Origin: Phyllobates terribilis | Taxonomy: Eukaryota | Direction: 5' to 3' | DNA: 64,000 nt | Assembly: GCF_046119375.1 (NCBI RefSeq) | Contig: NW_027362772.1 | Span: forward strand, 78,864,001-78,928,000 | Shown here: in pieces, positions 1 through 64,000 of the stretch | Numbering within the stretch: position 1 is the first letter of the stretch | How the letters are laid out: each line of letters begins with the position of its first letter | Translations under genes and position numbers: made by a program | The notes under the pieces: model-generated | The model's database searches: none | What the model was told of the DNA's origin: nothing | The model's input: the letters and a program-made list of their open reading frames with translations, nothing else

Positions 1-799
1 ACTGCAGAGACCAACACTAGAGAGGGGGCCTCACGTCCTCCTCTATGGTGCGGTCTATGGCACGACGATAGCGAGCACTGTACCATTTCTGTCCCACCCG
101 TAATAAGTGCGCCACTCCATGCAATTTAAAAAGGGGGACACCAACCCAGTGAGCAAAAAGTAATATACAATACTTCTCTTCCCCAACCACACCAGATCCA
201 ACCATTTTTTGGCTCACTCACAACCCAATAATCCCAGTAAGATTTCTATAAAAAGCGAATACTTGGGGTCAATCCTCCACCTGCTTCAGATACGACTGGG
301 ATGGGGGCCAATATCTGCACCCTGTGTCCCCCTGTCCCGGCCACATACAGCAGTCCGAGCCGCCACGCTGTCTTAATCCTACCTTCTTCCTCGGCCGGTG
401 ACTCCAAGACAAGCTGTGAACCCTCCTCTGTGCATCTGAACAAACCAGCTCGGCGTCTCGGGAGGTGTGTGTCCCCACCCCTCCATGGAAATACTAGACA
501 GAACATTTTCCGTCAATTTAACCCCTCTACCTTCTAAATGACATTGAATACAAAAGACGTCATACACAACATCTGATGGGTGGTGGTGGGGGCCTCCAAA
601 AGTACAACACCTGACATGCCGAAGGTCGGGGGACCACCGACGTGGTCAGGGGAGTGTGCACGCAGGCAGGCCTCCATGCTGGGATTTGTAGTTTTCCAAC
701 AGCGGTACGAGAAGAGCACAGCGAAAATGGGATTTATAATCTTGCCGTGTATTTTCGAGGCATATTTTTCAGGCTTAAAAAAAAATATTATATATGTTA

Positions 800-1340
800 A
801 TGCTAAAAAAAAATTAACGCGTTTCGAAACGACGTTCTAAAAGAAGCCACCGATACTTCTTCAGGCGGCTTCCACTATATGGTTTAAAAAAATAAAAAGA
901 CGACGGAGCCGCCACGAGAACAAGGGCAAATACGGTCTGTAATTGTCCTGAGTCTCCGAAGCTACTGTCTGCAGCGCTTAGGTCACGTCGACAACGCCTC
1001 GGCCAATCGTCAGCCCAAGAAGACGGATGAACTGTACCTAGATCAGCGGCAAAAATCCAAGGATCAGCCTCATAATTACACAGCGGATTCTCTGTTAAAC
1101 CGGTATCCGGTTCACATCTCCAACGTCTGGAGGAGTGGAGACTTCTTAGAAGAAGTGATGTCCTCCTCCACAGTTACCTCGTACTCCTCGCAGGTCCCTC
1201 TCCACTACTCTTCTATCTTCCCGTCCATGGTCTCTGCATTGAGAGGAAGACATCGGGTTTGATACTCGCAGGATTTTGTGGCATCGCTATGAAATATCCG
1301 ACCAGGGTTCAATGAAGATCTTGAGAAGAGAAGCTCCTTG
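800..1340 (-). mobile_element. Possible Penelope-like retroelement remnant (end of GIY-YIG ORF followed by a hammerhead-like motif)
   Basis: Broken frame EVSTPPDVGDVNRI..QR..IMRL loosely resembles PLE C-termini; downstream CTGAAGAAG...CGAAACGCGTT. Weak, by eye only. Confidence 0.3.
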
Positions 1341-1759
1341 AGACCCATCGTGCTCATGTTGCAATTTTTCTTTTGCTCCGATTTTCCAAACTCCCAGCAA
1401 AAATGCTGCGATTTCACTACAAAAACCAAAATGCAACTGTGATGTAGAAATGGACCCTAACGGGGTCGGTTTTTGCAGGAACGTTTCGACAGACACCCTT
1501 ATGGGCATGTTCACATGGTAAAATTCTAATGCAGATTTTGGTACGTATTCTGAGCCCAAATTCTTGTGAATACGGTCCGCAATCCATCTCCCTCGGTTGT
1601 GATCAATGGGATTCAGGGAAACGTTCAATCCATTAATGTCCACTTCTGCCTTTTAGTCCAAATAAGAGGGAGTTTCTTCCGTCAGCCAGCCCCGTCACAC
1701 AGAGCTAACTGCTAAACCAGCCCCCTTCTCCATCAATGCATCAGCCAAGGACCTTTTTA

Positions 1760-2205
1760 AGGACCTTTTTTTCCATAGATGGGTACTGTCGAATAGAGCT
1801 TGAAAAAACAAGCACTTTTGCAATTTACTGCTCGTTAAAATTTGCAGCCGTTCTTGAGATATTAACGCTTTTCCTTTCGGCTCATTGCCTAGGAGACCGA
1901 CCACCGCTGCTGTCTAGCTTTGTAAGCGCTACGCTGATGCTAGCTGGGGATTAGGAGGGAACAGTGATCCAGGTCAGCTTCAAAACAGCACTTACGAGTT
2001 CAATAGAGAGGAGCCTGCAAGTACTGCGCATGTTTTGCAGTCTAACAGCAGTGGACGGTCTCCAAGGCAACGAGCAGTAAACAAAAGAAAAGTGTTAATA
2101 TCTCAAAAACGGGTGCAAATTTTAATAAGCAATCAATTGCAAAATTATCTGTATTTACAAGCTCTATCCGACAATATAATCTATGAAGATGGGAAAAAAC
2201 ACCCT
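1760..2205. mobile_element. T2/Kolobok-type MITE, copy 2
   Basis: Shares AAGCACTTTTGCAATTTACTGC and TTGCCTAGGAGACCGACCACC arms with 4408-4865; ends ACCCT|TTAA. Confidence 0.75.
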
Positions 2206-4407
2206 TTAAAATGTTAAAATGAACAGCCAGCCACCTTCACACGCAGCATTGATGCCAGAAAACGCTGTTTCTTGGGTAGATTTACACACACATTTGGACA
2301 ACAATCCCTTTAAGTGTTTTTTTTAAAGGGAATGTTTACATTTCGAATACACAAAGTATCCAAAATAAATAAATAAAAACTGTGTATGGTATACATTGAT
2401 GCAAAAAAAGGGAATTTTCAACAAATTTGTCGCACATAAACTGGTGGAAAAAAACTTTATGCAACCCCAAAATACCACATTTTACCCCCCTAGTCACTAT
2501 GACTGTACCACATAGCAAATAGTGAGTCTGGTACTTGCCAGGACTGTTAGATCCAGGACTACCATTCCCTTGAATCCTCCAGCACGGACGCTCTTGATTT
2601 CCCGCCTTCTGATCAAAGCATGGTCGCTCCACGTGACGAAGAAAGAGACAAAGGATTTCCCGTGCAACAATGAAAGAGAAGGAAGTGACACGGCAGGTTA
2701 CCCAGAAAAGAAGAGGAGACCCCCGTGGGCGGAGGGCGACAGCCAGCAAATGCTGCATGAATACGGAGTGTACTGAGTGAGTCGATTGCCCCAGACGGCT
2801 CGGTGGTATGTGAATGGAGAAGCGTGCGCCCGGCGGGCACATGATTACACCTCCTGTATGTGGCCACACATTTCCTGAGGATTACAGACGCAGACGTTTC
2901 CTTCCCGATATTCTCTGCACTTTTTTAGTTACTTATTAAGAAGCTCCCTCCAAAACGAGTCTACTCCTTTGGATCTCCAACTGCTCAATTTCCCTACAGC
3001 GCTCCCAGAGGGGAAATGAAGTATCGCATGGTACCTATGGAAATCAATTAGGGTGGATGTTTTGGGTCCTCCAGAAATTCTCCTCCACTACGATTCGGGA
3101 GCTGTGGTCACAAAGGAACAAAAGTCTACTCCTTTCCAGGGTCGGACAGGGAATATCCACGAGTGGCATCACTTTGTAGGAAAGAAGGGGCCTGGCTTGG
3201 GGTGATCTTGAACATGTCTGAATGAATTTTTGAGAAAAAAAATTGCATTCTTAGGAAACACCAACTATAAATCCAACCTGAATGTATAATTCCTCCGGGA
3301 CTGATCCGTCCTCTTCTTCGGCGAGTTACAACACGTCCACTCCCGGGATTAAGTCTGTAATCCGTACGCGGAATATGATTATCTGCAGCGATTTACACCG
3401 ATAATTTACAGGGAATTTGCCCATGGCATGGTGGTGGAGATTATATAATGTGAGACGTAAAAGGGACAGGGAGGCGACGTAATGCCGAATACAGGTGTAC
3501 ATTATGTTAAAGGATACCCAAAGGCCTCCCAATCCTACTAAGAGGGTCCGAAAAGGTTGTCATCTCCAAAAAGGGGGACTGCTCCTCGTGACACTTCCTT
3601 CTTCTAATGGTGATGTAAAAGAGATTGTGCCGCTTGATAATGCCAGGCGGTGAGGCATCAAGGGTGGTCCGACCGCTGGGACCCCCGCTCATCCCAAGAA
3701 TGTGGCTGTGAAGAAGACGACTTTAATAGGGCAGAGGGGCGCATACTCGTCCCCTGCTCCATACATTCTTTATGGTTCTCCAAGTAATTCGCTATATCCA
3801 ACAGTCCCATAGTCAATGAATAGAGCGGGGTTCGAGCGTGCGCACCTCCGCTCCGTTCAGGTCGTATTCTGCTGAGCTTAATTCCCGAACCCCCCGATCA
3901 CAGGGAGCTCCAGACGTCGGACCCCCAACGATCAGTAAATTATCCCCTTTACAAGGGGATATTTTTAATATCTTCTGGCCCTAATGTCGCAGTAAAAAAC
4001 AACGTTAAATTGTAGACATGTCGCGAGCGGGTCAGTGTCCCTATAGCGCAGGTCCAAGAGCGATCTGGGGGGTATGACAAGTTTGGAAAAAATTTTCAAA
4101 AATTCCAGGAGTGCAAAATCCGATCAGCGCTGCAACAAAAATGTTCACTTCATTAATTGTGAATAGTTTTACGACTTTCTCCCTCCACAACCCTCTAATC
4201 CTTCCTCCTGGCGGGGGTAAAAGTAGTATGATCAGACTACAAGTCATCAGGTAGGAACGAGGACAACAGTGGGTCATGTTACATATCACCTTCCTTTTAT
4301 TAACACTGGGGATATATCATCAACGGGAACTTTATTTCTTAGTTCAGACACCTACACTACAGTCACTTTATTTCTGGCTAGGTGAGGGAGCCGACCTGTG
4401 ACCTTAA

Positions 4408-4865
4408 AGGGTTATAATTCCCATTTTCATATATGGTATGGTTGGATAGTGCTGGTAAAAACAAGCACTTTTGCAATTTACTGCTTATTAAAATTCACAG
4501 CCGTTCCTGAGATATTAACACTTTTTCTTTTGTTTACAGCTCGTTGCCTAGGAGACCGACCACCACTGCTGTCTAGCTTGTAAGCACTGCGCTGAAGCTG
4601 GAGGTACTGGAAACTAACAGGGTGGTCCAGCAATGCATACAAGCTATTAGAACAGAGTTTTGTAAGTCCTTTACATATTTGGCAATGGCAACTAAACTGC
4701 AGCGGTGGTCGGTCTCCTAGGCAACGAGCTAAACCAAAAACATAAGAAAAAAATGTTAATATTTCAAGAACGGATGAAAATTTTAATAAGCAGTAAATTG
4801 CAAAGTTGCTTGTTTTTACGAGGTCTATCCGATAATATCCATGTATGAAAATAGGGATAACCCCT
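4408..4865. mobile_element. T2/Kolobok-type palindromic MITE
   Basis: TTAA|AGGG...CCCCT|TTAA with internal inverted symmetry; same family as 1760-2205 and 15695-16077. Confidence 0.8.
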
Positions 4866-5877
4866 TTAAGTAACTACTCTATAGCGTAGATGTCACAGAC
4901 ATTTTGCTTCTCTTGGCTGCTACAAAATACCACAGCTATAATCAGTGAATCTAGGTCAGCAAGTCAGAAATCCATGCTTTACACTGCAGCTCTGCTCATG
5001 CAGCTTCGTATAGACATAAAACATTCACAAGACTAAATACGCAGGTGAAGAACCCTTCACTTCTGAACAAACAGCGATGTGGACGTGGCATCCGTAAGGC
5101 AGTATAGGGGCGTCTTGAGCACGTCTGGAGGATGGGCGGGTTTGGTAGGGGTTTATCTGCTATGCAAAGGACCAAAATGTCAGATTTGTATCCCCTCCTG
5201 CCCCGATACATTGCATCAGAGGACACAAAAATTCACAAAAATTGTGGTATTTATCAAGCCTAGTTTTTGCCATCTCTAGAAAAGATATTTTGTTTGCCTA
5301 AGACTTAGCGCCCCGGGGGGCAGCAGAATAATTAAATACTACGGAAAGAACCTGACTGTACGTACTGATGCCTACAGGGGCTCTCCGCTTTGTCAGAAAG
5401 GTCCCTTGACAAAAGGATGATCACAAGGTGTTGGGGAGGGGGGGGGGGGGGATTATGACGTATAGGTTTCTATCACAGCAGCGCCACCGCAGGGCAAATT
5501 AAGTATTGCACAATTCCTATGGAAATTAATAGAATTTTATAGAAATGCATAATGTGACGAGTCCTCAAAGCTGCAGCCAGGCTGTCACATAGAAATCACT
5601 GAACTCTGCTGAATTATTCTAAATAATCCTTTTAAAAATAGATGAAAAATGCAGACGGCAAGAAACAGTCTGTAATTTCCCAGCACCGCGTGTGCGTCGT
5701 AATCACCGACTACATATTTCCCATCTATACCTGGTCATTACCGATCAAAGCCGTAACCTGAGCTGCTATTTGGCTTCCCGGTGCCACCCTCCCGTCCGTC
5801 ATATAGGCGGCTGTGTTTATTTTTGTGCCTGCAGCGAGAGTCAGTCCTAAAGTTATGGACGTTCATCTAGTGAAATA

Positions 5878-6650
5878 AGCACTGTAAGATCTGGAATATC
5901 CTACAGTGCAGCCAGCACTATAGGATCTGGAATATCCTACAGTGCAGCCAGCACTATAGGATCTGGAATATCCTACAGTGCAGCCAGCACTATAGGATCT
6001 GGAATATCCTACAGTGCAGCCAGCACTATAGGATCTGGAATATCCTACAGTGCAGCCAGCACTATAGGATCTGGAATATCCTACAGTGCAGCCAGCACTA
6101 TAGGATCTGGAATATCCTACAGTGCAGCCAGCACTATAGGATCTGGAATATCCTACAGTGCAGCCAGCACTATAGGATCTGGAATATCCTACAGTGCAGC
6201 CAGCACTATAGGATCTGGAATATCCTACAGTGCAGCCAGCACTATAGGATCTGGAATATCCTACAGTGCAGCCAGCACTATAGGATCTGGAATATCCTAC
6301 AGTGCAGCCAGCACTATAGGATCTGGAATATCCTACAGTGCAGCCAGCACTATAGGATCTGGAATATCCTACAGTGCAGCCAGCACTATAGGATCTGGAA
6401 TATCCTACAGTGCAGCCAGCACTATAGGATCTGGAATATCCTACAGTGCAGCCAGCACTATAGGATCTGGAATATCCTACAGTGCAGCCAGCACTATAGG
6501 ATCTGGAATATCCTACAGTGCAGCCAGCACTATAGGATCTGGAATATCCTATAGTCCAGCCAGCACTACAGGACCTGGAATATCCTATAGTCCAGCCAGC
6601 ACTACAGGACCTGGAATATCCTATAGTCCAGCCAGCACTACAGGATCTGG
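5878..6650. repeat. 36-bp minisatellite, ~21 copies
   Basis: Unit ACTATAGGATCTGGAATATCCTACAGTGCAGCCAGC, almost all identical; variants at both edges. Confidence 0.97.
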
Positions 6651-7029
6651 AGACTGCCATCTCCTCCATGGTGAAGCTCTCCTAATTTTTGTTCGCAAAG
6701 CTCCAACTTCTAATACGCTAACATTCCTCCATTACATGCTATATACAGATTAGAGGAGCGAGTGACCATGGACGGCGGCAGAATGCTGGAATGTAAGTAA
6801 GGATTTCTATCATATACTGGAATCACAATAATGAAGCTGTTGAAAAACTACAACTCCCAGCATGCCCTGAAAGGCTAAAGCAACGCTTCATTCACTAGCC
6901 GGTCCTTGGGACATTCAGACAACCAGCAATCATGAAGTTATCACCTATCCCATGAATAGTGGATCATTTCTAAACTTGAGAAAACCCCCTTTAAATTACT
7001 TCCCTTTTCCCAGTTCAAAAATATAATTA

Positions 7030-7411
7030 AAAAAAAATAAACATATTTGCTATCGTCAAATCGTAAAGGTCAATGTATCAAAATATAAAATTATTTAAAC
7101 TGTACATAAAATACTGAAAAGAGAAAAAAATATATATATGTAAAATTCTAAAAAAATATATATAATTGAACTGTACGTAATTATTGAAAAGAGAAATAAA
7201 TATTAACAGTATGTATAATACTGAAGAGAAAAAATATATAAAATTCTAAAAAATATATAATTTAACTATACGTAAAATACTGAAAAGAAAATATTTTTAA
7301 AATTGTATATATTTTAACTGTATGTTACATAGTGAAAAGAGAAAAAATATATAAAAATTCTGAAAATTTAAACTGTACGTCAAATACTAAAAAGAGAAAT
7401 ATATAGAATTC

Positions 7412-7461
<50 letters not shown>

Positions 7462-7520
7462 TAAACTGTGCGTAAATATTGAAAAAAGAAAAAAAATATA
7501 TAAACTATATGTAAAATACT
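7030..7520. repeat. AT-rich degenerate ~60-bp tandem repeat with (TA)n
   Basis: Recurring AACTGTACGTAAAATACTGAAAAGAGA; (AT)n at ~7414-7457. Confidence 0.75.
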
Positions 7521-8920
7521 GATAAGAGAAAAAGAATGCCATTGTTTTTTGGTCGCTACATCTCCTTCCAAAAAATGTAATAAAGAGCAATCAAAACACT
7601 TTATGCATTCGAAAGCAGAGTCATTCAGGGTAATGGATAAAGATAAAAGGCAAGACCACCCTAACAGTGATATAGAACAAAAAAAAATGGCAGTACGTGC
7701 TGTGATAAGCGGCACTCTGAGACAAGAGACCACTCATTCAGAGTGACACCTGCATTGTCACATCACAGAAATGTCATATACAACCCGAAAAGTGACCAAA
7801 TATATGACACTAACAAAAAAGCTGACATTATTGCCCCTAGCAACAAATCACAAAGCCTTATTGCACCCTATCAACCAATCACAGCACAGCTTTCATTGAG
7901 AATTCGGCTCTGCAAATATGGAAGCCGCGCTGTGATTGGTTACTTTGGCCAAGAAAGACAATTTTTCATTTAGACCTTTTTTATAAACCTCCGGCATTGC
8001 TGCTCGCCCCGTCAGCTCTGTCCCCGCCTCCACGTGCTTTCTTTGACAGAGAGACGGCTCTGGCTGACAGTTACCCCCTTGTCAGTATCTATCCTCGGTT
8101 TATCCCGTCCATGTAAGTCTGTAGCAGCAGGATACATACCGTTATTACTAGCAGAGATGATTGCCTGTATAAAACCCGCAGGACCGGCAGAATAAAATGT
8201 CACTAGAGCAGAACACGCGTGGAAACACTACAACCACTAGAGGACCGGAGCGCACAATAATGTCTCCAGTGCAGACGCCATTTTGACGTCTACATTCCCA
8301 TTGCATCATATGCTCTGAGGGTCTCCAGAAAGATGGCGACCGCCCACCGACACAGTATTGCATCAGCCAAATCTTATTGGAGGATGAGTCCTCACCCTAA
8401 ACTTAGCTGTGTGTCGCTCTGGAGCTCTGAGGTGTCGTCTTTTTTCTTGCTTTTGACACGAGACATAGTTACAGGACTGTGACACCTGAATGGTTACTGA
8501 TCAGAGACACTTGTATCACTTTATTCCAACCCATTAATGCAGCTCCTATTTATCAGGGGTTGTTAACCTCTGGGGACGTGTGTTTTTTTCCTTACTTAAA
8601 TGCATATTCAGGGTTAAAAAAAAAATCTAATTTTTGCAATTGGTTTTCATGAAAAATTTTGCACCATTTGGCTTTTACAGACCTTTTGCTTCCCTGCACT
8701 TTGATGCGATCTGTGGTCATAAATTAGCTCAGAGGAGAAAAAGACGGTCAGAATGCGCTCACTGATGGATACTCAGTTCACTCATTCTGCAACCAGCAGA
8801 AGCACAAATGCCATAGTAGGGAGACGATGAAAATTTTTAGATTAAAACAATTCCCCCCCCCAAAGATGGACAACATGTTGTTCTCATTATATTAAAGTAG
8901 GTAAAATCAAGCAACTTTAA

Positions 8921-9648
8921 CCCCTTCACAACATATGAGGTGCATGTACATCATGGGTCGAGTCCTGGCATTTGATGCGGCCTCCGGCGCTGAGCCCGCA
9001 TCTTTCCCGACACATGACAGCTGATCTGATCAGATGTCATGTGCGCCGCAGGTGGAATCACGATCTACCCGCCGCTGTTAACATGTTAAATGCCGCTGTC
9101 CATCTCTGCAATAACATTGCAATAAAAGGCAATCAAAACATCGAATCTACCCCAAAATGGTATCAATAAAGACATCAGCTCGGGGCGCAAAAAGTAAGCC
9201 CTTGCTCGGCCCCAGACCCCATAAAATGGAGACGCTAGGACAACGGCTCCATTTTTTTTTTTTTCTTACAAACTTTGGATTTTTTTTCACCACTTAAATA
9301 AAAAAGAACCTATACATGTTTGGTGTCTGTGTACTCATAATGACCTGGAGAATAATAATGGCAGGTCAGTTTTAGCATTTAGTGAACATGGTAAAAAAAA
9401 AAAAAAAAAACAATTATCAAATTGAATTTTTTTTTTGCAATTTCACCGCCCTTGGAATTTTTTTTCCCCGTTTTCCAGTACACGATATGGTAAAAATAAA
9501 TGGTGTCGTTTAAAAGCACAACTCGTCCCGCAAAAAAAAAAAGCCATCATATATATTGACAGAAAAATAAAAAGAAGTTATGGCTCTGGGAAGAAGGGGA
9601 GGAAAAAACGAAAACGCAAAAATGGAAAATCGCAAAGTCGTGAAGGGG
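8921..9648. mobile_element. piggyBac-like non-autonomous element
   Basis: TTAA|CCCCTTCAC ... GTGAAGGGG|TTAA. Confidence 0.8.
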
Positions 9649-10400
9649 TTAATAGTTATGAAAAACTCTCTCATTCTCAAGATCAGAAGAATTTTTATTT
9701 TTACATTTTATTGTTTATTAAAATTTAATCTAATTAGTAATAGAAATGCTGCAGAATTTTTTTTGCAGATGCTGTGTAACACATTTATCAATAGTAGTGA
9801 CAATAATTTTCTTAAAGTCCTAAGTATGTAGATACATTTGAAATGGTGACAAACCCACGACCTCTAGGGACAACTTCCCAAATCAAAGAATAACTCGCTG
9901 GATCAGGGACTTTTTGGGTCTCCCACGGGGCCGATTGCAAACCCTGCAACTATTGTAGTTACGCCCTTGCCTGTGATAGTTTATAGGGCCATTCACCCAT
10001 CCATGATTTTTCCTGAACTGAGTGGTCCCTGGAAAATGGCTGAGACATGTCTGATTTTGATCAAAATCGGCAAAGCAAGTTTATGGTTCCGATTATCACG
10101 GACTGTCACATAGTAGAATGTGGAGAAACATTTATTTTTTTCTCTACATACAAGAAAAACATACGACACTCGGACCAAACTCCAATCAAAATAATTGTCC
10201 CGTTTTTCTTGTACATGAGGAAAAAGGACGTCTACTTAGGCATATACTTCCCGGCTCCTGTCCACTTCGGCACTGATACCTTGACTTGCAGCCTTCTCCG
10301 GGGGGGGACGACTTATGTTGCTGACAGTCAGGGGCGTAACGATAGGGGTGGGGGCCCGCCAACACCCGAACAAACTTCAATTGGATGTGCGTCCTCGGGA

Positions 10401-10761
10401 CATATGTGCCGGGATGGAAGACGTATGTGCCGGGATGGAAGACGTATGTGCCGGGATGGAAGACGTATGTGCCGGGATGGAAGACGTATATGCCGGGATG
10501 GAAGACGTATATGCCGGGATGGAAGACGTATATGCCGGGATGGAAGACGTATATGCCGGGATGGAAGACGTATATGCCGGGATGGAAGACGTATATGCCG
10601 GGATGGAAGACGTATATGCCGGGATGGAAGACGTATATGCCGGGATGGAAGACGTATATACCGGGATGGAAGACGTATATACCGGGATGGAAGACGTATA
10701 TACCGGGATGGAAGACGTATATACCGGGATGGAAGACGTATATACCGGGATGGAAGACATA
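10401..10761. repeat. 21-bp minisatellite, ~17 copies
   Basis: Unit CCGGGATGGAAGACGTATATG with ordered variants TGTG -> TATG -> TATA; remnants also at 12375-12418 and after 14027. Confidence 0.96.
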
Positions 10762-12374
10762 CAGTACAGACCAACAGTTTGGACACACCTTCTCATTTAA
10801 AGATTTTTCTGTATTTTCTTGACTATGGAAATTGTACATTCACACTGAAGGCATCAAAACTATGAATCAACACATGTGGAATTATATACTTAACAAAAAA
10901 GTGTGAAACAACTGAAAATATGTCTTATATTCTAGGATCTTCAAAGTAGCCACCTTTTGCTTTGATGACTGCTTTGCACACTCTTGGCATTCTCTTGATG
11001 AGCTTCAAGAGGTAATCACCGGAAATACTCTTCCAACAATCTTGATGGAGTTCCCAGAGATGCTTAGCACTTGTTGGCCCTTTTGCCTTCACTCTGCGGT
11101 CCAGCTCACCCCAAACCATCTCGATTGGGTTCAGGTCTGGTGACTGTGGAGGCCAGGTCATCTGGCGTAGCACCCCATCACTCTCCTTCTTGGTCAAATA
11201 GCCCTTACACAGCCTGGAGGTTTGTTTGGGGTCATTGTCCTGTTGAAAAATAAATGATGGTCCAACTAAACGCAAACCGGATGGAATAGCATGCCGCTGC
11301 AAGATGCTGTGGTAGCCATGCTGGTTCAGTATGCCTTCAATTTTGAATAAATCCCCAACAGTGTCACCAGCAAAGCACCCCCACACCATCACACCTCCTC
11401 CTCCATGCTTCACGGTGGGAACCAGGCATGTAGAGTCCATCCGTTCACCTTTTCTGCGTCGCACAAAGACTCGGTAGTTGGAACTAAAGATCTCAAATTT
11501 GGACTCATCAGACCAAAGCACAGGTCTAATGTCCATTTCTTGTGTTCTTTAGCCCAAACAAGTCTCTTCTGCTTGTTGAATGTCCTTAGCAGTTAGCAGC
11601 TATTTTACCATGAAGGCCTGCTGCACAAACTCTCCTTTTAATAGTTTTTGAAGAGATGTGTCTGCTGCTAGAACTCTGTGTGGCATTGACCTGGTCTCTA
11701 ATCTGAGCTGCTGTTAACCTGCGATTTCTGAGGCTGGTGACTCGGATAAACTTATCCTCAGAAGCAGAGGTGACTCTTGGTCTTGCTTTCCTGGGGCGGT
11801 CCTCATGTGAGCCAGTTTCTTTGTAGCGATTGATGGTTTTTGCAACTTCACTTGGGGACATTTTCAAAGTTTTCCCAATTTTTCGGACTGACTGACCTTC
11901 ATTTCTTAAAGTAATGATGGCCACTCGTTTTTCTTTACTTAGCTGCTTTTTTCTTGCCATAATACAAATTTTAACAGCCTATTCAGTAGGACTATCAGCT
12001 GTATATCCACCAGACTTCTGCACAACACAACTGATGGTCCCAACCCCATTTATAAGGCAAGAAATCCCACTTATTAAACCTGACAGGGCACACCTGTTAA
12101 GTGAAAACCATTTCCGGTGACTACCTCTTGAAGCTCATCAAGAGAATGCCAAGAGTGTGCAAAGCAGTCATCAAAGCAAAAGGTGGCCACTTTGAAGAAC
12201 CCAGAATATAAGACATATTTTCAGTTGTTTCACACCTTTTTGTTAAGTATATAATTCCACATGTGTTAATTCATAGTTTTGATGCCTTCAGTGTGAATGT
12301 ACAATTTTCATAGTCATGAAAATGCAGAAAAATCTTTAAATGAGAAGGTGTGACCAAACTTTTGGTCTGTACTG
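10762..12374 (-). mobile_element. Tc1-like transposon copy A (defective transposase)
   Basis: TA-flanked, ~265-bp inverted repeats starting CAGTACAGACC; transposase 11960->10925 in broken frames with MARKKQLS.., WSDESKF, QQDNDPK, SPDLNPIE (DD34E). Confidence 0.96.
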
Positions 12375-12418
12375 TATATACCAGGATGGGGGACATATAT
12401 ACCAGGATGGGGGATATA

Positions 12419-14026
12419 CAGTAGAGACCAAAAGTTTGGACACACCTTCTCATTTAAAGATTTTTCTGTATTTTCATGACTATGAAAATTGTACATTCAC
12501 ACTGAAGGCATCAAAACTATGAATTAACACATGTGGAATTATATACTTAACAAAAAGGTGTGAAACAACTGAAAATATGTCTTATATTCTGGGTTCTTCA
12601 AAGTGGCCACCTTTTGCTTTGATGACTGCTTTGCACACTCTTGGTATTCTCTTGTTGAGCTTCAAGAGGTAGTCACCGGAAATGGTCTTCCAACAATCTT
12701 GAAGGAGTTCCCAGAGATGCTTAGCACTTGTTGGCCCTTTTGCCTTCACTCTGCGGTCCAGCTCACTCCAAACCATCTCGATTGGGTTCAGGTCTGGTGA
12801 CTGGAGGCCAGGTCATCTGGCGTAGCACCCCATCACTCTCCTTCTTGGTCAAATAGCCCTTACACAGCGTGGAGGGGTGTTTGGGGTCATTGTCCTGTTG
12901 AAAAATAAATGATGGTCCAACTAAATGCAAACCGGATGGAATAGCATGCCGCTGCAAGATGCTGTGGTAGCCATGCTGGTTCAGTATGCCTTCAATTTTG
13001 AATAAATCCCCAACAGTGTCACCAGCAAAGCACCCCCACACCATCACACCTCCTCCTCCATGCTTCACGGTGGGAACCAGGCATGTAGAGTCCATCCGTT
13101 CACCTTTTCTGCGTCGCACAAAGACACGGTGGTTGGAACCAAAGATCTCAAATTTGGACTCATCAGACCAAAGCACAGATTTCCACTGGTCTAATGTCCA
13201 TTCCTTGTGTTCTTTAGCCCAAACAAGTCTCTTCTGCTTGTTGCCTGTCCTTAGCAGTGGTTTCCTAGCAGCTATTTTACCATGAAGACCTGCTGCACAA
13301 AGTATCCTCTTAACAGTTGTTGTAGAGATGTGTCTGCTGCTAGAACTCTGTGTGGCATTGACCTGGTCTCTAATCTAAGCTGCTGTTCACCTGAGATTTC
13401 TGAGGCTGGTGACTCGGATAAACTTATCTTCAGAAGCAGAGGTGACTCTTGGTCTTTCTTTCCTGGGGCGGTCCTCATGTGAGCCAGTTTCTTTGTAGTG
13501 CTTGATGGTTTTTGCAACTGCACTTGGGGACACTTTCAAAGTTTGCCCAATTTTTCGGACTGACTGACCTTCTTTTCTTAAAGTAATGATGGCCACTCAT
13601 TTTTCTTTACTTAGAATTTGTATTATGGCAAGAAAAAAACAGCTAACAGTCTATTCAGCAGGACTATCAGTTGTGTATCCACCAGACTTCTGCACAACAC
13701 AACTGAAGGTCCCAACCTCATTTATAAGGCAAGAAATCCCACTTATTAAACCTGACAGGGCACACCTGTGAAGTGAAAACCATTTCCAGTGACTACCTCT
13801 TGAAGCTCATCAAGAGAATGCCAAGAGTGTGCAAAGCAGTCATCAAAGCAAAAGGTGGCTACTTTGAAGAACCTAGAATATAAGACATATTTTCAGTTGT
13901 TTCACACTTTTTTTTTGTTAATTCATAGTTTTGATGCCTTCAGTGTGAATGTACAATTTTCATAGTCATGAAAATACAGAAAAATCTTTAAATGAGAAGG
14001 TGTGTCCAAACTTTTGGTCTGTACTG
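12419..14026 (-). mobile_element. Tc1-like transposon copy B (defective transposase)
   Basis: Same family, TA-flanked; frameshifted transposase ~13610->12582, start codon inverted, ~25-bp deletion in the right IR. Confidence 0.96.
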
Positions 14027-15433
14027 TATATCCCAGAATAGAGAGCATATATAAACACCAGGATGGGTAGGGGGGTCCTGGTCCATATTTTGCACCGGGG
14101 CGCATCGGACTCTAGTTACACCACTGTTGACAGCCTAGAAAAAAGGCTGCATCCTCCTGACCCTAAAAAGTGAATTACCCCACACCCGAGCCATGGACCC
14201 TATATCAAACCAACGTGTGTCTAAAGCCGCTATCTCTGCTCACCCAATTCCCCTGTCCCTGCCTGACGCACACTGAGACGTTCAAGAGAAGTGTCTGCCT
14301 TGTAGCCGATCTATCGCGCAGCCATGATACATTTCGCACAGGATTAGTAAATCTGCCGCACTGAGTCTGTGAATGGCGGCTGTCACCTTCCTGACGTCAC
14401 CACTTCTCTTACTGACGCCTGGTTACAGTGCTGGCAAACCTGAATAAGTGACCTTAGAGAACATTTACTTATCGCTCAGCGCACATCGCAGTACAAGCAA
14501 AACCTTCATTCTATTTGCTTTATTACAGCAGAACATCAAATAATATAATAACGCTTTCTAATGCTGCAGCCTTATGTACACGGAAGCCGCGGGGGGATGA
14601 ATGAGCCCGATGTATCGCTGGGCTTGTAGTATACTCTATTGGTTTATACAGCACAGTTCTGAACAGTAAGTGCAACATGCCAACTTACTACATAGCCGAA
14701 ATCTCTGAAAACCAACACGAGAATCAAAAAAAAAAAAAGGACCAACTTGGCATTGGTGGCCGTATAGACCAGACTGCAGTGCTCGGACTGGCCAGCGGCT
14801 CTCCCCACCCAAGCATGACAGCTTCCCATATTTCTATACAGCTGCCATGCTCAGGTGAGCAGAGCCGCCGGCCAGTCCGAGCATTGTTGTCTGATTTATA
14901 GAGCGTCCTTAACATAAGGCCAAGTTCAGACAGGCGTAAGAAAGTCTTCGCACTGGGTCCAACGGAAAAAAAAAAAAAAATCAGTCATGAACTACCCCAT
15001 AGACTATCATAAGTACGAGTGCTTTCAAGGGAAAAACATAGCACTCATATAAACTAGGTAGACATCTTATTATAGGACGTGGCACCCCCTCGAATCAGCT
15101 GTTATTGTGTCCTATTGAAGTGAACCGGAGCTGAGATGCAGTACCCCAGAATGGCCACTAGTATAGAGTTCTGATAGCATGGCACCAAGCATTGCATGAT
15201 CCAGGGGGGTTATGGGTGTTGGATCCCAATTCATGAGTTATACTAACCCCTTTAAGTATACCTTCTAAGGTGAATTTAAAAGGGTATTCCCATCTCCAAG
15301 ATTCTATCCCGATATGTATTCGGTGTAATAATAATTATATTAGCAAATATCTCCAATTATAAATGTAGTATAGTTCTTCTGATTTGCTATGTCGCTTACC
15401 CCATGTGCAGGGCATTGCATTAAATTAGGTATC

Positions 15434-15668
15434 AAGAGAATGCCAAGAGTGTGCAAAGCAGTCATCAAAGCAAAAGGTGGCTACTTTGAAGAACCTAGAA
15501 TATAAGACATATTTTCAGTTGTTTCACACTTTTTTGTTAAATATATAATTCCACATGTGTTAATTCATAGTTTTGATGCCTTCAGTGTGAATGTACAATT
15601 TTCATAGTCATGAAAATACAGAAAAATCTTTAAATGAGAAGGTGTGTCCAAACTTTTGGTCTGTACTG
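15434..15668. mobile_element. Solo terminal-repeat fragment of the same Tc1 family
   Basis: Matches the right IR of copies A/B, ending GGTCTGTACTG|TA. Confidence 0.9.
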
Positions 15669-15694
15669 TATGGATTACGATATGAAAGACGTAA

Positions 15695-16077
15695 AGGGAT
15701 ATTCCCATCTTCATAGATGGAGATTGTCAAATAGAGATTGTAAAAACCAGCACTTTTGCAATTTACTGCTTATTAAAATTTGTAGCCGTTCTTCGGATAT
15801 TAACACTTTTGTTTACAGCTCGCTGCCTTGGAAACCGACCACCGGTTGGCTTGAAAACAGTGCCTGCAAGCTCAATAAAAAAAGAGCTTGTAAACACGGA
15901 ACATGTTTTGCTGCCTAGCAGCGTTGGTTGGTTTCCAAAGCAACCAGCTCTAAACAAAGGAAAAGTGTTAATATCTCAAGAACGACTGGAATTTTTAAAA
16001 AGCAGTAAATTGCAAAAGTGCTTATATTTACGAGCCCTATCCGACAAATACCTATTTATGAAGATGAGACTATCCCT
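15695..16077. mobile_element. T2/Kolobok-type MITE, copy 3
   Basis: Same internal arms; ends ATCCCT|TTAA. Confidence 0.75.
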
Positions 16078-17671
16078 TTAATCCAGTGGCCCCCGAAAGA
16101 AGGCACAGGGCCGAAACGTGCATAGGGGCGGCGGCACCATAGACTGACTTATGCATGTGAGTAGTTGGAGCATATCTGTTCTATGTATTTAGGTGTGGGA
16201 TGTTCCTTTTTATGAAATTCTATAATGCACTGTGCACTTTAACAACTACTTATGGTCCCGACATAGGAAGTATTTATTAATCTATGAGGGAATACTTTGT
16301 TATACCCCTCTTTATTGTCTGTACTTTATTTGTATGCTCCCTCCTCATGTGTGATGCCTATCTGTGGTACCCTATTTGGCCCACCAATTCTAATGTATTT
16401 GTTGCCATTGGAATTGTGTATGTTTATTGTTTTTATTTATTCACTTCAATAAAATTTATTTTATTTTCAGATATTGTTCGCTATACGTTTTTCTTCTTTT
16501 CTGATTTACCCTTTAATCCAGTTATATTTTTCCATTTTTGTGCCATATTGACTACTTTCCGTTATATCATGGACTGCAAGCACTGGCAGACACGGCACCA
16601 CCATCACTGGAACAGTACCGGTCCGCGAGGTGGGTACATGGTGTCTTTATTTTACATCGGACCCTATTGCATTTAAGAAGGGGTTGTCCAAGTAATACTT
16701 TTCAATTCATCATCTCTCTCAGTCACTTATTTTGATACACAGCCAGTCTAACATGGATTTTCATAGTAAGTACATCAGTCTCATTTGGTTCTAGATCTAG
16801 TTAATACGGTGTTCTCAAAATGTGATCAACCTATATTAGAACATATAGACATCATAGATGTATACTCCCTCCCCCAAAAAGTCATATATGAGAGCCACTT
16901 ACAAGCTAGCTGGATGACTTGGGCCGTCCATGTATTAGTTCTATGGCCATTCTTTTGAATTCCCACATGTAATGGGTACATTTCTTGCAGAGGAAATGAG
17001 AAGACCTGTGTAAATCAGTGGTTTACCATATTAGAGGGGGTTGGATTCACTTTGCGTTTCGCTACGTCATCTGGGGCTAACCTACCACATTGTTGTGTCC
17101 GGCTAAAAAGATGGATAGAAAAAGGTCAAAAGAAATCCAAAGTTTCATGTATTGACTCATTGAACTCAATTACTCCATCTGACGAAGATCCGAATCTTGT
17201 TTTCTATCTAATCAGACAGAAGCCCCTGATGAAGCCCTGAATGGGATGTAAACCTAGCTCAGCTCCAAACCTTCAACCAGCGTCCTCAGCCCTGCTTATT
17301 CATACAATTAATCATTCCCACACCCCTTGCTGGGATTTTTTTCACCAATTTAGTTATATAATGTGTTGGCATCTTATCAATGTATATAAAATATATCCGT
17401 CCCATTACCAGAGCAGGTTCTTCTGCATTCTCATCATCATCTAAAAATTATGCATATCAAAACATAGCATGTAGGTAGTTAGTTCATGGCACAGTAATGC
17501 TGGATAAACTGGAGCTCAAGAGGTATAGTAATATACAGCCAGGCTCCTAGAACAACCGCCGGGATCAGAGATAACTCAAATCCTGGTTGTCCTAACAGTG
17601 AGCATAGCATCTAAGTGATTAGACAGATGGAGAAAGCTCCCTCTGTCATTCCATAGGCCTTCTGCAAGATG

Positions 17672-17918
17672 ACAGGGAAGGGGAGGAGAAGGAGAAGGGG
17701 AAGGGGACAGGGAAGGAGAAGGGGAAGGGGAAGGGAACAGGGAAGGAGAAGGGGAAGGGAACAGGGAAGGAGAAGGGGACAGGGAAGGAGAAGGGGAAGG
17801 GGACAGGGAAGGGGAAGGGGAAGGTGACAGGGAAGGAGAAGGGGAAGGGGACAGCGAAGAAGAATGGGACTGGGTAAGGGGAGGAGAAGGGGGGGGGATT
17901 GGAAAGGGAAAGGGGAAA
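17672..17918. repeat. Polypurine tract built from GGGGAA/GGAGAA/GACAGG hexamers
   Basis: Almost purely A/G on the + strand. Confidence 0.9.
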
Positions 17919-19476
17919 GGGATTTTTTCTGTGTATCAGATCCGCTTTAAGGCTTGATAGAGTAGGTAGAGACTGATTGAATAGTTTTATTAAGAAGATT
18001 TCCAGGTAAAGAACAGGGACCTGATGATTAATGCTTAGGGAGGGTGTCCTGACTTTCCCCCAATGGTAGTTGTTGGTGAAAGAGTTTGGATTTTAACATG
18101 TCAACTTTTTGTTCCTGATGGAGAGGCAAAAAACACATTGAAAAAGTCATGCATTGGCCAGAAACTGCATAGGACAGTGGTGGCAGCAAGGGCAGAAGGC
18201 ATGAGAATGCACCACTGGTTCCAACCAAAGTCCCTAAGTATCAGGGGTCTTTAGTAGTAGCACCGGTTTTGCCAAGTGAAGCCAAGCCAGCTAATGGATG
18301 ACCGCATGGGAAATATAGTTTTTTTTTCTGTCTCATACAGTAGATGGGAGAATTTTCAGCACCAGTCTCCTCTCTAGGACATCCATTCAGCTGTACTGTA
18401 GCAGCATCGTATGAAATCTACAGAGAAAATCTGCAGCGAAAATTGACTTGCGCTGTAGATTGGTTGGATGTAGCCGAATCATGCAGCAATTACAGTGCGG
18501 CTCAGAAGACGCTGTGATATTGGAGTGGTGTAGTATAGATGAGGGCAGGAAACACAAAAACTCACCAAAAAGTTCACCGTGAGAACGTAGCCTTAACTGC
18601 ACTGCTATCTTCCAGAGTGCTTATTTAAAGCTGTGCAAGGGAAACGCCAAGGGGAGGTGCACACTTTGAGCATTTGCAGCAGAAATTTTTGCACAAAAAC
18701 GCTCCTATTAGCAGGAAAAACAGTGCGTAAAATAAGCAAGTTTGATGCTTTTTTTGTGTTTATTTATGCATTTTTGATGCTTTTTTACTTTTTTTTTTTA
18801 AGCATTTTTGATGCGTTTTTTGATGCTTTTCTATTAGTTTTTTTATGCATTTTTTTACTCCTTTATCATTCCAATATCTGCATCTCACACTCCCAGGGGA
18901 AGCTGAGCTCTGGGGTGCTGTTTAACAGATTCCTCAGACTGCGGAGCTGATTTTTGGATGTTTATACCTAAAGACGACGGTAATTAGAGGCTTATTTTTA
19001 CCGTTCGGAGCCCCTTTAAGACATGACAGTACAAAGGAAGATATTATAGCGGGGGTATTGCATCAGCACATGAACACGCTGCAAGGATAAAGCTGTCCCT
19101 GTTGGATAAAATATATTCCACACCTCCTCCATAAACATACATAGAGAGCAGAAATAAGAGGCCACCAGACACCACCATTGCCGCTTATCTCCAGTTAAAA
19201 AAAAAAAAAGAAAGGAATTGTCAAACCATTTTTTATGAAAAAAAAAAAATCCTCAGACAGCATTCACATTGAATTCTGAAGATCAGAGGTGACATATGTC
19301 TGTGGTCCAGATACCAATATGAAGACATTGAAAGGTTTTACTATGAAGTATAAGATGGCAATAATTATAATATTTGCAGAAGTTTTTTTGGGGGGAGGGG
19401 ATTGATAAAAAAGTGTCGTTATGGTCAACAAAGTATATAAAGTTAATTGTCACAATATTTAGGATCTCGCACTTAC

Positions 19477-20930
19477 CTGTGTGAACTGTGCCCCCGGCCT
19501 CTCTTTTCTTAGGGTTTTCCTTTTTCCTCGGGGGGTTCTCGCTGTTACCTGCAGGGATCAGCCAGCTGTGTGCGCAGCCGCCACGTGGAGACTTGTTGGC
19601 ATTTCTCAGCCCACGCCTTCTCTCCTCCTTTCCGTCACATACCCTTGCAGAATACAGTTTTTAACCCCTTTAGTGCTGGGTTAGCTATCCTGCACATTAT
19701 GACATGATTATCTAATTGTGCTTTGCTCCCTCTCCCCAGGTCCAGCTCTGAGTCTTCTGGTTTCTGTTATCATCTAAAGTCAGCTGCATCATTGAGCTCA
19801 GTGACAGGCTGCAGCGCTGTCCATGTAACATCAGAGCTGCAGGGCACAGCTGCAGAGTTCACTGATTGTCTGCAGCGTTCTCAACATGATGTTAGTACTG
19901 CAGATAATAGCAGACACCAGAGACTCAGTGCTGGACCAGGGAAGGGTGAATAAGGCAAAGTTTTTTTTTTTTTTTTTAAATAATCTGCACCAGAAGACAG
20001 GGGGTCACATGGACAGCACTGCAGCCAGTCACTGGATGCTATCTACTTTGGCAGAGCTCCTGATTGTCTGCAGCGCTCTCAACGTGATGTTAGTACTGCT
20101 GATAATAGCAGACACCAGAGACTTAGCGCCAGACCAAGGAAGGGTGAATAAAGTAAAGTATTTTTGTTTTTTTAAATAATCTGCACCAGAAAACAGGGGG
20201 TCACATGGACAGCGCTGCAGCCAGTTACTGGATGCTGTGTACTTGGGCAGAGCTGCTGAGCTCACTGATTGTCTGCAGCACTCTCAAAGTGATATTAGTA
20301 CTGCAGATACTAGAAGACACCAGAAACTCAGCGCTGGACCAGGGAAGGGTGAATAAGGCAAAGTTTTTTTTTTTTTTAATAATCTGCAGCAGGGGACAGG
20401 GGGGTCACATGGACAGTGCTGCAGCCAGTCACTGGATGCTATCTACTTTGGCAGAGCTCCTGATTGTCTGCAGCGCTCTCAACGTGATATTAGTACTGCA
20501 GACACCAGAGACTGAGTGCTGGACCAGGAGAGGGTTAATAAAGCAAAGTTTTTGTTTTTAAATAATCTGGACCAGGTAACAGGGTTTTCCTAATCCGAAA
20601 AACCCATTATATGGCAGAGTTTTTGGTAGTTGCAGTGTCCCCGCAAACTCTCATATTAGTACCTACTCTATGCATATTGTACTAACGTGCTATGAAATGT
20701 ACACTTCCATACTTCCCAACTTTTACAGAATAGAAAGAAGGACAAATTATTTGGTTACACCCCCATTTACCATTTCTTTCTACCCCTGCAGGAGGAGATA
20801 TCAGAGGAGACAATGGCAGCGAGGAACATTCAGCAGACCACCCGGGACAGCAGGACATAGATCCAGGACTGTCCGCCGTATTCAGGACGGTTGTGATCAA
20901 TGGATTCATTCTTTTCTTCATTCATTCCTA
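19477..20930 (-). pseudogene. Candidate decayed single-pass membrane protein gene (TM exon 20771-~20930 plus cytoplasmic exon 19477-19643)
   Basis: SWIYVLLSRVVC*MFLAAIVSSDISSCRGRKK then donor TG|GTAAAT (phase 2). The next exon completes the codon and is open (W VCDGKEERRRG..PRKKENPKKREAGGTVHT), ending at strong donor CAG|GTAAGT. One in-frame TGA; no family recognised. Confidence 0.3.
19840..20575. repeat. ~200-bp tandem repeat x4 (MITE-like internal sequence)
   Basis: GTCTGCAGC anchor at 19868, 20066, 20271, 20466; a related fragment CTGGACC.GGG.AGGGTGAATAA lies at ~41975. Confidence 0.85.
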
Positions 20931-21224
20931 GTTGTTGCAGTCTCTATATGAGGTCTTGCTTATTTGTGTCTGTAAGGCCATGTTCACACCTAGTGTAAAT
21001 GCTGCATTTTTTTTTTGCATCAAAGTGCACATTAACAATCTGCTCTGGTTATTCCATTTTTATTTTATTTTTTTATTATTTTATTTATCTTTTTTGCATT
21101 TTTTTATGCTCCCCCCCCCCTTATTTGATGCGTTTTTGTTGCAAATTTGAAGTATTTTTAATGTGTTGTTTTTTGTTTTTTTATAGTACAGAAAATTTTT
21201 GATTATGCTTGTGCCCCTAACAGC

Positions 21225-22290
21225 CACGGGTGGAATCACGATCCACCCACGGCTGTTAACATGTTAAATGCTGCTGTCAATCTCGAGCGTGCTGTAAATG
21301 CATCACAAACCCTGCCAATCGGCGCCCCGGTCACATGATCGCTGGTCGCCGATGGGTTGTCATGACATCTCCTATGAACGCTGGCGCATGGCCGGCATTC
21401 ATAGGAGATGATGATATCTGCTACACATAGCAGGGCTGCAGCTCTGCTATGTGTAGCACAAGCAATCAGATGATCGCAGCTTCTAGTCTCCCATGGAGAC
21501 AATTGAAACATGTAAAAAGTAGAAAAAAATGTTTTAAAAAATATTAAAAAAAATAAAAAAATATAAAAGTTCAAATCACCCCCCTTTTGCCCCAGAGTCC
21601 AAATAAAACAATAAAAGAAAAATAAAATATACACATTTGGTATCGCCCGATCTATCAAAATATAAAAAGAATAAATCTGATTGGTAAACGACTTATCGAG
21701 AAAAAAATTAAAACGCCAGATATAAGGATTATTTGGTCGCGCAACATTGCAATAAAATACTGTAACAGGCGATCAAAAGATCATATCTACCCCAAAATGA
21801 TATCAATTAAAACGGCAGCTCAGTGCAATAAAAATAAGCCCTCACCCGGCCCCAGATCCCGAAAAATGGAGACACTACGGGTCTCAGACAATGGCGTCAT
21901 TTTCTTTTCTTACAAATTTTGGATTTTTTTTTTCACCACTTAAATAAAGAACGTATTCATGTTTGGTATCTGCAAATTCATAATGACCTGGAGAATCATA
22001 TCACCAGGTCAGTTTTACCATATAGTGGACATGGTAAATAAAAAGCCCAAAAAAACAATTGTGGGATTGCAGTTTTTTTGCAATTTCACCACACTTGGAA
22101 TTTTTTTCCTGTTTTCCAGTACACGATATGGTAAAATTAATGGTGTCGTTCAAAAGTACAACTTGTCCTGCAAAAAACAAGTCCTCACATGGCCATATTG
22201 ATGGAAAAATAAAAAAGTTATGACTCTGGGAAGAAGGGGAGCAAAAAACAAAAATGCAAAAACGGAAAATCGCGAGGTGGTGAAGATTGT
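21225..22290. mobile_element. Longer related copy of the piggyBac-like non-autonomous family
   Basis: Shares internal blocks with 8921-9648 (GGTGGAATCACGATC..GTTAACATGTTAAATGC; GGAAGAAGGGG..AAAATCGC); ends eroded. Confidence 0.65.
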
Positions 22291-23964
22291 TATTGCATCA
22301 CATGGTGTAGACACCTGCAGAAAGCATGCAGATAAAAATTCACTATGTGTGAACACAGCCTCAGCAGTGTATTTTTATTTATGGGTTTAATGGAGAAAAT
22401 CAATCATGTAATTTTTACGCAATTTACTGATCAGTCTAAATTATCTGTTCACGATATTGTGCAAGTTGATATAATTACAGTTTACTAAATATGTCTGATA
22501 TTTGCTGATTTGAGATGTTTATCTTTTTTAAAAGTGCATTAAAAATGTAATTATTGTAATTGTTTTTCTTTTTTTTTTTTAATTTTATAGGAAGAAATAA
22601 AATCTTTGACTTTTATTTCATGTCTAGAATACAGGGACATAGAAATGCACTGATATATGGAGCTGTATCTCTATGTATCAGTACAATCTACCTGTAAGGA
22701 AGCGGAATATGATGCACATTTAAGTACCGACAAGTCTCTGATATGTTAGTACAGCTTGTTGCATATGCCTTTTGGTGCTGCCTTCAATGATACAGGTTGG
22801 AGGTTCGAATCCCAGGGAGGTCAGAATTAAAGAGAAGAATTAGTTATTTAAATATTTTAAAAGGTTCTAAAAATTTTTTTAACCACTTAAACATTTAAAA
22901 TAACTTATAAATTTGGCATTGTCATAATCGTACTGACTGGGAGAATCATATAAATAAATAAATAAATAAAATCATATAGCCAATTGCACTGATTCAGGTT
23001 CCCTTTCACTGTTTTACCCTAGACAACAGTGGTCCTGACCATATTACGATGGAATATAGTTTAATAAAGTTGAAAAGATGGAATGACTTTGGCTTTCCAT
23101 TGGGAAGCAGTTTCACATTGAGGAGAGGGGCATGTGGGGTAGGGGATACCTGGTGAAGAAGAAATGAGTTACTTTGCTTATACAAACTAATTAATACCTT
23201 TCTACCAGCAGGATGATATGACATTCCTTAGATGATCCACAGTGACATCTAGTGGCGAAATAATATTACTACCACTTAACAGGACTCATTCTACAAGATG
23301 ATAATAATAATAACAATAATAATTAATAATATTAACTTAATGGATATCACAAGTGTTGCACCCTGAGAGGGTCTATATTATTATTATGTATGTTATTGAT
23401 TCTTGAGCACCACAGCTCTGTCCACAATGTAATAGCTGTTTTTAGCTATTGCAGCTCAGCTCCTGTTGAATTGAATGGGAGTTGAGCTGCAGTACCCAAT
23501 GACAGCTCCTACACAGAATACAGAGCCGTGTTGTTCTAGATATATATATACGCTTTGTACATCCTGCTGGTACCGTGCTAACGTACACTTTAATTCTAAA
23601 TACGAGAAAAAAACTCAGCTTTATTCATCGTTGCACTGGATCCGTCCATGAGTCAGTTTTTACCATCAATGCGACACCTGATGTAATCCTCACATTGTGC
23701 GTACTGTGTGCTGTGAGGATTCTCCAGTGTTGGAAGCAGTGGGCATGTGACTGCAATTATGTGATTTGCATAGATGCGGTCACGTGCAGACTAGACGTGT
23801 GTGGCTTCACTGAATGCAAGTGAATTGAGTGAGGCCGGACACGTCTAGTAGGAATGTGTACGGAAGTATTCAAATTACATGACCGCCCGTTCCTAGCACT
23901 GGAATCGGAGAATCCTGACAGTGTGCACTGTACATAATGTGAGGATTCACAAGTCTGCAGTCAT

Positions 23965-25715
23965 ATAGAGTGACTGCAGACTTGTACTCTAAGGCCGGAC
24001 CACATAGAATGACTGCAGACTTGCACCCTAAGGCCGGACCACATAGACTGATTGCAGACTTGTACCCTAAGGCCGGACCACATAGAGTAACTGCAGACTT
24101 GTAAACTAAAGTTGGACCACATAGAATGACTGCAGACCTGCCCCCTAAGATTGGATAACAGAGAGTGACTGCAGACTTGTACCCTAAGGCCAGATCACAT
24201 AGAGTGACTGTAGACTTGTACCCTAAGGTTGGACTACATAGAGTGACTGCAGACTTGCACCCTAAGGTCGGACCACATAGCGTGACTGCAGACTTGCCCC
24301 CTAAGGTCGGACCACATAGAGTGATTGCAAATTTGTGCCCTCAGGTGGGACCACATAGAGTGAAGGCAGACTTGTACCCGAAGGTCGGACCACGTAACGT
24401 GACTACAGACTTGTATCCTAAGGTTGGACCACATAGAGTGACTGCTGACTTGTACCCTAAGGTCGGACCACATAGCGTGACTACAGACTTACCCCCTAAG
24501 GTCGGACCACATAGAGTGACTACAGATTTGTGCCCTCAGGTGGGACCACATAGAGTGACTACAGACTTGTACCCTAAGGTCGGACCACATAGCGTGACTA
24601 CAGACTTACCCCCTAAGGTCGGACCACATGGAGTGACTGCAGACATGTACCCTAAGGCCGGACCACATAGTGTGACTGCAGACTTGTAACCTAAAGTTGG
24701 ACCACATAGAATGACTGCAGACCTGCCCCCTAAGATTGGACAACAGAGAGTGACTGCAGACTTGTACCCTAAGGTTGGACTACATAGAATGACTGTAGAC
24801 TTGTACCCTCAGGTTGAACTACATAGAGTGACTGCAGACTTGCACCCTAAGGTCGGACCACATAGCGTGACTGCAGACTTGCCCCCTAAGGTCGGACCAC
24901 ATAGAGTGATTGCAAATTTGTGCCCTCAGGTGGGACCACATAGAGTGAAGGCAGACTTGTACCCGAAGGTCGGACCACGTAACGTGACTACAGACTTGTA
25001 TCCTAAGGTTGGACCACATAGAGTGACTGCTGACTTGTACCCTAAAGCTGGACCACATAGAGTGACTGCAGACTTGTTCCCTAAGGTCGGACCAAATAAA
25101 GTGACGGCAGACTTGTACTCCAAGGTCGGACCACATAGAGTGACTGCTGACTTGTACCCTAAGGTTGGACTACATAGAGTGACTGCAGACTTGTACCTCA
25201 AGGTTGGACCACATAGAGTGACTGCAGACTTGTACTCCAAGGTCGGATTACATAAAGTGACTGCAGAATTGTACCCCAGGGTCAGACCACATAAAGTGAC
25301 TGCAGACTTGCCCCCTAAGATCAGACCACATAAAGTGACTGCAGACTTGTACCCCAGGGTCAGGGCACATAGAGTGACTGCAGACTTGTACCCCAGGGTC
25401 AGACCACATAGGGTGACTGCAGACTTGTACCCCAAGGCTGGACCACATAGAGTGACTGCAGACTTGTTCTCTAAGGTCGGACCATATAAAGTGACTGCAG
25501 ACTTGTACCCCAGGGTCAGACCACATAAAGTGACTGCAGACTTGCCCCCTAAGATCGGACCACATAAAGTGACAGCAGACTTGCCCCCTAAGATCGGACC
25601 ACATAGAGTGACTGCAGACTTGTTCTCTAAGGTCGGACCACATAAAGTGACTGCAGACTTGCCCCCTAAGATCGTACCACACAGAGTGACTGCAGACTTG
25701 TACCCTAAGATTGGA
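23965..25715. repeat. 39-bp minisatellite, ~45 diverged copies
   Basis: Unit GTGACTGCAGACTTGTACCCTAAGGTCGGACCACATAGA; runs into a T2-type end GGACAACCCCT|TTAA (25723). Confidence 0.96.
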
Positions 25716-26129
25716 CAACCCCTTTAAATCTCCAGTCTGAGGCTGCCATTTTATTTTAAGAAATCAGTGATCAGATACAGACAGGTTATTTTTCTAAATA
25801 ACACAATTGATAAACCAGATGCTTTCCAGTAATGGACAACCCCTTTAAATAAACAGGGCAGTCCCGGACTGGGGATGGGTACTCTTTATTTTATATTTAA
25901 CCCCTTATGTACATACAAATGAACGAAAAAATATTTACTTCTGAACATTTTGGCACGTATGCTGTATCTCAGGAGACACTGGAATTTGTTCTTTATTAAT
26001 TAAATTGTGCCATAGTAGCAACTTTTTATTATTATTCTGCAATCTTTTACTTATTTATTAGCATATTTAGGACATTTTGTGTAAGTAGAACGCTTGTGTG
26101 ACAGTTTTGTCTCACGAAGCTTTCCGTTC

Positions 26130-26660
26130 GAAGCAAGCCGTTCCTATGGTAACGGTCGCGTGAGGTTTTATACGTCATAGTTCTGCGACGCCGCGCCATG
26201 TTTCTGGTGGGTTAGTGTTCTGTAGCCGACGTAACGTCATAGTACTGCGACCCCGCGCCATCTTTTTGATGGATAGTGTTCTGTAGCCGACATAACGTCA
26301 TAGTTCTGCGACGCCGCGCCATGTTTCTGGTGGGACGGTGTCGTGTTGATGGTACGTCACTAGCCGGAAGGGTGTCGTGGAACCTTGCAAAGAGCTCATC
26401 ACAGGCGGGGACTGTGCTTCACCTGCTAAGACACCGGGCAGCGACGTCCTGGACAGGTATGCCTATTGTGGGGACCATGCGGGAGGATGAGAGGAGTAGT
26501 CATCCTTTCTGGGCTGGGGAGGTGTCAGGAGATGTAATAGTGTTACGTAACACGTCACTTGTGAAGGTTGAATGGGATTGTGATGGGGAAGGTGGGCAGA
26601 AATTGTCATCACGATGAGTAGTGACGTCACACTATGACATCATCAATAACGTAATAAAAA
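26130..26660 (+). promoter_or_regulatory. NUCB1 CpG-rich promoter / first-intron bZIP site cluster
   Basis: X-box-like GTTCCTATGGTAAC (~26140), three ACGTCA + CGCCAT(G/C)TT modules, ETS CCGGAAG (~26364), palindrome GTTACGTAAC (26542-26551) and full CRE TGACGTCA (26622-26629). Confidence 0.65.
26360..26456 (+). other. NUCB1: Probable non-coding exon 1 of NUCB1
   Basis: CpG-rich block ending in donor CAG|GTATGC at 26456/26457; exon 2 acceptor ttgcag| at 31356 lies 9 nt before the ATG. The 5' boundary is approximate. Confidence 0.6.
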
Positions 26661-28354
26661 CCCTGCAGAGACCCTTTAATTAAAGGGGAAGTCCACCCTG
26701 CAGTGCTGGCATGTAGATCTGTGGAGGGGTCTCTGGGCCTTGTCTGATGGGGCTTATTTTGAATTTCTGGGATGCAATTACTGGCGTCCATAACCTTTTA
26801 TATAGGTGAACGGTGGGGGTCTCGGCACCAGGACTCTGGGTGGGACCTTGTATCCTCCCCTGCTCTTTTCCATCTCGGATAGAAGCTACTTTATACCAAG
26901 ATGTATCAGAGCGTCCTCCGTCCTCTCCTCCGTCCTCTCCTCCGTCCTCTCCTCCGTCCTCTCTCTCTCTACCATTGCTCCATGTATCAGCCTGGACCTA
27001 AAGGATTATTTCCAATGTTTTACGTTTTCCCCTTTCCACAATTATGATATATTAAAAGTAAGAATATAAATTGAGATATTATTTCTCACCCAGATCTAAG
27101 AATGCCGTCTTGAGACAACCCCTTTAAGCATTATTTTTTTTAACATAACACAGTTTCACCACAATTGGTGCATTTTTCTTGAACCCATTCCGGTTTTGTA
27201 AAGAAAGTAGCACTGAATTTAAAGTGTTCTACGCCCTGGGGCGTAAAGTATATGCCGTAACTCACTTTTACTGGTGTCCAATGATGAGGAGGCACGTTAA
27301 GGCTGTTTCACGCGAAGTATCGGAGTAGGAGGGGTGCACAGCACATTATTGTTTTATTGCACTATTAAAAGGTTCATGACCGTCCCTTTAAGGGAATTCT
27401 TAGTAGAGAGGAGTCACCAGTTCGAATCTATTAGGAACGGACTGTGACATCTGCATGAAAAAGAGCGATGCCGTTTCCAATCTGTAATCACATGTTACGC
27501 TTAGTTGCAAGGATCTGGTTTGTGACTTAGTAGATTTTAGTTTCACAAATCAGTAGGTTGGAAAATCTCAAATTCCGGATCACTTACCTACTGCACCGCC
27601 TCTGTGATGGTCCCAACCGGCGGCGAGGTTATGTCACAGCAGATGATCACTGATGGCTAATATGATCGTCCTGTCCCCCTACAGCATCACATTGTCGGCA
27701 GCACATCCCCTGTTTATACAGAGCCGCGTGCTGCCGATAACGTATGCCAGCATAAATCATCTGATCACCTGACAAATAAGCAAATCGCAAGACAACGAAA
27801 CCGGTTGCATTATTTGCAAATTGCTTGTTGCGGTAACTCGCGAGTCACATTATAACCCCATTCACTCGCACTGTCCTGTGATGTATCAGCGGCATAATGG
27901 TGCTGCCAAAGTCACAGTATAGATCCAGCCTTAAGGGGCTGTCTGATATAGAAAACCCATCATCAAACATCTTTTATAAAGTTTTTTAATTCCTTATTCA
28001 CAACCTCTTATCAATTAGGCAGACCGGAGAGCATCTTCAAGAAGCAGCTCTCTCTCTAGAGGACCAGATATGTCCTTACATTAAAAGAGTGTTCTGGTTT
28101 CCCCAGGCCAAGTTTCTTAAAAAAATATATATATATATAATAACAAACTGTTCTTTACTTGCCCTCCCTGTCTCAGTTTCTCCTGGTGTCTGATATTGTT
28201 GACAGCACTGCAACCAATCAGTGAGCTCATTGGCTCTGACCGGACATTAGGATTGTTAGTTGGTGGGAACATCCCTTTTGTGTTTGTCTTTTGGGAGATA
28301 TTTGACAGTTTTCCTCGCTGTGTAATCTCTTCCTGGCTTAGTCATTGGTGCTGC

Positions 28355-29774
28355 AGCGCAGGAGATGAGCTGGAGCGCAACAGATGGGAGAGGAGCGCAG
28401 GAGATGAGCTGGGGCGCCACAGATGGGAGAGGAGCGCACGAGATGAGCTGGGGCGCCACAGAAGGGAGAGGAGCGCAGGAGATGAGCTGGGGCGCCACAG
28501 ACGGGAGAGGAGCGCAGGAGATGAGCTGGAGCGCAACAGACGGGAGAGGAGAGCAGGAGATGAGCTGGGGCGCAACAGATGGGAGAGGAGCGCAGGAGAT
28601 GAGCTGGGGCGCCACAGATGGGAGAGGAGCGCAGGAGATGAGCTGGGGCGCCACAGATGGGAGAGGAGCGCAGGAGATGAGCTGGGGCGCCACAGATGGG
28701 AGAGGAGCGCAGGAGATGAGCTGGGGCGCCACAGATGGGAGAGGAGCGCAGGAGATGAGCTGGGGCGCCACAGATGGGAGAGGAGCGCAGGAGATGAGCT
28801 GGGGCGCCACAGATGGGAGAGGAGTGCAGGAGATGAGCTGGGGCGCCACAGACTGGAGAGGAGCGCAGGAGATTAGCTGGGGCGCCACAGACGGGAGAGG
28901 AGCGCAGGAGATGAGCTGGGGCGCCACAGACGGGAGAGGAGCGCAGGAGATGAGCTGGGGCGCCACAGACGGGAGAGGAGCGCAGGAGATGAGCTGGGGC
29001 GCCACAGATGGGAGAGGAGCGCAGGAGATGAGCTGGGGCGCCACAGACGGGAGAGGAGCGCAGGAGATGAGCTGGGGCGCCACAGACGGGAGAGGAGCGC
29101 AGGAGATGAGCTGGGGCGCCACAGACGGGAGAGGAGCGCAGGAGATGAGCTGGGGCGCCACAGACGGGAGAGGAGCGCAGGAGATGAGCTGGGGCGCCAC
29201 AGATGGGAGAGGAGCGCAGGAGATGAGCTGGGGCGCCACAGACGGGAGAGGAGCGCAGGAGATGAGCTGGGGCGCCACAGACGGGAGAGGAGCGCAGGAG
29301 ATGAGCTGGGGCGCCACAGACGGGAGAGGAGCGCAGGAGATGAGCTGGGGCGCCACAGACGGGAGAGGAGCGCAGGAGATGAGCTGGGGCGCCACAGACG
29401 GGAGAGGAGCGCAGGAGATGAGCTGGGGTGCCACAGATGGGAGAGGAGCGCAGGAGATGAGCTGGGGCGCCACAGACGGGAGAGGAGCGCAGGAGATGAG
29501 CTGGGGCGCCACAGACGGGAGAGGAGCGCAGGAGATGAGCTGGGGCGCCACAGACGGGAGAGGAGCGCAGGAGATGAGCTGGGGCGCCACAGACGGGAGA
29601 GGAGCGCAGGAGATGAGCTGGGGTGCCACAGACGGGAGAGGAGCGCAGGAGATGAGCTGGGGCGCCACAGACGGGAGAGGAGCGCAGGAGATGAGCTGGG
29701 GCGCCACAGACGGGAGAGGAGCGCAGGAGATGAGCTGGGGCGCCACAGACGGGAGAGGAGCGCAGGAGATGAGC
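28355..29774. repeat. 39-bp G/CpG-rich minisatellite, ~36 copies, NUCB1 intron 1
   Basis: Unit AGCGCAGGAGATGAGCTGGGGCGCCACAGA(C/T)GGGAGAGG. Confidence 0.97.
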
Positions 29775-30619
29775 GTTATTCTATTGCTCATTGAGAGGAA
29801 GACCCTGCCTGCGTCTCCTGACTCATACAGTGAACACGCCGAAACCAAAGTGTAGGAGAGGAACGTGGCAGGACTTGTACATCACTGCATTGCACAACCC
29901 CCATGTTCTGCACGTCTCATAGTCCTGATCTGTAATGATAGAACGTCCGCAGTCATTACTTTATATGGTGGCGATATCGGAGATTGTGTGACCCACAGCT
30001 GTCTTCCAGCGAGTCACCAAAAATCCCTCGGGTGACAGCGCAGGAAAGATCAGCACATCCCGCACCCAATGTTACCTGTGTCATGAACCTGACGTCTGCA
30101 AACCTCCGAGATCACACCCTTCTCTCCAAGAAAATCTCTCCCATCCTCATGTTTTCTGGAAGCACTGTAACGTTTATATTCCTGGCGTCCATCGTGCGGT
30201 CATTTTCCAGCTCGCTGTGATTACTGCGATACCCGGCTTCTTTACTATCTTAGTAGCTTCAAAAAAATTCGTCACTTTCTTAAAAAAAGAAAAAAAAAAC
30301 TTTTGTGCCGCCGTTCTCTAAGACCCATGACTTTTTTTTATTTTGCCGTCCATGGAGCTGCAAGAGGACTTGTTTTTTGCGCGCCAAGCTGTAGTTTTTA
30401 TTGATACCTTTTTGGGATGCATATGACATATTTTATGCGGGCGGTGCATCAGCCAAAAAGTTACATTTTCAATTTCTTTTTTTATTTGCTTTACGATTTT
30501 TAATGTGCAGGTTAAAAAAAATGCTATATTTTAATAGATCGGACATTTATGAACACAGTGATATCACATTTGCTTTTTTTTTTTTAACATTTCTTTATTT
30601 TTAACGTGGTGTCCCACAC

Positions 30620-31045
30620 TTTTATGCTTGTTTTTTTCCATGTTTTTATTTATTTTTCATATTTATATTTTTCTTTGTTCATATTTTTATTTTATTTAGA
30701 TTTTATTTTTATTCTTCATCTTTATATTTAGTTTTTATTCATGTTTTTATTTTTTTATATATTTATTTTTATGTTTTATTCATATTTTTATTTTTTTCGT
30801 ATATTTTTAATTTTTATTCATATTTTTATTTTTTTTATGTTTATTTTTATTTTTTCTTTGTGTTTATTTTTTTTCATATTTATATTTTTCTTTTTCTTTT
30901 ATTTAGATTTTATTTTTCTTCATGTTTTTATTTATTTTTCATGTTAATTTTTTTCATATTTATATTTTTTATTCATGTTTTTATATATATTTATTTTTAT
31001 TTTTTTCATATATTTTAAATTTTTTTTCATATTTTTATTTTTCCA
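30620..31045. repeat. T-rich low-complexity tract
   Basis: Degenerate TTTTTATTTTTTTCATA repeats. Confidence 0.85.
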
Positions 31046-31365
31046 TCATTACTATATACTACAATACTACCACATTAGAAACTTCGATTCACTGCTGTTA
31101 GAAGCATGTACTGGCGGTGTAACACAGCCGGCACCTACCTTGTGTGGGGCAGTCTCAGCTCCTGTGCCCGCTTCACATGCTCCAATCTACCCATGACAGA
31201 TATATCCATCAGTGGGCGTTACAGGGTTAATTCGGTGCCAAGCTTTCTGGCACTGGATAAGCTAACGCCTTATACTACCTAGCACAAACTTGATGGAAAT
31301 GGGGAAATCCGGGGACGGGATCCATTTAAATGATTTTCTGTTCTTTTGCCTTGCAGCACCTGAGG

Positions 31366-34161
31366 ATGAAGATCCCGCTCGTCTTATTAGGCTCCTTCCT
31401 GGGGCTTTGCCTGGCTGTACCGATAGACAGGGCCCCTCCGAAGCAAGAAGCGGAGCCCCCGGCAGAACCTGCAGTAAGTGCTCCATCATGGCCGTTCTCG
31501 TATACGATACATGTGTGACCTGTGACGCCAACAGACGCCGACCCCTCTGCAGTCACCGGGACTAATCGCTGCGACATCCGCTCAGATTCTAGGAAGGGAA
31601 AATGGACGGTTTAATTAAAGCGTCCGATCCAGATATCATCATAATCCTCAAAGTAAGCATGGCATCTATTTGTTCTGTGCCTCTGAATTCTTTATTCTGG
31701 CCCATGGACAAGTCAATGGAACCGAGTGTTTCAGCCATAGTGCCAAACCAAATGTATGCTCTTAAAGGATTCGTCCGATATAGTAAATGATTGCCTTCTC
31801 CGTGTAGCAGTTCTGGAGCATGCTTACTTGGGATTCTGTATTGTGACTTTCCTCTTGAACTGTATGAGTAGTTAAAGCTTTTTTTTTTTCTAATACATGT
31901 TTCTTGGGGTAAAAATTATCTTTGCAGTTGGTTTTCATCAACCATTTTGCACCGTATGCCTTTTATAACTTCTGTCTGATGAATGAGTAAACTGAGAATC
32001 CATCAGTGAGCTCGCTTTGACAGTCTGATGAAATTTGTACCTTTTTTTCTGTCTTTTTTTGGGGCTGATTTATGACCACATCAAAGTTGAATGTGCAGTG
32101 AAACAGAGGATGCAAGAGCCAAACGATGCAACACTTTGAATGGAACCCTATTTGTAAAAAAAAAATATTTTTTTTTTAGCTTCAAATACATGCATTTAAG
32201 TATAAAAAGTTGCGAAAGGTGAATCCCATGGGAATCACAGCCTTCATGTGATTACAGTTGTGCTCAAAAGTTTACATACCTCGGCAGGATATTTCCTTTC
32301 TTGGCCTTGTTTCAGAGAATATGAATGATAACAATAAAACTTTTTCTCCACTCATGGTTATTGGTTGGGTGAAGCCATTTATTGTCAAACTACTGTGTTT
32401 TCTCTTTTTAAATCTTAATGACAACCGAAAACATCCAAATGACCCTTTTTAAAGTAGTTTGACAATAAATGGCTTCACCCAACCAATAACCATGAGTGGA
32501 GAAAAAGTTTTATTGTTATCATTCATATTCTCTGAAACAAGGCCAAGAAAGCAAAAATTCTGCCGGGGTATGTAAACTTTTGAGCACAACTGTATGCTGG
32601 TCAGCGATTGTGGAGCTGAAGCCCCGGGCCCAGCTGATAGAGATCGGAGAATTGGCTACGTATCAGTCCTGTGGAAGGAACCAGGATTGGATCCTGTAAT
32701 TTACTTTTTTTTTCATTTTCTCAATCCTATGGCTCGTATGAGCTGGACTCCTAATTGTAACCTGTAGCTATAATTGTCATATAATATTAAAACACCTCTG
32801 TGAGAAGAAAAAGGCATCTATAAGGGGGCTACATTCACAGATGCCAAGGAGTTCCACTATACGGCTCTCAACTCCGGAGTTTCTTGGGCTGTATACTGTG
32901 TCTGGCATCCAGCTGAAACGGACAGTTGGGATGAGCATTCTACTTTTAGCCAATGAACATCACTGGGAAAGTCCTGTAGATTGCTGATTGGCTGAGACAA
33001 GCAGGCATCTCCTTCCAGTGCTCCTCCCATTTTATCTTTTTCAGCTGGATTCCAGATCAGTTCAGCTATGTAATGGGATTTCTGTAATCTGCTTTATGAG
33101 TATTTTAGAGTGTATATTTTTGGAGGGGGGAGTATTAGAGTAATATCATGTTTAGGTTATTGATTATCTCGTGACAGGACACCGGCTTGTACTACGATCG
33201 TTACCTGCGAGAGGTCATTGACGTGTTGGAAACAGACAATCATTTCCGAGAGAAGCTTCAGGCCGCCAACGCAGATGACATCAAGGTGAGCGCCAGCCCG
33301 TACCTGAGCGGTGTGCACGCGGCCGACCTCTGCACCGTGTGTTTGCTCTTCACTGTTGATTTTGTCCACCTGGAGGAGCAAAGTGCATGAAACCTAGTGA
33401 AGATAAGAGCAGCCCAAGAAATATTCTGCTTCCTGTGCTTTAGATAAGTAATCTGTGAGCATCTTATCTCCACCCAGCCTTAAAGGGACCCTATCATCAG
33501 AGAACCATCTATTGTTTAAATCAGGTTTTTGTGTTATACGTATTTACTAAAAAATATTGCCAATGTTTTTTTTGTTTTGTTTTTTATTTAAATCATAATC
33601 TATATTAAAAACGAAATTATTAATCTTGAAATTTTCAAACTGGCCACTGGGGCTTTTTTTTTTTTTTTTAATCTCACACTTTGTGTTTTCAGCAGGCTCA
33701 TTATCAGCAGAGGCAGGATTATAATGACACAGGTGATAACACAGAGCCCACCAATCACAATACTCACCTTACATCACAAAGAGCTTTGCACACGTTCATT
33801 AGATGCTTTAATACAAAAGATGGGGTCGGGATCCATCCATTGTGGCTAGGTACATGTGTTATTTCCTGAAACAACAGGAACTTAAAAAAAAAAAAAAAAA
33901 AAAAGCCCCAGTGGCCAATGTGAGAGCTGCAAGATTTTTTTTTTATTAATTCTAATTTATTATACATAAATTATAATTATTATAGTAAAAATAATATACT
34001 GGAACAGCACAATTTAATAACTACTCACAGTGGGGGATGCCAGGCCTCTGAACAATATGTCCACATTGTAGCATAGTAGAAAATATAGTAGAAGGCGCAC
34101 TCCAAAAAAAGGAAAGTTCTTTGGAAAAATGGACTTTATTGATCCCAAATGGCCATACAAT

Positions 34162-34219
<58 letters not shown>

Positions 34220-37200
34220 TACACAATTGTATTATTTAATACAAATTTTATTTTCAGTACAAAAAAAGATTAAAATGAAAAAAAAAATTGCCCAAAAAAT
34301 AAATGTACATTTATCACAAAAACCTGATTCATACAATAGATCATTTTTCATTAAATGCTTCTATACAAAAGAAATGGTCGGGATCCGACCACACTGACTG
34401 TGTTGTTTCTTGAAACAAAAGGAAGTTAGAATCTAAAAAATGCCCCAGTGTTTTATTATTTAATACAAATTTTATTTTCCATACAAAAAAAAATACCAAA
34501 AAATAAGAAAAGTACATTTAACACAAAAACCTGATTTATACAGTAGATCATTTTCTGATGATGGCTTCACTTTACATTATATAGCTGGCGGACATGCTAT
34601 TTTTCGGCTGAGCGCTATCTCTCTCACCGCAAGGCTCCAAGGCGAAGAAAAGGATTGAAATTCAATCTCCCCCTCTTTATGTCCCCCGACAAATTCTTTT
34701 GTGGGACAGCCGATGCCACTAGAGTCATTGGGTTCATCTGATCTTTATCTGATTTGTATGGGGGGAGCTTTAAAGGGCTATTCCTTCCTATCTCCGTAAA
34801 TGATGGAGTATAGTAATATATGCCATCACTTAAAGGGGCTTTTCCAAAATTAGATGGAGAAGAGAATGTTGTTAATTGTCACTTCCTGCTTTTATAAAAC
34901 CTAAAATGTCTTGTCACTTCAAAAGTGATCACTGCCAAATAAACCATCCATCAGTCACGTGACCGCTGCAGCCAATCACTGTTATCAGCAGCATATGACC
35001 GCTGAGCACCAAGTATAAAAGGACCTTTAATTTTTCATCTGTGGGGTCATTCCTGATCATCAACTGCAGCGCGACCCCCATTCCTTTCATCGGGCCCGGC
35101 TGCAGTAACCTGCACAGACAGCTGGCCAAGAGCGCTGCTCTGGAGGGAAAAACTGTGAAGGGGATGCAGTGCTCAGAATCTGGTTTTATACTCATGAATA
35201 GTTACTGGCAATATTTTTTTCCTATCTGCAGAGTGGTAAGCTCAGCAAGGAGCTGGATTTCGTGAGCCACCATGTACGGACAAAGCTAGATGAGCTGAAG
35301 AGGCAGGAGGTGTCCAGGCTGCGGATGCTGATCAAGGCGAAGATGGACGCAACCATGGAAGGAAGTGAGTAAAGTGCAGATGAAATGTCGGGGGGGCGGA
35401 GGACGGCACTGGGTCTCCCATTTTTTTTTTTGTTTAATACTTTTGTGGTCTTTGAAATGAAAAATAAAGTAACTTTCTAAAAAGCTTCTTGCCGTTTTGC
35501 GTACACAGCTCTTATGCAGAGCTATGCTCGTCCATGGTATTCTGGACAGTACTCTTTTCTACGTTCCGCTAATTTGCCAAGTGTAAAACGTGATTATTTT
35601 TTTCTCTCCTAGACGTGCAGATTGACCACTCCGCTCTGCTGAAACAGTTTGAGCATTTGGACCCCCAGAACCAGCACACATTTGAGGCCCGAGATTTGGA
35701 GTTGCTCATTCAGACAGTAAGATCATTCACGATTGGACCTGTAGAATATCGGCTCGTCTTCTCTTTCTAGACTGAGACCATATTATAAAGACTTAATGGT
35801 ACCTGAATTTGGGTGGGCTGCAGTCCCCTTTCACAGTCAGGTGACCAGGAGCGTTGCTCTGCAGGAAAAAAAAGTCACGTGGTTGGTGAGCGTCCCAGTC
35901 GTTGGACCCCACCAATCTTTTTCATCACTTTAACAGTGACTAGAAGGAAATTCTGGCTGTGCCCACCAGTTCAGGTTTTACCAAGAGTTTATGTGGGAAA
36001 CAGAGTAACAGAGCTCAGTATTTAAAGCTATATCCACTTTAGGACTTTGCTTGTTCCCTAGTTGTAAAGTTAAGCAACTTTCTAATTAGTCTTCATTAAA
36101 AATGTTCTACCATTTTGCTGCTGCTGAGTGCCCTTTATCTAGCTGGCTGCTGTTGCAAAACTATGTTAAAAATCCATCAGACATCCTGGTTCTTCTCCTT
36201 GATGGTTCTCTCCTCCCTCCTCTCCCTTTACTTAGTGTTATAGATAGCAGCAATAGGCGGTAGTACACAGATTTCCAGAGCATTGAGAGGGGAGAAAGTA
36301 TCTAACATGTCAGAGAGGGCAGAGGAATCCAACTATAGAAAAGGAGGAAAGTGCAGGATAAAAAGCTGTGCTGATGTGAGTGTGTGTTCAGCAGCACTCT
36401 GAAGAAACACAGAGCTCACATCCAGCCTATATTACTGGGAGGGACACACAGAGCTCACATCCAGCCTATATTACTGGGAGAGACACACAGAGCTCACATC
36501 CAGCCTATATTACCAGGAGACGCACAGAGCTCACATCCAGCCTACATTACTGGGAGTGACACACAGAGCTAACATCCAGCCTATATTACTGGGAGAGACA
36601 CACAGAGCTCACATCCAGCCTATATTACTGGGAGAGATACACACCTCACATCCAGCCTATATTACTGGGAGAGACACACAGAGCTCACATCCAGCCTATA
36701 TTACTGGGAGAGATACACACCTCACATCCAGCCTATATTACTGGGAGAGACACACAGAGCTCATATCCAGTCTATATTACTGGGAGAGATACACACCTCA
36801 CATCCAGCCTATATTACTGGGGCAGACACAGATCTCACATCCAGCCTATATTACTGGGAGAGACACACAGCTCACATCCAGCCTATATTACTGGGAGAGA
36901 TACACACCTCACATCCAGCCTATATTACTGGGAGAGACACACAGATCTCACATCCAGCCTATATTACTGGGAGAGACACACAGATCTCACATCCAGCCTA
37001 TATTACAGGGAGAGACACACAGATCTCACATCCAGCCTATATTACAGGGAGAGACACACAGAGCTCACATCCAGCCTATATTACAGGGAGAGACACACAG
37101 AGCTCACATCCAGCCTATATTACTGGGAGAGACACACAGAGCTCACATCCAGCCTATATTACTGGGAGAGAGACACAGAGCTCACATCCAGCCTATATTA

Positions 37201-40200
37201 CTGGGAGAGAGACACAGAGCTCACATCCAGCCTATATTACTGGGAGAGACGCACAGAGCTCACATCCAGCCTATATTACCGGGAGACGCACAGAGCTCAC
37301 ATCCAGCCTACATTACTGGGAGTGACACACAGAGCTAACATCCAGCCTATATTACTGGGAGAGACACACAGAGCTCACATCCAGCCTATATTACTGGGAG
37401 AGACACACAGAGCTCACATCTAGCCTATATTACTGGGAGAGATACACACCTCACATCCAGCCTATATTACTGGGAGAGACACACAGAGCTCACATCCAGA
37501 CTATATTACTGTTTTCTGTGTTAGAGGTGTTCATAGTTTTTAAAGTAATTGTATTTTCTAGCCAGAATATTCCAAAAACATTAATAGTGCTCACATCCAG
37601 CCTATATTACTGGGAGAGACACACAGAGCTCACACCCAGCCTATATTACTGGGAGAGATACACACCTCACATCCAGCCTATATTACTGGGGCAGACACAG
37701 ATCTCACATCCAGCCTATATTACTGGGAGAGACACACAGCTCACATCCAGCCTATATTACTGGGAGAGATACACACCTCACATCCAGCCTATATTACTGG
37801 GAGAGACACACAGATCTCACATCCAGCCTATATTACAGGGAGAGACACACAGAGCTCACATCCAGCCTATATTACTGGGAGAGACACACAGAGCTCACAT
37901 CCAGCCTATATTACTGGGAGAGACACACAGAGCTCACATCCAGCCTATATTACTGGGAGAGACACAAAGACCTCACATCCAGCCTATATTACTGTTTTCT
38001 GTGGTAGAGGTGTTCATAGTTTTTAAAGTAATTGTACTTTCTAGCCAGAATATTCCGAAAACATTAATAGTGCGAATTGGAGCACACTTCAGCTTGTAAC
38101 AGGACGATGGGAGGAGAGCGGGGTGGAGATCTATAGTCAAAGGATCGAGTGTTCCCTATTATAAAAAAACCTGAAGCCAGAATGTAATGTGAATTCTGCT
38201 TATTTTTCTCAGGCCACCAAAGATCTGGAGAATTACGATGCCGCTCATCACGAGGAGTTCAAACGTTACGAGATGATGAAGGAACACGAGAGGCGAGAAT
38301 ATCTGAAGTCGCTGGATGAGGATAAACGGAGAATGGAGGAAGCGCACTACGAAGAGATGAAGAAAAAGCACAGGGAGCACCCAAAAGTCAATGTACCAGT
38401 AAGTGCACTTCATGGTTGTTGATTGAACGAGCGGCCCGCTGTCTAAGCTGGATGTACACATTTAGTAATTTAGGCAGATTCTCATTATTCGCTGTGTCTG
38501 ATCTGCTCCATCCTTTTCACCAGGGAAGTAAAGATCAACTGAAGGAAGTCTGGGAGGAGACGGACGGGCTAGACCCCAATGATTTCAACCCAAAAACATT
38601 CTTCAAGTTACACGGTAAGTCTCGTCTGACCACATTTATATCATGGCCGAGGACGCAGAAGTGTGTAGGTTCTTCTAGTCAATGGTATATAGCATGTAGA
38701 CTGTATACATGAAGAAGTCCTCACCAATTTGTGAGATTCCACATTCTTATCTCTAATTTTTTTTTTTTCAGATACCAATGGAGATGGCGTTCTGGACGAG
38801 CAAGAGCTGGAGGCGCTCTTCACTAAGGAGGTAATCTACCAGCATACTCCGGATGATTAATTGATTTGCAAGACCCTGTCCACCAGCCATGTCAGTACTC
38901 TGTGGTTGTTGGATGAGAGCCGTGAGAATCTCCTCCTACCTTCCGGCATCCTTGACTCTTCTTTTGATTAGGGAGCCTGGTGCGATGTAATTGCTGTGGC
39001 GCGGCGTAATTCCTGTGGCACGACACACACGATGAGTCACCAGGCTGGCTAATCAAAAGAAGAACCACAGATGACGGGAGATGAGAGAAGATCGTCAGGG
39101 CTCCCGACCAGCGGCCACAGATTACTGACATAGGCAATGGACTGACTGGGTCCTGAGAATTGATTCATACCAGCAATACCAGACACAGCCTATGAACAAG
39201 GGTGGCGCTATTCTGGGAGAAGGGGGGGGGGGGTGTTCTTTTTTTTTTTTTTCTTATCACTTACAACCTCTTAGCACTGGAGTAGACCTTGACCTTTGAA
39301 ATCTTATTTCTGACTTTATAAGTGATGTGAATAATGTTTTGCGCATTTTGCTTTTAGCTGGAGAAAGTCTACGACCCAAAGAATGAAGAAGATGACATGG
39401 TGGAAATGGAGGAAGAAAGGCTGCGGATGAGAGAGCACGTCATGAAAAATGTATGGAGGTTTTAATTAAAACCATTAAAGGGATGGGGGAGAGACCTGAT
39501 TAATATACATCCCCCCGCCAGCATAGACCTGGGGTCCTCACTGATACATTGTAGCAAATGACTGAAAAGACTTGTGCAACTGCTAATGATTAACTTGTCT
39601 ACGCATACTTTGCATTGACATTTTAGAACGTCAGTGCAGAGTTAAGTGAGGACCGCCCAGAAGTAGGTGAACAATAAGTAATTTTCTGATGACACCTTGC
39701 ATGTAAGAGATTGGCATTTTTTTTCCTATCACTTTATCCCAGTAAAGTCTTTTTTTTTTTTTATCCATTCTGTTTGACATCAAGTACTTCATTTTATTCA
39801 CTTAGCGGAGTGGGATTCCTTATGTGCAGGTTTACTGCCACTGAATGTAACAGCAGAGTTCCTATTCACTGACTGACAGCCAACAAATATATCGCGAAAA
39901 ATGGTGACAAATGTAACCAGAAAGTATATAAGAAAGTTGTAGAATTTTCATTTGCGCAGTGATTAAGTTCTAGTAAGGCAAAACTGAAAACCCATAAAAA
40001 AAGACAATTTTCTTTATCTTAAGAGATCTGTTTTATGTGGCCAAGGCCGATTTCACAAGTCTGAGATTCACTAACCGATAACAGACTTTTTCCGTGCTGT
40101 GTATAGCGCAATCAGGAAGGCAGAGCAAGTAATAAACCATGTCTGACTTCTCTAGGGGGAATCTGGCTGTGACTGACAGCCAGTGCCCCCTCATAATCTC

Positions 40201-42466
40201 CTGAAAGCTGCTTACTCTGCACTGACATTTTAGAACGTCAGTGCAGAGTTAAGGGAGGAGCATCCAGATTTCCATGGGGAGTCTGGCTGTGACTGACAGC
40301 CAGCTCCTTGCTCCCCCGCATAATCTCCTGAAAGTTGCTTACTCTGCACTTACATTTTAGAACGTCAGAGCAGAGTTAAGTGAGGACCGCTCAGATGTCC
40401 ATGGGGAGTCTGGCTGTGACTGACAGCCAGCTCCTTGCTTTCCCGCATAATCTCCTGAAAGTTGCTTACTCTGCACTGACAGACTTGGTAAAACTGGATT
40501 TCTTCTTTTCTAGGTGGACTCAAATCACGATCGCTTGGTGACGCTGGAAGAGTTCCTGAAATCTACAGAGAGGAAAGAGTTTAATGAGGCCGGAGGATGG
40601 GAGGTGAGGATGTAAATCGAGGGGCTCCAGACATTGATGGTAAATCCCAAGGAGAGGCCAACAAGGTGTCTGGTTTAGGAAGAGGAACTGAGATGAGGGG
40701 TGGACTGAAATGGGTAATGAAAGGAGAAAATTACTGAAACACAAACGAGATGTGACATACTGTATTGTACTCTACTGTACTCCGTGAGTCACATAATAGT
40801 CCATCAGTGAGCTCATTCTGATGAGGCGTTTTGTCACTCTTTGAACCCAGCTTTTTCTGAGCGGATTTATGATTACCGACCGCATCAAAGTTAAGCTGAA
40901 CTTTGATTTGGTCATAAATGAGCTGATTAGAGCTCAGAACATAACAGGTAAGAGTTAGAAACTCCCATCACAAGAGGCTCGCTGATGGATTCTCCGTTAA
41001 CTCAGGAAAAAAAAAAAAGCAAAGCAAAAGTTTGAATGAAACCTTTTTGCAAAAATTGTTAAACCCCAAATGCGTGCAATTACTAAAAAAGAATGGTGAT
41101 AAATATGGTATGTACAGCAATGCCGGGTTATCTAAGAATCTGCACAGGATTCACGTTGGTATATGGACGCTCACTCCCTTAATGACGGTGGAGATTTCAC
41201 CAGTATCCAGACCAGACTGTCCCTATAAGAGCATCGCATAGGTTGCACCGCCGACCGTTTTCTTTCTTTTTTTTTTCTTAGACTGTGGACGAGTCCCAAA
41301 TTTACACAGAAGATGAGCTGCGCAGGTTTGAGCAGGAGCTCGCCACCCAAGAAGCCGCCTTAATTCAGCGAGCGGAGGAGTTACGGAAAGAGCATGAAGT
41401 CCTACAGCAGAGGCAGATCGAGCTGGACGCTCAGAAGAAGGAGTACCAGCAGGTACGTAACGAGGTGGGCATCCAGCACCAGAAAGACCACCAAGATGAA
41501 GTCTAATGATGGGGGAGGGGGACTAAGACGTCTGATAGCGGTAGGATAACCTGGTTGTAGGTGACCGTACACAATTAAGAATCCCCACCTTTCTTTTAAG
41601 GCTTTGATCCAGATGGAGCAAAAGAAGTCGCAGCAGGCCGAAGCCCCCGGAGTGCCCGCCGCTGGACCCAACGGGGAACTGAAGTTCCAGCCTCAAGTAC
41701 CAGAAGGAGCCATCATACAAGGTATATAGTTACATGGCAGGACCAAAATATCGCAAAGACCCCCCCTCCCTAGTTTATTATTGAGATCCAATAAACTAAA
41801 ACCACTGGCGCTAACTGAGAGAACCTTACACGTTCCGGACCACCACAGGGTTAATATAAAAAATAAACTAGGCTATAATATAGGTATAATATCCCAAAGA
41901 TCAATTCACGATGACCTCAATAGATGTTGATGTACTAAATCCTAAAACTGGTAGTCCAGACACAACAACACTGCTGGACCTGGGGAGGGTGAATAAAGCA
42001 CAATTTATTTATGTTTATTACATGAGCCTCCAAGAGAATAAACCCCTTTTACTCAATGTAATTTGCCACCTCTCCAGTGTTGATGAATCGCCCCCATGTT
42101 TTTTTTAAGGCTTGTAAAAAATGTATTACATGTTTGTTTTTTTTATAAGCTGTTTTTTTCCCCTTTTTTTATTCCTATAGTGTTTAAGGAAATAAAAAAA
42201 ATGATTGGGCTTGTTGAATATCAGCATGCCCAGTCCTATGACACATAAGTGTCCGGCAGCACTTTAAAATCATGGGGGGTGGGTCGGTGTGCTACCTTTT
42301 GTCATATGTAATGAATACACGCATCATTCTCACCATTGTGTTAATAGATAAACCAGAAGAAGCCCACCAGGTGTCAGACATTCATCCACAACCTCCAGGA
42401 GATGTGGCCCACCCAGACACGAAAGATTCAGCGCCTTCCCAGGAACATCAGGTTCAGCAAGTCTAA
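31366..42466 (+). CDS. NUCB1: Nucleobindin-1 (calnuc), 12 coding exons, 460 aa, signal peptide + two EF-hands + coiled coil
   Basis: GT-AG exons read by hand: 31366-31473, 33178-33285, 35232-35364, 35613-35716, 38213-38398, 38524-38614, 38772-38830, 39358-39450, 40514-40603, 41282-41452, 41601-41721, 42348-42466. The sum is 1383 nt, in frame. Translation: [97 protein letters not shown]; EF-hands [12 protein letters not shown] and [28 protein letters not shown] residues are NUCB1-type rather than NUCB2-type. Confidence 0.97.
32255..32592. mobile_element. Tc1-derived MITE (long hairpin) in NUCB1 intron 2
   Basis: TA|CAGTTGTGCTCAAAAGTTTACATACC ... GGTATGTAAACTTTTGAGCACAACTG|TA; ~140-bp inverted arms. 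Confidence 0.9.
34164..34220. repeat. (TA)n microsatellite
   Basis: Direct reading. Confidence 0.95.
36407..38073. repeat. ~39-bp minisatellite in NUCB1 intron 5 with a duplicated unique tail
   Basis: Unit CACAGAGCTCACATCCAGCCTATATTACTGGGAGAGACA (shorter variants present); an 80-bp non-repeat tail occurs at 37511 and 37994. Confidence 0.95.
40160..40480. repeat. ~123-bp tandem repeat x3 in NUCB1 intron 9
   Basis: CTGGCTGTGACTGACAGCCAG recurs at ~40163, 40284 and 40410; partial copy at ~39615. Confidence 0.85.
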
Positions 42467-43410
42467 CAGTAGAAAGCTAAAGAGACCCAAGGGCGGGGGA
42501 AATGCGGCAGGGACACACGGATCGGTCACCTCCACCTTGGAGGTCTCCACTCTGTACCCCTCTGTTCTCCTGAATTTCAAAGTAAAAGGGATGTGCAATC
42601 GACCTCGGGGTAAATCTCTCACATTGGGAATCGGGCTTCTTGTTTTCAAAAAACAAACTTTTAAAAAGAAACAAAAAAAAGTAAGGAAAGACTGTGGGGC
42701 GTTAGGTGGGTCGTACCCTGGAGAAGCACCTTTTTCATCATGGCAGAGGATGCCACCCATATATGTACAGTATATATATATATATATATTGGATCGGGGG
42801 GTGTAGATACATTGTGTCTCTGACTATCCGGAGTATATAATGTATCCAGCATCTCTAGTAAAGATGTAGTCATCCCCATCTGTTACTTGTGTCTTGTGGG
42901 ACATGATGGGGTGAACCCGCAAGCAGTTGCCCCCCATCTTCCTACTTCCTCAATGAATGAGCACCCTTTAAAGTAAACATTGACCCGCTGTGGCTGGTGG
43001 TCTATTAATCTTTTGCCTTTTCCTGAGAGTCAGTATCGGGTATTCCCCCCCCCCCCAGTCCTTAGATGCAGTAGGGACCAGGTAAGCACCCTCCAATGAA
43101 TCCCCTTGTGTCGAGTCCCAGTACTCCTCCTCGCTTTATATAGGTACCGATATATCAATAGTCAGTGCTGCAGACTTCTTTGTTGCAACGTGTTTCGGGC
43201 TGCTCACGCCAATCCAGCCTGAAACATGGTGCCGAAAAGACGCCTCTTAGAAACGTAATTCTATGTCCTTTCTCCACTGACAGCCAGCGGCAGTATACAC
43301 CCCTAGTGGTTTTTGTTTTCTAGCACATATATCTCCGACAGTGCAGGACCACCAGCGAATGGTCTCTGGCCGCAGCCATCGTACAAATGCCTAATATGTC
43401 ACAGCTCTTA

Positions 43411-43742
43411 GGGGAGTGTTCACATGTGGTTGTGAAACTCCGTTGTGTATTTGCGCTGCAGAATACTTTTGGCTATAAAGAATGAACATCTTACACTACT
43501 TTTAACTGCTTTGCACTTTCCAAACCCTGAAATGGTTAAAAATAGTAAAAAAAAAAAAAAAAAGTGCACAGCAATGTTTTTACAATGCTGCGTTCTTCGT
43601 TTTTATTACATGCATTGGATTCCTGCTTCTAAACAGTCTTTGGACGTTATTTATTTGGAACATCCGATAAAACCATGATTTTTATTGCATTTTTGGAAAA
43701 TTGCAGCAGAAATAAGAGTATAAGGAACATGTGAACACGACC
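43411..43742. mobile_element. Harbinger-type MITE in the predicted NUCB1 3' UTR
   Basis: TTA|GGGGAGTGTTCACATGT ... ACATGTGAACACGACC|TTA. Confidence 0.75.
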
Positions 43743-43940
43743 TTACAGTGAATGGAGCTAAGCTAGACGCAATGATAAACTATCTCCATCTGAAGTTATA
43801 GAGAAGGATAAAATTGAGATTACGGGATATTTCCTCCAGGTTCAGCGCAGGCAGTAACTTTTCAGACGAGAAATGTGCAGTTTATGAATTCATGTAATAG
43901 GCTTTTATCTTAATCATTTTAAGGAACTTTATTTTCACTC

Positions 43941-43946
43941 AATAAA
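43941..43946 (+). terminator. Probable NUCB1 poly(A) signal
   Basis: AATAAA about 1.5 kb after the stop, preceded by U-rich sequence; first convincing hexamer after the CDS. Confidence 0.55.
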
Positions 43947-46521
43947 AGTGTTGGAGAGGTCCGTGCTCTTATCGTGGGAGTGATTTACATGTCCTTACAT
44001 ATTGCAGGGTCTTGTGTAGAAGAGGGAATGTCTGTAGGTACAGATATATATACACACACCAGTTGTCACCTTGCTTCTGCCCTCCAGGAGTTGCATTCAA
44101 CCACCATAATCATATACACATCCATTAAAGGGAGATTCCTAGTAGGAGGTAAAAAGCATTGCTGATAACTTGATATTGCACACCAGTTCTACTAATCCCA
44201 GAATGACACATTCAAGAGGCAGCAGATGTGATGTCAGAAGAACATCTCCGTGCTGCTATGAGGGGTGGTTGATAACCCCATTATGGTTCCTCTCTACATG
44301 ATTATAAAGTCCTATCTACCAGCCCAGCCTGTGCCATAAGGACACTCCTCTTTGTATCTGAGAAATACATCAGATGTAGCCAAAAAGCAAAAAATGAATT
44401 TATATGGTAAAAAAAAAAAATTCTAGTATTCACCCAATAACTGCATAGAGGAGTCATTGTCTTCTGTCATAAGCAAATCCTCAGATACGAGAAGAATGCA
44501 CAAGTATAAGGCACCCCGGGCGTGGTTTCCATTCACTGACAGCAAGCATAAAACAATGACACCTGATTTAAGCAATAGCTGTTAATTTACTGTTGATGCC
44601 ACACTTTGCAATAACCTCAGTCTTTCTATTGATATCAGACTGCACAGTAACCTTTGTCTTGGTGACATTACTGATCCAGGTGTACAGTCATTCTGGTAAG
44701 AAAATGTGATAGCTCAGCCGCTTTGAAGTCCAAGGCTCGGAAGCCGGTAGTGCCGCAGGGGAAATATGATCAGAGAAAAAAAATCCAGGGTCTAGGACAT
44801 ACATGTATAACTCTGGCCCATGACACTAGAACCGCCAACCCCTATGTGGTGCCCATCATTCTGTATGGAGGACCAGGTGGTGCCCATCATTCTGAGAACA
44901 TTCAGGACCTAAGAAAAACAAAATTAGCAAATAAGTTATTTGCTCATTTTGTTCTGTGTTATATGGCCAGTGTGAACATACACCTACATATTGCACTTAT
45001 ACTAACATGCGCCTGTCGTTTCAGTTTTGGACTGGGAACAGATTAGTTTATATAATTTTTCATTGGTCTCTTCTGCCCCAGTAGCCTGCCTGATATTCAT
45101 GAACCATTAGCAGACATGCAGCCAATCTGACCTATATGAATCGCCTGGGGCAGGGCGCTGGCCTCGGGGCCACTGAATGCTGCAGACAGGAGCCGCAGTT
45201 ACACTTTGCAGAGCCACCAATTCAGTACTCGCTTTAATTGTACACCATTACACCCCTTCAAGTAGTATACCAAGCCCTTAGTCGTGTAGAGGGTGCACCA
45301 AAGCCGCATCTGCATATTACTTTTATGCAAACTAAACCAGACATTTATAGGGGCAATGACCTTATATACCTGTGTAAGTGGTTTAGGTGATCTTTTTGGA
45401 GACTCCCTTTAACAGCACAGTTCCTGCAGAGAAACCTTACTCGATCTCTGCACCACTTACCCTGCACCCAGGCCATCACTAAGCAGTTAGAGCCTGCACC
45501 CAGTCATTCCCACGTGACAGGCCGGTATATCCCAGGTTGACAATGTACCGCACCTCATCCCTCTTCCTCAGGAGCTCAGTGCTGCAATCACCAAGCCCCT
45601 GAGGAAGCACCATATATAGCGCTAAACGCCGGATTGGATGTCTCAGCCCGACACTCAGGAACTGCAGCACCAACCCCGACGGCCATCTGTGGTGTATAAG
45701 CCTTTAACTAGTAATAGACATGACTTTTTGAAAGCATAAAAACCCTGACAAACCATATCAGAGTGGAGAAGAAAGTCAGAAATTGCCTTGATCTCCCAAA
45801 GGACAGACCATAATAAATCACCATAAAATCGGCAACAAGATAAAGAAATAATATTTATTTATAAAAGAATATTTAACACTTAAAATAATCAACAAGTTAA
45901 ATAAAACGGTGCAAACCTTCCTAACCAAAGGGGCGCAACTAATCATAAATATCCCCACTAGGGGGCACTGCAAACAATCATTGCTACATGGGGCTTATAC
46001 AAATAGATTAGAGATTATACATTGGGGGAGGGAATGGTTTAGTTTTTGGGGAGTAGAAAAATTGCAAACTTTGGTGCAGGACAACTTCTTTGGAAACTTG
46101 GAGTGGACAGTCTGAGATGTACTACTGATCCCAGGAATTGGAGTATTAGTGCAAATCTTCATCTGCTTGGAGTAGCCAACGATCCCAAGATTAAGGCACT
46201 TTTTTTATGAAAGTTCAGTGCACATTACAGCAACGCCCATGTAACTCCGGGTAGGGTGAGGTAGATGCAGACAAGGCCGCTCCCTGAGCTACTTGGCTAG
46301 TAATAGTCGGGTTTTTTTTTTTGCATTGTATTAGGATATGAATCAGTAATTGGGAACATTTTGGCACATATGTAAAGTAAAAAAACTTTAAAAACTACTG
46401 AAATAAAAGTCTTTCAAATAATACTGTCAGAACTAAACTTCCCACCTGGACCCAGTGCAAAGTATAAGATTACTACAAGTGAGTGCAAAAGAATAGAAAA
46501 CCCAAAATCAGGCACAAGAGT

Positions 46522-46749
46522 CTACATGTCCGCAACTGGATACGTGGTATTAGCATATAATCCAGCCCAGATGTTCTCTCTGTGATGAGGGTCCAGACAG
46601 AAGCCAATGGCGGCCTCCGTCTCGGCGATCCGTCTCTGGAAGCGGCTGCGGTCTCGGGCGTACATTTCCCATGGTCCTTTCCGGGCCATTCTGTGAGCAA
46701 AGCTCCAGGTAACGATGGGGTGGACTGTGACTTTGGATGAGAAGCGCAC
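46522..46749 (-). CDS. PPP1R15A: PPP1R15A last coding exon: PP1/eIF2alpha/actin-binding core (ICP34.5-like domain)
   Basis: Acceptor tttcag|GTG CGC TTC; spliced product reads KK|[42 protein letters not shown]. The RVxF, GPWE and ARDRSRF motifs are GADD34-type; NUCB1 is also a near neighbour of PPP1R15A in human. Confidence 0.95.
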
Positions 46750-47649
46750 CTGAAATAGACAGGGTTAAATATAAGACAACTTGTACAATAAAGCTTAATT
46801 ATATCGGTGAGTCTATACATAGCAAGTCTGTGACTCCCCAGGGAGGAAAGGCCACACCATGAGATAATGAGCTACGTCAGATGACATGGCAGTCACGTGG
46901 CTGTCACTGACAGTCACAGTGACTGTCTAATCCCTGACTTCCTGTGAGAGCGTTCTTCTCCCATAGATCACCTGATTGTTTCAGGAGATGGCATCACGCC
47001 TCACAGGAGACCTTATGCAACGACATGAAATGTTAGATCTCAGTGTTGACCAAGAAAAGTCCCCAGGTAGAAATTAAGAATTTCCTCCCAGACTTACCCT
47101 AATTATCTCACGGCAAAGGCCCCAAGGGACTCTGAATATAGTATATTTTTGGCTACCATCTTTCCTGCAAGCAAAGAGGGTCTCCTTACTCAAGCTCAAG
47201 GGTTTGTCACTCATTTGGATGTACACAATTTACTGTAAAGCCCACCTTCTATTTTCTGGTGTGTATGGGGGACCTCAAGGGTGGGATGGGAAGAGAAGTT
47301 CCAGCCATGTTGAATTTTAGTACCTGATCCTTTCATCTGATGGCAATAAGTTGCCGCCAGAGGTGAGGAATACTTGTAGGCTCAGATTTACTTGGGTGGG
47401 AGAGCTTGTAGTCACATGGCTACACAGCCTGCCCAGCCTCTTTATAGGGTCATGAGAGGACTACCATTCCTGCCCAATGAAACCATCGGTGGCCAGCTTG
47501 GGTACACATTAAGGTGCTTAAATACCCCTCATTCTTAATGAATCACCCACTCCCCCACAAAGATGCTCAAATTTGGCTAATAAATGTGTAAAAAAGGCAA
47601 AGCAAGACTCTCCAACTGTATCACACTCATACTGTATCTTATCACTTAC

Positions 47650-48732
47650 TTTCTTGGTGCAGTGGTCGGCTTTGTCTGTGGCCTTCTCCTTGGGCAGCGT
47701 GCACTTGTGAGTAGACCTGTATCCAGACAGCACTGGCTTCTTATACAACTTATTCTTCAGTTTTGGCTTTTCGGTAACAGTCCCACATTCCATTTTGACA
47801 TCACAACATTCCGTAGCATCCAAAATCTGCTGCGTTTTGCGACTTTCGATGGAGACCTTCTTTGGCTGCTTGGGACCTTTTGTGGGCATGGCAAAAGAAA
47901 GCGGATTATACGGATCATCAGTGCGACAGAAGGATGCCCACAAGTCGTCGTTGTCTTCATGGGATGAATTACTCTCTTCATCCCAAGAGTCCTCATCAGA
48001 CCAATCACTTCCCTCTCCGAGGACCTCATCACACTGGGACCCTGGAGTCCAGGACTCCTGCATACCACTGTCCATAGACACCTCTTCTTGGGAGAAGTCT
48101 AAAGCTTTAACACTGTCCACTTCAGACTCCTCAGAGGAGTCCATCTCCTCCGTTGGCACACAGATCATGGACATGATGATTGGGTTGGTACAAGATGTTA
48201 GAAGAACCTCTTGCTTTAGCATCTCCTCACATCCACTGTCCACTTCCATCTTAGTGATATCTCCTACAGTCTCCATCGTTAGACTGCATATCTCCCCATC
48301 CATCATTTTCTCTGGCTCCATCTGACCTTCCCAGTGACACTTTATAGTGACCATATTCATTGGCTGCTCACTCTTAGACATGACCACCCTCCTCTTGTAA
48401 AGGTACACGCTCAGTAGTGGTAACAGAACGTCCAGAACACTCCAGCACACCACCACGACGGCACGCAAGGCCTTGCTCATGAAGATACGAGGTAGCATCG
48501 TCCAATACAAGGTACGTTTCTGCAGGAAGTTCTTGCCCAAAGAAATAATGGTCTGTAAGATCCTGGCGGCCATTGTGACTATAACCACGTCTGTGCCAAA
48601 GTCAGTGAGGACAACCGGCAACTGCAGATGATCTTTCAGAACGTCAAACTGGGAAGAGGTGCCTCTATGCCAGCAGGTTGGAGAAGTCCAGTTTTTCCAG
48701 TATACGCAAAAGTTGAGATGGTCCAGTCCCAT
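47650..48732 (-). CDS. PPP1R15A: PPP1R15A (GADD34) main coding exon (361 codons)
   Basis: Acceptor ttttagtattttacag|a-ATG (exon starts 48733). Open to donor AAA|GTAAGT at 47650/47649. Hydrophobic N-terminal region, acidic region and LWASFCRTDDPYNPLSF motif. A second, strong-Kozak ATG lies at 48573. Confidence 0.88.
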
Positions 48733-50049
48733 TCTGTAAAATACTAAAAAAATAGGCACGTTAGACTGTAGAATTAGAAAAGGGTCATAATCAATGAATA
48801 GATCGGTAGGACACACGACAACCCCACATGCTTAATGGCACACGTACTACTGCTCAATTCATGAAACAGTCATGGGGGGGGGGGTTTCAAGGATTGGACC
48901 CCATCGATTTGGTGGTTCAACTCCAATCCCACAAGACAAAAGCCTTTAAATATAATTTAGCGTTGTACTTAGGACTTCACAATGGTCACAACCAATATCC
49001 CACACGTCACTTTTTGGAGGAGTGGGTTGAGACAACCAGTACAGTGTAATCCCCAGATCAGAAATAGCTGATTCTCGTCCTTCAGTTTAAAGGGGTTGTC
49101 TCCTTTTAGAAACTCAATCTAAACACAAACTACTTCACTCACCCTACCTGAGACCACTGGCAAGTCTCTGCAGCATTGACATCACATCAACAGCGCTGCA
49201 GCCAATCACTGATCTGAGCAGGGCACTCCTTATACAGGCAGAGCTGCGACATGACATCAGACTGGGAATAGCAGTGGAGACTCATCAATACGAGCAAGGA
49301 TATTTCTTTAGATAAACTGCACTCAAGAGATTGCCTGTAATCCAGAAAATGCCAGTCTAATGGGTTGTGAGTGATTGAACATTAGTGCTGGGTCAGAGGA
49401 AATACCAGCTCAGCAATCATGTGTGCTGTGGTGCATTGTTCAAGTTATCACAACTATTGCACAATACAACCTGGACTACACCCGTGCTGCATGTGTCAGT
49501 CACATGGGACCTCATCAACCCTGAGAAGTCACCAGACATCCCATTCACTTCTGTTGTACAGAGGGGAGCGGTCAGTCACATCACCCAGATCTGGGTGAAG
49601 TTTCGCTATGAAACAGCTTCATCAGGGGGTCTCCAGTAGGAACAAGTTATCTTCAATCCACAGGAGCCCCATAAGGTTGATCATACTGCAGTCATTCTCT
49701 AAGGGGGCTACTGGGAAAAAAAAGCCAAGCACAGCAGCCCCATAGGGAATAAATGGAGCAGCAATGAAGTGTGGGCACTGCCAGGTATCAAGGGGCCATA
49801 GTCTGAAAAATCAGTGCAGGTCTCGGCAGTGGGGTCGTCATGGAGAAGGGGGTAACTTATTCGGGACCCATTTAAAAGGATATAAGCAACACCACTCCCC
49901 CCCAATCCCTGACAATGAATGAACTCACATCAGCCCCATAGAGAGGACAGTAAACATTTACTACATAGATACATTTGGATCAACCCCAGAAACGTAAAAA
50001 GTCATATCCAGTCAGTACTAGAAGTAGCAGCAATACCTCGCATACATAC

Positions 50050-50304
50050 CAGGGGGCGCTATCAGCCTGTGACCACGGCGCTCCAGCAGAAGTTAGCTAC
50101 GGTCTCCTGGGCGGGCGGCTCCTGGATATTCCGGTGGAGGCTGAGGGAGGCGGCGGGTCGCACTTCAGCTCTTCCGACTTGTCTCTTGGTCAGGACACAG
50201 CACATTGGGGAGAGACGGCGACTTGTGTGCGGAGAACAGCTATCGGTACCGGCCATACCTAGTCATTGGGATCTGTTATCGTTGTATTTGTAGGTAGAGT
50301 AAAA
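50050..50304 (-). other. PPP1R15A: Probable PPP1R15A exon 1 (5' leader with uORFs)
   Basis: Starts about 25-30 nt after TATATAAA (50336-50329) at an Inr/YY1-like CGCCATTTT; ends at donor CTG|GTATGT (50050/50049). An extra exon between 50049 and 48733 cannot be excluded. Confidence 0.7.
50062..50266 (-). promoter_or_regulatory. Upstream ORFs of PPP1R15A: uORF1 50266-50240 (MTRYGRYR*), uORF2 50256-50062 (64 aa, internal in-frame ATG at 50205)
   Basis: ATGs and stops read directly; mammalian GADD34 is known to be translationally controlled by uORFs. Confidence 0.7.
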
Positions 50305-50328
50305 TGGCGAAAGCGCTCCGGAGAGTGG

Positions 50329-50650
50329 TTTATATAGGATTCTGAACGGACCAATGAGAGAGCAGAAGGCGTGGCCGTCGGAAAATTACGTGACGTACGG
50401 CTCGTAGTTCAATAATGTGGGGAGAGAGCGTGTTACCAAGGGGACGGGGCGGAGCCGGAAACATCACGTGCTAAATATAGTAACGGTGACGTCAGGAGAG
50501 TCCAGAAATGATGGGAAATACTGGAAACTGTGTGATATCCAGGGGAAAGAGACGAGGAAATAACGTCGGGAAAGCCGAGGTGTCGCTTTACGGTCGTGCA
50601 ACGACTGGTATCAGTCACAGTGAGGAGGAAAACCCTCCATGTGTGACGTG
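50329..50650 (-). promoter_or_regulatory. PPP1R15A promoter: TATA, CCAAT, CRE/ATF sites, E-box
   Basis: TATATAAA 50336-50329; CCAAT 50351-50355; TTACGTGACGTA 50386-50397; CACGTG 50465-50470; perfect CRE TGACGTCA 50487-50494; TGACGTG 50644-50650. Confidence 0.8.
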
Positions 50651-50679
50651 TGGAGAGCAGCTATTATAGCCCGTGTCTC

Positions 50680-53600
50680 CCCCCATAACATAGAGAACCC
50701 ATAACACAGAGATAACAAAAGACAGAGCCCCCATAACAGAGAGCCCCCATAACACAGGGACACAGAGCCCCCATAACACAGAGACAAAGAGCCCCCATAA
50801 CACAGACACAGAGCCCCCATAACACAGAGACACAGCCCCCATAACACAGACACAGAGCCCCCATAACACAGAGACACAGCCCCCATAACACAGGGACACA
50901 GAGCCCTCATAACACAGGGACACAGAGCCCTCATGACACAGAGCCCCCATAACACAGCCCCCATAAAACAGGGAGACAGACCCCATAACACAGAGCCCCC
51001 ATAACACAGGGAGACAGAGACCCCATAACACAGAGACACAGAGCCCCCACAACAGGGAGACAGACCCCATAACAGAAACACAGAGCCCCCATAACACAGG
51101 GAGACAGACCCCATAACACAGACACAGAGCCCCCATAGCACAGGGAGACAGAGCCCCCATAACACAAAGACCCCGAAACCTCATAACACAAGGAGACAGA
51201 GACCCTGTAACACAGAGACCACATAAGACAGAGAGAGAGAGCACCCATAACACAGAGAAACAGAGCCCCCATAACACAAGGAGACAGAGACCACATAAGA
51301 CAGAGAGACAGAGCCCCCATAACACAGGGAAACAGAGACCACATAAGACAGAGAGACAGAGCCCCCATAACACAGGGAGACAGACCCCATAACACAGAGA
51401 AACAGCCCCCATAGCACAGACACAGAGCCCCCATAACACAGAGATCCCATAACACAGGAAGACAGAGACCCCATAACACAAAGACACAAAGCCCCCATAA
51501 CATAGAGACACCGAGACCTCATAACACAGGGAGACAGAGACCCCATAACACAGAGACCACATAAGACAGAGAGACAGAGCCCCCATAACACAGAGACACC
51601 GAGACCTCAACACAGGGAGACAGAGACCACATAAGACAGAGAGACACAGAGCCCCCATAAGACAGAGACACAGACCCCATAACACAGAGACACAGAGCCC
51701 CCATAGCACAAAGAGACACAGAGACCCCATAACACAGGGAGACAGAGACCCCATAACACAGGGAGACAAAGCCCCCATAACACAGGAAGACAGGCCCTAT
51801 AACACAGAGAGACACAGAGCCCCCATAACACAGAGACCCCATAACATAGGGAGACAGAGACCCCATGACACATACACAGAGCTCCCATAACACAGAGACA
51901 AAGAGCCCCCATAACACAGAGAGACAGAGCCCCAATAAGCAGAGAGACACAGAGCCCCCATAACACCGGGGGACAGAGACCCCATGACACAGAGCCACCA
52001 TAAGACAGAGACACAGAGCACCCATAACACAGAGACACAGAGCCCCATAACACAGAGAGACAGAGCCCCCATAACACAGAGACACAGAGCCCCCATAACA
52101 CAGAGAGACAGAGCCCCCATAACACAGAGACACAGAGCTCCATAACTGAGAAACACAGAGCCCCCATAACACAGACACAGAGCTCCCATAACACAGAGAC
52201 AGAGCCCCCATAACAGAAAGAGACAGAGCCCTCATAACACAGAGCCCGCATAACAGAGACACAGAGCCCCCATAAGACAAACAGAGCCCCCATAACACAG
52301 ACAAAGCCCCCATAACAGAGCCCAAATAACAGAGACACAGAGCCCCCATAACACAGAGACACAGCTCCCATAACACAGACAGAGCCCCCATAACACAAAG
52401 ACACAGAGCCCCTATAACACAGAGACACCGAGACCTCATAACACAGGGAGATACAGACCACATAAGACAGAGAGACAGAGCCCCCATAGCACAGACACAG
52501 AGCCCCCATAGCACAAAGAGAAACAGAGCCCCCATAACACAGAGACCCCATAACACAGGGAGACAGAGCCCCCATAACACAGGGAGACAGGCCCCATAAC
52601 ACAGAAAGACACAGAGCCCCCATAACACAGACACAGAGCCCCCATAGCACATACACAGAGCTCCCATAACACAGGGAGACACAGAGCCCCCATAACACAG
52701 AGAGACAGAGCCCCCATAAGACAGAGCGACACAGAGTCCCCATAACACAGAGCCCCCATAAGACAGAGAGACACAGCCCCCATAGCACAGGGAGACGGAG
52801 ACCCCATGACACAGAGCCCCCAAAAGACAGACACAGAGCACCCATAACACAGAGACACAGAGCCCCTATAACACAGACACAGAGCCCCATAACACAGAGA
52901 CACCGAGACCCCATAACACAGAGAGACTGAGCCCCCATAACACAGACACAGAGCCCCCATAACGCAGAGACACAGAGCTCCATAACTGAGAAACACAGAG
53001 CCCCCATAACACAGACACAGAGCCCCCATAACACAGGGACACAGAGCCCCCATAACACAAAGAGACAGAGCCCCCATAACACAGAGCCCGCGTAACAGAG
53101 ACACAGAGCCCCCATAACACAGACAGAGCCCCCATAACACAGACAAAGCCCCCATAACACAGAGCCCCATAACACAGAGACACAGCTCCCATAAAAGAGA
53201 GACAGAGCACCCTTAAGACAGACACAGAGCCCCCATAACAGACACACAGCCCCCATAAGACAGAGACACAGAGCCCCCATAACAAAGAGACACAGAGCCC
53301 TCATAACAGTGAGACAGAACCCCATAACAGAGAGACACAGAGCCCTCATAATACAGAGCCCTCATAACAGACACAGAGCCCCCATAACACAGAGACACCG
53401 AGACCCCATAACACAGGGAGACAGAGACCCCATAACACAGAGACCACATAAGACAGAGAGAGCCCCCATAACAGAGAGGACAGAGCACCCATAACACAAA
53501 GACACAGAGCCCCCATAACAGAGACACCGAGACCTCATAAGACAGAGAGACACAGAGCCCCCATAACAGAGAGACACAGAGCCCCCATAATACAGAGCCC

Positions 53601-56138
53601 CCATAACAGAGACAGAGCCCCCATAACACAGAGACACCAAGACCTCATAACACAGGGAGACAGAGACCCCATAGCACAGAGACCACATAAGACAGAGAGA
53701 GAGAGAGCCCCCATAACACAGGGAGACAGAGACCACATAAGACAGAGAGACACAGAGCCCCCATAAGACAGAGACACAGAGCCCCCATAACACAGGGAGA
53801 CAGAAAACCCATAACAGAGACACAGAGCCCACATAACACAGGGAGACAGACCCCATAACACAGAGACACAGAGCCCCCATAGCACAAAGAGACACAGAGC
53901 CCCTATAACACAGAGACACAGTGCCCCCATAACACAGAGACCCCATAACACAGGGAGACAGCCCCCATAACACAGAGAGGTAGAGCCCCCATAACACAAA
54001 AACACAGAGCCCCCATAACACAGAGAGACAGAGCCCCCATAACACAAAGACACAGAGCCCCCATAACACAGAGACACCGAGACCTCATAACACAGGGAGA
54101 TGGAAACCACATAAGACAGAGAGACACAGAGTCGCCATAAGACAGAGACACAGAGTCCCCATAACACAGGGAGACAGAGACTCCATGACACAGAGCCCCC
54201 ATAACACAGAGCACCCATAACACAGAGGCACAGAACCCCCGTAACACAGAGACACAGAGCCCCCATAACACAGAGACACAGAGCCCCCGTAACACAGACT
54301 GAGGCCCCCATAACACAGAGACATAGAGCTCCATAACTGAGAAACACAGAGCCCCCATAACACAGACACAGAGCCCCCATAACACAGGGACACCGAGACC
54401 CCATAACACAGAGAGACAGAGCCCCCATAACACAAAGACACAGAGCCCCCATAACACAGAGACACCGAGACCTCATAACACAGGGAGATGGAGACCACAT
54501 AAGACAGAGAGACACAGAGTCACCATAAGACAGAGACACGGAGTCCCCATAACACAGGGAGACAGAGACCCCATAACAGAGACACAGAGCTCCCATAACA
54601 CAGGGAGACAGACCCCATAACACAGAGACACAGAGCCCCCATAGCACAGACACAGAGCCCCCATAGCACAAAGAGACACAGAGCCCCCATAACAAAGGGA
54701 GACAGAGACCCCATGACACAGAGCCCCCATAACACAGAGCACCCATAACACAGAGACACAGAACCCCCGTAACACAGAGACACAGAGCCCCCATAACACA
54801 GAGACACAGAGCCCCCGTAACACAGAGAGACTGAGGCCCCCATAACACAGAGACATAGAGCTCCATAACTGAGAAACACAGAGCCCCCATAACACAGACA
54901 CAGAGCCCCCATAACACAGGGACACAGAGCCCCCATAACACAAAGAGACAGCCCCCATAACACAGAGACACAGAGCCCGCATAGCAGAGACACAGAGCCC
55001 CATAACACAGACAGAGCCCCCATAACAGAGAGACACAAAGCCCCCATAACACAGACAAAGCCCCCATAACACAGAGCCCCATAACACAGAGACACAGAGC
55101 CCCCATAACACAGAGACACCGCTCCCATAAAAGAGACAGAGCCCCCTTAAGACAGAGACACAGAGCCCCCATAACAGAGACACAGCCCCCATAACACAGA
55201 GACAGAGCCCCCATAAGGCAGAGACACAGAGCCTCCATAACAAAGAGACACAGAGCCCTCATAACAGTGAGACAGAGCCCCCATAACGGAGAGACACAGA
55301 GCACCCATAACACAGATACACCGAGACCCCATAACACAGAGACACAGAGCCCTCATAAGACAGAGAGACACAGAGCCCCCATAACACAGGGAGACAGACC
55401 CCATAACACAGAGACACAGAGCCCCCTTAAGACAGAGACACAGCCCCCATAACACAGAGACACAGAGCCCCCATAACACAGGGAGACAGAGACCCCATAA
55501 CGCAAAGACACAAAGCCCCCATAACACAGAGACACCGAGACCTCATAACACAGGGAGACAGAGCCCCCATAACACAGAGACACATAGCCCCCATAACATA
55601 AAGACTCAGAACCGCCATAACACAGAGACACAGAGCCCCCATAACACAGAAACCCCATAACACAGGGAGACAGAGCCCCCATAACACAGGGAGACAGAGA
55701 CCCTATAACACAAAGCCCCCATAACACAGAGACACCGAGACCTCATAACACAGGGAGACAGAGACCACATAAGACAGAGAGACACAGAGCCGCCATAAGA
55801 CCGAGACCACATAAGACAGAGAGACAGAGCCCCCATAACACAGAGACACCGAGACCTCATAACACAGGGAGACAGAGACCACATAAGACAGAGAGACACA
55901 GAGCCCCCATAACACAGAGACCACATAAGACAGAGAGAGAGCCCCCATAACACAAAGACACAGAGCCCCCATAACACAGACACCGAGACCTCATAACACA
56001 GGGAGACAGAGACCACATAAGACAGAGAGACACAGAGCCCCCATAAGACAGAGACACAGAGCCCCCATAACAGAGGGAGACAGAGACCCCATAACAGAGA
56101 CACAGAGCCCCCATAACACAGGGAGACAGACCCCATAA
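50680..56138. repeat. Complex modular satellite (ACACAGAGCCCCCATAAC core), left block
   Basis: About 5.5 kb of shuffled modules (GAGAC, CAGGGAGACA, ACCACATAAGAC, CCGAGACCTC); nearly T-free on the + strand apart from the ATA core. Confidence 0.97.
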
Positions 56139-56348
56139 AACCAGGGGAGGAGTCCTGAGGAGATAATTTGCATATTCCCACTGCATTTTGGGGTAAGTGA
56201 AGAGTCTCCGCGAGCTCAAAGAACACTGGATTTTGGCTGTTGGAGCTGAAAAGAGGACATCGATAAACCGCGCGCCTACCGACGCGCGCATTTTGAAGCT
56301 TTTTTTTTAATCTTTTTTCACTGTTTTCAGAACATTAACAGTAAGAAC

Positions 56349-58178
56349 ATGGAAGAGTCCAGGAGCCATTTGGTGAGCTGCATATCCTGCTACATGTTCA
56401 CAGACTTGCCAGTGGAAAAGCCAAACTTCACATGCCAGAAATGCAAGCTTGTGTCCCTGTTGGAGGAAAAGTTGCAAAATCTAGAAGAGAGGTTAACTAC
56501 CTTGAAAATCATTAAGGAAGGTGAAGAGTTCTTAGACAGAGCAGAATTATCTCTTCATGATTCAGAAAGAGAAGAAATTCGAACTGCACCTGACGAAACA
56601 GAGGAATGGAAGCATGTGACCCAGAGAAGCAGGAGGATCGAGAGGCAGTCAGCACCCATACTGCTCAGGAACCAGTACCAGGCTCTCACGCAGGAGAACC
56701 ATGAAGAAATACAGCAAAATAAGACTTTGCCAGCAATGAATAACCTTGTAAGCCCTCAGAATCCTCCTGGATGGAGAAAGAAGAATGTTGTGAAGAAAAA
56801 ACGGAGAGTGGTGTGGTCATGGGGGATTCCCTGTTAAGAGGAACAGAGGCCGCTATCTGCAGACCAGACATAACCTCAAGAGAAATGTGCTGTCTTCCAG
56901 GAGCAAAAATTAAAGATGTGTCTGACAGGATATCAAGACTCTTCTGACCTACAGATCACTACCCATTCCTGCTAATACATGTGGGGACAAATGACACCGC
57001 AAGAAAGGACCTGGAAACCATCTGCAGTGACTTTGAAGACTTAGGGTATGTGCACACGATGCAGAAATGCTCAGGATTTTTTCCTGAGCGTTTCTGCATC
57101 TCTCTGGCAGGAAAAAACGCATGCGGATTGTACATGCAGTTTCCTGCCAGGGACATGCGGAAATGAAGCGGTCTTCACTTTCATTTCCGCATGCGGGTTG
57201 ACAAGCGCTTCCCAAGCGATTTTAGCATCACTTGGAAAGTGCTTGTCAACTTCACACTATATAAATCCATGCAGCCGGCATGGATTTATATAGTGTGTGA
57301 TGTCAAAAAATAAAAAATAAATCTATACGTTACCATCTGATGGCCCCCGGTGTCCTGCTTCATCGGTCCCGGCTGCCGACAGTGAAGACTGTAGGACCTT
57401 CCGACGTCAGCGTCACGTGACCCGTCACATGACTCTGACGTCAGCGAAGGTCCTACATTCGCCCGCGAAGTGCGCGGGAAGCTGGCAGGACGCAGCGCGG
57501 GCCGTCAGAAGGTGAGAATATATATATTTTTTATTTTATTCTTTTTTTTTTAATGGTACCTGGGTCTGGATGAGAGTCCTCTCCTCCACACCCGGGTACC
57601 ATCCGCACATTAGACCGCATGAAAAGCGCATCAACATATACAGTGATGCGGATTCCATGCGGTCTAATGCAAGTCAATGGCGGCAAAAGAGCAGCGTTTC
57701 CGCAAAATTAATTGACATGCTGCGGATTTTTGACCGCAGCGTTTACGCTGCGGAAAAATCCGCATCATGGGCACAGCACATGCGGATTTCCATTGGGGAA
57801 CATTGCTGCCCTTCTACCATGCGTTTTTCATGCGTTTCTGCGGCGTTTACGCAACTGCAAAAACGCCGCGGAAACGCATGAAAAACGCATCGTGTGAACT
57901 CAGCCTTAGGCAAGAAAGTGAAAGAATTGGGAGCGCAGGTGGTCTTCTCATCCATCCTCCCAGTGGATGGCCATGGAACAATGAGGTGGAATAAGATTCT
58001 ACAGGTGAACAACTGGCTATGTCGATGGTGCCGTCAACAAGGATTTGGATTTCTGGATCACGGAATGAATTACCTATACGATGGACTACTTGCTAGAGAT
58101 GGGGTGCACCTTACGAAGACTGGAAAACATGTATTTGGAAGTCACCTTGCTACACTCATCAGAAGAGCTTTAAACTAG
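56349..58178 (+). pseudogene. CR1 ORF1 (CxxC..CxxC zinc finger, coiled coil, SGNH esterase), disrupted
   Basis: SCISC..TCQKC; after a ~2-nt frameshift near 56813 it reads VMGDSLLRG..HVGTND..DFEDLG|KKVKELG..RDGVHLT. In-frame TGA at ~56945 and a MITE insertion at 57044-57905. Confidence 0.9.
57044..57905. mobile_element. PIF/Harbinger-type MITE inserted in CR1 ORF1
   Basis: TTA target duplication (57041-57043, 57906-57908); TIRs GGGTATGTGCACACGATGC / GCATCGTGTGAACTCAGCC. Removing the element plus one TTA restores ..GAC TTA GGC AAG.. (DLGK). Confidence 0.88.
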
Positions 58179-58300
58179 AACAATGTGGGAAGGGAAGCAA
58201 AAGGCCAGAAAAAGCCATACAGCTGACAAATACTATTGAGATCTCTGCTACTGGAAGTGGAAAAGAAGAACAAAGACAAAACAATTTAAATAATAAAAAT

Positions 58301-61090
58301 ATGGGAGGAAGAGAAACCAATCACAAACTAAAATGTTTTTATACAAATGCACAAAGCATGGGCAACAAACAAGGAGAATTGGAACTACTAATGCAGGAAA
58401 AGGAATATGATGTCATTGGAATCACTGAAACTTGGTGGGACGATACACATGATTGGAATAAAAGGCTAAAAGGATACAACTTATTTGCAAGAAACAGACT
58501 TGATAAACGAGGAGGAGGTGTTGCATTGTATGTTAGAAAAGCGTATATCTGCACAGAGATTGAAGCTTCAGAGACTGGGAGTTCTGTGGAAACTGTTTGG
58601 GTAAGAATACAAGGAGAGAACAACGGAAAGGACACCATTGTAGGCATTTACTACAGGCCACCTGGGCAAGCTGAAGATATGGATGAACTCTTTATGTATC
58701 AAATGACCAAGTTCTCCAAAAAATATGACGTAGTGGTCATGGGAGATTTCAACTATCCAGACATTTGTTGGGAATCTCTCTCAAGTAAAGCTAACAGTTC
58801 AAGCAAATTCTTATCCTCTCTTGCTGACAACTTTATCTTCCAAAAGGTAGGGGAGAAAACAAGGGGATCTGCTACTTTGGATCTAATCCTTATAAACAGG
58901 GAGGAAATGGTTGAGGAGGTAAAGGTGGCTGGGACCCTAGGAGGCAGCGATCATGCTATTATAGAATTTTGGATAACTAGAGGAGGAAGACATGTGAAGA
59001 CTCAAACTTCAAGGTTAGATTTTAGAAAGGCAGATTTTAAGAGACTCAGAAAGAGAATAGGAGGGATCCAATGGCTGGATGTCCTTAAGGACAAAAATGT
59101 CCAGGAAGGATGGGAAATTTTTAAAAATGAGATTCTCAAAGCACAATCGTTAACAATCCCGAAAAGTAGGAAGAATGGGAAGCATTTAAGGAAACCAGGA
59201 TGGATGAACACAGAACTTAAACACATGCTAAAAAGAAAGAAAGAAATGTTTATTAAATGGAAAGAGGGAGGCACATCTAAAGAAGATTATAATGCAGTCT
59301 GCAGATCCTGCAGGGCACGTATCAGGTTAGCTAAAGCTGACAATGAATTAAGGCTTGCAAGAGATGTCAAAAGCAATAAAAAAGGATTTTGGGGGTATGT
59401 CAAAAGTAAAAGAAAAGTCAAAGATGCTATAGGATTTTTACAGGATGAAAATGGAGAAATGGTAAGAGAGGATGTTGAGAAGGCCGAACTTTTTAATTCC
59501 TATTTTGCATCTGTTTTCTCTCAGAAAGAAAATGTAACATCAACTGATCTTCACTGTCCTTTTAAAGGAATAGAGGAATCCAAGTTATCTGTAAACAGAA
59601 AGATTGTGAGGGAATATTTAGCTAACATAAATGAGTTCAAGTCTCCAGGTCCAGATGAATTACACCCCAGAGTACTGAAGGAGATCGTAGAAGAAATTTT
59701 AGAACCACTCTCCATAATCTTTGAAAATTCTTGGAGAACAGGAGAAGTCCCAGAAGACTGGAGAAGAGCAAATGTTGTTCCTATCTTCAAAAAGGGGAAG
59801 AAGGTGGACCCAGGGAACTATAGGCTGGTGAGTCTGACTTCTATACCAGGAAAGATCTTTGAACAAATTATTAAACAACATGTATGTAAGTACATGGATA
59901 AGAATGAAGTGATTAACCAGAGTCAGCATGGGTTTGTAACTAACAAGTCATGTCAGACTAACTTAATTTCCTTCTATGACAGAATCACTGACTGGGTGGA
60001 TCAGGGAAATGCTGTAGATATAGTATATCTTGACTTCAGAAAAGCATTTGACAAAGTATCTCACACCATCCTTATTGAAAAAATGACCAAGTATGCAATG
60101 GACCAGGCAACTGTTAGGTGGATTCATAACTGGCTTAGTGATCGGACTCAAAGGGTGGTTGTAAATGGCTTCACATCCAGCTGGATGAATGTCTCAAGTG
60201 GGATACCACAGGGCTCTGTCCTGGGCCCTGTATTGTTCAACATCTTTATCAATGATTTAGATGAAGGAATTGAGGGTAAACTGATTAAATTTGCTGATGA
60301 CACAAAGCTAGGAGGGATAGCTAATACTAGAGAAGAGAGAGAGAGGATTCAAAAAGACCTAAATAAACTGGAGCAGTGGGCAGCAACCAACAGAATGGTT
60401 TTTAACAGGGAAAAATGCAAAGTACTACATCTGGGCAATAAAAATGAAAAAAGCATATACAGAATGGGAGGAATAGAGCTAAGCAACAGTACATGTGAAA
60501 AAGACTTAGGTATACTAATAGATCATAGACTGAACATGAGTCAACAGTGTGATGCAGCAGCAAAAAAGGCAAATACAATTCTGGGATGTATTAACAGAAG
60601 CATACAGTCTAGATCACGTGAAGTCATTATCGGTCTTTACTCCTCTTTGGTCAGACCTCATCTGGAATACTGTGTACAGTTTTGGGCACCACATTTTAAA
60701 AAAGACATAGACAAACTGGAGCAAGTTCAGAGAAGAGCGACCAGAATGGTGACTGGTCTGCAAACCATGTCCTATGAGGAACGGTTGCAGGATTTGGGAA
60801 TGTTTAGCTTGCAAAAAAGAAGACTGAGAGGAGACTTAATAGCTGTCTACAAATATGTCAAGGGCTGTCACATTGTAGAAGGATCATCTTTATTCTCATT
60901 TGCACAAGGAAAGACTAGAAGCAATGGGATGAAACTAAATGGGAGGAGACACAGATTAGATATTAGAAAAAACTTTTTGACAGTTAGGGTGATTAATGAG
61001 TGGAACAGGCTGCCACGAGAGGTGGTGAGTTCCCCTTCAATGGACGTCTTCAAGCAGAGGCTGGACAGACATCTGTCTGAGATGATCTAG
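58301..61090 (+). CDS. CR1 ORF2 endonuclease/reverse transcriptase, 929 aa, uninterrupted
   Basis: APE motifs YTNAQS, GITETW, MGDFN, LDLIL, GSDH; RT motifs QHGF, YLDFRKAFDKV, QGSVLGP, FADD. Confidence 0.96.
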   Translation: MGGRETNHKLKCFYTNAQSMGNKQGELELLMQEKEYDVIGITETWWDDTHDWNKRLKGYNLFARNRLDKRGGGVALYVRKAYICTEIEASETGSSVETVWVRIQGENNGKDTIVGIYYRPPGQAEDMDELFMYQMTKFSKKYDVVVMGDFNYPDICWESLSSKANSSSKFLSSLADNFIFQKVGEKTRGSATLDLILINREEMVEEVKVAGTLGGSDHAIIEFWITRGGRHVKTQTSRLDFRKADFKRLRKRIGGIQWLDVLKDKNVQEGWEIFKNEILKAQSLTIPKSRKNGKHLRKPGWMNTELKHMLKRKKEMFIKWKEGGTSKEDYNAVCRSCRARIRLAKADNELRLARDVKSNKKGFWGYVKSKRKVKDAIGFLQDENGEMVREDVEKAELFNSYFASVFSQKENVTSTDLHCPFKGIEESKLSVNRKIVREYLANINEFKSPGPDELHPRVLKEIVEEILEPLSIIFENSWRTGEVPEDWRRANVVPIFKKGKKVDPGNYRLVSLTSIPGKIFEQIIKQHVCKYMDKNEVINQSQHGFVTNKSCQTNLISFYDRITDWVDQGNAVDIVYLDFRKAFDKVSHTILIEKMTKYAMDQATVRWIHNWLSDRTQRVVVNGFTSSWMNVSSGIPQGSVLGPVLFNIFINDLDEGIEGKLIKFADDTKLGGIANTREERERIQKDLNKLEQWAATNRMVFNREKCKVLHLGNKNEKSIYRMGGIELSNSTCEKDLGILIDHRLNMSQQCDAAAKKANTILGCINRSIQSRSREVIIGLYSSLVRPHLEYCVQFWAPHFKKDIDKLEQVQRRATRMVTGLQTMSYEERLQDLGMFSLQKRRLRGDLIAVYKYVKGCHIVEGSSLFSFAQGKTRSNGMKLNGRRHRLDIRKNFLTVRVINEWNRLPREVVSSPSMDVFKQRLDRHLSEMI

Positions 61091-61168
61091 TGAATCCTGC
61101 TTTGAGCAGGGGGTTGGACCAGATGACCCAGGAGGTCCCTTCCAACTCTACCATTCTATGATTCTATG

Positions 61169-61734
61169 ATAACACAGAGACACAGAGCCCCCATAGCACA
61201 AAGAGACACTTAGCCCCCATAACATAGAAACACAGAGCCCCCATAACACAGAGACACAGAGCCCCCATAACATAGAGACCCCATAACACAGGGAGACAGA
61301 GCCCCCATAACACAGGGAGATGGGCCCCATAACAGAGAGACGCAGAGCCCCCATAACACAGACACAGAGACCCCATGACACATACACAGAGCTCCCATAA
61401 CACAGAGAGACACAGAGCCCCCATAGCAGAGAGAGACAGAGCCCCCATAACACACTGAGACAGAGACCCCATGACACAGAGCCCCCATAAGACAGAGACA
61501 CAGAGCACCCATAACACAGAGACACAGAACCCCTGTAACACAGACACAGAGCCCCCATAACACAGAGACACAGAGCCCCATAACACAGAGAGACAGAGCC
61601 CCCATAACACAGAGCCTCCATAACAGAGACACATAGCCCCCATAACACAGACACAGAGCCCCCATAACACAGAAACTAAGAGCCCTCATAGCACAGAGAC
61701 ACAGAGCCCCCATAACACAGAGAGACAGAGCCCC
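61169..61734. repeat. Same satellite, right block
   Basis: Resumes immediately after the CR1 tail; ends at the LTR. Confidence 0.97.
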
Positions 61735-62850
61735 TGTGACATGCAGAAGTAGTGCTGTTGCTTCAAAAACATACAGCAACTGTTACAAATAACACAAGCA
61801 CAGGAGACAGGAAGTGTTGTGCTTCAGAAGCATTCAGCAACTAGAGGGGTTAACACAGTCACATTAGACAGTGAGTGTTTTAGCAAAGCCCCAGGGGGAT
61901 TATGGGGAACTTGTTATTGTAGCCTGTCTGATGCCCAAGAGAAAGGTGGTGTGTTATCTGGATCTGACAGAAGGCAACTGAACAGGATTCAGATCAGGAG
62001 AGAAACTAAACACTGGTCAGATAAACTCCCTGATCTAACAGTGCAGAGTATTACAGGGTAGGAAGATAAGGACTGGAAGGAAGCCTGTCATAGAGATCAT
62101 CTCCTTAATTACACCCTTCCCCCCCTCCATCTCTATGCAGGATAAAGAATGCTGTGTACTATTGAGTCCTGTGAAGGAAAAGCCTGTGGCTGTGTATGCA
62201 TAGAAGTGTGCTGCTAAGAGATCTAATCTATGCTGAATTATGCTACTGAAGAGACTGTAATACTGTGCCTTGTGAAGAAACTACTGTATTGTTACTGGAG
62301 CCGGTTGCTCAAGAAACTCAGACTGTACTGTAATGATGATTGTTGCTGTAATATCCCTGAATTGCACTGGCTGTGCTTCAGATCAAATTCCACTGTTAAA
62401 CAAGACTCTTGTTAGATGTGTCTGGTCAGCAATTGAATCTATTGTGTGCCTGAGAGAAGCTGCAGCCTATGGTCGCCCTGAGTAACGGTTCCCCCAGGAT
62501 TCCAACAAATTCATGAAACCCGTCTCGCCCTATCTGAACCTAGCGGTGTGCGTGTAACTTTGGTGGCCCGTACGGGGAATCCTGAGCAGGACTTAGCGTG
62601 TAGAGGGAGAAGTGGAAAAGTGTCTGGAAAGACACAGCAGCGTATAGAAGGAGAAGTGGAAAAGTGTCTGGAAAAGCACAGCAGCACAGCACCTCAATTC
62701 AACTCTGCTACTCCAGTTAAAGGGGACCAGCCCTAAAGAAAAACTCACTTTCAGCAATGGATGTGGAAATACAAATGGACAGAATTAGTGAGCTGTTTCT
62801 TCAGTTAACCTGTGAAGAATTGAGAACAGTAGCAGAGCATATAAAGATGT
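61735..62850 (+). mobile_element. 5' LTR, tRNA-Ile primer-binding site and start of gag of an LTR retroelement (Gypsy- or ERV-like)
   Basis: Begins TGTGAC at 61735; TGGTGGCCCGTACGGGGA (62561-62578) is the 18-nt complement of the 3' end of vertebrate tRNA-Ile(AAU). Strong-Kozak ATG at 62757 (MDVEIQMDRISELFLQLTCEELRTVAEHIKM) is cut off at 62851. The LTR 3' end (GTGTAACTT) is not the canonical CA. Confidence 0.75.
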
Positions 62851-64000
62851 TGTAACGGGTCTGGGAGGCGGAACCTCTGAGCAACTATACAAGGGGGCGA
62901 TCCTTGTAAGGAAGCGGGTGGTGACCAGGGAAGACGGGCAGGTAGTCACAGCAGGTGACCGGGACAGTCTCTGGGTAACGGGCAGGAGGTCACGGAAAGT
63001 GACCGGAACAGTCTCTGGGTAAACGGGCAGGAGGTCACAGCAAGTGACCGGGGCAGTCTCTGGGTAAACGGGCAGGAGGTCACAGCAAGTGACCGGGGCA
63101 GTCTCTGGGTGAACGGGCAGGAGGTCACAGCAAGTGACCGGGACAGTCTCTGGGTATAGGGTTGGTACGACCTGTGACGGCTGAGCCTCCAGGTAGGCTA
63201 GCAGGCGGATGGCAGGTGTGTGCTCCCAGGTGAGCAGGCGAGAGTCTCTGGATAAGCAGGTGGTCACAGCATGTGACGGCGGAGCCTCCAGGTAGGCTAA
63301 CAGGCGGATGGCAGGTGTGTGCTCCCAGGTGAGCAGGCGAGAGTCTCTGGATAAGCAGGTGGTCACAGCATGTGACGACGGAGCCTCCAGGTAGGCTAAC
63401 AGGCAGATGCAGATGAGTGCTCCCAGGTGAGCAGGCGAGAGTCTCTGGATAAGCAGGTGGTCACAGCATGTGACGGCGGAGCCTCCAGGCAGGCTAACTG
63501 GCAGGTAGCAGATGAGCGCTCCCAGGTGAGCAGGCAAGAGTCTCTGGACTGGCAGATGGTCACAGCACGTGACGGCGGAGCCTCCAGGTAGGCTAACAGA
63601 CAGGTAGCAGGTGAGCGCTCCCAGGTGAGCGGGCAAGCTGGTCCATAGACAGACTGACAGGTGTCGGAAGGCAGACCGTCGGACCTCAGGCTAGCAAGCA
63701 GGAAAGCGGATGACAGGCAGGAATCAGGCAGCAAACTGGCAGGAAACTGGCAGGTAACTGGCAGGTAACAGGCAACGGGACCTGAGGGCTGAAGCAGAGT
63801 AGTGAACAGTGCAACAACATTGCTCGGGCACCTCCATTTTGGAGGAGGTGCCTTATATATGGTGAAGTCCTCCGGCCATTGGCCGGGGACTCCTTAGGAC
63901 GGCGCGCGCGGCCCATTTAAGAGGGGGGAGCGCGCGCGCCCTAAGCACCGTGGCCGGGAAGGAGCGCGCGCTGCCAGCAGAGCGGGAGGAGGACGCCGGG
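62851..64000 (-). mobile_element. Second LTR (reverse orientation, runs off window), with internal 45-bp and 99-bp repeats
   Basis: Terminus TGTAAC (..GTTACA on the - strand), TATATAA on the - strand at 63859-63853, GC-rich U3-like sequence beyond; 45-bp x4 (62980-63150) and 99-bp x~5 (63180-63640). Confidence 0.6.

Follow-up and report, generated by a model that had tools for sequence, protein, structure and literature searches.

GADD34, encoded by PPP1R15A, completes the feedback circuit of the integrated stress response. To our knowledge, the control that upstream open reading frames (uORFs) exert over GADD34, although a textbook case, has been described only in mammals, in which it depends on a uORF of 26 codons with Pro-Pro-Gly at its end. 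A minus-strand gene in the window analyzed here, a stretch of 64,000 nucleotides from Phyllobates terribilis (contig NW_027362772.1, positions 78,864,001 to 78,928,000, numbered below from its first letter), raises the question of how frogs restrain the translation of the same protein. An earlier note on this DNA had read the gene as frog GADD34 and had proposed that three upstream ATGs in its leader operate by delayed re-initiation, as in ATF4. Our finding is that the leader is a deeply conserved three-AUG design built around a frog-specific, conserved-peptide uORF.

In order to establish the identity of the gene, its protein was searched exon by exon and by reference; all spliced distances given here were obtained by arithmetic on coordinates. 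Exons 2 and 3 both match the PP1c_bdg domain (Pfam PF10488), with E values of 6e-9 and 1.7e-14, respectively, and a KVRF motif, an RVxF-type PP1 docking motif, is encoded at the junction between the two exons. The closest proteins are of the PPP1R15A type and come from dendrobatids (Ranitomeya imitator, 79% identity; Dendrobates tinctorius, 78%), with other frogs next, down to Xenopus. The public names of the closest frog proteins vary between 15A and 15B, a doubt that is settled by gene order and by the existence of a distinct PPP1R15B. On the plus strand of the window, convergent with PPP1R15A, is an exon (41595-41735) similar to the final coding exon of NUCB1, and NUCB1 is also the convergent downstream neighbor of PPP1R15A in Engystomops, Mixophyes and the sawfish Pristis. 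A ferritin gene is found upstream of the orthologue in Dendrobates. The human gene lies at 19q13.33, flanked by NUCB1 and FTL. Frog PPP1R15B is a separate protein of 627 amino acids, is encoded on another chromosome and scores far lower. Judged by its sequence, this gene on the minus strand is orthologous to PPP1R15A (GADD34), and the identification in the earlier note is borne out by the PP1c_bdg domain, the frog PPP1R15A matches and the adjacent NUCB1.

A tandem PPP1R15A paralogue was sought in the window and rejected, the gene being single-copy there. Pipids (X. tropicalis, Hymenochirus and probably X. laevis) have adjacent duplicate PPP1R15A-type genes (L011; P0019/P0023, P0022/P0027), and the Xenopus leader used below was taken from one copy only. 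The start methionine and the N-terminal sequence of the coding sequence (CDS) are kept in the frog orthologues. Further into the protein, the 17 frog proteins aligned all have Met54-Ala55 (48573-48571, minus strand), and the ATG has a strong context (acaATGg); Met54 could be a second start giving rise to an N-terminally shorter GADD34. A 24-bp minisatellite of about 234 copies occupies 50736-56138 and 61169-61734 of the window, beginning approximately 430 bp upstream of the PPP1R15A start site, and similar repeats lie upstream of the Dendrobates gene (L002).

Whether the upstream ATGs belong to the mRNA depends on where transcription starts and how the leader is spliced. About half of the sampled words of 47650-50340 were present in eight public runs from one organism, which is the expectation for exons without introns. 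RNA contigs from four of the eight runs, representing two studies, were compared with the window. All four contain the GT..AG joints 50050 to 48743 and 47650 to 46749, and none differs from the window in exon 1. Their 5' ends fall at 50300-50302 in every run, 30 nt below a TATA box, TATATAAA (50329-50336, minus strand, with TATATAA at 50336-50330), which is located 31 nt 5' of the predicted start and at -30/-31 in 11 frogs. An Inr-like CCATTTT, conserved among frogs, puts the likely +1 at the A at 50305. Exon 1 would accordingly extend from this A to 50050 (50050-50305, minus strand) as a non-coding leader. Contigs alone cannot prove a 5' end; the agreement of the four, the TATA/Inr geometry and the near-zero RNA coverage upstream of the start together make a start downstream of the upstream ATGs very unlikely. 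Since the contigs begin at 50300-50302, and not downstream of 50240, all three upstream ATGs lie within the mRNA, as the earlier note had supposed.

Intron 1 (48744-50049, minus strand, GT..AG) is defined by the 48743/50050 joint in four runs from the two studies. Exon 2 (47650-48743, minus strand), delimited by RNA joints and itself matching PP1c_bdg, opens with 11 nt of leader followed by the CDS ATG at 48732-48730, whose context is strong (agaATGg), and not weak, given the acceptor at 48743. Joined to it at 46749/47650 is the coding part of exon 3 (46522-46749, minus strand), which contains KVRF and the PP1c-binding domain and has its stop codon at 46524-46522. The leader thus totals 256 nt of exon 1 and 11 nt of exon 2. 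There is no additional leader exon, but the junction of 50050 to 48733 predicted in the earlier note, and with it the assumed spacing, does not hold: the acceptor lies 10 nt upstream, so that the TGA of the second uORF is 23 nt, and not 13 nt, from the CDS ATG. The acceptor at 48733 was used in none of the four contigs and is at best a possible minor form, as contigs drop rare variants. The conserved acceptor is confirmed by RNA in three species, namely the window species, the frog of transcript contig L007 and X. tropicalis (L012), and the X. tropicalis transcript contig includes all three upstream AUGs.

Several other features were observed around the start site. Upstream of the TATA box are a CRE/ATF-like sequence, TGACGTCA (50494-50487, minus strand), and an inverted CCAAT box (ATTGG, 50355-50351, minus strand). 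In several other frogs an ACGTCA-type site immediately precedes the TATA box on its 5' side, where Xenopus has TGAGTCA, and all of these sites are possible stress-response promoter elements. Within intron 1, a stretch of about 30 nt (49167-49212) recurs in each of the four runs as part of contigs that are well covered but unrelated, the match having loose ends to either side; the stretch most likely derives from a dispersed repeat or from a different transcript.

The three upstream ATGs can be read directly in the sequence, with the positions, frames, lengths and contexts that had been reported for them; all lie on the minus strand. uATG1, at 50266, has a weak context (cccaATGa, with C at -3 and A at +4) and opens uORF1 (50240-50266), which consists of 8 codons and a TAG at 50242-50240. 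uORF1 is out of frame with uORF2 and spans its start codon, uATG2, at 50256, whose context is strong (aggtATGg, with G at -3 and G at +4). uORF2 (50062-50256) comprises 64 codons and a TGA at 50064-50062, and its last residues are VVTG-stop, without Pro-Pro-Gly, also as previously described. ATG3 (50203-50205) lies in frame inside uORF2, in a weak context and 34 nt past the uORF1 stop, and the CDS AUG is 201 nt from that same stop. A second stop codon, TAG at 50061-50059, directly follows the uORF2 TGA. This tandem, which the earlier note had pointed out, is real, but we rejected it as a feature of the design because it occurs only in the window species and Ranitomeya. An excess or depletion of ATGs in the leader was likewise rejected: there are three in the 256-nt leader versus 2.3-4.4 in shuffled leaders, the chance expectation. 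The count alone is therefore uninformative, and it is the conservation of position, frame and context across 11 frogs that exceeds chance.

For this comparison, loci from nine other frogs, one second frog transcript contig, and X. tropicalis genomic and transcript sequence were used, the comparison covering 11 related frog species including Xenopus, without a ranoid leader. Exon 1 is recognizable by blastn in all frogs compared. Its nucleotide identity across Hyloidea is 74-84%, and blastn similarity to Xenopus is confined to the last ~70 nt of uORF2, ending at the TGA. The alignment of anuran leaders that the earlier note had suggested shows all three ATGs to be kept from Xenopus to dendrobatids. 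In each of the 11 species, exon 1 is 256-278 nt long, and a weak uATG1 (C at -3) precedes a strong uATG2 (G at -3, G at +4) by precisely 10 nt. Every species has a uORF1 of 6-8 codons that stops between uATG2 and ATG3, 25-34 nt before the latter. uORF2 has 61-65 codons throughout, and ATG3 is in frame with it in 11 of 11, forming the sole invariant internal ATG column of the alignment. Finally, the acceptor lies ~11 nt before a strong CDS ATG, and the uORF2 stop is separated from the CDS by 16-33 nt, again in all 11 frogs. The 14-nt block containing uATG1 and uATG2 is invariant at 11 of 14 columns, versus 2 of 57 and 3 of 47 in its flanks. In Xenopus, the 8 codons of uORF1 are kept amid diverged sequence and end in a TAA stop. 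X. tropicalis also has a fourth upstream ATG within the end of uORF2 (L011:7352-7421 / L012:154-223), which opens an out-of-frame ORF of 3 codons and is absent in the other ten frogs.

The strongest signal in the leader, which was missed by the earlier note, is selection at the level of the uORF2 peptide. The uORF2 translations can be aligned in all frogs, from a start of M-A-x-T-D-S through an internal M-C-C-V-L-S-K to a common C-terminus, H-R-N-I-Q-E-P-P-A-Q-E-T-x-x-N-F-C-W-S-A-V-V-T-G-stop. The ending is V-[TSP]-G-stop across frogs, with threonine in nine of the 11 species, and the codons for V-T-G vary between species at wobble positions. The last 26 codons (50062-50139, minus strand; ...NIQEPPAQET..NFCWSAVVTG-stop in the window) are the most strongly constrained part. 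Summed over species pairs, dN/dS for these codons is 0.15 in the uORF2 frame versus 1.54 and 1.60 in the shifted frames, and stop codons number zero in frame versus 5 and 9 when shifted. Because of this difference, uORF2 is, on the evidence of its substitutions, a conserved-peptide uORF under purifying selection on amino acids. Constraint is also divided along its length, with pairwise dN/dS of ~0.2-0.5 from ATG3 to the stop versus ~0.7-1.1 from uATG2 to ATG3. This split at ATG3 implies that the selected product is the part downstream of ATG3, above all the C-terminus, and that uATG2 merely feeds ribosomes into the frame. RNA structure was considered as a cause of the conservation and rejected: the leader folds with a z score of +1.06 and is equalled or surpassed in stability by 172 of 200 shuffles, so that an ordinary fold energy does not explain it.

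The uORF2 peptide has no Pfam match, and no relative was found among 5.8 billion predicted proteins, where uORFs are rarely annotated; this null therefore says nothing about how the peptide is distributed. A six-frame profile HMM search for it in 10 kb upstream of the orthologue of the sawfish Pristis gave a best E of 0.5, and exon 1 may lie farther away or be different in that species. Comparison of the frog peptide with the human uORF2 peptide, as printed in PMC9648851, by local and C-terminal alignment was no better than shuffles (p 0.30, 0.95 and 0.68), and homology between the two was rejected. No paper on PPP1R15A uORFs in amphibians was found in a literature search.

The leader of the frog gene nonetheless shares its layout with that of mammalian PPP1R15A. 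In both, non-coding exon 1 carries the uORFs, and a small uORF is followed by a second one, dominant and inhibitory in mammals, that stops shortly before the CDS AUG and does not overlap it; 23 nt separate the two in the window, and 16-33 nt across the 11 frogs. The accepted mechanism in mammals is that uORF2 represses as a barrier and that ribosomes pass it by under eIF2alpha phosphorylation; its Pro-Pro-Gly-stop prevents re-initiation (PMC9971878). In the mouse, the uORF1 stop shares one nucleotide with the uORF2 start (PMC12119373), and an overlapping pair of uORFs is thus not new for GADD34. It was also reported that lowering eIF2B activity in mouse cells without eIF2alpha phosphorylation induces ATF4 but not GADD34, a condition that tells the two mechanisms apart (PMC12119373). 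The product of the human PPP1R15A uORF has been classed as evolutionarily young (PMC10032668). The two leaders differ in the uORF2 itself, which has 61-65 codons in frogs versus 26 in humans (PMC9648851) and ends in VTG-stop rather than Pro-Pro-Gly-stop, the latter being absent from the uORF2 C-terminus in all 11 frogs. Frog uORF2 furthermore has a strong start, unlike its mammalian counterpart, and a conserved internal in-frame AUG that mammalian uORF2 does not have. Also unlike mammals, frog uORF1 shares 17 nt with uORF2 and starts 10 nt upstream of uAUG2.

We consider it probable that uORF2 acts as a peptide-dependent barrier, nearest in design to the uORF of CHOP (DDIT3), and that the conserved uORF1 and ATG3 are accessory to it. 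Its strong AUG and considerable length, the short spacer behind it and constraint that rises toward the stop together argue for a cis-acting barrier in which the nascent peptide would act within the ribosome. Most scanning ribosomes would initiate at uAUG2, make the conserved C-terminal peptide and then either stall at the stop codon of uORF2 or drop off after it; we infer the stalling by analogy. The length of uORF2 and the short spacer behind it would leave little chance of re-initiation, and synthesis of GADD34 would be kept low. The CDS would be reached only by ribosomes that start at neither uAUG2 nor AUG3. Upon phosphorylation of eIF2alpha, fewer initiation complexes would load and a larger share of them would be expected to bypass the barrier and reach the CDS, interference being relieved in the way already put forward for mammalian GADD34 and CHOP and in the ICIER model. 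uORF1 would take a minority of ribosomes past uAUG2, and AUG3 would return some of these, along with some leaky scanners, to the inhibitory frame; these relative fluxes are predicted shares. Leaky scanning past so strong a uAUG2 should be slight, and simple bypass might not suffice by itself, so that a route through uORF1 could contribute. Alternatively, the uORF2 peptide may be conserved for something that it does after its release.

In CHOP, the peptide encoded by the uORF makes ribosomes stall and obstructs the scanning complexes behind them, a block that is relieved under eIF2alpha phosphorylation, and in the ICIER model it is long, efficiently initiated and slowly decoded uORFs that give the greatest stress resistance (PMC6033536). 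That preference appears to fit frog uORF2 better than the 26-codon mammalian uORF. Like the frog leader as we read it, that of CHOP has a single inhibitory uORF near the CDS. The CHOP uORF belongs to a different gene, however, has 34 codons and poor-context starts, in contrast to the strong uAUG2 of frogs, and is without an overlapping upstream uORF; its stalling is experimental, whereas that of frog uORF2 is predicted. In 2011 Palam et al. reportedly described two in-frame AUGs in the CHOP uORF. More broadly, frog uORF2 resembles conserved-peptide uORFs and arrest peptides (AAP, AMD1, hCMV gp48 uORF2 and plant conserved-peptide uORFs) in its amino-acid conservation over a wide taxon and in the concentration of constraint at the C-terminus beside the stop, the pattern that suggests stalling in frogs. 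An animal-wide survey of conserved-peptide uORFs exists (PMC7530721).

The proposal of the earlier note, delayed re-initiation of the ATF4/GCN4 type, is the most serious alternative, and we regard it as possible though rather doubtful. Ribosomes that use uORF1 would skip uAUG2 and then re-initiate at AUG3 in unstressed cells, or at the CDS when eIF2alpha is phosphorylated. ATF4 and GCN4 share with the frog gene a short 5'-proximal uORF followed by an inhibitory frame and then the CDS, and all are genes of the integrated stress response. Conservation of all three ATGs from Xenopus to dendrobatids is what a working three-AUG device would predict, and the accompanying geometry (uATG1 at its 10-nt offset, a short uORF1 stopping between uATG2 and ATG3, and ATG3 itself) is present in 11 of 11 frogs. 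The invariance of 11 of 14 columns in the block of uATG1 and uATG2, compared with 2 of 57 and 3 of 47 in the flanks, points the same way, as does the Xenopus uORF1, whose 8 codons persist with a different stop codon, TAA, despite divergence. A strong uAUG2 would also make a detour around it useful, and between the uORF1 stop and the CDS AUG there are 201 nt, enough for the ternary complex to be re-acquired.

Yet the details of the frog leader depart from those of ATF4 and GCN4, in which uORF1 is used by most ribosomes. The frog uORF1 is short, with 6-8 codons, but the context of uATG1 is weak (C at -3) in all 11 species, and only a minority of ribosomes would be expected to start there. The gap from uORF1 to the inhibitory start is ~90 nt in ATF4; in frogs the next AUG after uORF1, the weak ATG3, comes after 25-34 nt and would mostly be passed even in unstressed cells. 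That would make uORF1 a constitutive route and not a stress-sensing one. The inhibitory uORF overlaps the CDS out of frame in ATF4 and ATF5, although not in GCN4, whereas frog uORF2 stops 23 nt short of the CDS AUG and, unlike the inhibitory frames of ATF4 and GCN4, has its own strong AUG within uORF1. The methionine of ATG3 sits in the conserved peptide, and thus the invariance of ATG3 needs no role as a start codon. Loss of uORF1 also had little effect in human reporters (PMC8729766; PMC11510332).

An intermediate arrangement, which we think unlikely, would combine the two mechanisms. The strong-AUG, arrest-peptide uORF2 might be nearly impassable by leaky scanning, with uORF1 as the main route to the CDS and AUG3 as a stress-sensitive point of recapture, so that ATF4 logic would be superimposed on a lineage-specific arrest peptide. 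If so, GADD34 would have changed its mechanism of translational control between amphibians and mammals.

The product of uORF2, of 48-65 residues, might alternatively be a small protein that functions in trans, making the mRNA effectively bicistronic and any effect on GADD34 secondary, which we consider improbable. Purifying selection on the encoded peptide, the conserved cysteine-containing motifs MCCVLSK and NFCW and the strong context of uAUG2 are all consistent with such a protein. Its constraint, however, rises most sharply over the last ~26 residues and extends up to the stop codon itself, a pattern typical of peptides that act in the exit tunnel (CHOP, AAP, gp48), and the conserved spacing of 16-33 nt to the CDS AUG would be needless for a product acting in trans. 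Against it, too, are the lack of a Pfam match and of a relative among the 5.8 billion predicted proteins, though uORFs are seldom annotated there. Conservation at the nucleic-acid level (a promoter-proximal DNA element, an RNA structure or an IRES, with the ATGs as passengers) is disfavoured and very improbable, for although exon 1 lies directly on the promoter and is 74-84% identical across Hyloidea, its substitutions follow the codon phase of uORF2 only (dN/dS 0.15 versus ~1.5), the similarity ends at the TGA and the fold is ordinary (z +1.06, with 172 of 200 shuffles at least as stable).

If uORF2 is a peptide-dependent barrier, frogs would keep the logic of mammalian GADD34 control, a barrier uORF placed just before the CDS and after a small overlapping uORF. 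Frogs probably brake GADD34 translation with a peptide that differs from that of mammals; it exceeds the mammalian one more than twofold in length and has been kept ever since the pipid and neobatrachian lineages separated. Its C-terminus, ...EPPAQET..NFCWSAVVTG-stop, is a new candidate arrest peptide. The leader also provides, in natural form, a three-AUG design with which simple mutants would separate bypass from delayed re-initiation. Taken with the mammalian gene, the frog leader suggests that the position and role of a uORF can be conserved while the peptide that determines its action turns over.
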